Shown here in pieces: positions 1 to 64,000 of a stretch of 64,000 nt of DNA. Made by a program: the position numbers and the translations under genes. The stretch lies in the NCBI RefSeq assembly GCF_009914755.1, contig NC_060931.1. The stretch is one strand, 5' to 3'. A model generated the notes under the pieces. It searched no databases. It saw nothing but the letters and a program-made list of their open reading frames with translations, and was not told the DNA's origin. The stretch comes from the human T2T-CHM13v2.0 reference genome, Homo sapiens. Positions within the stretch are counted from its first letter, which is position 1, and every line of letters starts with the position of its first letter.

Positions 1-657
1 CATTGAGTGTGGATGCCCTCCAGACCCTGTGGCTTTGCTGGACAGAGAAGTCTTGCACAGGTGAGGAGATGAAGTTGATGTTGGGCTGTGGGGGCCCAAG
101 GGCTCATAAAAATGAAAGAACACATATTTGGGGGCACCCCATGCCACACAAATAAGCACATTTTGGGTAATGGGTTGAGGTGGATGAAAACTCCAGTGGT
201 ATTAGGACTCCGTGGGTATTCTCTGCCCGCCCTCCAATTCTGAACACTCTGTCCTTTTCCCTGAGAAGCCGGGGTGAGCGTGCACAGCAGGGGGCATCCC
301 TGGAAGGGCCCTGGGGCTCCATTCTAAGGGCAGCGCTGGGACGGATGGGTCCATGTTTCAGGAAGGCAGGTGTGTGCCATGCAAAGACCTTCCTACCACG
401 AAACTCCCGAGACGATGGGCCCCAGGGTGCCATCTTCTCTGGGAAAGGCATGTTCTCACCGGGCTGGGCGACTCCCCAGCTGTGACAAGTAGGGAGCCCA
501 AGTGCCCCCAAAACCATCCAAGTGCCACAGGTTCGCCGTGCCATGCCGGGATTACAAGCTTCAACAACGTCACACAGAGATGCAGTTTAGTTTTATTTAT
601 TTATTTTCAATAGTGTGAAGACACAGGCAGACACAAAGGGCAGGAGGTCATACCGAT

Positions 658-770
658 GTGTTTCAGATCCTGGCGTCATCCGAGCTGTCCTGGGTAAGTG
701 ATGCCATCTCTCCAATACCCATGTGCCTTGCCCATAAAATGGGATGATGGCACCTGAGGATTCAAATGCT
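658..770. mobile_element. Degenerate MIR SINE fragment
   Basis: Resembles the MIR core (…cctgggtaagtga…ataaaatgggatgat…gaggattcaaatg). Confidence 0.45.
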
Positions 771-1017
771 CACCATGCAAGGGTGCTCGGAGGCCCTCGG
801 AAACCCGGATCTGTTCCAGACTTTTCTGGAAAGCCCTGCAGAGACTGTTCTCAAGGGCAGAGAGAGGAGGCTCCCCTTCCTGTAATCGGAGTCACGCGAG
901 GCTGACGGGAAAGCCAGGAAAGGGAAGTAAAGGGAATAGGAAGAGCCTGGGGCAGAAGTGAATTTACCAACTCCGGTGCACAGCGACATCAGGAAATGTC
1001 TCACCCCAGTGCTGCAC

Positions 1018-1096
1018 AGGCGCCCGGGCTGTGGATCGCCAGGAGGCCCGGGCTTTGGATCACCAGGAGGCCCGGGCTGTGGATCGCCAGGAGGCT
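1018..1096. repeat. 24-bp tandem repeat, ~3 copies (AGGCCCGGGCTGTGGATCGCCAGG)
   Basis: Read directly from the sequence. Confidence 0.85.
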
Positions 1097-1896
1097 GCAG
1101 CCTGATCCCAGCGTCACTGCTGCGACAGGCACCTCCCTGCCTGGATTCTGCCGCATGGGTGACGCGTCGCTTCCCACCTTCGTCCCCAGCTCGACTCTCC
1201 TTAGGAGCTCCTCTCTGCCAGGCTCGGGGTTGGCTGGTGTGCCCGACACGCGGCCGGTGCCTGTGCTCCTGCGGTAACTCACGGCCACGTTCCAGGTTCC
1301 AGAACCCATTCCTATTCAGCTTTGTCACGTGGCTGGTGAGGGGAGACCCGGGGGCAGCTGGAGAAGGAAGACCCCACCTGCCCTCTGCATGTTGCTCTAT
1401 TTGCTGATGTTTGACATTCACGTCAGCCCTCACGTCTGTGCCTTCATCTGTGTGACCTGGGCTTGCGTCGAGTAGAGAAGCACGGCCTGGCCTTCAGATG
1501 CCCTACAGGACTCCAGGAGAGGATGACAGAGGATGTACTTGGGTCCTGCTGTGACCGCCATCATAACAACGCCATGGACAACAGGCACATTTCAATAACA
1601 TGGAATGACTTACTAACTTTATCCTCGCTGTTTTATAAAATGCAAATGTAAAGTGGCTTAAAAGTAATGATCTTGAAAGCATTAAATCTCTCAAAGGGAA
1701 TTTTTTCATACTCAAGTTTTGGAAAACAAAAGATTGATAATAAAAAATATGAACAGACTGAAATTCTGATATAAGTAACATTTGATGAGCATTTGTAAGA
1801 AGTTTGATTGGCCTAATCAGATTCAAGACATGATTCGTGACCCAGTTATTGAGATCTTCTTTTCAGAAAGAGAGATTTTAATTTAAAAATGTTCAC

Positions 1897-1974
1897 CTGC
1901 CAAAAGTCAGCCACGGTGGCGGGCAGCGGTCCCTGGGTGGCGATGTACGCGGGGTTCCTCGGGTCGTGATCCAT
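1897..1974 (-). CDS. PTPRN2: PTPRN2 coding exon (78 nt, phase 0/0) [26 protein letters not shown]
   Basis: Acceptor TCTCTGCAG|ATG, donor CAG|GTGAAC; YIATQGPL and DFWQ PTP motifs; not present in the ORF track. Confidence 0.96.
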
Positions 1975-2000
1975 CTGCAGAGACAAGACCACACCACAGC

Positions 2001-2365
2001 GGTTAGCCAGGAGATTAGGAAGCCTGGAGGTTAGGAAGCCTGGAGGTTAGGAAGCCAGAAGGTTAGGAAACCCGGAGGTTAGGAAGCCAGGACGTTAAGA
2101 AACCCGGAGGTTAGGAAACCTGGGGGTTAGGAAGCCAGGAGGTTAGGAAGCCTGGTGTTTAGGAAGCCCGGAGGTTAGGAAGCCAGAAGGTTAGGAAGCC
2201 AGGAGGTTAGGAAGCCTGGAGGTTAGGAAGCCAGGAGGTTAGGAAGCCTGGTGTTTAGGAAGCCCGGAGGTTAGGAAGCCAGGAGGTTAGGAAGCCTGGT
2301 GGTTAGGAAGCCCGGAAGTTAGGGAGCCCAGAGGTTAGGGAGCCTGGAGGTTAGGAAGCCAGGAA
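2001..2365. repeat. 16-bp minisatellite GGTTAGGAAGCCTGGA, ~22 copies, immediately upstream (in transcript sense) of the 1974 acceptor
   Basis: Read directly from the sequence. Confidence 0.95.
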
Positions 2366-5021
2366 GCAGAGCCTGGGTTCAGGAAGAGGGAAAGGTGGCA
2401 TCTCCTGAACTGAGCAACACACAACTTGCCCTTTGTTGATTCAAACGAGCACCCGGCACAGGTAGGGACCCAGCTGTCCCGAGCCTTGAGCCTGAACCAC
2501 TGCGTCTGAAATGCTTTCCTTATACCTGAGGTTGAGGTTCTAAGAGCAGCATCAACAGAAATGAAGACCAGTAGCCCAAGGAGGGCAGGCAGCCGTTGTT
2601 AGCCCACTCAGCAGGTGCGACCCCATGACATGGATGAGCTTTCCAGCCTGCAAGTGACCCCAGAGCTTCCTGGCCACGGAGCCCACCCAGGCTGCCCTGT
2701 GTTCAGGAGAACGAGCCTCTTGCTAGAGCCACAGGGCTGGCTGGGGTGAGGCTGAGCTCCAAGCTCTCAATGGAGAGTGTGAACAGGGTTCCTCCAGGCC
2801 TCATGGACAAACTTGCCAGCGTCCTGGGAGAACGAACTAGCGCTACCTGCTGCTTCCCTGCTGGAGTTAACTCGTTGTGTGTGGGGGCTTGTTTTTGTGT
2901 ATCCTGGAAAGGGGGCACAGGCACAGCCGGTCAGCCTGGGCCTGGGTCTGTGGCAGAGCCGGGGCGGAAGGGCCTTGCTGGGAGTGGCCTCCTGTTCTGT
3001 TTCCCCACCAGGCAGGGACCAGAAACAAAGAGGGCAGGTGTGGGCTCTCCGGCTCCCCAGTTTGTCCGAACGCATCTTGCTAGCTCCAATGGGAGAAGGT
3101 TGGCTTAGAAGACCATAATTATTACATTTATTTCGAAGATTAAGCACAGAAAAAAGAACTTGAGGACAAAGCCTTGAGAGGCAAGCGAGATTTGAGCACA
3201 TTGCTGAGGGGCGTCAGATGGAGGTGGTTCTGTCTTCCAGAGGGCAAGCCCAGGCCACCCTGCAAAGGACACGAAGATACCAGGACATCACTATCATCCC
3301 CAGGGCTCACCAGCTCCTCCCCACACCTCCCAGAAGCATCTGCAGAGACCGACCCCCGGAGAGCCGGATGCTGCGCTGGGGGAACCTCACCTTGGGGAGG
3401 CAGCCGCTTGTGCATCTGACGCACAGTCCTTTCTTCTATTGTGTCTAGGACTAAAATGGACTCTTTTGCTATCAGGGTTTGATTCGAGATTTACAATGTT
3501 CAGATTTCAAGGTAATTATTAAGAAAACATTTCTCAACACAGTGAAAAATGAGCAAATTTTAACCCTATGCAATTTTAAGCCAACGCACGAGGACATCAG
3601 TGGTGGCCCCGGTGCTACCTTAAGTGCTGCTGCATTTGGGAAGCTGACGTGGGGCACGTTTTCTTTAACAGCGAGCCAGTGAGTCCCCGTGCAGCCGTCA
3701 CCAGCCCCAGAGATGATGGCTGTCAGCACAAAAGAAGGCACCAAATGCACCTTATAATTATGTTCACCATAAAAGAGGGGCGAGCATAAAGGAACAGATG
3801 TAAGTTATTCTCACAGAACAACACGGTGACGCTAGCCGGGGGCTGGGGGGAAGCAGGGAGAAAAGCTTTTTGTGCATCTGATTTAGTGATTCGTAATTAA
3901 AACTGGACCTCGTTTTGAAATTCGCCACAACACACACAATACAGGTAAAATTATGTTACCGTCGCTGAAAGCCCCAATTAGAATGTTTCAGTAGAAAAAT
4001 GCTTAGCAGAAATAAGTTTTGATTTTTTGAAATATGCATTTGTTGGGGGTGACAGCTATTTACAGAGACCCCTGTCTCTTCCTTGCAAATAGTAATGCAT
4101 GAAAAGGAAAGCCCCGCCTCCTTCTGAAATGTGTGTGTGTGTGTTTTTTTTTTTGCCCAGAGCAATTTCTACAGCAACACATTTTAAAATTGTAAGCATG
4201 TTCAAACTAGCACATTTAGTTGCTTTCAAAATGAGAAATAGGTGATTGAAAGTAAAATGCTGGACAGGGTTGCAGGAGGGTCGATAAGGTGACTGTTGAT
4301 TTAGGTCTGAGTTGTTAAGGTGTCCTAAAGTCCACACACCCATCACCTGCTCCAATGCCTAAGACAGGAGCAAATACAGTCAGGGTGCTGGGAGGGGGAT
4401 GGCTGAACAGGAAGTGTGGGCTGTGCAGACTGAGTGGGGACCGGCCTCACCTCCCTCCCGCCCACCTGCCGTCCTGTGGGGGCCACTGGGAAGGCGGGAA
4501 CAGCATGATGATCCGAGTGGTGACATGTGTCATCGGTTTCACAATAATTCAGGAGACAATTACATTCATTTAATTCCAGGCACATTCTGTTGAACAGAAA
4601 ATTATTCTGGGCAGAAGGATTTTGTGGAAGCAGCAACTGCAAAGGCCACAGGCAGCCTCCTTGTGGTCTCACGCAGGCTTCGAGGAAAAGTCAAGCAAAT
4701 ACTTAACTGGCCACACAGAGATTTTACTACATTTAAGGTTTTCGGGCAGGATAAGTGGCTGTGGAGGAAATCAAGTGAGTTTCTACTAACATTGCTTTTT
4801 CCAATGAGGGCATCTGCGTGACAACCGGACATGGTGGGTGTGTGTCCCTCTGTCTTCCCCACCCAGCGATCACACGGCACCTACTCTGGCTTCCTCCGGT
4901 CTTCATTCTTACCCTTCGCCTCCTACTCATGACTTTCCATTTCATTGCAACATACTTTTTATTTGTATGACTGTTATGTTCCCGACACAAACTGCCCGGC
5001 TGTGGGAAAAGGCCTGTCATA

Positions 5022-5220
5022 TCTCCAGGCCTCAGTCTCCGTATCTGTATGGTGGGTGAGCTCAGGGAGTGAGGAGCTTGGACGTCGGCGTCTCCGGGCC
5101 TCAGTCTCCATATCTGTATGGTGGGTGAGCTCAGGGAGTGAGGAGCTTGGACGTCGGCGTCTCCGGGCCTCAGTCTCCATATCTGTATGGTGGGTGAGCT
5201 CAGGGAGTGAGGAGCTTGGA
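5022..5220. repeat. 69-bp tandem repeat, ~2.9 copies
   Basis: Units start at 5022, 5091 and 5160 and are near-identical. Confidence 0.92.
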
Positions 5221-5660
5221 TGATGCGGTTTCTAAGTGTCCTTTAGCTCTGGATTCCAGTGCACGTGCATGTGCAGACTCGTCTGTGTGTATGTGTGTGT
5301 CCTGGTGTTGGTCATCCCGAAACTGTCCGTGAAAACCTGTAAATTTATTAGGTGAACGCCAAGCTGTCAGGCGGTCTGCGGCCCGTGAACACGCGTCCAT
5401 GCTGTCCTCAGTGAACCACAGAAGGAAGGAAGGATGCTGCTTCCTCAAGCACAGAGCTGCTGTGTCCTCCAGTGGTGTGCGGGGCCAAGCATCTGAATGG
5501 CGAGGTGCGGTCATTTCTGAGCGCTTTCTCCCCAGACAGGGGCTTCTGCAGCAACACATCCCGCCTAGAGAGGCCGGTACCACAGAGAATCCAGTGTGAC
5601 TCACTCCAAGTGACTTCATGAAAATCAACAGCCAGAAGGCAAGTACAATTAACAGTATAA

Positions 5661-5981
<321 letters not shown>

Positions 5982-6493
5982 TAAAAATAAAGCCCATTTG
6001 TCTGTGTTGACTCTGTTATCCCTTGGTTGACTGATTCTTATGAAGATGTCATATGAACTAGGATGCTAGTGAGGTGTGTTCCTCTGTCTCTCTGAATACA
6101 CAGTGTAAAGATGGCCTAGTGATGTGCCTTATGCTATCAGAGGATAATTACTAAACAAGTATCTTTAGAAACCCTAATCTGCATGAAAAACTTAGCCACA
6201 ATTTCCCCAATATTCCAAACAAAGCTCATTTTAGAAATGAAGCACTCAGCATGTCAGGACCACTGGACTGTGTCCTGCAGTCCTCAACAGCCTCCATGGT
6301 GGCAGAGGCACCCACTGCGGGGCAGGTGAAGGGAACGCCAGTTTCTGCTCCCAAACCAGCCCCGGCCTCTGGCAGCTGTGACCTTAACATCTTAAGAGGA
6401 TCTGGCCAGCTTTGGGGAAGGGCATGGGTGTCACGTCTTTACTCTGAAATCTTGCACAGAGAATAAGCACACACCTCATCTGTAGGTATTTCT

Positions 6494-6943
6494 ACCTGCC
6501 CACCTCTCCACCTGCCCACCTCTCCACCTGCCCACCTCTCCACCTGCCCACCTCTCCACCTGCCCCTCTCCACCTGCCCACCTCTCCACCTGCCCACCTC
6601 TCCACCTGCCCACATCTCCACCTGCCTACCTCTCCACCTGCCCACCTCTCCACCTGCCCACCTCTCCACCTGCCCACCTCTCCACCTGCCCACCTCTCCA
6701 CCTGCCCACCTCTCCACCTGCCTACCTCTCCACCTGCCCACATCTCCACCTGCCCCTCTCCACCTGCCCACCTCTCCACCTGCCCACCTCTCCACCTGCC
6801 CACATCTCCACCTGCCTACCTCTCCACCTGCCCACCTCTCCACCTGCCCACCTCTCCACCTGCCCACCTCTCCACCTGCCCACCTCTCCACCTGCCTACC
6901 TCTCCACCTGCCCACATCTCCACCTGCCCACATCTCCACCTGC
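6494..6943. repeat. 16-bp minisatellite (AGAGGTGGGCAGGTGG)n on the minus strand, ~28 copies; Jeffreys 33.15-type unit
   Basis: CCACCTGCCCACCTCT units read directly; identity with the 33.15 consensus is from recall. Confidence 0.95.
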
Positions 6944-7085
6944 CTTTCCTAACATTTAAAGCAAATTGCATGAAACGCTTTCTTGAAAACCACCATTTGA
7001 CTTCTCAAGTCTCTTTTCCAAATACTAAGGCTTAATATGGGAATTTATTGGGAAATTGTAGCTTCAGTAATCAATGGGAGATTGA

Positions 7086-7368
<283 letters not shown>

Positions 7369-9006
7369 GCAGATTGACTTTTGAACTTGAAATATTTTTA
7401 TATCGTATTCTTAGGAGTTGAGATTTACTTAAGTAAAATACTGAATATAAACCATTATTATACACAGAATTTTGGTTGTAAATAACTGAAGTGATTCCCA
7501 TATTTGGCCAATTTCTTATGCTAGTCAGAACATCCAACCTCTCTTCTTTTTCTGAAAAGCCACTCTGTCCCTACATAGTTAAATGCATTCTGAATTAAAA
7601 CTTTAAATGATGTTTTTTTCTCCCTTAATAGACAGTGAAATGAAGAATTAAGCTAGTTTTTACACGTCACTGGGAGTTTCAGAGTTGTCCTGGTAATAAA
7701 GCTTGTGTGCTGTGTTTGAGTGGGCTGTTGCGTGAACACCATTCCTCAACTTGGTGTCCTCAGTAATAATCAGGCTGTTTTAAATGTAGCTCATGGGTTT
7801 CTCTCTCAGACAACCTACGAGGGAAAACAGAATTCCCATTGACTTTCATGACCTCTGATTTAAAAGCAAAGATTGCACATTATTTACCACTGGATGCCTT
7901 CCCTGAAATGTAATGAGGACTAAGTACAAATATGACAGATGTAATTATCATAGTTTTATCCTGCACAGCCAGGGCCTTCCTTTGCTGTAATTGTGAGCTT
8001 TTCATTCAGCTGCTGCTAGGAAGGTAATTATCATTGTACCTTCAGCTATTTCATAAAGAAGAGGCACCATCGATTTCTTCTGCTTCATTCTTACAACCCA
8101 AATTTGGAAAAAAAAAAGAATTGTGGTATGAAATAAAGGAAAGACACAAAATGTACCATAAAATTACTTCTCCCTCCTGGCCTTGCCTTCTCACCCAAGC
8201 TCCTGCCCAGTAAGGCCTGGAGAGGGAGTTGCATGAATGTGCAGGAATTCATCCCCCAAACACACACCCCCTCTGGTTCCCACATGGGATGAAAGCTGTC
8301 CACCGTTTCCAGCTCGACACAGTTGCTGCACTGGGCACTGCTGCCCACGCTGGGGCTTGGCTGTGGCCTGGAATAGCGCAGACATCTGCAAGTTGGAACC
8401 CATCGAGTGGGGGAGAGTGGGCCCAGCTGCAACGCTGAACTCTCGTCTTTTAGGCTTGTGAATCACGGCTTTATTCCTCATTCTGGCTTCATCAAATGGT
8501 TCATCTCAGGGAAAAGGGACCTCAACATGGCTTTTCTTTTCCTTCGGACGGTTTCGTGTTGCCAACTCTGCTGCACATAGTACAGGAACGGAATCCAGGC
8601 GCGCACACCTGGCTTTACCAGAACGCACGTTCTGTTCATCAAGTGAGAGGCTGGCACATCAGCGAGGCTTTGGTTTGATGTTTTTGAATTAGAATTGATG
8701 ACAGAAAAATACTATGTGCATCACATCTTATTAAGGAAGATGAATGAGGATCTTTGAAACCCACACGGAACCAAGCTTGGGAGTCAACCTCTGCTGGAAG
8801 GAAGGAAGTGATTCCTTCTTAAGAATGAACACATAAACAGAAACCTGGGTTCAGGTGGTGTAGACCAAGTACACTAGGCCAGTTCTTCACTTTGAATTCA
8901 GTCTCTCAAAGCTGAACATGCTCACTGTGTGGGCCACGAATTGCGGGAAAACGGGACTGGCTCAGGCATGTGGACATCTTCCCAGCGTGCTTTATCCCAC
9001 AGGTGT

Positions 9007-9447
9007 GCTGAGACCAGCAGAGCCGAGAGCTGAGCACCCTCCACCATCAGTGGCCGCTGAGACCAGCAGAGCCGAGAGCTGAGCACCGTCCGCCATCAGT
9101 GGCCGCTGAGACCAGCAGAGCCGAGAGCTGAGCACCGTCTGCCATCAGTGGCCGCCGAGACCAGCAGAGCCGAGAGCTGAGCACTGTCTGCCATCAGTGG
9201 CCACTGAGACCAGCAGAGCTGAGAGCTGAGCACCCTCCACCATCAGTGACCGCTGAGACCAGCAGAGCTGAGAGCTGAGCGCCATCTGCCATCAGTGGCC
9301 ACTGAGACCAGCAGAGCTGAGAGCTGAGCACCGTCCGTCATCAGTGGCCGCTGAGACCAGCAGAGCCGAGAGCTGAGCACCCTCCACCATCAGTGGCTGC
9401 TGAGATCAGCAGAGCCGAGAGCTGAGCACTGTCCGCCATCAGTGGCC
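9007..9447. repeat. 49-bp minisatellite, 9 copies (GCTGAGACCAGCAGAGCCGAGAGCTGAGCACCGTCCGCCATCAGTGGCC)
   Basis: Read directly from the sequence. Confidence 0.95.
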
Positions 9448-10660
9448 GTGGCCTGCAGGCAGTTGGGCCAATACTTTCATCCAAAGCTCCCTATGGACGA
9501 GCAAAGAAACTTTGGGACACCGTAGGGTGCGATTTGTGCCTCGATCACCTGCCCCGTCTCACTCAGCCCTAGAACAGCATTGCATCCTGCAGGCACCATG
9601 TTTGATTAAAGGCAAATTTGGAATTTTAGTGAGATGTCCTCATCCTTCCCTGAAGACCAGAATTGAGAAGAGCTGTTTAAAGGGGGAAACATGACAACCA
9701 GTGTCCGCCATAAATCTGCATGGAGCCCCAGCCTCTCCACCACTGGTTTAAAGTGCCATCCGCCAGGTCTCCAAAGCCCCGGCCCTGGACAGTGTCCCAT
9801 CCCGCCCCCGCCACCTGCCACCATCACTGCTCATCTGAACACCCAGTCCGAGTGTCCCCAGCCTGTGGCTTCAGCCCTCTCCATGCTCATATCTCTCCCT
9901 CCTCTGCTCACTCTGGGAGGGCTGCAAACCTCCCCATTCAGCCCTGCTCCCCCGACAGGTCATGACAGGGAAGGGGGATGCCCAGAGTTAAATAGGGTGA
10001 GAGCCGCGTCTAGCATGGGCTGAGAGGAGCCCCTGGGAAGTGAGGGACCACAGGCCACAGGGACTCATAACTCACGGCACAGGAGCTGCCACCACACTCG
10101 TCCCCAGAAACACAGGACAGCCCGATCTCCACTGCACCTGCGTCTATCCCAGGGGGAGGAACAGCCAGCAAACGGTCTCTTTCATAAGAAACAGGGTCCC
10201 ATTCACTGGAAATACTTCAGGAAAACGAACCTGAAATTCTGGACCTGCCTCCAAGCCACTGATTGTTACAAAAAGCGTAGACTGAGGCCTCATGTCCCCA
10301 TGCCCCATGAATATACAGGGAATGTGTAGCTCCAGGAAAGAGGAACGGCACCCACTACGAACCTCTCCTAAAAGCCATGTCTTCTAGTCAGGAAACTGTC
10401 CAGTCACCATTGCTGGATGTTCTACAAGTCACGGAACCCACCGCCCAGCGTGAGCCGGGACCCACACGGCTCATAAACAGCCCCGCTGGTGAAGGAACAG
10501 GGGAGTGGCGGGAGCCCAATGGGCAGAGTCGGCCCTGTCCACCGCAGAGACGCTGAGCTGGGTGGGGACGTGATTTCCCCCGAGAACCTTCCCACGTGAT
10601 TTGCCGCGTCCGTGCCACCCAAGGGAAAGCCTGGGGCCCCTGTCCCGGCAGTGCACTTAC

Positions 10661-10734
10661 GATGGGGCTAGCGTTGATGTAGTCTGAGTGGCTGTGGCTG
10701 TTCTCCGCCTTCAGCAGGACCCGGGAGTGGTCAT
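10661..10734 (-). CDS. PTPRN2: PTPRN2 coding exon (74 nt, phase 1/0) (Y)[24 protein letters not shown]
   Basis: Acceptor CCTTGCAG|AT, donor ATC|GTAAGT; DxxRV and DYINAS motifs; not present in the ORF track. Confidence 0.96.
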
Positions 10735-10771
10735 CTGCAAGGACACAGTGCAGGGGTCAGAGGAACATTGG

Positions 10772-10940
10772 CCCACCCAGCAGTGTGAGACCCCCACTTG
10801 GCCTCCAGGGCCCCCCACCCAGCAGCACAGGACCCCTGCCCAGCCTCCAGGGTCCATCACACAGCAGTGTGGGACTCCCAAACAGCCTCCAGGGCCTATA
10901 GCCCAGCAGTGTGGGACCCCTGCCCGGGCTCCAGGGCCCA
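10772..10940. repeat. Diverged 42-bp tandem repeat, ~4 copies, starting ~40 nt upstream of the 10734 acceptor
   Basis: CAGCAGTGTGGGACCCC...CCTCCAGGG recurs at 42-nt spacing (14-aa period in the + ORF). Confidence 0.8.
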
Positions 10941-11666
10941 CCCGCATCCTCTCCCAGGACTCTGCTCACACCCTTCTGAATGTGGTTTCCAATGTTCCTG
11001 CTCCCATCCTCCCCTCCGTTTGTGATCCTCCAGGTGGGAGGCAGACGAACGGCATGTGGGGAACTGGCACAAAGCTCCCGCTCAGCAGAATGGAGATATC
11101 CTGGTGTTTTCCCCCACGTGGAGTTCACACACCAAGGTCAGGGGTTCCTCTGCAGAATTTTATACCATGCTGGCCTTTAAATCACAGACACACTTGGCAA
11201 CACACAGCAGGTAAACAGAAATATGAACGTTAAGCAATCGCCCGCGTTTCAAAATAGAAAGTTTCATAGTCAATGAACAGTTAAGTCCTCAAGATTACTG
11301 GAATTTAGTTTTAAAAGGAGAGTAAGAGACAAATAAAATGCAGATAAAGAGGAAATGGAGGAAAAATGTACTGGTGGAGACTGGCATAAAAACTCGCTCG
11401 GACAGACAGAGTAACCTGACGGCTGCTGAAGCCGGGCGCAGCGGGGGGACAGTAGGCACTTGTGACGTGTGTGATATGAGAGCTGTCTTGGCTTTGGTTC
11501 TGGGATAACCCCCATCCTGCTTGCTGTGGCCGCCCTCCTCTTTGCTCTGTTTTTAGAAACTTCGACAAGCAGAGCTCACAGAGGAGTGGAAGCCGCAAGA
11601 GCCCCTCCTGCACCTCCCAACTCCCTGGTGTGTGGCCGCTTCCTTCTCTCTGCAAGGTGCGCTTTG

Positions 11667-13120
11667 TGTTACAGGATCTTTGGGGTGGTGTTTTTCTGGC
11701 CAGAAATCTCTGTGGCCGGTGGCGCCTTTGCCCAAGTTTTGCTCAGGCTGGGCCTGGCAGGCCACGTTTGGCTCACACTACCAGCCTGGGTCCCATGCCT
11801 GCCAAGGGCGAGTCAGGCATGGAGTGGCGAGGGGTGTGTGAGGAGCACGGGGTCTGGCCACACCAGTCAGGCACGCTGGGTGCTGCAGCAGGGTGGGCAG
11901 CTCCAGGTGCCAGCATGGGTGCGGGCTCTCTGTGAGGCTGCGGCCAGACCAGACACACTGCAAGCAGCTTCCATGGTTGACACTGAGGAACATGGTAGCT
12001 CCTGGAAGTTTGGAGATACCAGGAACCACAGGGTCCCAAAGATGGAGTCACAGGCCTAGCTCCGGGAGCTCCCAGGTCTGGGCTCCCTGAAGGGCTACAG
12101 CTGTTCTCTCCTTCTCTTCACCCACAGTGTGGCGAGCAGGGGGCATGTCTCAGCCCTGTTTGTGCTACAGCTCTTCTAGCCCCACCATTCGACAGGTCCT
12201 GAGTTCTTGTTCTGCGACCAGGAAGAATGAGGTATGGAGACAAGTGGAGGATGAGCAAGATGAAGAGGGGTTTATCGAGCAATAGAACAGCTCAGTCTCC
12301 CACAGGGGGCAGCTCCTTTCTGCAGCCAGGGGGTCCCGATGAGTGTTCAGCTCCTAGCAAAGGGGAGGCTCTGGAGTGGGTAGCTCCTCTCTGCAGCTGG
12401 TCATCCCCATGTCTGCCCAGCTCTGGCTATGCCTGGGGCATTTATGGGCCTCAGAGGGGAGGAAGTACATGCTGATTGGCCCACGAGTGGCCGTGGGCAG
12501 GCCTGGAAAAGGCACCATGAGTTCCCACTCTGATCCACAGGACTTGCAGCCCAGCCCCCAGCCTTCAAACCCTCCCTGGCCTGAAGGTGGTGCTTCATGG
12601 AGGACCTGCCCCCTTTTGCCCAGGAATCTCTGTCTCCTGCTGCCATTCATGGCACCCAGGCTGTTTGTGCCAAGGGGCACCTGCAGGCCAGAGCTGAGCT
12701 GCCCTCAGCCCTCCTTCGGCTTCCCTCCCATGCTTGTTGGTGCCCAAAGTCCAGAGGGGGCTGAGGTGGCAGGGGGCTGGTGTGTCAGCACTGCCCAGAG
12801 TGTCACACCTGCTGGGCTGTGACAGCGCCCGGGCTCAGCCCTGACTTTGCTCCAAGATCAGCATGGGTGCCAACAGCAGGGAGAATCCAGGTAGCAGGAA
12901 CAGGCACTTCCTGCAGGGGCAAGGATCTTCTTCCTGGGTGCCTAAGTGTGCAGGGCTGCCTGGGTCTGCAGCTACGGTTTGGGCAGCTGTAGCTCCTCCC
13001 CAGCGTGGGGGTGGGGGTGGGGTCCTGCCTGCCGCGTGGAACAGGATGCCCAGGTTACGCCTCCCTGCTGCAGCTGGTGTGATGGTAGTGGCCACTCCAG
13101 AGGGCCTGTCACTGCCATCC
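11667..13120 (-). mobile_element. Solo ERV1 LTR, MER52-like, ~1.45 kb
   Basis: The ends TGTTACAGGATCTTTGGGGTG... and ...CTCCAGAGGGCCTGTCACTGCCATC match the recalled MER52 termini; GC-rich body. Confidence 0.75.
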
Positions 13121-14634
13121 CTGGCTGAAATCTGGAAGCAACAACATCTCGGCTCTGCTGCCGTTTGTCCCAGGGAAAACCTCTTGGTGCTGCACACAAC
13201 ACCAATTTCCATCTTTTCTGAGAAAACAAAAGCACCCTCGCTGGAGCCCTCGGAGGCCAGTGCTTGGTGGCCGTGGGTCCCCTCTGGACCTGTGGCCAAA
13301 CTCCAAACTCGCTGCGCACCTCCTGTGGGCGCTGGCACCAGAAGGAAGTGGCCCCAATCATGGAGCAGTGTGGTGGTGGTGAAGCTGCACGGACTCTGCT
13401 TCTCTACGCAATTCTTTCATTTTTCTTGGAGATTTTACTTACAGTTTTTAAAACAACAAATCCTAGGGCTTGGAAAACTTAGTGAGTGTTTTAACTGATT
13501 GAACTAGGAAAGTACTGTGCACTAGAGATCAATACACTCCAGGTTGGATGCTGTCCTGACACCTTCCTTCAGGTAGGAATGTCAGCCTCTTTCAGGGGTG
13601 ACAAGATGGGATAAGATAAAACATCTAGAGAGAGGAGAAGAATGCATGTGTACATACGCACATGCTCTATGCAGCTGAATGCCTCAGGAATGTCATGAAG
13701 CTGCAAGTCATCCCATCAGCTCTGAACGAAGGTGTGAATGATGCAAAAATCCCAGGGACTCAATGGCTTTTAGCTCCTGCACAAATTAGTTCTTGGAGAG
13801 TGAAAATTGGCAGTGGCAGGAAATTGTAATACAAATCATCAGAAAAAAACTGGTTGACTCTGACATCTGAACACCCCACACACACTACTCCAAACATTGA
13901 TTCCAGAAACCCAGTTTCACAGTGGGGCCACACAGACACCGCAGCCAGAGATGAGGCTGTGGTCAGAGGTGCTGGGCTGGGCCCGGTGCTGCAGCCCACA
14001 CAGAGCGTGGGAATAAAAGCAGGGGCTTCTGGCTGCTTCCAGGGGCCTCTAGGGCCCTGCCTCATTTTCAGCACAGCCACCTTTAGGCACTTGTGAGACC
14101 AGCAACTGCGGACCGTTCTTACGTGTCTGAGAAGGCATTACCAAGAGCAGGGTCAGGAGGGAGCAGGGCAGGGAACAGGCAGCGCAGCCTGGAGCCCTCA
14201 GGCTTTTGACCTGGCTTGGTCTCGTGCTTTGATGGTGCCCACGGCACCCTGAGACCAGTGGCCTGGCCTCTACGGAGGGCAGAGGAGGCATCAGGGCAGC
14301 GTGCTGGGAGCTCCTCCTCAGCTGAGGGGTCCCTGCTGCCAGGCCCTGTGAGCAACAGGCCACGGGGAAAGTGGCCACTGCCATTGGACTCAGCAGACAA
14401 GTGCCAGCTGGATTTTCTCATTGGAAAATTAAGAAAATGCTTCCCTAGCTCGGGAGTCCTGGGGAGTTAGACATGCATTCTACGAGCCCGGCCCTCTCCT
14501 CTCGATGGCAGAGGGGGAATCTGCCATGGGCACCTGAGCCCTGCTGGCAAGTGGACAATCCATGGGCTTCTTGGTGGAAAATTGTTTTAGCCGAATTCAT
14601 TTCCCCCGAGGTCACCCTTTAAAGATGGCACTGA

Positions 14635-15045
<411 letters not shown>

Positions 15046-15671
15046 TAATATGGGGTCATTTGGAACCTCCGGGAAATGCTTGGAGCCATCCTGGGAGGGC
15101 CAAGGGACGCTGCAGGCTGTGGAGGAGGGCGGACTCTGATTCCTGCAGGGGGCGGCAACCGTTCCTCGTGCGGAGAGTTCATGTGCCTGGCGAATCTCTA
15201 TTTTGTGATTCTCTTACTTTTTATGAGATGTTTTGAGAGCAAATAGGATGATGCCATCCAGTTCCCGAGTCCCCTAAAGGGCAGTTTCCTTGACGTGCGA
15301 GGCCTGTGGAGGGGTCTTCGTGTTCTATGAAGTGAAGGGAAGCAGGTGGCCTGGGGCCTCTCAAGGCCAACCCCAGGCTGGAGATGAAGCCAGGGCAGGC
15401 CCACGCGCAATCAGCCCTGGCCTGTGCTCGGGGAACTGAAGGCTGCTCCCTTCTGTTGTCAAATGAAATATCAGACCTCCCTGGGGAGGCAACACAGAGC
15501 AATGGCGGGAACCACAGGGTGAGAATTCATAACAGCCTGGGGCTCATGTTTCCATTAAGAACGGGTGTGCTCTATCAAAACCGTAGTCTGAGAATTTACT
15601 GAGAGGCCAGGAAAATGTGGGAACTCACGTAGAGTCTTCCTTCACCTGGCCCTATAACTGAGTTAATGTCA

Positions 15672-16174
<503 letters not shown>

Positions 16175-16264
16175 CTACTTTCCCGTTTTAGGCTGAAGAA
16201 ACTAAGACTCATAAGGATGGAACGATTCACGTGGCCACGGCCTCGTGGTCCACAGGGGAGCACA

Positions 16265-16380
16265 GGGTTTGACTCCCAGCCCCACTGCTTGCCAGTGGGC
16301 GATCCTGGGTAAACTGTTCAGTGTTCGGAGAATGCAGGATGATAACATACAACTCACAGCACTGTTGTGGTAAATGGCAC
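16265..16380. mobile_element. MIR fragment
   Basis: MIR-core-like gggtttgactcccagc...cctgggtaaa...gatgataacatac. Confidence 0.45.
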
Positions 16381-16869
16381 GCAGCAAGCAATGAGGAGCA
16401 AGGCTGAGATGACGGTGGACACGCACCCAACTGCGCAGGTCAGCCAAGCTGGCAAAGCGTGTTCTTGCTGCCCCGTGGTGGCAGAACATATGGAGCGATT
16501 TTTCATAGATGCCAACAGAAGAGACACATCCCACAATTTCTTGTTGATTATTACTATGGCAAAGAGCCTTGGGAGATGGCCCAGCTAAGCATGCTAGAGG
16601 ACGCGGCGGTATAGTCATTAATCATGATCTAGAACCTCCCGTGCCCACCCCACTGCATCTGAGGAAAGCGTGTGGAAGACTCCTCTGCCCGGAACATCGT
16701 CTTGCTACACAGATCCCTGAGGACGGCATTCCCCCAGGCCTCCTGGCTTGCTGTCCACACTCAGGAAGCTGCTCTGCAGGGCCAAGAATCTGCCTCCCAC
16801 CAGCACATGGGCTCCACGGTGCTGCTGTTTGGAGGATGCGTGAGGCCATCTGTGAAGCCACTGCTGAGT

Positions 16870-16946
16870 CCAGGGGCCTCACGGAACTTGGCAATGGGGT
16901 TCCCTCCTCCCAGGGGCCTCACGGAACTCGGCAATGGGGTTCCTTC
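16870..16946. repeat. ~40-bp direct duplication (CCAGGGGCCTCACGGAACTYGGCAATGGGGTTCC)
   Basis: Two adjacent copies. Confidence 0.85.
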
Positions 16947-18159
16947 CACTCAGGGGTCTCAGGTGTTCTCTCGGGCTCTCCAACTGCCTCTGCTTTCTGT
17001 GAAGGTTTAGGCTCAGTCATTTATGCTGGCAGGAGGCCCTCTTCTTCATGTTGATGGTGTGGCCTGTGGAGAGGTGGAGCCGGTGTCTTGCTCCTAGAGG
17101 GAGTCCTGACTCCAGCAGAGAACATGTTCCGGGATGTGCTCCACAGTTGGCACCAGCACCCACAAGCTCCTGCTCCGAGTTTATGGTGTCCATCGAGGTC
17201 TGAGGGCTGCAAAGGCACATCCCGGGGCTGCTGGCCGTCAGCAAGGGCCGTCAGTGCTGCTTAGGGATCCCAGCGGCTCACACACAGAAAGGCCTTTGAA
17301 CTTGTCATAGTTGAGGCAAAGGAATAAATGATCGGACCACGTTTGTTTCAATACTCTGAGAAGCTACATGGGCTTGATTCTTTGCAGACCTGGGCACTTG
17401 AAGACCAGCAACAGCGTGATGACAGAACGCATTCTGAAGGGGCAGGTCCTCTTCCTCCCACACGCTCCTGTCCTTAGTCAGCAGGCAGACATTCTGCTTC
17501 CAACTATGCCTTTGGGAAATGCTCAGCTCAAGCTATAAAGCTCATCGAACATTTAGGAAAGTCAGCTGAGTGTCATTCAGGGCCTCCGCAGCTCAGCATA
17601 CAATGCTGCATCTGGGCAGACTGGGACAGGCTGGGGCTCATATCCAGAAAGCCCTGCTACATCCAGAGATGGTCATGAAAATGAGACCTGCCCCACCCAC
17701 CACTCAGGAGGCACGCTGCCCACCGCTGAGCTGAATAACCGAGCGCGAGGCTGGTGTCCGGCTTCCACACTGGACGCGTCAAAAGCAGGTCCCAGAGGAG
17801 CAACAGTGGCCCCAAATGGCATGGTCACAAGGCTGGTTTAGTGTCTCATGTCTTAAATGGTTTCACTGGCATCCCCCACAGACAGATCTCTCAGAAAGTC
17901 GCCCCCCAATGGGATCGGAAGCATGTTGGGCAGGTGACCTGGGGCAGGTGGACTAGAAGGAGCCTCAAGCCCTGGGGGATTCCCATACCTGAAGCGATTT
18001 TAACCCACACTAGTCTCATCTCAGGCATCTGTGTAGAAGGAACTCCCCAGGCAGGGCTATGCGGGGGCAGAATGCAGGGGGAACAGACGCCAAAGGTGTG
18101 TGGGGGTTGCCGTGGCCAGGCAGCGCCCGCCCAGTCACTGAGCTGACTTGGAGGCACCA

Positions 18160-18690
18160 GGTCCCAGGGTTGAGCTGCGTACCCTCCCCCAAAAAGACAC
18201 ACTGGAGTCCCAGCCCTGGGAACATGACCTTATTTGGAAATAGGGTCTTTACAGAGGTAAGCGAGCGGAGGGCATTTGGGCGGCCCTAATGCAATATGAC
18301 TGGCGTGCTGTTAGGAAGAAGGACTCTGCACACCCACACGGGAGGGAGAGCGCCCGTGTGAAGACGAAGACAGCCGCGGTCATGCTGGGGACACGCGGAG
18401 GGAGCGCGCCCGTGTGAAGACGAAGACAGCCGCAGTCATGCTGGGGACACGCGGAGGGAGAGCGCCCGTGTGAAGACGAAGACAGCCGCAGTCATGCTGG
18501 GGACACGCGGAGGGAGAGCGCCCGTGTGAAGACGAAGACAGCCGCAGTCATGCTGGGGACACGCGGAGGGAGAGCGCCCGTGTGAAGACGAAGACAGCCG
18601 TGGTCGTGCTGAGGAGCGAGGCCTCCAGAGAAGCCAGCCCTGCTGACACCCTGACCTCCATTTCTGGCCTCCGGAATGGGAGACAGCCTG
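18160..18690 (+). mobile_element. MaLR LTR (MLT1-type) interrupted by an internal VNTR
   Basis: ATGACCTTATTTGGAAATAGGGTCTTTACAGAGG and CCAGCCCTGCTGACACCCTGA...CTGGCCTCC are MLT1 hallmarks. Confidence 0.7.
18341..18610. repeat. 56-bp CpG-rich minisatellite, ~4.8 copies
   Basis: GGAGGGAGAGCGCCCGTGTGAAGACGAAGACAGCCGCAGTCATGCTGGGGACACGC units. Confidence 0.93.
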
Positions 18691-19299
18691 CTTTGGCCAC
18701 ATACACTGCCCATCCCTGGCGCTCTGTCCCTGCAGCCCTCCAGGCCCAGAGCACCTGGAGCGACCTGGGTTTGGCTTCCCATGCCCTGAGCAGCACCTGG
18801 TGCCTGCACGGAGAAAGCGCCGCCTGGAGCCAGCCTGCAGTTGTGGAGTGTGGGCAACCCAGAGACCAGCTCCAGACACACAGCGAGGCGTGGCTGTGTG
18901 CGCTGGTGGCGACTTTCTCGCAGGAACTAGAACAGTTTGCTGTAACAGGAGCACAGATATCAGACAGGCAGGGCCACGCTGTCTGCACGGCTCCACCGAG
19001 AGGCCGTCCATCGACACTGATGACGAATCTCGTCTGTGCGAGCAGCGCAGATGAGTGTGGCGGCGGCAAGACAGAGACACAAACGGCTGGGGGGCGCCTC
19101 CAAGGAGCTGAAACTAGGAGCAGGGGGCAGCTCACACGCCTTATCACCAGGACACAGGGTATCACCAGAAGAACAGCTCTGGCTTGTGGCTGTGCTGCCT
19201 GAGATTAACGCCCGTTTTGTGGATCGGGGGCAGAAGCTGCACCTGTGACCGACGGTCTTGGGGCTGCCAGGGGAGCCGCAGAAGGCAGTGACCTCTGAC

Positions 19300-20620
19300 C
19301 CCACAGCACGGGGCGCAGGGCAGACTGTGCCAAGCAGGCGCGTCTGGAAAAGTAAGGGAGGAAATTCGGCGGGAACCTACACATTAGCTCCCTAGAGGCG
19401 TAACTGATGGGCAGGTGTGGAAAACGCCCAAACAGCTCGCGGGAGCAACTCACTTCCGCCGCACGGGAGGGGTCGCGGTCAAAGGGCATCCACAGAGGCG
19501 CTGGGGTGAAGCGGGGAAGCGGGTGGGAGCAGCTCCGGCGGCACACCCCGGCCAGGGCAGGGCCCCCCACACCCCACGGCAGCCGAAGGCCCCGCCTCCC
19601 CGCCCGGGTCTGCGGCTCCGTGAAGACACAGCAGCTCCGGAGGGTTGATCTCACTGACAGGGAGAGTCCCTGAGGAGGGGCCGGGGTGCTTCCGGCCTGG
19701 GTGGCCGGAGGAGGAGGCAGGGAGAGCCCTGCGGCTGAACAGGGCAGCGCCCCCCGCATCCGGAGGGACAGGCCCGGCCCCGTCTCCAGTCCCGCCTCCC
19801 GCCTCAGCCGCAGAACCTCGGTGGTTCCTTCAGCTCCTGAAGCGGTCCGCAAACAGGTCGAGGGCGCTGACGAGGCCGTTTTCTGGGCTAAGCAGCGACG
19901 GCGCTAGGCGACTCCGCTTGTCCTTCGTTTCCGCTGTCAGCTCAGCAGGTGACTTATTCCCAGTGCTGCTCTTCTCACAGACACAAAACCAACAGTTCCG
20001 GTCTCTTCCGATAGTTCTGGCAGAGACGGCTGCGGGGAGACACGGGCGGAGGCGGGTCCGGGCGGGCCCCACGTCGCGCAGCCTCAGCGTGTTGCGCCTC
20101 CCGCGGCTGCGGCCAGAGACTTCCGCAAACCTCGGGGCCTCAATCGACAGAACGTGTCACCTCAGGCCCAGGAGAGCAGGGTCCGGGGCGCGTCCTGAGA
20201 AGCCGGCAGGGCGGGCTCCTCGCTGAGCCGCAGGGCGAGCCCGGCTTGGGCCTCTTCCCGCGGGAGGAGGCCGCCGCGTTCCTTCCCCGGTTCTCCAGCC
20301 GACCCCGCCGCCTCCGTCTCCCACACGCAGGGACCCTCTCCCGACACCGGCCTGCCTGGAACGTGCCAGAATCGTCTCCCTAACCCGGCGGCCGTGGATG
20401 AGCAAACCTGCACCCGCGGCAGCCTGAACTGCCGTTTGTCGCGTAGTCCTCGAGTCTCGGAGCGCAGGGGTCCCGAGGGCACCCCGGGCCGCCGTCCTGC
20501 GGCCCCCCCACAGTGTGCCGGGACTCGGGGTCTCTCACCACGAGCAGACCTCGGCGCTGCTATCCGGACTCCTCGAGCCCCTTACAGGCCACATGGCCAG
20601 GGGCGACCCTCCCGTCACAA
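19300..20620. promoter_or_regulatory. Intronic CpG island
   Basis: Very high GC and CpG density over ~1.3 kb with GC boxes (GGGCGG/CCCGCC); not a tandem repeat. Confidence 0.85.
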
Positions 20621-20728
20621 CTGTGACTCTGTGAGCTCACAGGGCTGGCCTCCACATTCTTGCTGGTGGAAGACCACAAGCAACGGGATGCCTTGGAAAG
20701 CATCGTTCTGCAGCAGGACTGCTCAACC

Positions 20729-20738
20729 GGCCAATCAG
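20729..20738 (+). promoter_or_regulatory. NF-Y-type CCAAT box (GGCCAATCAG) at the CpG-island edge
   Basis: Matches the RRCCAATCAG consensus; function is inferred. Confidence 0.4.
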
Positions 20739-21270
20739 AACACAGGGAACCATGAAAGAGGTGGGAGGAGGAAAAAGGAGGACGGAGAGGAGGGGGAAGA
20801 CAGGGGAGGAAGGGGGAGGACAGGGGAGGGCCAGGGTGGAGCTCAGGGCCAAGGCAGGGTTTGAAGTCTGTGGCCCGTGGCAAGGTCGCAGAGCAGGCTG
20901 GTCATGTTCCTACAGCATCGTGGAGACCTGTACACTCCGGGTTCTTGGGAAACGGGGGTTCTGGAAGGGGGCAGGTGAGCTTCTCGTGGGCTTGCAGAGT
21001 TCCCTACAGACTTCCACATGGAGAGTCTGTGATTGTTTGGAATGGGAAAGTGGTCACTAAAAGAACAGCTTTATTAGGTACCATTCATATCAGGAAAAAA
21101 AGTCAGGGACAGCTGTTTCAAAATTAAAAAGACGAAAGAGACACAAAACCCAAAATGCAATGATGAATCTTGACTGCATCCTGGTGGAAAAAACAAAACA
21201 GACAACAGATAACAGACCGTGTTGTAGAGAAAGCGGCGGGAGTCCCTGGGAGTGTGTGATAGCAATGGCG

Positions 21271-21570
21271 CTGTGGGCTGAGCTGTGCCCTGATGCCCCT
21301 GTGTGACGACCCCAACCCCCAGGACTGCGGAGTGTGGCCATGTTTGGAGACAGGGCCTCTAGAGAGGCCAGTAAGTGAAGGTGAGGTCCTGAGGGGGGGC
21401 CTAGTGCAGTGGGTCTGCTGTCCTTAAACAAAGGGGACCCTTAGTTACAGACAGCACCTGCAAGCCCCAGGGAGGGCCTCGGACACGGCCAGCCCTGCCA
21501 CATCCTGGACCGCAGCCTCCGGCCTCCAGGACTATGGGGAAATGCAATTCTGTGGTTTCACCTGCTCATC
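21271..21570 (+). mobile_element. MaLR LTR (MLT1-type), apparently inserted within an old L1 3' remnant (~21120-21890)
   Basis: TGTGGGCTGAGCTGTGCCC...TTTGGAGACAGGGCCT...GGCCTCCAGGACTATG...TTCTGTGGTTT; flanks resemble an L1M 3' UTR ending in AATAAAA. Confidence 0.6.
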
Positions 21571-23819
21571 TGCTGTCTCCAAAGCCTGGGCAGATGGGCA
21601 CAGCTGGGTGTTAGAGGGCACTGAGGGATTGTTGTTAATTTTCTTAGTTATAACGGGGCTGCAGCTACCTAGGAGAAGGCCCTTGTATTTAGGACCTGCA
21701 GGCAGGCTAAAGTATTTGGACGTCATGACGCCTGATACTTACTTGAAGTCGTCCAGCCAGAAAATAAATGAAGTGCTCGCAGGTCACGCTAATACGGCCA
21801 ACACTGGGCGGCTGGCCAGCGTGGGTGGTGGGTGTGCAGGCGATGCCACGCTACCCCTTCCACTTGAGTGTTTAAAACTCTTGTAATAAAAAGTGGGGGA
21901 GGAAGTCATGCTAAGCCAGCCACACTTCTGCTCCAGAGAGGGCCCTGCAAGAGCGGTGTGCGTGGGTTGCGGCTGGGTCTGCGCTGGGGTAGTGTAGGCT
22001 GCACTCTCCGGGGAGCCGCTGACCTTGGGCTCCCTAACCTCCTTCAGCCCCAGCTCTGTCCCTGTGTGAATCTCAGGGCTGTTTCGAGGATGAAAAGGAG
22101 GTGTTTAGCCCCGAGCCTCACGTGGAAACATCTGATGAGCCTTTGCCAATATGCTCGGGACCTGGGGACGGCTGGGGTGACCCCATCGCAAGGCCGGGCC
22201 GTGGAAACAATCTCAGCCCTGGAACCAGCGCCTGGGAAGTCCCGCGGTGGATCCGCGTCACGGGGGAGGATTGGCTCAGCACTGGTCCTGCGGAATGTGT
22301 TTTTATCAATGACTTGACGACGTGAAAAACATGTTTATAAAACGAGCAGATGGTGCCGAGCTGAGAGGGAGGTGACGCAGTGACTCAGGAACCACAAGCT
22401 CTGGAGGCTGAACGAGAATCGGTTACAGGAGATGAACACAAGGCTCGATTCTCCTGTTAAACTTGACTGTCACCAACGGGGGGTGGGGGGTGCGCGAGGC
22501 CCTGGGCTCCACCGAAGACCTTAAGGAAAAGACTCTGGATGTTAGTGGGTTCGGCCTCAGAATCAGCCGGCGCTGAGATGTGCACCTGGCAGGATGAACG
22601 TAACTTCTGGTGGATAAAGTGGGAGGCCTGATCCAGGAAGAAGCACACCGTGGCCTGGGGCCCCTCTGGAGGGTAGGTCTTCCAAGTCACGGGAAACAGG
22701 GCGCCCAGGAGACGGTGAGCCCGGCTGCTGCCACCCCGAAGGCCAGGCTCGCCCCACACTGTGAGACCCTCCCCACACGAAGATTCTGTAAGCGGAATCG
22801 GAAGGAGGATGTGAGAAGGACGGGTAGCCATGCCACACCAGGCCAGACATCTTACCAACCTATCGGTTCAGTTTTAAGAAAGAGAGCAAAGAGGATCTAA
22901 AATCTGAACTTTGAGCAGCTGAACTGTGTGGAGTATCAACGTGGCTCCTGACAACCCCACCGGCACTGTTTCTTTGCACTGGAGGTCCTGAAGAGCTCAC
23001 GGAAGGTGCACTTGCAGTTGTAGTTCAGAGATGATGCTTTTAGACAATCTTTCCCTTCGAGAAGTAGCCTAATGAGAAGGACTCTGTAGATCTCTTCCTA
23101 AAAAAGAATCCTCAGTCTCTGGCAGAACAGCTGCCCAGAACAGCTTCTGCCTGTGAGGTAGCAAAGAAAAAGGCCCACACAGAATTTGCTGGGATATTTT
23201 CTTTCCAACACCAACAAACCGACAGCCTTCCCAAATCCTAGGGCAGAGTCGGCTGGCACTGAGATCAAAAGGGGTGAAGGGAAGGCAGCCAGGCTGGGAG
23301 TCTCTCTCCAGCAACTTTCTTGGCGAGGTGACATATATGCCCAGAACCTTTTTCTATGGAAGGAAAAAGAAAACCCTGGCTTAATCATCAGAGTTAGGAG
23401 AATCACCCACGTATTCATCTTTAAAAGCAAATCATGATAACTTTTGGTCACTCAGAAGTAACCAAGGCAAAATATTCCTCTTAGGGGACTCTGTTTAGAG
23501 TTTTGGGAGAGAAAAAAAAAAAAACTAAACCAAAGGTTTATTTAGAAATAAATTGTTTTCTGAGTATTCTAAGGAAAGCTATGCTTAGCCAAAGTGCTTC
23601 AGCCCTTGTACATGTTTCAAATACTTCTGTAGAAGTTTGAAATGGACATGGATTTTCCCAACACACACGCACAATCTCAGGTGAGCCCAAGACAGCCTAT
23701 GAGGATGGCACTGGGGAGTCTGGATTTCAGCTCTGACGGGCGGGCTCTAAACCCCAAAGTTCTTGTCGGCCAAGTGGGGGGGTTTCTTGTGAGGACCAGA
23801 GGTGGCACATCCACGGGCA

Positions 23820-24260
23820 TGGGGGACGCTGGCTCACGATGCCCCAGTGATGCCGTGGTTAGGACACTGCTCACGCAGCTGCAGCGCAGAGCACGGGGGA
23901 CGCTGGCTCACGATGCCCCAGTGATGCCGTGGTTAGGACGCCGTTCACGCAGCTGCAGCGCAGAGCACGGGGGACGCTGGCTCACGATGCCCCAGTGATG
24001 CCGTGGTTAGGACGCCGTTCACGCAGCTGCAGCGCAGAGCACGGGCGACGCTGGCTCACGATGCCCCAGTGATGCCGTGGTTAGGACGCCGTTCACGCAG
24101 CTGCAGCGCAGAGCACGGGCGACGCTGGCTCACGATGCCCCAGTGATGCTGTGGTTAGGACGCTGTTCACGCAGCTGCAGCGCAGAGCACGGGGGATGCT
24201 GGCTCACGATGCCCCAGTGATGCCATGGTTAGGATGCTGCTCAAGCAGCTGCAGCGCAGG
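23820..24260. repeat. 74-bp CpG-rich minisatellite, 6 copies
   Basis: GGGGGACGCTGGCTCACGATG... at 23821, 23895, 23969 and onward. Confidence 0.95.
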
Positions 24261-27149
24261 GCCAGTGTGGTGACCCTGACTCCTGGGAACGGTGATCAGC
24301 TGGGCCTCTGCCTCACTGGACCACGCTGCAAGGCAAGGGCCTGGGAGATGCCCACAGCCGCGCCTCTGGCTGTGAGGCAGCTGTGGTCCTCCAGCAGCAA
24401 TGCCCTCAGAAGCTGGGAGATGTGAACCCCACATGACTCTCCTCCTTGCTGTCTTCCTGTCCCTGAGCCTTCAGCTCTTCGTTGTCTCTGTCTTGTCTCT
24501 CTGCATTGTTTGTCCTGGTTCTCTCTCTCTCTCTCGTTATTACAACATAGAGCCAAAAATACTTTTTTGTTTAGGATATGGCACCAAAATAGTATCATAT
24601 CCCTGTTCTTCATCTGAAATGCAGACAAGCGAAATGCTGCATAATTCTTTTTTAAACATTCAAAAAACAGAAAATGCATGTTAAGTTCTTTAAACTTCTG
24701 AGATAATACAACTAGACCTAGCATGGTGCCAGCCAAGCATTGCATAATGTGTGTTTCCTTCTCCTTTGGGGGCTCATTCCGATCAGGGTGCATCTGGGAA
24801 GTCGGGCGACTGTGTCCATCTCCTGGGTGGAAGAATGACCCAGGGAAGTGCTCCATGGGGAAGGCGGGGCATGAGAGAAGGGAGGGGTGGTCCCGAGGAC
24901 CCTTTCCATAGACCTGGGAGTTCCCGGTGAGCACGCGGAAAGGACGCGGTGGGAGCGGCAGGTGCAGAGGGAGGACTTGAAGGTTCCATCCCTAACAGAG
25001 GACAGCGTGGCCGAGTACTCATGCTTCCAACCCTGCACAGAGGATAGTGCATGCCCAGCATGCAGACTCGCTTCCATCGCGACACAGAGGACAGCATGGA
25101 GCCCAGCTCGAGTGCCGTCCCCCCACCATGACAGCGCAGCATGGGCCTTCCAAGCCACAGAGCCACAGGGAAGCCAGTCCTCCTGGACCGTGTGTGGCTG
25201 TTTTGGAGCCAGTTGTGTCCTGTGAAGAGCGCAGCGGCCGCAGGTGAGGCAGGAGTGAAGATGGAGGAGGCGGCCATCTCTCTGGGGCCTGGCAACAGCG
25301 AGAGCTTTTGCCAAGCCACTGTCTCCCGGAGGACAAGATCTCCTTCCCAAAAGCAAGATGGCCAAGAGTATGGAGAAGAAAGTAGGTAATACAAGTTTGC
25401 TCAGAATAAACCTATGTGTTCATGAAAATATTTCTATCTAGGGTTCTCCCAGGAGGTGAACTTGCCGTTCTCTGTCTTCCCTGGTGGCCTCTCAACCCTG
25501 AAGGGCAGTGCTGTGTCTTCACACCCTGGCACATGGGTCGGGAGAACCCTGGGAGGAGGTGCAGGCAGCTTCTTTCTGGCTCCAGTGCGAGTCTCGGGAG
25601 GGAGGTGCTTTCCCCCTCACCCGTCACCTGGCTCAGAATGGGCAGGGCTGTCCTGATCCCCATGAGAACATCAGGCGCCCATCCACATGTGGCCACCCTG
25701 TTGGCACCGGCTGCTACCTGGGGAGGCTGCCTGTGTCCCATCTGAGCACGGACCACTTCACCATCACTAGGTCCCTCGCCCCCAACCCCCCCATCCACAC
25801 TGTACAGACAGAGCCCAGAAGGCTGCAGGGCACACGGGAGGAAAACCCCATCGGCAGGTCGTTTCTGCCACGCTCCGGGCTGTCTTTGGGGAGGGCGTGC
25901 TGTCAGATGAATATTTACCATGAAACACCTCACAATCTAAGTAAATGACCAGACACACAGAGACATATAATGCACGCTTACTGCATGGCTATTTACCACG
26001 AACCATTCTCCACTCAGGACTCAGCAGGATACCCGCTCACCACCACCCTCACTTGTCCTACCACACCGGCTTCACTCCCCGCCCTCTCCTCCCCCAGGCT
26101 GCTCCTCTCTGAGGACAGTGGCCAGGCCCCCAGAGCCTGTTAGTAGCCCCCGACACAGGGCCGGTGCTTAGTAAATATCTGTTAGTTGGCTAATGGGATG
26201 TATTGTATTTTGCTTTTCTTCTAAATATAAAATTTATAAATCACACAGCTTCTGTTTTTAGATCTCTTTAGGGTTAAAACCCTCAGACCTCATAGAAACT
26301 GGTCTGAACACTAAATGGGTAGCAAGAAGCGTGCACCCAGCTGGGTGAATGGGATTTTACACAGGTCTGCAGTGCCCCAGGTTAGTTTCTGAAGCAAAAC
26401 AAGATTCCAGCTTCTCACTGTTCTGACCTGTAACACTTCCTGAGGGCTGGAAGGAGGGCAAGGGCAGTGCCTCTCCCTGGCGTGGGGGGCTGTGCTGCTG
26501 GTACGGGGACAGGCGGTGTCTCAGGGACACCAGTCTGATCCCTTGACCGGCTCCGAAGGGTTGAGGCAGGGACACAGTGACGGAGAGACGGCCTCGGCCA
26601 CAGGGGACACTGGTCCCGCCTGATGCTGAGCTGAAAGTGAGTGTGGCCGAGTGGTGCTCTCGAAGTGTGAGCTGACGAAGCTCCCTCTGTTGCATCAGAG
26701 ACATGCGCAAGGGCCTTGTCTTAGGGTCCTCAGGAGAGTAACTAAGAAACTCTACCCACACTGTCATTTATCATTCATCACTCAACGTTGTGAGTATCTA
26801 CTTCCCCCTGAAACTCTGGTCAGGAACATATCTAGGACCCCCTTCCTCCTGGCGGGTGGGTTTATAACCAATCAAAGTGTGGAACCTTCATTGGAACCTG
26901 CTATACACATAGAGGATGAGTGAGGTGGACGCCAGCGCCGGGCAGTCCTTGCCCTCCTCATCTTGTAAGCAGCTTAGTGCCTCCCGTGCTGTGGGAACAC
27001 GAGGCGGTGTCTCTTCCAGTCCACGAGAGTCACTCGGAGAACTGCTGGCTTATATTTCCATTTTCTGGCAGTGATCCCTAGCTAGGTAGTAGGTGCTCAG
27101 TTTGTGGAAATAATTGTAAAGTTAAAGATGCTGTAAAAGCAACCACTGT

Positions 27150-27330
27150 TGATTGTGTGCCTGCGACGTACCGGTGCTATGCTAATGACCTCGTCTAACC
27201 CTTACAGCAGTAATACTTCAAGGACGACAGCGTGACCCCAATTACAGATGTGACGTGGAGGCTCCAAGAGGTTCAGGAACATGTCTCAAGTCACTCGGTG
27301 ACAGAGAACAATAGAGCTGATGCTCACTGG
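27150..27330. mobile_element. MIR fragment
   Basis: ccccaattacagatg...ggaggctccaagaggttcaggaacatgtctcaagtcac. Confidence 0.45.
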
Positions 27331-27515
27331 GGTGCAGATGTCCCCAGGCCCGTGCTGGAGGAAAGGAAGACACTGGTTCCTTGTTGGTTGGGCTGGGGAT
27401 GGCATCGCAGAGGGGAGATTCCCAGGAGGGCCTTCCCAGAGGGGGCAAGTCTGCTGCAGGCGGGGGGTGCCGGGAAGGAGAAGCGGAGGGCTTTGCAGAC
27501 CCTCAGGATGGGGCT

Positions 27516-28101
27516 GTTTCCCCCGCCTGTAACCCAGGCCTCCCTCCCCGGGGACTGGTACACACAGGTCAGCATGGCCAGTTTCCCCCGCCTGTAACCC
27601 AGGCCTCCTGCCCCCGGGACTGGTATGTACAGGTCAGCATGGCCAGTTTCCCCCGCCTGTAACCCAGGCCTCCTGCCCCCGGGACTGGTATGTACAGGTC
27701 AGCATGGCCAGTTTCCCCCTCCTGTCACCCTGGCCACCTGCCCCCGGGGCTGGTATGTACAGGTCAGCACGGCCAGTTTCCCCCTCCTGTAACCCAGTCC
27801 TCCCGCCCCCGGTGCTGGTATGTACAGGTCAGCACGGCTAGTTTCCACTGCCTGTAACCCAGGCCTCCCGTCCCCGGGGCTGGTACACACAGGTCAGCAC
27901 GGCCAGGTTCCCACTCCTGTCACCCTGGCCTCCTGCCCCTAGGGCTGGTACACACAGGTCAGCACGGCCAGTTTCCTCCGCCCGGAACCCTGGCCTCCTG
28001 CCCTCGGGCCTGGTATGTACAGGTCAGCACGGCCAGTTTCCACCGCCCGTAACCCAGGCTTCCTGCCCCCGGGGCTGGTACGTACAGGTCAGCACGGCCA
28101 G
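27516..28101. repeat. 65-bp minisatellite, 9 copies, overlapping the 3' end and donor site of the 148-nt exon
   Basis: The junction motif recurs at 27566, 27631, 27696, 27761, 27826, 27891, 27956, 28021 and 28086. Confidence 0.96.
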
Positions 28102-28233
28102 GGAGCGGTTCTTGGGCACGTTCTCCTCCCTCTGGGCCACGAACGAGCTGTTGGGCTCCGCCTGGTAGGCGCACAGCGCTTCCCACTCCTTCTCCAGCCG
28201 GTTCTTGTTCTTCAGGTGGTCCTCCATGTAGGA
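28086..28233 (-). CDS. PTPRN2: PTPRN2 coding exon (148 nt, phase 0/1) [49 protein letters not shown]
   Basis: Acceptor TTTCCCTTTCAG|TCC, donor ACCT|GTACGT; the final T joins AT of the next exon to give Tyr; the PTP motif-1 region reads KNRS. Confidence 0.96.
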
Positions 28234-30799
28234 CTGAAAGGGAAACACAGGGTCAGGAGCGCACCTAGGTGGTGAGCCCAGACCGGCAGATGCACAAAAG
28301 GCAGCGGAGGCCTTTGCACTCGCCGCGTGGGCCATGCCCACCTTGCTCACGAGCCTGGGCCATGGTGCGACGTTGTGCTACGGTGCACAATGCATATCAT
28401 ACCATGCAACCGTTAAGTGAAATATGTGCATTGTTAACACACATTTTACATATGTAAATATAAACTCCGGTGTTTGGGAATCAGTTTACCGCTGAGATGA
28501 CAACAATTATCACATGCTTTAACGACAGGGCCAGGGAGCTCAGACCAAGCTCTCGGTGGGGCTGCTCCGCGTGCCCATTTCTGCTTGCATGGAAGTCATT
28601 TTTCTTAAAACCGGCGCACGTTTCTGAACCCACTGGGTGTGATGCAGTTGAGAGACTGGGCTGCTCTGATCTGTGCAAAATGCGGGACAGCTTCTAGCAT
28701 GAAACAAACACAAATGGATGGAAGCAAATATTTTAACCCTTGGCTGTTTCGATCTTAATTTTTCTGGTGCTTGTCGTTGAGCATTACTATGAGTAGACAA
28801 GGAAACAAAGGCCTCCTGAAAATTCCCTTCCACAAAAACCCCCATGCCGCCAGCACAGCCCACTCGGTTCTTATTCATCTGTACCGTTGAGAACAAGCCC
28901 TGATTTTAAGAAAGAACATTTCAAAGGACCAAACCCAGCTGCACTATGGCACCACAGGAAGTGACGGCCTCGTCTGCTGTCACTCTGCTTGTGGATTTGC
29001 AAGGTACTGTGTGTCATGTGTAGACACAGGTTCCAAGTGTGTCCACACGAGAAAATAAAGCATGCATGTGTACACATGGTCCTTTGCTGCAAAGCGGCCA
29101 CGCATTCCAATGTCAGGCCCGGGGTCCAAGCCCTTCTCACCTTCTGCCCACCCCCTGACATCCCCTTCGATTGATCCGAGGAGCTGGGATGGTCCCTCCC
29201 TGCCCACTGGGGCCCGTTCCAGGAGACAGGTAGAGAAAGAGACACAGAGGGAGGGAGGGCTGGACACGGCGAGGCGGGAATCTCAGGTCATCGTGCCGTC
29301 TAGTGGAAGTTTTGACCACAGCCAACCTGAACCCATGCAGCAAACACACACCCTGCTGTGCTGGCCCAGCTCACACGGGAGCAGGTGCATCGGGCACCTG
29401 TGCTGTTTGCGCGACACCCCCGCATCTGGGTGGGTGTGGTGGTGAGGGACAATCGCCTGGCTCAGGGTGGGCACTCTAAGGCCGTCTGTTGGGAGGTCCC
29501 AGGTTGTCACTGTCACCCCCACCATGGCCCTGCTTGAGCTAGTTGGGAAAAGCAGAGGGACTCCAGTGCCGTTGAGAAGCCGCACCGACTGCCTGCTCCA
29601 CGCAGCGAACGCTTTTCCCCCACCACACCTTGAGCCTTGGGAGCACACCTGCGCCAGGAACAGAAACATCAGGGCTGCTCTGAGCCAAAGCGAACGAGTT
29701 CATCTACTCCCGTCACCAGCCCCGACACCCAGGAAGCCTCGTGGTTTCCTTGTGCATGGAAGAAGCACCCCACAGAGATGTCTCGAGTTGTGAAATTAGG
29801 CAAAATTCAAATGGCTCAATCTAGGAAATGCTACACATTCTTTCTTTTGAGACAATCATTATGGAACATCAAATTCATATTTTTGTACCAAAGTTACCCT
29901 AATAGGAAAAACATTTTTGGATGATATAATATTTAAGTTTTGTGAAAATACTGACCAGCTCATCTAGCCCAAATCTGGTGTGTGAGGGAAGCTGGGAGGT
30001 TGATAGTTATGGTGAAAGGATAGTCCCAGTCTGTTTCTGTGGCTACTTTTCTCAAGTTGGGCTTACGTAGAGTTCTACAAATAGGTAGGTCGAAAATGGT
30101 TCCTGGCAAAATCATTCTGGGTCCTAGCTTTTCTTTGAAAAATGCTCTTTTCATAAAATCCATCACAAACAAATGGGCTTCCTTCAGTAAAACATGATGG
30201 GTTCTAAAATGATGAACCCTAGCAGGTTTAATCCAATCGAAAATATTATCTGCAAAAGAGGCACTGGATATTATCTTAATTCGTATAAACTACAGCTATT
30301 TAAATTCTCACATTTATCTTAACTATAGGAAGCAAAATTACACTCTAAGTTCTCTTGAATTTCTAAATTTATGGCAAAAATATAAACTGAGCCTGTGTGG
30401 CCCAAGGTTGGGTGGTAGGAGGGAGGAAGAGGTAGATACTGACGCGATGTTTTTTCACGGAGAATGAAGTCATCTGCAGAGGCACGTGACTCTATTAAAA
30501 CTGAGATAGAGCTGACATCTCTCTGCACACGCCACTCCAGTGGGCTGTGTTTGTCCCGTTCTGCTCATTTCAATTTGATCTGTTCTGTATTCTTCTATCA
30601 ATATTTTTTATGAAACATCCTTTGTGATATTAAACTGATGAAATATCCCCCAACTACATCTTAGGAGTCTTTTTTCTCTTTCATGGCTTGTAGATAAGAT
30701 GCTTTTCATCTGTGAGTCTGTGGGGAAGCTAGGCCTTCATAGCAAAGTAATGTTTTAAACAATGAAAGCAAAACCAAAAGGTACCACGGGAGCTTAGTA

Positions 30800-31431
<632 letters not shown>

Positions 31432-31590
31432 TACTGTGGTCATCCTGCATGTGAACTTGGACAAGTATAGCAACTCTACTCAGACGTCTTCTGGAATTAT
31501 TAGGAAATTAACATGTAATTTAAACAGTATTTGTGGCTTTTCCCTGGTAGTGGGCATTTAGCTATAGGTGTTTTTAAAACTGACATTTAA

Positions 31591-32485
31591 GCAAACAAAT
31601 CAGTAAGAAAAAAAAACACAATCCTATCAAAAAGTGGGCTAAGGACATGAATAGACAATTCTCAAAAGAAGATATACAAATGACCAACAGACATATGAAA
31701 AAATGCTCAACATCACTAATGATCAGGGAAATGCATATCAAAACCACAATGCAATACCACCTTCCTCCTGCAAGAATGGCCATAACCAAAAAATCAATAA
31801 ACAGTAGATGTTGGTGTGGATGCAGTGAACAGGGAACACTTCTTCGCTGCTGATGGGAATGTAAACTAGTACAGCCACTATAGAAAACAGTGTGGAGATT
31901 TGTTAAAGAACTAAAAGTAGAAATACCATATGATCCGGCAATCCCACTACTGGGTATTTACCTAGAGGAAAAGATGTCATTATACGAAAAATATACTTGC
32001 ACATGCATGTTTATAGCAGCACAATTCACAGCTATAAAATTGTGGAACAAACCCAAATGCTTATCAATCAATGAGAGGATAAGGAAACTGTGGTACATAC
32101 ATATGATGGAATACTACACAGCCATAAAAAGGAATGAATTAACAGCATTTGCAGTGACCCGGATGAGACTGGAGACTATTCTTCCAAGTTAAGTAACTCA
32201 GGAATGGAAAACCCAACCATATGTTCTCACTAATATGTGGGAGCTAAGCTATGAGGATGCAGAGGCATAAGAAAGATACAATGGACTTTGGGGACTTGAG
32301 GGGAGGAGAAGGAGGGGGGCGAGGGATAAAAGATTAACAAATATGGTGCAGTGTATACTGCTCAGGTGATATGTCACCAAAATCTCACAAATCACCACTA
32401 AAGAACTTATTCATGTAACTAAATACCACCTGTACCCCAATAAATGGAAAAAAATCATAAAAAAGTTAGCTCAGAAAAAAAACCT
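31591..32485 (+). mobile_element. 5'-truncated LINE-1 (L1PB-like): ORF2 C-terminus plus 3' UTR
   Basis: Translated remnants [12 protein letters not shown]...KKCSTSL and [21 protein letters not shown]; A-rich tail; TSD TGACATTTAA at 31581 and 32486. Confidence 0.92.
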
Positions 32486-32764
32486 TGACATTTAAATTCT
32501 TTTATTTTATAGATGAGTGCATGTGTGAGAGAGTGTGGTGGTGGGACGGCTTAGTTTCTTAAGGCACTGCAACTTTTGTTACATAAATAGCATATGTAGA
32601 AAAGAAAAGAAAATGAAGATAAGCAGAATGGCAACGAATAACCCCAGGGCCCACAGCAAACTGTAAGGCAACCTTTTCCCCCAGTGCTGAGTACCTTCAT
32701 TTCAGCTTTGGACATCCTCAACAGAATACAATTTACTGCTTTAAAGTGAAAAAATGCAGAGATG

Positions 32765-32870
32765 AGGCTCACATCTTACAGATAAGGAAACCAAGGCCTA
32801 GAGAAGGTAAGCAATTGGTCCACAGCCCCCAGCAGCCAGTGGCAGCACCAAAGCCTGAGCCTGGCCTCTG
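32765..32870. mobile_element. MIR fragment
   Basis: catcttacagataaggaaaccaaggcctagagaaggtaagcaattggtcc. Confidence 0.6.
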
Positions 32871-35800
32871 AAATGCCCTGTGGGTTTTCTCCTGGCCCGT
32901 CACTGCAGCCTTCTCGCTGATCTTCTTACCATCGCTTCCCCTTTCCAGTTGCTTTTTCACTGAACGACCAGGTTGGCGTTTCTGGTGCAAAATATAACCT
33001 ATTTAAAAAAATTACCAAGGGTGCCTAGACTAGCATTGTCCTTTTTCTGAATTTCCTTTTACTAATCTGATACTTTCTATCCCATAAGACTGCTTCTCAG
33101 CCTTTGCCCCGTCCCCACCGCCATCCTTCTCTACATTTTGTGCTGATTTTTCTGTAATGAACCGACCCAGACTTCAAGGTGCAGTTCAGACAACACTTCC
33201 TCCTCCAGGAGTCCGGTCAGGACATGCCCATTACCTACCCCACCCCATGATCTTTCTTCCCTATAACCCACCCCCCACATCAAACAGTTACTACTTCAAA
33301 CATACGTCTCTGTGGCATTCGTCACATTCTTCCTGTTGCTTTAACTGTGGGTTTCAAGCTCTGATTCTTCTCATGAGATTAATTTTTTTAGGGCAGGGAC
33401 TGTGTTTCAGCTGCTCAGCACAGGCAGCAAGCACTCAGCCAATATCTGTGGAATAATAATGCATAATCTGGAAATCTCTACAAGTGATTTATATTATAGG
33501 TAAACATTTTATTTTGATGATGGGCATCCAAAACACTGCCTTTGAATCTTCTGAAACTTGGAAGAACTTCTCCAAAAAGGAGCATAAGGAACTTGGAATG
33601 TTTTACTATACATGACCTTGCTGCCATCTTCCTTTCTGGGGTTGCCCAGCAAACATCACTGTAACTCATGACAGACAGGTGTCAGCTCATTGAGTGTTCC
33701 TGTAACAACCTGAACCTAACAGCAGTCGTATAAATTTGGAAGGGCAACAGTTCAGAGAGCTCTTCTCTACAAGTCTCCTCCACAACTCTTCTCCTTTTTT
33801 CACATCTCCCTCATTCTCCACAGTCCAGGTCCCAGGTGGGGTGCTCCATCTCCCCTGGAGCCTTCTCAGTGGCCTCCAGGCACCAGTGTGCACCGCACCT
33901 GCAGCTGGGTCTCCTCCGGGGCGTGAGCTCCTGGTGGTCAGGGACCCCTTCTCACACCGTGTCCCACTTCACACAGCTCCTTGCTCTGGGCTCTCCGTCA
34001 GTGCCTCTGAGTTGAAGCTTTATGAAGAAAGCTCTAGAATGAGCTGACTGAGGCTGACAATACCAGAGGGAGTGAGCCAGTGAAGGCGGGATTGCACCAC
34101 AATGCGTGCTCACATCAGGAAATCCATGAAGAGTGAAAACAGGGAGCGAAGAATTGGTGGTGAATCTCAGTCGATGCAGGCTGAAGTGCTTAGGGAAGTT
34201 GGAGTTGCTGTCTGTTCCCTGATCCTTAGGAAGCGTTTGGAGGTGTGTCTTTCGTCTTTTAGAGCTGCTTGCTCTATAATTTTGGGTTTTGAAGGGCTCT
34301 TGGCTGGGAGAACTCAGTCTGACATTTTCATATTTTTAAACTCCATTAAGGGAATTTTACTTAAGCTGTTTCTAGATAAGCCCTGAGTGAAAAGGTGTCT
34401 CCAACCTTCTCAAATTCTCATACTTCCTGAGGGCCTAGACATGATGTGCTTGTGGAAGAGTGAATTCCTAGATCAAACCATTCATGGAGAAAGCTACGGG
34501 GACTCAGGAAGTGGGTTTCCCAAGGGTGTTGCCAACATTCACTATCTGACGTAGATCCCAGAGCACACGACATCCACACCACAGCAGCTGAAGATGTGGC
34601 TGCATTCTTTTTCGCGTTCTCACCCTTTGAGAATGACACCATCAGCGCTCACATAATCTACTTTGTTAGAGATATGAACTCAATCTAAGGTTTCCCCTGT
34701 CATCCTTCTCCCGTTTCTGAATCCATCCTGCCAGTCCCTGTCTCATGGTGTTTTCTAGCTCATCCTACGAGACCATTTAGGGTTGGAGCATTAAGGACAG
34801 TCACTGGGTCACAAGACTGGGTGCTGCTAGACGGGTTTTGGAGGAAACAGCCTCCATGTGTCAGGCAAACCAACTGGCTTCCACATTTAATGGAATCATT
34901 ATACACAGAACCCCAAAATTTGTGTAACAAAAGTGTGATTGCCATGAACACTTTGAGGGAGAATGTGTTCACAATGTATTACATAGCACAAATGTCGTCA
35001 GCACCGTCTTCCGGTCAAATGGTCAACACCTTGAGGTCAAGGGGCTGATTTCTAGGAACACGGAGCACAGACAGTCCAGAACACAACAGTGTCTGTTAAC
35101 GATTGCAAGAGCACCTTCTCTTCAGGAGAGGAACCACCCTGTCACTCGCAGAGATGAACATGGAAAGGAGCTTCTGTGGAACAGGAACGCACATGAACAC
35201 ACTGGGAAGGCACTGGACTTTGTGTTGATAGAGTTCTTAACAGTCTTACACAGAACGGTGTGGGTCCCTCCCACAGCTACTTTTTGGCGTGGAGCCTTCC
35301 GGCAAGTCAGGCCATCTGACTGAGCCCCACGGGTGCACCCCTTCGTAACCTGGTCATCACAGCTCACAGGGGAGAGCCAGAGTCTATGTTCCCAAGGAGG
35401 TTTTGAGGGGTGATGCGTGAATATGGGAGACACAGTAGAAGGTGTGTGCCCGGGGATGGGGTGCGGGACGGTCTCAGTGTTTCAGTAGAGGAAGAGGGTA
35501 CTGGAAAGACTCCTGAGTTCCCTCCCACGCTCTGTGGCTGCACTGCGGTTCTGGGGAGACTCTTATCCTCTTGTTTAAGGAAATACAACATGTCCACTCT
35601 CTTCTGTTCACTTCTTTTTTGAAGAGGGAAATATTTCATGGCCTGTCTTCAGGAGAGGAAATCCTAGGAAATGCCTGTTTAAGAGACTATGTGACACTAA
35701 ACTGCTAGTTAACAAGGACAATTTCTCCGGTGGGAAGAGCACACCAGCATCCCGTGTGCATCTGATGCAGGACCCGCTCACACGAAACATGCTCGCCTTC

Positions 35801-38166
35801 CTGTTGGCACCAGGAGGAAGTGCAGCTGCCACCTCTGAGTACTGGGGTAGTGCATCTGGAGACTTGTAAAGGGTCCAGATGTGGTTCCATGTGAATCCCG
35901 TCCACAGGCACTGGGATCCTGGGTCAGCCAATGCTGATTCACCTGTTCCTGCAGACCCTGCTGCCAAAGACACCGCAGAACCCATGGGGAGGCAGAAGAA
36001 AGGCTGGAGCAGGTCAGTGCTATTTCAGCTCCATTCAGAGTCACAGAAATTAGGTTATTTTGGCATCTATCTGTTGGCTGTAACAATGAAGAAGTGAGAT
36101 ACTGAGAGGTGCAAGATGATTTATTATTATTATTAAAAATAATAATGAGAATAAACTCCCACCATGCAATACTAAAACTCCTAAGGAGTCCTAAGGACTC
36201 CTAAAACTCAGTGGACTATTTAAAAATGAGCAAAAGCCGGTCCATCTGGCATTATTTCTCATCAATCAAACCACTCGTGCAGTGGAAAGTGAGTCCCCAC
36301 GGATGACTGGAGGCGCCCATCATCACTCCGTGGGTCTTCGGATATGGGACGAGTGGAAACTGTCCTGGTGAAACTTCGTTCCTACAACGATGCTGCCAGC
36401 AGTGGAGACTTCTTCCCACTGTAGAACAAGGCGTGTTAAAGAAAGCTGGGCTTTGGGGAACCCAGTCATTACTGGGAAGGCTATACTTCTCTTTTCTACA
36501 ATGGCGCCTATTGCAGCACAATGCCCTTTAATTTACTGAACATTACAATCAAACCTTTTGTTAAAACGAATAATAGAATCCCTTTACATTTTCCTTCTTG
36601 TGACGAGACCACAGGTTTGTGTGTTGAAGTCACAAGTTAGAGTAATGCTTTTAAAAGCAAGGACTAAGCTGCTTCCACTGCCACTTGGGGAAATGATGAC
36701 CTTTTCTTTCTTTAAAAATAAACACAGTCACCTGTCTTCATTAATACATGAACGGGAAATATTCATGTTAAATTTTTGAATTCCAAAAGTAGGACAATTG
36801 AATTCCAAGCAAAACTGTGAAAAGATGAAAGGAGAAGTTCGATGAGGTTGATTGTCCTGGCTCAGCACACACAGCTATGGGGGCTTCGGGAGCAGCAAAC
36901 CCTTGATGAGAAGGTATTTTATTGTCTGTAGATTGCTGCATCTGGCATATTTTAAATATTATTTGTTAATATTATGCAGCAGGAATGTTAAAATATTTAA
37001 AATTAGAAATTCAAAGTAGTACATGTGAACACAAAGAAGAACAGATAATGGTTAAAGGATCAGAAGATAGTTTCACTATTTCTTAGTTTAAGAAAGCTCT
37101 TCCTGAAACAGGAATCCCGACCCATACGACCATATTCAACTTGCCATCTCACTCTCAGAAAGCAATGCCCACAACGTGAGGCGGCAGGGAGTGAACCGGC
37201 TTCTTCACCATCCCGCTCCTCTAACACACCGTGTGCCCGTCACGGCAGCACCTTTGACTTGCCATGGAATTACGGGTCTTACTCAACAGCTGAAACAGGC
37301 ATTGTTCCGGCTCTCCAAACAAGCAACTTGAGATGCAGGGCAGATATGCACACATTACCAAAAGGCACAGGCCCATGGCAGCCAACTCGAAGTGTGCCTG
37401 CATGCCAGGGTGGAGTTTGCTCGGGAGAAGCAAACACACGGTTTTGGAATTCAGCCTCTGGGTCATCCGTACAAAGCCAAAAAGAAGTAGAAATGGGACC
37501 CAAGGAATTAACAAGAGTGTGTGAAAGACCATTCATGGGGTCTTCTCGCTTTTGATCACATTTTAAAAACTGCTTTCCTGACAACTTGTTTGTAAGGAGG
37601 AGGCATTCCCACACGTATCTGCAGTAAGTCATATGCTTCCCTTACCGCAGGGAACTGGGAAGTGGTCAACACAGATGAAACTGGCAAAAGCCTCCTCCTG
37701 TGGGCACCACAACTGGCTTCCCTGATGGATGTGAATTAATGCCATTTATTCCAAGCTCTTTCTCTGAGAGTTTTGTCTCCAGCTGACCTATTCTGAGGAC
37801 CACCTAGAATCTCTGGCAAGCCCAGAGACCCTTGAAAACTGTTCTCCCTGCGTCTTAATGTGACTTAGAAATCCATTTCCATTCTTTGCCTTGTTACCAA
37901 TCAAACTGTGGAGTAACAGAAAATTATAAACCATTAAGGTAGTGGAGAAAAGTTCAAATACTTCAAAATGGAATCTTCCGGAGAAAGTCCCCAGTTGGTA
38001 TGCAGTTCGGGTGGAGAAGGTGAAGTAGCAGCGGCAGGAACAAAGCGTAGAAGGGGAAACAACGTGTGGTGCGTGTTGGTTTTGAGACCGGGAACGCTAC
38101 TGAACTATCTGCTTTATTTAAAACTTTTTCATCATTGAAAAATAAATTCACTCACTGAGAATTAAG

Positions 38167-38605
<439 letters not shown>

Positions 38606-39814
38606 TCAAGAAAATGACATGCTTTTTTCAAAGTCCTGTTAGAAAAACACTGTAAGAGGACAGATTCCTTGCCTCTAATAGAGGCACTGGGACATGATCA
38701 CAGACCTTACGTACTTTCCGAAGAGCAAAGGGAAAGGAAGGTTAACTCTTTGCAAAGTGGTGTGTTAAGAGGACATGAAAACTGGCTCTATCTTGATTGA
38801 GTAGAAACTTTAATTAGTGTATTTTTATTATAATTTGGCTTTTGATGTTCCAAATCGATAACAAAGTCCAGAGTTGTAAGAAATCACACTGACAAAGGAG
38901 TTCTTACACAATGCCCAGGTGACCTGCAGGGTACTTCCTGGAGTCCACAGCCGGCCCAGTCTCTGCCTCACCTCTAGAAGGACTGCATGAAGACCTGCGA
39001 TGCGTGGAAAGGTGGCCTGGTGCACCAACGCCTGGTGATCCTCGATTTCAGTTTATGACTTCCACTAAACTTCTGTTACACATTTACAGAAAAATATGAC
39101 AATTTGATAAAGACTTAACAACAAAAACCCCAATGGAAGATGTTAATAGTGAACACATTGTGTTCTAGAAATGTTCTAATTAATAAACTTAAAAAGATAA
39201 GTAATTTTTTCCTTACCACCTACTCTTACTAAGTAGGGGAAAGTCTTGTTCTTTCATACGATTGATGGATTGTTTTACGTTGGGCATTTTTTAGCAAGAT
39301 ATCATATTAGGGAGTGTGCGTAGGAGGGGGTGACAGGGGTCACCTGCAGAAAGACTAAGAAAGAAGCTGTTTAATAATGGGGATGATGACAGAGGCATCA
39401 CTTTGTATTTCAGGCTGTCATTCTCAGAGAAGCGCAAAGAATTTTAAATGAACAATTTTATGAATCTTATTATCTTATTTAACATCTTAAAAATTAAGGT
39501 TATGTGAACATAGGTAAAATACAGAGATGAATGCTTATAAGCAATGGAAAATAATTCAGAGAATTATACTATGTTTTCCATAAATGTACAGCTATTAATA
39601 TTTAAATTTAGGGCAAAAGAGGTCTGCTTGGCATTCTAAGTGAAATGTGAATGCCTCATCTGGTTTTGGGACAGAGGGCTAAGAGCTGCTGTCATTTCTG
39701 TCGGATTCCTGCCGATGTTGTGGTGGTCTAGTCATCTGTCCCTTCAGTCATCCAGTTTGATTAAGCACGTCCTATAAGCCAGGGATGACCTAGGTTCGGG
39801 AGCACAGTAGTTAG

Positions 39815-40166
<352 letters not shown>

Positions 40167-42311
40167 TCATTAATTTCTTTAGCTGGAGGGCAGACCATCT
40201 GCAAGTAGATAAACACAGCTTTAAAAAGTGATTTCAGACAACAGTGAGTAGTAAGAAGATGCGGACAAGAGTCACGACGCAGAGCCTGGGTGTGGGGACG
40301 GGGTGCACCTGGGATGGCACTGAGGGGGCCCCTCTGAAGGGTAAACTCTCAGAGCCATGGGCCGAGTCCCCGATGCTAAGGACCTGGGCAGGGCCTGAGT
40401 GGGGGTGGGGTCCTACAGGGAAGGGCAGTGAAGGCTGGAGCCCAGGGCAGGAGGGCGTGGCCACTCCGGGAGGAGGGAAGGTCGGGGCTGCAGAGAAGGA
40501 ATGGATGTGAGGGCAACGGTGTCCGGCAGACCAGGAGCTGTTGGCCTGCAAGGACTCAGCAGTTTATTTTAAGAGCCACGGGAAGCTTTCATGAGTTTTA
40601 AGCCAAAGATGCTTGTGATGGTGGTTGATGGTGGCGCTTTTGGAAGACCACCCTGGTTCCCAGGTGGCAGTGCAGGATGCAAGTCAGGACTGCTGCAGCC
40701 CACCATGGAAGAGCAGGCAGTGGCTGTGGCATGGGGAACAGCGCGTGGGGAACAGCAGTGGAGGCGGGCGAATGAGAGAACTGGGCAGGGTGCACCGCGT
40801 CCTGCAGGCAACACGTCCTAGGATTCCCGTCTGCTCATCTGACCTGCCCTTCCTCACACACCTAAGTTGTCTTCAGCTCTTTAGCTTGCAAAATATTTTG
40901 TCATTGTTTAAACTCTTCACCCCTCACAGAACCACAGCAAGGAAAGACCCTAATGATTTGATCTGAGAAGCAAGGTCATACCTACCCTTAAGTTACCTGA
41001 AGTTAACAGTCTGGATAAAAATCTGAAAAATTCTATCCACAACTCTGATATTTCCAATAGCCTTCATGCTTTTGTTACATGGGCAAGACATTCAGATATT
41101 GAATGGCACTATTCAGCTTTCGTCAAAGTAAGTTTGCTCAAAGTACCATAGAAAATTAACTGCCCATAGCTAAACCCCAAATTTAAAATGTAAAGACAAC
41201 CGAATCACTAACCTAACCTGGGACGCCGTGATGTGCTTGTCCACAGATGAGGCAACTCCTGAAACACAGACCAAGGCATCCGGGTGCCTGTGTGCACACA
41301 GGGCTGCGTTGTCAATGCATCGCGACCGGGCATGGTCCTGGGAGTGAATTATCCCCCACAGGTCAGAGGGGCCGTACGACCTCTTCCAGACCCCCCGGGC
41401 TCCAGTTATTAAATGACTCCTGCAATCATGAACTGCTTTCCAAAGAACACAAAACAATTCTGTGAAAGATTCACAGGCTGACGTAGGCTGACAGGGGTTC
41501 TAGCCCATTAAATCCATTTCAAACTGAAACCAGGGAGACAGCAAGTTTGAGAAAACCAGAATTTTTAAAAGATGAAAACTGCACATCTGCAGTGGACGTG
41601 GTCACCTGCCTGTTGTCCTTGGACACCGCGTGTGGGAGGAGCCCAGAACTTTCTAAAGAACCTAACAGGCCTCCAGGTCCCAGATGTTCTGACCAGCCAG
41701 CATGTCTCGAGTGTGACGTTAAGTCCAGAACACACGTGAAGGACGGCACACTGGTCCATCTCCCTGGACGTCCTTTCTCCTGTCCACAGCGACACGGGCT
41801 CTAACCAGCCAACGCCACGTATATTGAGTCAGTGCCATTGGTTCAGTGGGAAGAATCATGAGGACAAAGATGTAAATGGCAGGTGTGCGTTAGGCACTCC
41901 CCATAAGCTAACTGTTTGCTCTTCATGGTGTCTCTAACGTCTGACATAGCCTGGTACACCCTACATGATCAGTAACCATGTGTTGGATGAACTCAGGGTA
42001 CAGGCACCCACGGAATTTCATTGTGGGAATGTGGGAGTGCCTCCCAGTTTCTGATCAAAGGCCTCTTGTGTCCAAGGCTGGTCATGTGTGCCAGGCACAT
42101 GGGTTTCAGGTAACAGTCACCTTCACTTTGGAAGTGCAGGTGCAATGTACTGAGCCACGGCAGTGCTGCCATGAAGGCGTTTCGGACAAATGGTTACCAG
42201 TGTTTCATGGAATGATTTTCTTCACCAATATTTGTCATTCACCATCTAAAATCAAGTGAACAATCAGAGGGGGAGAAGGGTACAGATCTGGGACAATAAA
42301 CCAATTTTCAT

Positions 42312-42591
42312 TTTTCTAGAATTTTCTCCTATATTTTATTGTCTTAGCCTCAGCTCTTTTCTCTGGCTAGCTTACAGACTCTCACCCCAGCCAGGATATC
42401 TGGATTTTCTAGAATTTTCTCCTATATTTTATTTTCTTAGCCTTAGCTGTTTTCTCTGGCTAGCTTACAGACTCTCACCCCAGCCAGGATATTTGGATTT
42501 TCTATAATTTTCTCCTATATTTTATTTTCTTAGCCTCAGCTCTTTCCTCTGGCTAGCTTACAGTCTCTCACCCCAGCCAGGACATTTGGAA
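42312..42591. repeat. 93-bp AT-rich tandem repeat, 3 copies
   Basis: Equivalent positions at 42318, 42411 and 42504. Confidence 0.93.
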
Positions 42592-43236
42592 CTATTGCAT
42601 AATCCATTCCCAGAATGCATGAGCAGCTCTGGACCCTATAAAATATTCATTCACTTTCAAAAATATTTGCACCCTGCTGTCAAATGTAGACAAAGTCACA
42701 TGAAGTATCAGGAAATCGCTATTTTAATGGCAAATACTTCCCCAACCCTCTCTTTCCACTAAAACATTTTCTTCAAAATTATTTTCATAAGAAAGATTAA
42801 CAATTTCAACATTAGCTGCTAATCCCCTTTCATTTAAAACTCTGCTGATAAAATTCTTTGCTTGTCATTCAAACAGTAAGTAATAATTATAGATTTGAGG
42901 CTTCCATCTCTGGCTTCATTAATGGTAAATTGCATGGAAGTCTGAAGCATAAGTCAGCTTTGATACATCTCAAAATGCAATTTCCATAGCTTCCCTTGGC
43001 TATGTACAATTAATTACACAGTTAATAAGGGAAATATGTTAATGAAAGGAACATTATTCATCAAGACCACCTGCCTTTACCAAATATCCTTTGTGTGTTT
43101 CTCTTCTTCTTGTAATTTTGGTCTACAGACAGTTAAAAAAAACAACAACAACAATTGACAGTGTGATGATTTTAATACCAGACTGCAGCTACTTCGATTA
43201 AAACAAGTCTAATGAAAAATTAATTCAGTCTTATAA

Positions 43237-43331
43237 TATTTCTACTGATTTCTGCCTTTTAGAAGTTTAAAATGTCTACCCATATATTTCTACTGATTTC
43301 TGCCTTTTAGAAGTTTCAAATATTTACCCAT
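43237..43331. repeat. ~47-bp direct duplication
   Basis: ATATTTCTACTGATTTCTGCCTTTTAGAAGTTT occurs twice. Confidence 0.88.
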
Positions 43332-44885
43332 GGTATTTCAAATTCCTGAAATGGCTATTTATCAAACACAAAGTTTACTATTCAGGTGTCTTCTTTATAC
43401 CAGGATCTGCGGTCATCACCTTTATAGATGAATGGAAAACACTGGAGAACTTTGGAGAAATGGCGTGGAAGATGAAGAGATAATGCTCAATCATTCTAAA
43501 CAGATTAAACTCCCCCAATTCTTTTCCCGTCCATTTTAAACCTCTCTGCTTAGCAATAATTAAATCCTCTCATTCCATTTGGATAATCAAAGTTTAACTA
43601 TAGATAGTTTAACACAGAAACCAATGCTAACCTTTACAAAGAAAGTAAATATCTTCTAAGCCTTTGATGAGGAAGAGAAATCGGAATATTATAACCAGAA
43701 AAAGGAAGTTGGAAAAAACTATATTTCTGTTTACTTTTTATAACTTATTTGAACAATATGAACAAATGTATTTGCAAATATTTGTTCTACAACATTTTTT
43801 TATTAATATAAATCAATACACATTCCTTATTCAATGAGAAAAGAATTTGACTCTAGCTTCGAACATATCCCTTTGACATATGAAATATAGTTTAAGCAAT
43901 GAGTTACTTAAAAATTCCATTAGTGTGCAAAATTCAGCTGAAAACCAACCTTGGATTCCAAACAGATCATAGGAAAAGAGGGTGCAAGAGAAAGAAAACA
44001 GTTCATGAAATGCAACCTTTACGTAACTAAGCCCTGAAGAGGTCTCCTACCACACTAACATATTCTAGGAGAAGAGCAGAATCTCTAAAGTGAACAGCAG
44101 CCCCTGTCATCCCAGCTCTGTGACAAGCAGCCCTGGGTGGGGGAATCGGGGTGGCTCAGCAGCAACATCCACACCAGCCTCCAGCAGCCTGGGGAGTGGC
44201 GGTTTCCGTAAGATCCCTTCAAAAGCCGTTTCGTATCACGATTTCTATGCTTTGTGTGGCAGCAGACCCATTTGTTTAAGTGGTCATGCACCCACCTCTC
44301 CCCACCCTGATGGTCACCTACAAAGCCCATATGGCCAAAACGGTATGATCAGATTCTCTCAGAGACCAGACTCCTTTGCTGGCACCCGACCCAGGAGAAG
44401 CAGCCCAGAGGGGACCATTTTTACTCCACTGATGACGACAGTGGTTCTAACAGGGAGACCTTTCAGAAGAAGGATGAGGAGGGGCGGTTGCCAGGCAACG
44501 CATAGACAGCTTCTCCCGCTCCCAAGTAGCAGGTCTTTTCTTAGCAGCAGCATTCTCTATTCTGTGCCAACGATGTACTCATTACGATTTTCTGATGAAG
44601 TTTTTAGGAAGAATAAAGAGTTCCAGCAAGTGCTGTAAAGGTTACTTAGGACAGTGATGGAGACATGCATGTCTTCTTCCATAAGCAGAGGAGAAACACT
44701 GAATTCTATAGCACCTTATTTGAAAATGCTGAAGTTCTAAAGGTGCTCACTGAAAGTAGAATGTTTTGATGCTTCACTTCCTAAAACCCACAGGCTATAT
44801 GCACATGAGCAATAATACAAGAAAAGGGGAACAAAACAACTGACAAGGTGATGGCACCAAAAATACCAGAAAGACTTGCTTGTCT

Positions 44886-45117
44886 GAGACAAAGTTAATA
44901 TCCAGCTCTTCACCAACCAAACGTGATCACAAGGAATGGATCTTGAAGGGGTCAGTCTATGTGCGAGACAAAGTTATTGTCCAGCTCTTCACCAACCAAA
45001 CGTGCTCACAAGGAACGGAGCTTGGAGGGGTCAGTCTATGTGCGAGACAAAGTTAATATCCAGCTCTTCACCAACCAAACGTGCTCACAAGGAACTGAGC
45101 CTGGAGGGCTCAGTCTA
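44886..45117. repeat. 79-bp tandem repeat, 3 copies
   Basis: GAGACAAAGTTA at 44886, 44965 and 45044. Confidence 0.93.
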
Positions 45118-45755
45118 CCTCCTCCACCTTCCAGACCTTCCTGTGAGCAGTGAAATTTCTAAAATGTTGGTGAAGGGAAGAGAACATTCAGGCTTCCATA
45201 GTCAACCACAATTACCAAGTGTTGACTGGTCACCACTCCTCTTCCAATTGCTTTGAAACGAGGAGTTTGGAGGAGAAGAGAACAGAGAGCTGATATGTCA
45301 AACAGTGTTTTCACTTTTCAGGGTGAAGAGTTAGAGGTGAGACTATCAGAGATATTTTACATCTTTTCCCAGCTCAGTGCCAGTCACACGGCATGGGGAC
45401 CAAATGACATGCCCGCTGGCATTCCCAGGGTTTGGAGGGTGAGGTGGGAGTGGATGATCGGGGTCACTCTTCTTGCTGGGACTTCTCATCTGTCCCTCCC
45501 TGCAGCTGCCTTGTCGTCACTCAGCCACGTGGACCACCTGGACTTCCCTAAGGCCATCAGCATTAGCCGTCAGGGCCCACTCGCTGCTCACCTGCTGCAG
45601 ACCTTGGCCCATCAGCACTCCCAGAGGCAGAGCATTCTGGACACAGCGATCCCTTTGACTGCTTACAGAAAGGTGAGTGTGGAAACCCGGCGGAATGTGA
45701 TCATTACCTGCTCATCTTTGACTCTAGACAGCCATCGGTAGGATGTCTTTCTTTC

Positions 45756-46058
45756 CTTCTTTCTTTCTTTTTTTTTTTTTGACAGAGTCTTGCTCTGTGG
45801 CCCATGCTGGAGTGCAGTGGTGTGATCTCGGCTCACTGCAACCTCTGCCTCCTGGGTTCAAGTGATTCTCCTGCCTCAGCCTCCTGAGTAGCTGGGATTA
45901 TAGGCATGCGCCACCAAATCTAGCTAAGTTTTGTATTTCTGGTAGAGATGGGGTTTCGCCTGTTGGCCAGGCTGGTCTTGAACTCCTGACCTCAAGTGAT
46001 CTGCCCGCCTTGGCCTCCCAAAGTGTTGGGGTTACAGGTGTAAGCCACTGTGCCCAGC
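45756..46058 (-). mobile_element. Alu (AluS-type)
   Basis: Reverse-complement Alu dimer with a (CTTT)/T tail. Confidence 0.95.
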
Positions 46059-46649
46059 TATCTTTCTTTATTAGGGAGAACACACAGTTGGTTCTTGGAG
46101 GCAACTGTCAATGTGATGTGAGATGAAGCACAGTGCGGCCTCTGCACTGTTTTCCTTTGTGTAATTTGCATGGCATGTGTGTTTCCAGTGATATGAAGAA
46201 GGAGATAACCTGAAGTGTCTTCCTCCACAGACACGTAGAATGCTGGACAAATGGCACAGTCAGCCTTTCACAGAATTAAGGGAAATCCCCAGGAATCCAA
46301 GCTGAAGGAGAAAGTGAAACTGGAATGGGGGATGTGCGGCCTGAAGCCGCTCAAGCCCTGGGTGGAAGGCAGGTGACAGGATTCCCTACATCTAAAATCA
46401 GGGTCTTGGACTTTGCTGCCCATGTGGGGCCAGCAGGGAAAACCCTGCCTTGCTGGAGGTAGAGAGCTGGACCCGAGCCCCCCACATAACACAGGACCCT
46501 CAACAACCACACCCTTAGCAAATGGGTGTGCTCACACCACAGGAATCTCGTCTGTCACCATATGGACTCAAAATGGGAAGACGCTTGAAACATGGGCCTC
46601 ATCCAGAATTGAGGCTCAAACACATGAGTGATCTGGGTGAGGAATTGAC

Positions 46650-48100
46650 ATGAAGATAGTCTCAGTTTAATGACAGCCTAGTGTGTCTGGCAAAAGCTCT
46701 CTTGAGGTTAATACTCTCAGAACAGGGCCATACAAAACTAGAACTAAAGCCCCACCAATGAGGAGCTTATAATCTGGAATTATAGAACCCACCAGACAAC
46801 AAACTACCATGAGCAAATCAGCAAACATCAAAGAGCAGGCTTAGACCCATGAGACCTTAATAAACGTGTTAGAAACCATCGGATAATGCATTGATCATGA
46901 TTGAAGGTGTTAAAGTAGGAACCAACAATTTAAGAAAAGAACAACCCAGCAGGTTGATCTGAAAAAGAACAAAATAGAACTTCAAGTGAAAACCATACTC
47001 TTTAACATTATAACTACAATGCATGGATTACAGGTTAGACACTGCTGAAGAGAAACACTGTATGTTGGAAGACAGATCTGAGGAAATTCCCTGGAATGCA
47101 GGACAGAAAGATAGAGAAAATAGGAAAGGGATTTAAGGGACATGGGAATAAGAAGGTACAACTTATTTCCATTAGAGGGGAGAATGGAAGAGAGTCAAAT
47201 GTAAATTATATATGGTTTATAATTTTTTAGGATTAGCTGGAGAAAGGAATTCTCAGATTCAGGAATCACAGTAAGTTTGGAGCAAAAATTAAAAATAAAA
47301 TAAGTCCTTACCAAGACAGGACACAAGGAAACTCCAAAACAGTAAAGGTTAATCAGGAAGGAGCGGCCCACAAAGGAACCACCATCAGACATAGCGATCA
47401 GGAAGGAGCTAGAGCTGGCACACAAAGGAACCACCATCCGACCAGCAACAGACAGTCTTCTCAAGTGCAGGGGCACCAGAGACAAGAGAACAGGGTTTCA
47501 AGGTAATAAAAGAAAAAGAAATAGAACTTGACCCTTGGCTAATCTGTTATGCAAGTGTGAGGATCAAAGACATTTTCAGACAAAGAGAAGGAAACTTTCC
47601 CAATAAAAGACTGAAAGAAGGATATCTTTCAGAAAAAAGGTAGTTTTACCCAAAATGAAGAATTGAGCAGTAAAAGGAATGGTGATGGGGGGAGAGGGGA
47701 ACCTCATAAAATGAGAGTCGGTCTGAACAAATGCTGACTATGAAAGCTAGTAAAACAAACGGTTGATTTCAGGATACAAAGACAAGGCACAACTGAAATA
47801 CTGAACAATACTGTATGTGTCAGAGGGAGGTAGCTGAGGTCTGTGTCTCAGGTCCTGGGTTTATTTGTGAGGAGGGCAGAAATGTGAACTCCAGATATTG
47901 TTAAGCCAAGCATGGTTATTAAAAGTATCAGGATAATTACTAAAGTATAACTGCTGAACTAGCCAAGGGGGAGAGAGGGAATAAAGAAAACCCATTCATT
48001 CCCACAGAAGGCAGGAGAGGATGCTGCAACAAAATACAACTCAGAAAATGCAGGGCATATGTAAGGCAAAGAATGAGATGTACACAGGCCAAACACTGAG
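46650..48100 (+). mobile_element. Ancient L1M remnant (ORF1-region-like)
   Basis: A-rich strand bias; ggattacaggttagacactgctgaagagaaa...tggaagacagatctgaggaaatt resembles L1M ORF1 DNA. Confidence 0.55.
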
Positions 48101-49532
48101 TGAGTGAGAGATTAGCTTTTTTAAAGAAAAACTTACTTGGCAACATGGTTTCTATAATTTTAGAAACGTCACTGCAATACTCTGCAGTATGTTAGGAGAT
48201 TTTCCCACAGTGGGCGTCATTATTTTTCTTTACGGCAGTATGGTTGCATGAGTTTTGTAACCAGCCATATTTTGTGGAAGGGGAAGCCAGAGTTCACAGG
48301 ATGTAATGCTGGCCCAGATGTCACACTGGGAAGCCAGACTCTGGACGTGGCACCATCTTTTCACTGCAGCACCAAATCTTCCTGTCTTTCCAAGATCACT
48401 GTCCTCTTGCTCCAGAAGAGAAAACACTAGTGACAAGTCAGGACCCACTCAGTCCCTGGCTCATGCATCCTAAGTGCTCCCACCTTCTGCAAACGTACAC
48501 AAATAAGTGAATAATGTCGACTTTTCGGGTTCAAGAAGTCACAACAATTACATGTGGAGTCAAGCACCACTCCACATGTGGACGCACAAAGCTACCTGAC
48601 GTCTGGCTCAAGGTGTTCACTCGAGTCCAGGCTGAGCTCATCTTCTGCTCCTTCCACCGTGAACTCCAATTCTGTGAACTGCCCTCTGCTTCCTGATGGA
48701 GCTGTGCTGTTCCCTCCTCTGCATGCCACCTGCCCAACACAGCTGTCTTCACCGACCAAAACCTGGTCTCAAATGTCCACCTCAAGTCTCCTCTGTAGCC
48801 CCCCTGCCACGCCCGACACTCCCGTCAAGGACAGAGACGTCTTCTAGCAAAAGAATGCAGCTTGGTGTGTGGCAATGTCTAGTGTTTCTCCAGCCCTTCA
48901 CCCCCTTTTGCCCCAAATTGGCTGTAAGCCTCTTAGGAGCCAGACTGCTGGCCTCCTTCACACCCAGCATCCCCATGGTCCTCTGCCCAGGAGCCGTGCT
49001 GAGGACATGAAGGTAAGCAGAGCCCACCTGACGCCAGCTCATTTCTGAACTGCTTGTGGAATTTCAAAAGCTGCATTTTATTAAACTCGTGTTAGGTTTA
49101 CACATTTACACAAAGAATCAGATAACTCCATCCAGGCCCTGAACTGCTGTGATTCAATTCCTCTGATGCTGTCTATAAACCTGCAGATGCAGGAGTCACT
49201 GGACAGACCAGATGGAGGCGGCCTCTGGTCTCGCCTCCTCGCCTCGGGTTTCTCCAGGAAGTTTCCATGAGTTCCCGAGCAGCCTGTGGACGTCTCCGTC
49301 CGTCACTGGGTGCTCAGAAAACGCTGCACGAATGAGCACTTTCCAGACCTGACTTTATGCACCAGCTTCAAGTGTTTCCTCTCACAACCGTTAATTCGTG
49401 GACCTGTTAACTTTTACCAAGTTTAATGTTTGGTTACCCAATTTAATTCAACGAGTATGAGTTGGATGCTTGATTCCACTTCTTCTATCATGCCCCATTC
49501 ACACACTATAAGAAGGGTCTACCAAGTCAAGA

Positions 49533-49537
<5 letters not shown>

Positions 49538-49565
<28 letters not shown>
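49538..49565 (+). repeat. Isolated poly(A) tract, ~27 nt
   Basis: Read directly; no adjacent Alu body. Confidence 0.9.
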
Positions 49566-49740
49566 GCAGCTAAAACGCAGGGCTGCGGGACAGTGGGTGC
49601 CATTTACCTAAGCCAATCGCCCCGGCAGCCAAAGGCCAAGCTGCATCACAGCAGCTTACCTCTTTCTCCCGCAGACTCTCTGGACCATCACCCACCTTCT
49701 CTGGAGCCCAAACATCCAATCAAACCAGGTCGTAAATATA

Positions 49741-49863
49741 CAGGTAGTCCCCGCTTATGATGGGGCTATGGCAGGATAAACCTCTTTGGAGTTGAAAATA
49801 TCATTAAGTCAAAAATGCACTTTCAACTTACGATGGGTTTGTTGGGACATAACCCACCATCTG
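49741..49863. mobile_element. Tigger4a/MER46A-like MITE fragment
   Basis: TA|CAGGTAGTCCCCGCTTATGATGG...AACTTACGATGGGTTT. Confidence 0.6.
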
Positions 49864-50770
49864 TCATACTAAAGATGGTACAAACTCTTCCTATAGACTC
49901 AGCCACTTGTCTTGCTGGGGCCAGCATGGCAGCAGGGACTGGTCAGATTGGGGTCAGAGAATTTTTCCTTTAAACATTAAGTGCTCAAGGCAGAAAAGAC
50001 AACATATTGAAAACTTGGAGAGACTGAAAAATAAAGCACTAGCATGGCTCTAGCATTTTAAGCAGCAAATCAGATTTTTAAAAAATAAAAAGTCAAATCA
50101 CTCCCCCTCCCACAAAAAAATAGAGTTCCACACCCTCAATAAAGGCGGATCATGGAAGGGACACTCTCTGCCTGTGTCACAACCCAACTATCCACAGAGC
50201 GCTGCAAGGGGCACTGTGGCGGAGGTGTGGGGGCTGCAGGGGAAGGCCGTGATGGCCGCTGACCAAGGCACAGCTGCTGCAGGACGGGCACACCCACGGC
50301 CCGGGCATCCCAGGGAAATCCAGAACCAGTGGCTGTGACTGCTCCCCCGACAGAGCCCCTGTTCCTTGCACAGCCGCTGCTGCCTCCAGCCTCTGTCTGC
50401 GCCCTTCCCAAGGACCCCCTGCAGACACCCGCACCCACAGTAAAGGAGGTGGGAGCAGGCGGCCAGGCTCCAGCCAGGAAGTGTGAGCTGAGCTCTAGAA
50501 AGTGGTGGTGTCTAAAGTGGCTCACCAGCCTCTCCGTCAGGCCTCGAAGGTTCGTCACCAACTCGTGCAGCAGATAGACGGCAGTCCGGGCTGTGGCAGG
50601 TGACAGCCCAGGGCCCAGACACCGGCCAGCCTCATAGTGCTCGCCGCACGCTCAGCTCACCAGTGCGGGGAGACTGGAGCTTCCCCCGTGGGACTGTGGC
50701 TGGAAGACCAGGGGCCTCTCATGCGCTACAAGCTACCAGAAAACACTGGTGTGCATCAGGCGTCGGTCCC

Positions 50771-51147
50771 TGTTACGGGCTGAACCATTCCCTAGAATCC
50801 ATGTGCTGCCTCCCTAATCCCCTCCAGGTTACCCCGCACATAACCTCATTTGCAGGTGGGGCCTTTACAGAGATGATGGAGTTAAAATGAGGCCACTGGG
50901 GTTGGCCCCAGACCAATCTGAGTGAGGTCCTGAGAAGACAGAGCAGGATGTGCTCCCACAGACGAAAGGTTCTGGGAGGACACAGGAAAAAGATGTCATC
51001 TGCCAGCCACGGAGAGAGACCTCAGGAGGAACAAGCCCTGCCTGCATTGTAGACTTCTGGCCTCCGAAACTGTGAGGAAGACACTGCTGTGGTTTCAGCT
51101 GCCCAGCCTGAGGGATGTCGTCACGGCAGCCCCAGCAGGCCAGGGCA
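50771..51147 (+). mobile_element. MaLR LTR (MLT1B-like)
   Basis: TGTTACGGGCTGAA...GAGTTAAAATGAGGCC...GACTTCTGGCCTCC.AAACTGTGAG...GGCAGCCC. Confidence 0.7.
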
Positions 51148-51235
51148 GGCCCCTGGAGGTCCACAGACCTCACATAGCCAGCATACGCCTCTCCCAGGAG
51201 CCCCATTCTTGCTTCATCAATTAAAGCAGCACTCT

Positions 51236-51562
<327 letters not shown>

Positions 51563-51959
51563 GCAGCAGCACTGTCTGCTCTGAGCTACAATCCTATGCA
51601 CGATTTCCACCCGTGGGAACCACACGGGCCCGAGCTACCCAGCCGGCTCCTTTCTCACCTGGTCACATACATCTGGACAGGACAAGAACTCTCAGAGGGC
51701 TTTCTCTTTCTCCTTGGTCTTCCTAAACTTTGCCCTAATTAATCGATATCACTGCCTCTCTCAGAGGTGACTGTGGCTGTGATGACGGACACGGAGGAGA
51801 CGAACAGGAGCAGAACAGTTTCACTGCCACGTCCATTTCCGTGACAGCACCTGTGATTGGTGTTGCGTGGACGTGCCACACTTGCACTTGGCAGGCTTTC
51901 GAGGCTGCTGGCCTTGCTGCCATGAGGACTGTGTCCAAAACCACTCTTGGAAGGAACCA

Positions 51960-52340
51960 TAAACGGCTCCCAAACATGAGAAAGTATGCTCAGTCTCACG
52001 CAAGCCAGAGAAACAGAAGTGAAAACCACTTGGATGCAGCCCTTCCCACCTACCAGCGGCAAAGCTCAAAGGTTCGCTGATACCTGAGGCTGGGAGACCT
52101 GGGACAGAGGTACCATGTCTATGGCACTAGGGGGACGCCATCTTGGCAAAGATTATGGCAGGGAATGTGGCAGTATCTATCAAAATAAACAATAAGCATC
52201 CGCGATGACTCAGGATCTGGCTTCTAAAAACTCACATTTCACATGGTCCGTGTAGTCTGGAGTGGCAAAAGTTTGAAATTGCCTACATTGCCCTTACTAG
52301 GAGACAGTAAATTTCTGTGCGTCCAATAACAGGAGAACAT
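51960..52340 (+). mobile_element. Highly diverged L1M(E) ORF2 3' remnant
   Basis: aaacatgagaaagtatgctcagtctcac...gtgaaaaccac...tggcagtatctatcaaaat. Confidence 0.45.
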
Positions 52341-52872
52341 ATGGCTGTTAGGAGGGTGGGGCCGGGCTGTACACACTCATGCAGGGCCCTCTCCTGAGAG
52401 CGGCGTCATGTGAGGAGCTGCTGTTTACGCACCACATGACCACAGCAGCACCGGCTGGCCCTGGGGAGGGGGCTGGGCCCCAGAGTCCCGGTGTGGGTGG
52501 GCACCCCTGCCGTGGTTACCTTCCCCACAATGATGCCGAGTGGCTGTAATGTCTTCATGAAGCACGTCCCAGACCAAACCAGCCCGGGACTTGCTTGCTG
52601 GGACACAGTCCCACCCCTTGGTACAATATGACAAAGAAAACCACGAGTTTAGAGCTTAGGTCACTGTAAAGCTGCTTTTGAAAAAGGTGCAAGACGTAAG
52701 GGCTAAAATCTTTCAGTTTAGAGATTAGCAGATGAAGGGCCTCCTTTCAGGGAAGAGAGTGGAGCCTGTACCCCAAAACCCCAAAGTAGCAGAACCAGGG
52801 ATCCTGCTGATCACTGACTGAATGCCAACTGTTTGCCAGGCACACAGTAGGCGCTGCCTCCGCATGGCCTTG

Positions 52873-53281
52873 TGATGTGGTTTGGATCTGTGTCCTGGCC
52901 AGTCTCATGTTGAAATGTAGCCCCAGGGCTGGAGGTGGGGCCTGGTGGGAAGTGGCTGGGTCACAGGGTGGTTTCTCATGGGTGGTTTAGACCATCCCCT
53001 TGGCGCTGTCCTCAGGATAGTGAGCAGGCTTTCCTGAGATGGTGTTGTTAAAAGTGTGCGGCACTCCCCATCTGTTCTCTCCCTCCTGCACCTGCCATGT
53101 GAGGTCTTGGCTCCCCTTTGCCTTCCGCCATGACTGGATACTTCCTGAGGCCTCCCCAGGAGCAGAGGCCACCATGCTTCCTGTACAGCCTACAGAACCC
53201 TGAGCCAATTCAACCTCTTTTCTTTATGAATTACCCAGCCTCAGGTATTTCTGTATAGCAGTGTGACAACAGCCTAACACA
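52873..53281 (+). mobile_element. MSTA-like MaLR solo LTR
   Basis: TGATGTGGTTTGGATCTGTGTCC...TTCCTGAGGCCTCCCCAG...CCTAACACA termini. Confidence 0.85.
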
Positions 53282-53546
53282 CCTGTCTAATGAACCCGGG
53301 TCTAATTAACAGCCCATGTCCTCCCACCCAGGGGAGGCCCTTGCACAGGGGAGGCTGGGTCCCACTGGTACCGGGCCCTGTGAGAGTCTCAGGTACAGAA
53401 CAGAGTCCCAGGAGCGTCAAGCAGGAGCTGTGGCTTGGGTGGCTGCATGGACACGGGAGGCTCTAGAACGTCCCCTCAAGCAAGTTAGGGTGTGAGGACG
53501 GATACTTGGGTCTGCACCGGGCCCAAAGGCCATGGCAGCCACTGGG

Positions 53547-55555
53547 AGGTCAGACCCATCCAGCGTGCACCGAACTCGGTGGGTCGGACCCATTCACTGT
53601 GCACCGAACTCGGTGGGTCAGACCCATCCAGTGTGCACTGAACTCGGTGGGTCAGACCCATCCGGGGTGCACTGAACTCGGTGGGTTGGACCCATTCACT
53701 GTGCACTGAACTCGGTGGGTCGGACCCATTCACTGTGCACTGAACTCGGTGGGTCGGACCCATCCAGCGTGCACTGAACTCGGTGGGTCGGACCCATTCA
53801 CTGTGCACTGAACTCGGTGGGTCAGACCCATCCAGCATGCACTGAACTTGGTGGGTCGGACCCATTCACTGTGCACTGAACTTGGTGGGTCAGACCCATC
53901 CAGCATGCACTGAACTCGGTGGGTCAGACCCATTCACTGTGCACTGAACTCGGTGGGTCAGACCCATCCAGCGTGCACTGAACTCGGTGGGTCAGACCCA
54001 TGCAGCGTGCACTGAACTCGGTGGGTCAGACCCATCCAGTGTGCACTGAACTCGGTGGGTCGGACCCATTCGCTGTGCACTGAACTCGGTGGGTCAGACC
54101 CATCCAGCGTGCACTGAACTCGGTGGGTCGGACCCATTCGCTGTGCACTGAACTCGGTGGGTCGGACCCATCCAGCGTGCACTGAACTCGGTGGGTTGGA
54201 CCCATTCACTGTGCACTGAACTCGGTGGGTCGGACCCATCCAGCGTGCACTGAACTTGGTGGGTTGGACCCATCCAGCATGCACTGAACTCGGTGGGTCA
54301 GACCCTTTCACTGTGCACTGAACTCGGTGGGTCAGACCCATTCACTGTGCACTGAACTCGGTGGGTCGGACCCATCCAGTGTGCACTGAACTCGGTGGGT
54401 CGGACCCATTCACTGTGCACTGAATTCGGTGGGTCAGACCCATCCAGCGTGCACTGAACTCGGTGAGTCGGACCCATCCAGCGTGCACTGAACTCGGTGG
54501 GTCGGACCCATCCAGCGTGCACTGAACTCGGTGGGTTGGACCCTTTCACTGTGCACTGAACTTGGTGGGTCAGACCCATCCAGTGTGCACTGAACTCGGT
54601 GGGTCGGACCCATCCACTGTGCACTGAACTCGGTGGGTCAGATCCATTCACTGTGCACTGAACTCGGTGGGTTGGACCCATCCAGCGTGCACTGAACTCG
54701 GTGGGTCGGACCCATTCACTGTGCACTGAACTCGGTGGGTCGGACCCATTCACTGTGCACTGAACTCGGTGGGTCGGACCCATCCAGCGTGCACTGAACT
54801 CGGTGGGTCGGACCCATTCGCTGTGCACTGAACTCGGTGGGTCGGACCCATCCAGCGTGCACTGAACTCGGTGGGTTGGACCCATTCACTGTGCACTGAA
54901 CTCGGTGGGTCGGACCCATCCAGCGTGCACTGAACTCGGTGGGTCGGACCCATTCACTGTGCACTGAACTCAGTGGGTCGGACCCATCCAGCGTGCACTG
55001 AACTCGGTGGGTCGGACCCATCCAGCGTGCACTGAACTCGGTGGGTCAGACCCTTTCACTGTGCACTGAACTCGGTGGGTCAGACCCATCTAGCGTGCAC
55101 TGAACTCGGTGGGTCGGACCCATCCACTGTGCACTGAACTCGGTGGGTCGGACCCATTCACTGTGCACTGAACTCGGTGGGTCGGACCCATCCAGCGTGC
55201 ACTGAACTCGGTGGGTCGGACCCATTCACTGTGCACTGAACTCGGTGGGTCGGACCCATTCACTGTGCACTGAACTCGGTGGGTCAGACCCATCCAGTGT
55301 GCACTGAACTTGGTGGGTCGGACCCATCCAGCGTGCACTGAACTCGGTGGGTCGGACCCATTCACTGTGCACTGAACTCGGTGGGTTGGACCCACCCAGG
55401 GTGCACTGAACTCGGTGGGTCGGACCCATCCAGCGTGCACTGAACTCGGTGGGTCGGACCCATCCAGTGTGCACTGAACTCGGTGGGTTGGACCCATCCA
55501 GCGTGCACTGAACTCGGTGGGTCGGACCCATTCACTGTGCACTGAACTCGGTGGA
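53547..55555. repeat. 34-bp minisatellite, ~59 copies, with two main unit types
   Basis: GGTCGGACCC-(ATTCACTGTG or ATCCAGCGTG)-CACTGAACTCGGTG. Confidence 0.97.
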
Positions 55556-58500
55556 CGCGTAAATGGCTCTCAAAGGAGCTCCCCAGGCCCGCAGGAGTGA
55601 GGCTGGGAAGTCTCGGGGTCTCCAGAGCCGGCTACTATGGCACCTGGACGCTCCTCCTCTCCTGGCTCTGCCTCTTGCCCCAGCTTTCCCCTTCCCTGCT
55701 GGTTTAATGCCGTCTCTGGTCATGGGGCTCCGTGCCTGGTCCTGTGTGGCGTGAAGGCTTCCCAAACCTGCCCGCCGGAGAGAGACATCCCCCGCAGGGG
55801 CTCCCCATCAGGGCAGGGCACACCCCCACCCGCCGTGCTGGGAAGGGGGGACTATGTACCCCTCCATGTGCAGGCCTTGCCTATGCCACGCAGTCCTCAA
55901 TGGTGAGAAACAGCTTTCCTGCAAAAATAGGCTCCTCCAAATGTGCGCCACAAAGCCGGCATCGTCCAGACAGCAGCAACGGCCTGCCGTGTCTGTGAAC
56001 GCAGGCCCCACAAAGCTGGAGAGTTCGCCCTGCGGCCTGGTTTACTCATCAGGCCTCCGCGCCAGCACCCGAGCCAGAGCGAGAACGGCCAGCCCAGCCG
56101 CGTGGCCCCAGAGTGAAATTCTCGGTGGCCCAGTGCCCCTCATCCTGGGAGAGCAGCCATCTGTGCCCGTCAACCACGTGGGAACGATGGAATGGAATCT
56201 TCCAGAAATACAGGGCACTGGGTCTGAAGGTGGAGGGACTGGGGCCAGGGGAGCGCCTGCCAAGGCCCCGGCACTGGTGGCGTGGGGTGCAGGGGACCCC
56301 AGCCCCTTTCTGCTGCAGCTGGTGACTTGCAGCCTTGGGCAGGGACATCTGGCATGGTTTCGCGAGGCCCTCCTGGTTCGGTGACTTATCGCTAAGAACT
56401 AAGAAGCCTGGAGCCTGACAAGATCAAACAATGAGAGACAGAGATCTCTCAAGGTGCACAGGCAGAGACACGACGGGCCCAGGGAAGACTCCAGGCAGGC
56501 AGGAGGGCCGAAGTTCAGAGGCCGTGAGCCGTGTGGGTCTGAGGAGGTCACAGCTTGTGCCGGCATCTGTTGGTCGCCAGCACAGACACGCATCACGCGT
56601 CTCACGCTGGGAGTTCAGAAACCCCACAGGCAAATCTGCGGAAGGTGCAGCGCGACTCCACAGGCTGGCAGCACCCCCTCCCTCCTCAGCAAAATTCATG
56701 AACTTTCCTGTTTTCTGTGATCATGGGAAATCTTTGGTCACTTCCTGCAATGCCTAACTTTTCGTTTTTCACGTCTCTGTCACTGCGCTTGGTTTTAATG
56801 TCGTCATCTGTGAAATGGGCCTACTCACAGCTCCTGTGCCCTCAGTGCCTCAGGACTCTCCAAGGATGAGCGAACTCAAAGATCACTGTCCATATCCTCA
56901 TCTTCAACACTCAAGAGGATGGATTCTGAAAAGCACTTACTCAGCACGGCTTTCCCAAGTTAAGTTCTATATTATTTAAGTCGAATGGAGAAGTATGAAG
57001 CCAACTTTTTTCTTAACATCCCCACTCTCCAAAAAACGTTCTCTAGCCTTTAAAGGTGGACGCGGTGGCTCCCGGCCGACTCAGGCGTAATTAGTCACAT
57101 CGGGACGGTGACACTCTTCTCCACCTCCTCACTCAGAGCCAGCCAGGCAGAAATGTCACCCTTCTGAAAGCAAAGTGATAGGGAAACAGATCTTGAAAAA
57201 ACTCGATGATTCTTTATCTTACAAAAGGATGTGACAGGATTTCTTGAGAAGCCACGTCCCCGCAGATGATTAACACGCAGCCGCTTTGATAACCGTCCTG
57301 CGAAGTCGCCTTCATCACGTCCTTGCTTTTCAGAGTCCCGAGCCTTGCTCTGAGTGAGCATCTCCGTGTTGCCTTTCGGCCGTTTCCAGAGAAATGTACC
57401 GGTTTCTTGATGGAAGTGTTTCCTTCCTGCCTCTCCCTCCTCTGAGTGCTCCATTCACCCGCAGGTGAGCCTCGACTCAGCTTCTTCCAGACAGTCCAAG
57501 GCAGGGGCACGGACTGCACCTTCCCTGCGCCTGGGAGGCCCATTTTCCAGGAACAAGTGACATTCTGGGCTGGGTTTTCCCTGCAAATAAAGCCCTTTCT
57601 CCTTAGTTCATCCCAGAAGAAAACTGGAATTTTTAAAGGACCTTTCTAAGAAAATGAAGGCAAAGCAACACAAAAACCAGAATCAAAGCCCAGAGACAGG
57701 GATCAGGCAGAGTGTAGAGAATGCAGGCCCAGAGGCCCAAACCCTACCAAGCAAAGGCCCCGCCGGGCTCTGTTCCTTCAGCACAACCCCTTCCTCTCCA
57801 GCCCGACGCACCTGCGGCACAGGTGAGGTCTCAGGATGGGCGGCATCTCAGATGCTCACCCGGTTTTACCCTCACAGGAACCCCAGGGGAAAGGCACTGC
57901 CATCAAGCCCGTCTCACAGGGGAGAAGAAGGTTGGAGGTCTGTCCTGGGACACAGCACCTGCAACAGCAAAGCGTCTCAGCTCTGACACCTTGCTGATGG
58001 AGCCCAGAATCTGTGCTCCACATCTAGACCTGACCACCTGCTGTCATGGCAGAGCGGGGGACCCAGCGGCTGCCCCAATGACCTGCCCACCCCTGCCCCT
58101 TCCCATCAGGCTTTCATGTGGCCCCTTCCCCGGGGGTCCCTGAGACGTGTGCTCTCCCTCTTGTTCCACCTGCTGGGACACCTTGACCAGGTAACTAAGT
58201 CCCTCCCTGCAGTCCTGAGACACCAGCCTCTTCCTGGTGACACCCAGTGGCTGCACAGCCCCATGGATCCCCCCATCGGGGCAGGCACCTGCCGCCTCCT
58301 GTCTCCCAGGGAAGCCTCCTTCTCTCACACCCTGGCCTGTCTCCTTTATAAGAGTGTTGTATGCTCCCCTCTCTAGATGGAGTGCTCATTTCTAGAGTTC
58401 TGTTACTCCGGGTCTCCAGCACGGAATCCCAGCCTCTGTGCAGAAAGCAGCAGCGTGAGCTCCAGTGGGTAGAGTGTCCCAGGGCGGGAGGGGGCTCTCG

Positions 58501-59310
58501 GGGCCAGGAGGCCCTTCCTGTGGGGCCACAGCCAGGCCAGCCCCGCCTGAAGGTCTGGGCTCCGGGGCAGTGTGCAGCCTCCACCCTCCCACATGTGTCC
58601 TTTGTCACAGAAAGTCTCCGCTCTTGGTGCTGAGCCTGCCCCCCAGACGGTGCAGCCGGCCTCTCCCACCTGCTGGGGCTCCTCACATCTAGCTTGGCCT
58701 CCAGACATCACCAACCTCTGCTGTTTATTTCATCGGATCGTGGGGTTCAGATGCCACGTTTTGTCCAACGTGCCCCAGGAGTGGCTGCATGTCAGGAACA
58801 TGTCGCTGGGAATCTCTGTGGCTTATCTGACCGTCCTGCCATCCTCAGGTGAGGGGCAGTGAGGTGGCCGGTTGGGTGTCTGGCGGAAACGAGGCTTTGC
58901 GCACAGAGGGCTGGGCTGCTGGATCACCACGGAATTGGCTGCCTTGTAGCTGTGATGAGTCGGAAGGTCGGTGACTCTGATGCGTTCCTGCGGCACCAAC
59001 CTGCATGTGCTTTCTACAGCCTGTGTGTGCCAGGGAGGGTGGCGGTCAGTGCCCCGAGATTGGCTGTAGCTTCCGAGCCTAAAAGGCTACCTGTGTGAGT
59101 CCTGGGAAGAGGTCTACCTGGAGCTCACCTGTGGCGTGAGTCTGTGCCTCTCTGCTCCTGTACCAGGGACATGCCCACCAGGAGACCCCGCATGGCTGAG
59201 AGGGCACGGGAATGCACTTGTAAAGTGAGCTCAGAGGAAGGAAAATCAGAACTGCTGAGTGAGAGGAGACGCCAGGGTCCAAGGCCCACGCCTGGCCCAC
59301 TTGGTTGCTG

Positions 59311-59999
59311 GACTCCACACGATGCCCGCTGCTCCCCACACCCACCCCAACTGCACACGACGCCCGCCACTCCCCACACCCACCCCGACTCCACACGATG
59401 CCCGCTGATCCCCACACCCACCCCAACTCCACATGACGCCCGTCTCTCCCCACACCCACCCCAACTGCACACGATGCCCGCTGCTCCCCACACCCACCCC
59501 GACTCCACACCATGCCCGCCGCTCCCCACACCCACCCCGACTCCACACGACGCCCGCCTCTCCCCACACCCACCCCAACTCCACACGATGCCCGCCGCTC
59601 CCCACACCCACCCCGACTCCACACCATGCCCGCCGCTCCCCACACCCACCCCGACTCCACACGACGCCCGCCTCTCCCCACACCCACCCCAACTCCACAC
59701 GATGCCCGCCGCTCCCCACACCCACCCCGACTCCACACCATGCCCGCCGCTCCCCACACCCACCCCAACTCCACACTGCCCGCCACTCCCCACACCCACC
59801 CCGACTCCGCACGATGCCCACCTCTCCCCACACCCACCCCAACTCCACACGACGCCTGCCGCTTCCCACTCCCACCCCGACTCCGCACGATGCCCACCCC
59901 TCCCCACACCCACCCCAATTCCACACCATGCCCGCCGCTCCCCACACCCTCCCCAACTCCACACTGTGCCCGCCGCTCCCCACACCCACCCTGACTCCC
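59311..59999. repeat. 38-bp C-rich minisatellite, ~18 copies (G-rich on the transcribed strand)
   Basis: ACTCCACACGATGCCCGCCGCTCCCCACACCCACCCCR units. Confidence 0.95.
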
Positions 60000-61713
60000 A
60001 CCAGCACCTGCTGGCATCGTGGAGTCAGGGAAATATCTCAGTAACATTCATTTTCAAAACAGCATTGGTTGATGAGGAAGATCCAGTTTCCCTGAGTTTA
60101 CAATCTGTACGCACAGAGTCTAAGTCAGCCGGACTCATACTTGGCCTGAGTGTGTTTCTCGTTTCGGCCCTGCAGTTGTGGGCGGTGGTGAGACGCGTTC
60201 CGAAACAGGACCCCGTCACGGTGTGTGGCCCTCGATGACCCCCCAACAGGGTGTCTGGAGTCAGGCTTTGCAGGGTTTCCGCCAGGTGGAGGCTGAGTCT
60301 GTCCTTGCGGTTTAGGCCTTCCAGCAGAAGTGGTGCTTGCTGTCAGAGCTGCCATTACATATGTGAATGCCAAACACAATTCTCTGAGAAATACAGTATT
60401 TCCAGGTACCAATAGAGCTTGAGATATCATCAAATTGTTACTCAAGCACCTTGAAATGTGGAAATATCAGAACACAATGAGAGCTCGCTAAGCGGCTCTC
60501 CTCTTGGCTGACCTGTCAGATGAATGTCTTTGGCTGATGGGTTTGGCCCTAATACCAAATCTCATCACAAATATGAACTCCTGGTCTCTGCTCCTTTTCT
60601 AAAAGGGACAAATGTCAAAACAGCCTCAGAAAAGTCAGATCTAAAGTAACAAAACCACAGTCCATCAAGGGAGGAGGTTCTGCCAAAGTCGATGACAGGT
60701 CTGCCGAGTGAACTCCACGAGCTGTCTGCTCCCGGGTGTGAACAACTCGGGTTTGATTTCTGGCGGGTGGTCCGGCTTCGTGGGCTCGCCCCAGGGAGTG
60801 ATGGGAAAAAATGTGCCCTCCTCAGCTCAGGGATCGGGAAAGCCAGGCTTCTTGACTGTTGCTTCTCCTCATTTTAAGTTATCCAGGGAGAAGGCTGCTG
60901 AGTTCCTCAGTTTCCCCAAACGTCTGGTCCAAGCGGGTCTAGAACTGCGTGTTTCCCACCAGACGTCAGCTGTTTGTCCCTGGAGCGTCAGCTGGGCCGG
61001 GAGGCCTCCAGCCTTGATCTCCAAGCTCTGCAATGAGGCTTTTTAGTGAAAACATGGTTTTCTGGCTTTTTGTGGTCCAGATCCACCAGTCTATACTATT
61101 ATTAACTCATTAGGCAAAAATAATTTTTAAAAAATGTAAGCATTTAACAGCAACTTACAGGGTCCATCCTGCAACCTGGGAACTTAATGGTACGGCGAAG
61201 AATGTTTCCCTGACCCGTAAGTGCAGCCGCTGCTTCGGCCAAGCAGCGTAACAGGCTCTGCCCTTTCACCCCAGAGGCTCCGTCTCCAGTGCGGGAAACA
61301 GCACAGCCAGGCACGGTCACCCACCAGGACGACGCCTACGGCCTGGAGATCCAGGAGGCAGCCAGCAGGACGTGCTGCGCTATTGACAGCTGTCCTAATA
61401 ACACCCGGACATTCATTATGTATGGAGTGGCAATGCACGGCCACACACGCGTGATCACTCCAGCGAGGACCCTGGAAAAGGCCGCTGAAGCCGCGTCGCC
61501 GTGAGCCTCTGGCCGGCGCCACCAGGAAGGCTCCTGTGAAGAGCCGAGCACCCAGCCCACACCTCCTCCTGCCTTGCTGTCACAGCAGTGACATTTATTT
61601 ACCCAAATGACGCTTGCTGGCCTTGAGTGCCAAGGAGACAGCAGCTGCTTCCGAGTCAGAGGCCCAAAACGGCAGCGCACATGGTAGGCACTAACAGACG
61701 TGTATTCCACTGA

Positions 61714-62039
<326 letters not shown>

Positions 62040-62314
62040 GGGTGCTCACTCTTACACACCAGGGACTGTGTGTGGGGGCTGCACGTTCCAGGCAGAAGCA
62101 CGGCAAAGATCTCAGGAAGTAAATATTCTTGTTTATCTAAATTAAGAAGACTCCCTGCAGAAAGAGCCCTGCCTGTCAGCCTCTGCAGCGGGCAGGGTGC
62201 AGCCATCATCGCCCAGTCCCCGAGGGTCAGCGGGCGCAGATGCTGGGTGTTGCAGGGGCCGAGGAAGGAGGGCCCTGGTGTTTGTGTGGCAGGGAGTGCA
62301 AAGACTGGGCTTAC

Positions 62315-62509
62315 CAGGATCATGTGGCCGGTGGAGATGTCCATGTTGGACTGCACAGGCTCCTCGGACCAGGATGAGGCGCTGCTGCGTGCGGAGGGGC
62401 TGGGGATCGGCCCGTCGCTGAACTGGGATGAGACGCTGCTGATGCGTGACGTGTGCGGGCCCTCAGGTCGGTCTGGTGGCCGCGTGGCCATACGCTGGCG
62501 GCACAGCTC
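62315..62509 (-). CDS. PTPRN2: PTPRN2 coding exon (195 nt, phase 0/0), juxtamembrane Ser-rich region [12 protein letters not shown]...DISTGHMIL
   Basis: Acceptor ...CCTGTCCTGCAG|GAG, donor CTG|GTAAGC; 65 codons, in frame with the next exon. Confidence 0.96.
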
Positions 62510-62763
62510 CTGCAGGACAGGGGGAGGAAGAGCAGGGGGTTAGTGGCATTGGGGACACCCAGCAGGACGAGGGCCACGGCACCCACGTGGCACAACCCCT
62601 TCTCCTGCTAAGATCCAAGGTTCAGGCAGGCGAGAGTTTACCCCAGGGCAGGCCAGCGCAACATGACGGTCAACGCACCCCAAAGCACGCGCCCAGCACG
62701 GTGACCCGAGAAGACTTCAGGCTTGTGCAGGAAAAGAGAGGCCTTGCTCTCAGAATCTGAGAA

Positions 62764-64000
62764 TACAAACACACATACACACACACATATACACACACAC
62801 ACCACACACACACACACATCACACATATATACACACATACACCACACACACCACACACATCACACATATACACACACATACGCCACACACACACACCACA
62901 CACATCACACATATACACACACATACACCACACACACCACACACATCACACATATACACACACATACGCCACACACACACCACACACATCACACATATAC
63001 ACACACATACACCACACACACCACACACGTCACACATATACACACACATACGCCACACACACACACCACACACATCACACATATACACACACATACGCCA
63101 CACACACACACCACACACATCACATATACACACACATATGCCACACACACACCACACACATCACACATATACACACACATACGCCACACACACACACCAC
63201 ACACATCACACATATACACACACATACGCCACACACACACCACACACATCACACATATACACACACACACCACACACATCACACATATACACACACATAC
63301 ACCACACACACCACACACATCACACATATACACACACAAACGCCACACACACACCACACACATCACACATATACACACACATATGCCACACACACACACC
63401 ACACACATCACACATATACACACATACACCACACACACCACACACATCACACATATACACACACATACACCACACACACCACACACATCACACATATACA
63501 CACACACCACACACACACCACACACATCACACATATACACACACATACACCACACACACACCACACACATCACACATATACACACACACCACACACATCA
63601 CACATATACACACACATACACCCCACACACACACCACACACATCACACATATACACACACATACACCCCACACACACACCACACACATCACACATATACA
63701 CACACATACACCACACACACCACACACATCACACATATACACACACAAACGCCACACACACACCACACACATCACACATATACACACACATACGCCACAC
63801 ACACACCACACACATCACACATATACACACACATACACCACACACACCACACACATCACACATATACACACACATACACCACACACACCACACACATCAC
63901 ACATATACACACACACCACACACACACACCACACACATCACAGACACACACACACCACACACATCGCAGACACACCACACACACACACCACACACATATG
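62764..64000. repeat. Complex (CA)-rich satellite with ~40-bp degenerate units; UG-rich in the pre-mRNA; runs to the window end
   Basis: CACACATATACACACACATAC(G/A)CCACACACACCACACACAT units. Confidence 0.96.

What the first reader, a model, noticed from the sequence alone, without database searches (positions are those of the whole stretch)
1975..2365. Branch-point-motif array directly upstream of a 3' splice site
Seen: on the transcribed strand each 16-nt unit reads TCCAGGCTTCCTAACC, giving ~22 CTAAC (yUnAy) motifs, many followed by a CAG. The final degenerate unit (GGCTAAC, ~2002-2008) lies ~28 nt upstream of the real AG at 1976-1975, the position expected for the true branch point. Inference: the VNTR is an amplification of the branch-point region and may supply alternative branch points, cryptic acceptors, or SF1/QKI-like CUAAC binding sites.
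Basis: partly seen in the sequence, partly recalled or inferred. Interest (0 to 1): 0.7.

Follow-up and report, generated by a model that had tools for sequence, protein, structure and literature searches.

The report
Branch-point-like minisatellite beside PTPRN2 exon 17
A 16-letter repeat, copied 22 times just before an exon of the repeat-rich human gene PTPRN2, carries a splicing "branch-point" word in most copies, but only the last two copies are predicted able to serve that exon, so it is most likely a harmless by-product that at most would leak a little mis-spliced RNA predicted to be destroyed.

Summary
The array is real: a 16-bp minisatellite (2005-2364; 22 full copies plus a truncated one), found only at this locus and ending 30 nt before the PTPRN2 exon 17 acceptor. 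GGCTAAC puts its A at -29, the usual branch distance. By the AG-exclusion rule only 3 of 23 motifs (-29, -41, -57) can serve the annotated acceptor. The 8 cryptic CAGs scored below the real acceptor in 9 of 9 small models, are mostly predicted paired in CCAGG/CCUGG stems, and each would give a stop at codon 3. No copy has the ACUAA motif described for SF1/QKI. In 258 kb of the gene, yUnAy-bearing minisatellites are strand-symmetric (15 vs 16 of 50) and splice sites are no nearer to arrays than chance. Best reading (0.62): a minisatellite seeded beside the branch point, nearly neutral for splicing. The boldest open reading (0.12) is an allele-tunable ladder of poison acceptors that sets PTPRN2 dosage. 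Polymorphism, conservation and RNA evidence could not be tested.

The parts
2005..2364 (-). 16-bp minisatellite in PTPRN2 intron 16: 22 full copies plus a truncated one; consensus TGGCTTCCTAACCTCC; variant units recur at a 6-unit (96-bp) spacing
   Evidence: one locus only in the genome by DNA search and by an exact two-unit pattern, 11 of 11 matches here
2002..2008 (-). GGCTAAC, likely main branch point (A at 2003, -29); equals a unit lacking 4 nt (TCCT)
   Evidence: 90% of mapped human branch points lie 19-37 nt upstream (PMC4315302); not mapped experimentally
2014..2020 (-). TCCTAAT in the last full copy (A at 2015, -41): possible minor alternative branch point
2030..2036 (-). TCCTAAC in the second-last copy (A at 2031, -57): best U2 match (5 of 6 pairs); its AG at +7 is close enough to be bypassed, so it could still serve exon 17
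2007..2027 (-). Predicted CCAGG/CCUGG hairpin (-5.1 kcal/mol) pairing the nearest upstream AG (2025-2024) and looping out the -41 motif
   Evidence: prediction only
2024..2346 (-). Eight cryptic CAG acceptors (G at 2344, 2296, 2248, 2216, 2152, 2120, 2040, 2024); each is followed by a TAA at codon 3 in the frame of exon 16
1975..1988 (-). Polypyrimidine tract TCTTGTCTCT and the annotated acceptor CAG
   Evidence: hub annotation
1897..1974 (-). PTPRN2 exon 17 (78 nt, phase 0), phosphatase-domain segment [26 protein letters not shown]
10661..10734 (-). Exon 16, whose donor ends in phase 0 and would be the partner of any junction into the array

Best explanation
This is a 16-bp minisatellite found only at this locus, which likely arose by duplication of the stretch just upstream of the exon 17 branch point and is likely almost neutral for splicing: the branch point is predicted to stay at A2003 (-29), with the last two copies (-41, -57) as possible minor alternatives. 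Shown: the array, its motifs, the AG positions and the stop at codon 3 after each CAG. Inferred: (1) origin by slippage or unequal exchange between TCCTGGCT direct repeats, a unit that already held a second CTAAY; (2) U2AF and U2 assemble on the real tract and AG, because the array's CAGs have C-rich tracts broken by AA and are mostly paired; (3) the 20 upstream motifs cannot reach the real AG because an accessible AG intervenes; (4) rare junctions into the array would be removed by nonsense-mediated decay.
For: Only 3 of 23 anchors have the real acceptor as first AG more than 12 nt downstream (rule from PMC1431707). The real acceptor outscored all 8 cryptic AGs in 9 of 9 small models trained on the 10 other acceptors. 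In the main model it scored 6.7 bits against -1.1 to -11.8, with 0.5% vs at least 9% of 19,065 intronic AGs scoring as well. Of those 19,065, 80 score at least as well as the best cryptic site and have a CTRAY 18-44 nt upstream with no AG between, so such pseudo-acceptors are common. Five or six of 8 CAGs are under 10% unpaired at pairing spans of 60-150 nt, 4 of 8 at 250 nt. Motif-bearing arrays are strand-symmetric, and 2 of 21 splice sites lie within 50 nt of an array against 3.3 expected (3 of 21 with the 42-mer). PTPRN2 is among the most VNTR-rich genes (PMC7608644). None of the 9 PTPRN2 junction rows in the TDP-43 neuron table concerns exon 16 or 17.
Against: No lariat, junction or CLIP data were seen. 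The acceptor models rest on 10 sequences, and in the 3 pooled models four cryptic sites score 2.9-4.2 bits, above the weakest real acceptor (1.0-1.4). The array's TCCTAAC pairs better with U2 (5 of 6) than GGCTAAC (4 plus a wobble), and its motifs are mostly predicted unpaired. CTAAC arrays are uncommon (2 of 50 sense), and this one does sit at an acceptor. The array folds no better than shuffles (z +0.78), so masking is marginal. In ABCA7 a splice-site VNTR does produce unit-retaining, decay-prone transcripts. The direction of origin is untested without orthologues.
Confidence: 0.62

Rival explanations
1. Poison-acceptor ladder: branch point/CAG pairs 23 nt apart inside the array are used at a measurable rate (best candidate 2040, +65 nt). 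Each gives Ala/Val-Ser/Pro-stop and decay, so the number and order of CAG copies would tune PTPRN2 output.
For: 7 of 8 CAGs have a CTAAC branch A 23 nt upstream; all 8 give a stop at codon 3. Four score within the real range in the pooled models. Precedent on the donor side in ABCA7 (PMC5954066). Decay would hide the products from ordinary RNA-seq (inference).
Against: Weaker than the real site in 9 of 9 models, with 2-4 A in the tract against 0 at exon 17; predicted pairing. The stop follows automatically from a TAA every 16 nt. No row for this locus in the supplement files searched. Polymorphism not shown.
Confidence: 0.2
2. DNA-level element: the array acts as part of an enhancer through repeated GGAA (ETS-type, recalled) or TTAGG words on the + strand, and the branch-point likeness is incidental.
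For: RefSeq enhancers 1060-2259 and 2329-2829 overlap it (hub table). 17 AGGAAG, 1 CCGGAAG and 21 TTAGG on the + strand.
Against: Neither enhancer is centred on the array or covers it whole, and 2260-2328 is in neither. The enhancer assay types were not visible. No binding data.
Confidence: 0.08
3. Cis decoy or loading platform for SF1 or QKI (Gomafu- or RAI14-like) that slows or regulates exon 17 recognition.
For: 18 CUAAC and 20 UAAY half-sites at 16-nt spacing in the 22 full copies, mostly unpaired; spacing within the 20 nt of the QKI bipartite element.
Against: 0 ACUAAY and 0 UACUAAC in all of intron 16. SF1 binding fell when UACUAAC was changed to ynCUrAy or yUnAy (PMC3116199). QKI repression needed ACUAAC (PMC13004596).
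Confidence: 0.07
4. Distant branch point exon: branching occurs far up in the array, followed by scanning to the real AG.
For: Strong CUAAC motifs in a 69% pyrimidine stretch; hairpins could hide intervening AGs.
Against: The AG-exclusion zone is 50 nt, ordinary among the 11 acceptors (23-90). Eight AGs intervene, and a well-placed CTAAC exists at -29.
Confidence: 0.03

Closest known systems
ABCA7 intron 18 VNTR (PMC5954066; passages read)
   Same: Minisatellite of about 23 copies at an exon boundary; use of a signal inside a unit gives a premature stop and decay.
   Different: There the unit holds the canonical donor, and length effects on splicing and disease were measured. Here the canonical AG is outside the array, the repeated signal is a branch-type motif with cryptic AGs, and nothing is measured.
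Splicing-associated tandem repeats, e.g. the NARS2 repeat (PMC10078293; passages and 10 supplement files)
   Same: Repeat in the branch point/acceptor region.
   Different: The NARS2 repeat lies between branch point and AG, so its length changes the spacing. Here the array lies upstream of the likely branch point, so its length leaves the spacing unchanged.
Gomafu/MIAT UACUAAC repeats binding SF1 (PMC3116199; passages)
   Same: Multiple branch-point-like words in one neuronal RNA.
   Different: Gomafu has full UACUAAC, conserved from chicken to human, in a stable nuclear exon. Here it is UCCUAAC in an intron, with no ACUAA.
RAI14 intron 10 dual ACUAAC branch sites, QKI/SF1 competition (PMC13004596; passages)
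   Same: Several usable branch motifs next to one acceptor.
   Different: Needs ACUAAC and a cassette exon. Exon 17 has neither ACUAAC nor, in what I saw, evidence of regulated inclusion.
Distant-branch-point exons (PMC1431707; passages)
   Same: Branch motifs hundreds of nt upstream.
   Different: Those have a long AG-free zone; here it is 50 nt.

Membership tests
Minisatellite / VNTR | Head-to-tail unit of about 10-100 bp with interspersed variants | tested here: met
   16-bp unit, 22.5 copies, 12 variant types among 22 full copies
Minisatellite / VNTR | Copy number varies between people | not testable with these tools
   One human assembly only. No row by coordinate or motif in the supplement files searched, which are partial lists.
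Splicing-associated tandem repeat (spl-TR) | Repeat length associated with a splicing change | not testable with these tools
   The only PTPRN2 row in 10 files was another repeat near exon 21; file 1 not searched.
ABCA7-type splice-site VNTR | The unit contains the canonical splice dinucleotide of the adjoining exon | tested here: not met
   Array ends at 2005, AG at 1976-1975. The exon 15 donor array at 27516-28101 does meet this.
ABCA7-type splice-site VNTR | Transcripts spliced at signals inside units are detected | not testable with these tools
   No RNA data; no exon 16/17 row among 9 PTPRN2 rows in a table that appears limited to changed events.
SF1/QKI element (Gomafu repeat, QKI response element) | ACUAAY or UACUAAC core | tested here: not met
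   0 in intron 16; motif definitions
SF1/QKI element (Gomafu repeat, QKI response element) | UAAY half-site within 20 nt | tested here: met
   UAAY in 20 of 22 full copies at 16-nt spacing
SF1/QKI element (Gomafu repeat, QKI response element) | Binding shown by CLIP or pull-down; conserved across species | not testable with these tools
   No CLIP data or orthologous introns available
Distant-branch-point exon | Long AG-exclusion zone (100 nt or more) reaching the branch point | tested here: not met
   First upstream AG ends at -50
Canonical branch point (A2003) | yUnAy match, A at 19-37 nt, no accessible AG before the acceptor | tested here: met
Canonical branch point (A2003) | Lariat mapped to this base | tested here: inconclusive
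   No hit in 8 supplement files of PMC4315302; the hg19 coordinate was recalled and file 1 was not searched.
Interstitial telomeric repeat (definition recalled) | Tandem TTAGGG with period 6 | tested here: not met
   Period 16; 2 TTAGGG and 21 TTAGG

The most novel reading that the evidence does not exclude
The array is a polymorphic poison-acceptor ladder. Every CAG copy is a ready branch point-plus-acceptor pair that ends the reading frame at codon 3, CCUGG copies mask those CAGs by pairing, and the identity of the last two or three copies shifts branching among -29, -41 and -57. Allele composition rather than length would then set how much PTPRN2 mRNA is diverted to decay in neurons and islets: an acceptor-side counterpart of the ABCA7 VNTR, invisible to ordinary RNA-seq.
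Probability: 0.12. Interest if true: 0.65.

Novelty: new member of a known kind. Interest (0 to 1): 0.28.

Why it matters
If neutral, it is a clean natural example of a spliceosome ignoring about 20 near-ideal branch motifs because position, tract and AG order decide. It also warns that motif counts in repeats mean little. If the ladder reading holds, it is a hidden dosage control on a gene whose reduced expression is tied to ALS and TDP-43 loss in one preprint (10.1101/2025.06.28.662167, passages), and short-read studies would miss it.

Tried and rejected
Dispersed repeat family: rejected, all matches are at this locus (notes that DNA search skips simple repeats). Selected RNA structure: whole-region folding is no better than shuffles (z +0.78, 81 of 100 shuffles as good). 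CAG masking is the same when the A/T/G letters are permuted among copies (0.146 vs 0.156 +/- 0.039, 40 permutations), and A/T alternation is not significant (9 vs 6.3, P 0.11). Enrichment of minisatellites at splice sites: not seen. Alu origin: an 11-mer is shared with the masked repeat at 38167-38443 (Alu label recalled), too short to count. Three-tier G-quadruplex: none. Pseudo-exon inside the array: its 4 GT positions do not look like donors by eye. Link to TDP-43 cryptic splicing: the 4 PTPRN2 events listed lie in other introns. A genome-wide count of CTAAC arrays was not obtained, and the survey covers 258 kb (exons 13-23) of the 1.07-Mb gene. No standard splice-site scorer was available, and the HSF passages gave no numeric matrix. 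A recalled 2023 paper on VNTRs and splicing in GTEx was not found and is not used.

Full report
1. Observation. Tandem Repeats Finder gives a period-16 array at 2005-2364, 22.5 copies, 85% matches. On the transcribed strand there are 22 full copies and a truncated one. The consensus is TGGCTTCCTAACCTCC; the first position is T in 8, A in 8 and G in 6 full copies, and a variant unit recurs six units apart. CTAAC is in 18 of 22 copies, with CTAAA twice, TTAAC once and CTAAT once; the terminal GGCTAAC brings CTAAC to 19 and yUnAy to 21 of 23 anchors. There are 8 AGs in the array, all CAG. The A of GGCTAAC is at 2003, -29 from exon 17. A DNA search and an exact two-unit pattern found the repeat only here.

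2. Gene context. Using a human PTPRN2 protein, I placed exons 13-23 in 258 kb of the gene; their joined translation matches the protein's tail. Exon 1897-1974 is exon 17, 78 nt, phase 0, in the phosphatase domain. The other 0.8 Mb of the gene was not surveyed.

3. Is it more than chance? Of 50 minisatellites (period 9 or more, 3 or more copies; 110 arrays before this filter), those with at least half a motif per copy number 2 sense vs 1 antisense for CTAAC, 6 vs 6 for CTRAY and 15 vs 16 for yUnAy. Two of 21 splice sites lie within 50 nt of an array against 3.3 expected, or 3 of 21 if a 42-mer that the filter dropped is added. A 16-mer carries CTAAC in 0.7% of random intronic draws but in 7.8% of 270 overlapping windows upstream of the 10 other acceptors (few independent sites). 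So an array seeded here has a raised chance of carrying the motif, and amplification supplies the count. The combination is uncommon but needs no selection. PTPRN2 is one of the two most VNTR-rich genes (PMC7608644, passages).

4. Which motifs could work? The AG-exclusion rule says the first AG more than about 12-15 nt after the branch point is used and closer ones can be bypassed (PMC1431707, passages). Only 2003 (-29), 2015 (-41) and 2031 (-57) have the real acceptor as that AG. Ninety percent of mapped branch points lie at 19-37 nt, a third of exons have several, and stronger U2 pairing correlates weakly with use (PMC4315302, passages). Against a UACUAAC target, -57 has 5 of 6 pairs, while -29 and -41 have 4 plus a wobble. 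Position favours -29; minor use of the other two is plausible. A predicted hairpin (2027-2007, -5.1 kcal/mol) would hide the nearest AG and shorten the path from -57.

5. Cryptic acceptors. Their tracts are C-rich with 2-4 A, against none at exon 17. With a matrix trained on the 10 other acceptors, exon 17 scores 6.7 bits and the cryptic sites -1.1 to -11.8; 80 of 19,065 intronic AGs do at least as well as the best cryptic site and also have a branch motif. The real site wins in 9 of 9 model variants, but in the 3 pooled variants four cryptic sites (2344, 2216, 2120, 2040) fall within the range of real acceptors. These are small home-made models. Local folding predicts most CAGs paired with CCUGG copies and most CUAAC in loops. 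The region folds no better than shuffles, and the masking does not depend on copy order. Because exon 16 ends in phase 0, every CAG is followed by two codons and TAA, six introns before the last exon, so products would be decay targets (established rule, recalled).

6. SF1 and QKI. The papers read define ACUAA(Y), with a UAAY half-site for QKI (PMC13004596 and PMC9786888, passages). SF1 bound UACUAAC better than ynCUrAy or yUnAy versions (PMC3116199, passages). Intron 16 has no ACTAAY. Weak multivalent binding is not excluded.

7. Origin. TCCTGGCT precedes both the units and the terminal GGCTAAC, which equals a unit minus TCCT. Either the array grew from the sequence just upstream of an older branch point, or the branch point is an eroded unit. 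I favour the first, but orthologues are needed.

8. Literature. Ten searches listed no paper that by title or abstract concerns this repeat or a branch-point array at an acceptor; (VNTR, branch point, splice acceptor, repeat unit) returned none. Most listed papers were seen only as listings, and subscription journals are largely missing. Supplement searches by gene, coordinate or motif found no row for it in PMC10078293 (10 files, file 1 not searched), PMC4315302 (8 files, file 1 not searched, hg19 coordinate recalled), PMC8327921 (3 files, file 1 not searched), PMC7608644 (2 files), PMC12855859 (5 files) and PMC8891020 (files 11 and 13-18 not searched). In PMC8891020 PTPRN2 is well expressed and has 4 TDP-43-sensitive events in 9 rows, none at exons 16-17. 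The table appears limited to changed events, so this does not prove constitutive splicing. The supplementary figure on PTPRN2 cryptic events in preprint 10.1101/2025.06.28.662167 could not be seen (passages only). Passages were also read in 10.64898/2026.01.09.698641, PMC13196383, PMC8327921 and PMC2685110. The closest precedents are the ABCA7 donor VNTR and the NARS2 repeat.

9. Verdict. A real minisatellite at an acceptor, apparently undescribed, of a known general kind. Most likely near-neutral (0.62). Rivals: measurable cryptic use with decay (0.20), DNA-level enhancer (0.08), SF1/QKI decoy (0.07), distant branch point (0.03). Interest 0.28. The exon 15 donor array in the same window is a closer match to ABCA7 and may deserve its own look.

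Noticed in passing
window 27516-28101 (- strand): 65-bp x 9 minisatellite whose first copy holds the end of exon 15 and its donor (CCT|GTACGT). The 8 later copies keep a GT at the same place (5 GTACAT, 3 GTGTGT). This is an ABCA7-like donor array; use of the next copy would add 65 nt and shift the frame.
   Followed up: partly
window 23817-24259 (- strand): 74-bp x 6 array deep in intron 15 with one CCTAACC per copy on the sense strand, far from any splice site.
   Followed up: partly
window 10774-10940: 42-bp array ending 40 nt upstream of the exon 16 acceptor.
   Followed up: no
window 1548 and 1502 (- strand): The annotated alternative last-exon acceptors read acag|CAG (a tandem NAGNAG) and gtag|GGC, with poor pyrimidine tracts, about 350-400 nt after exon 17.
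   Followed up: no
window 1989-2000 (- strand): UG-rich spacer (GCUGUGGUGUGG) between the -29 motif and the tract. PTPRN2 is a TDP-43 target, but no event is listed at this exon.
   Followed up: partly
L016, about window -21903 (outside the window): Intron 20 begins with GC (CAG|GCAAGT), a GC-AG intron.
   Followed up: no
window 53548-55554: 34-bp x 59 array that is listed among the human-specific VNTRs of PMC8327921; about 2.0 kb here and 3.2 kb in hg38.
   Followed up: partly
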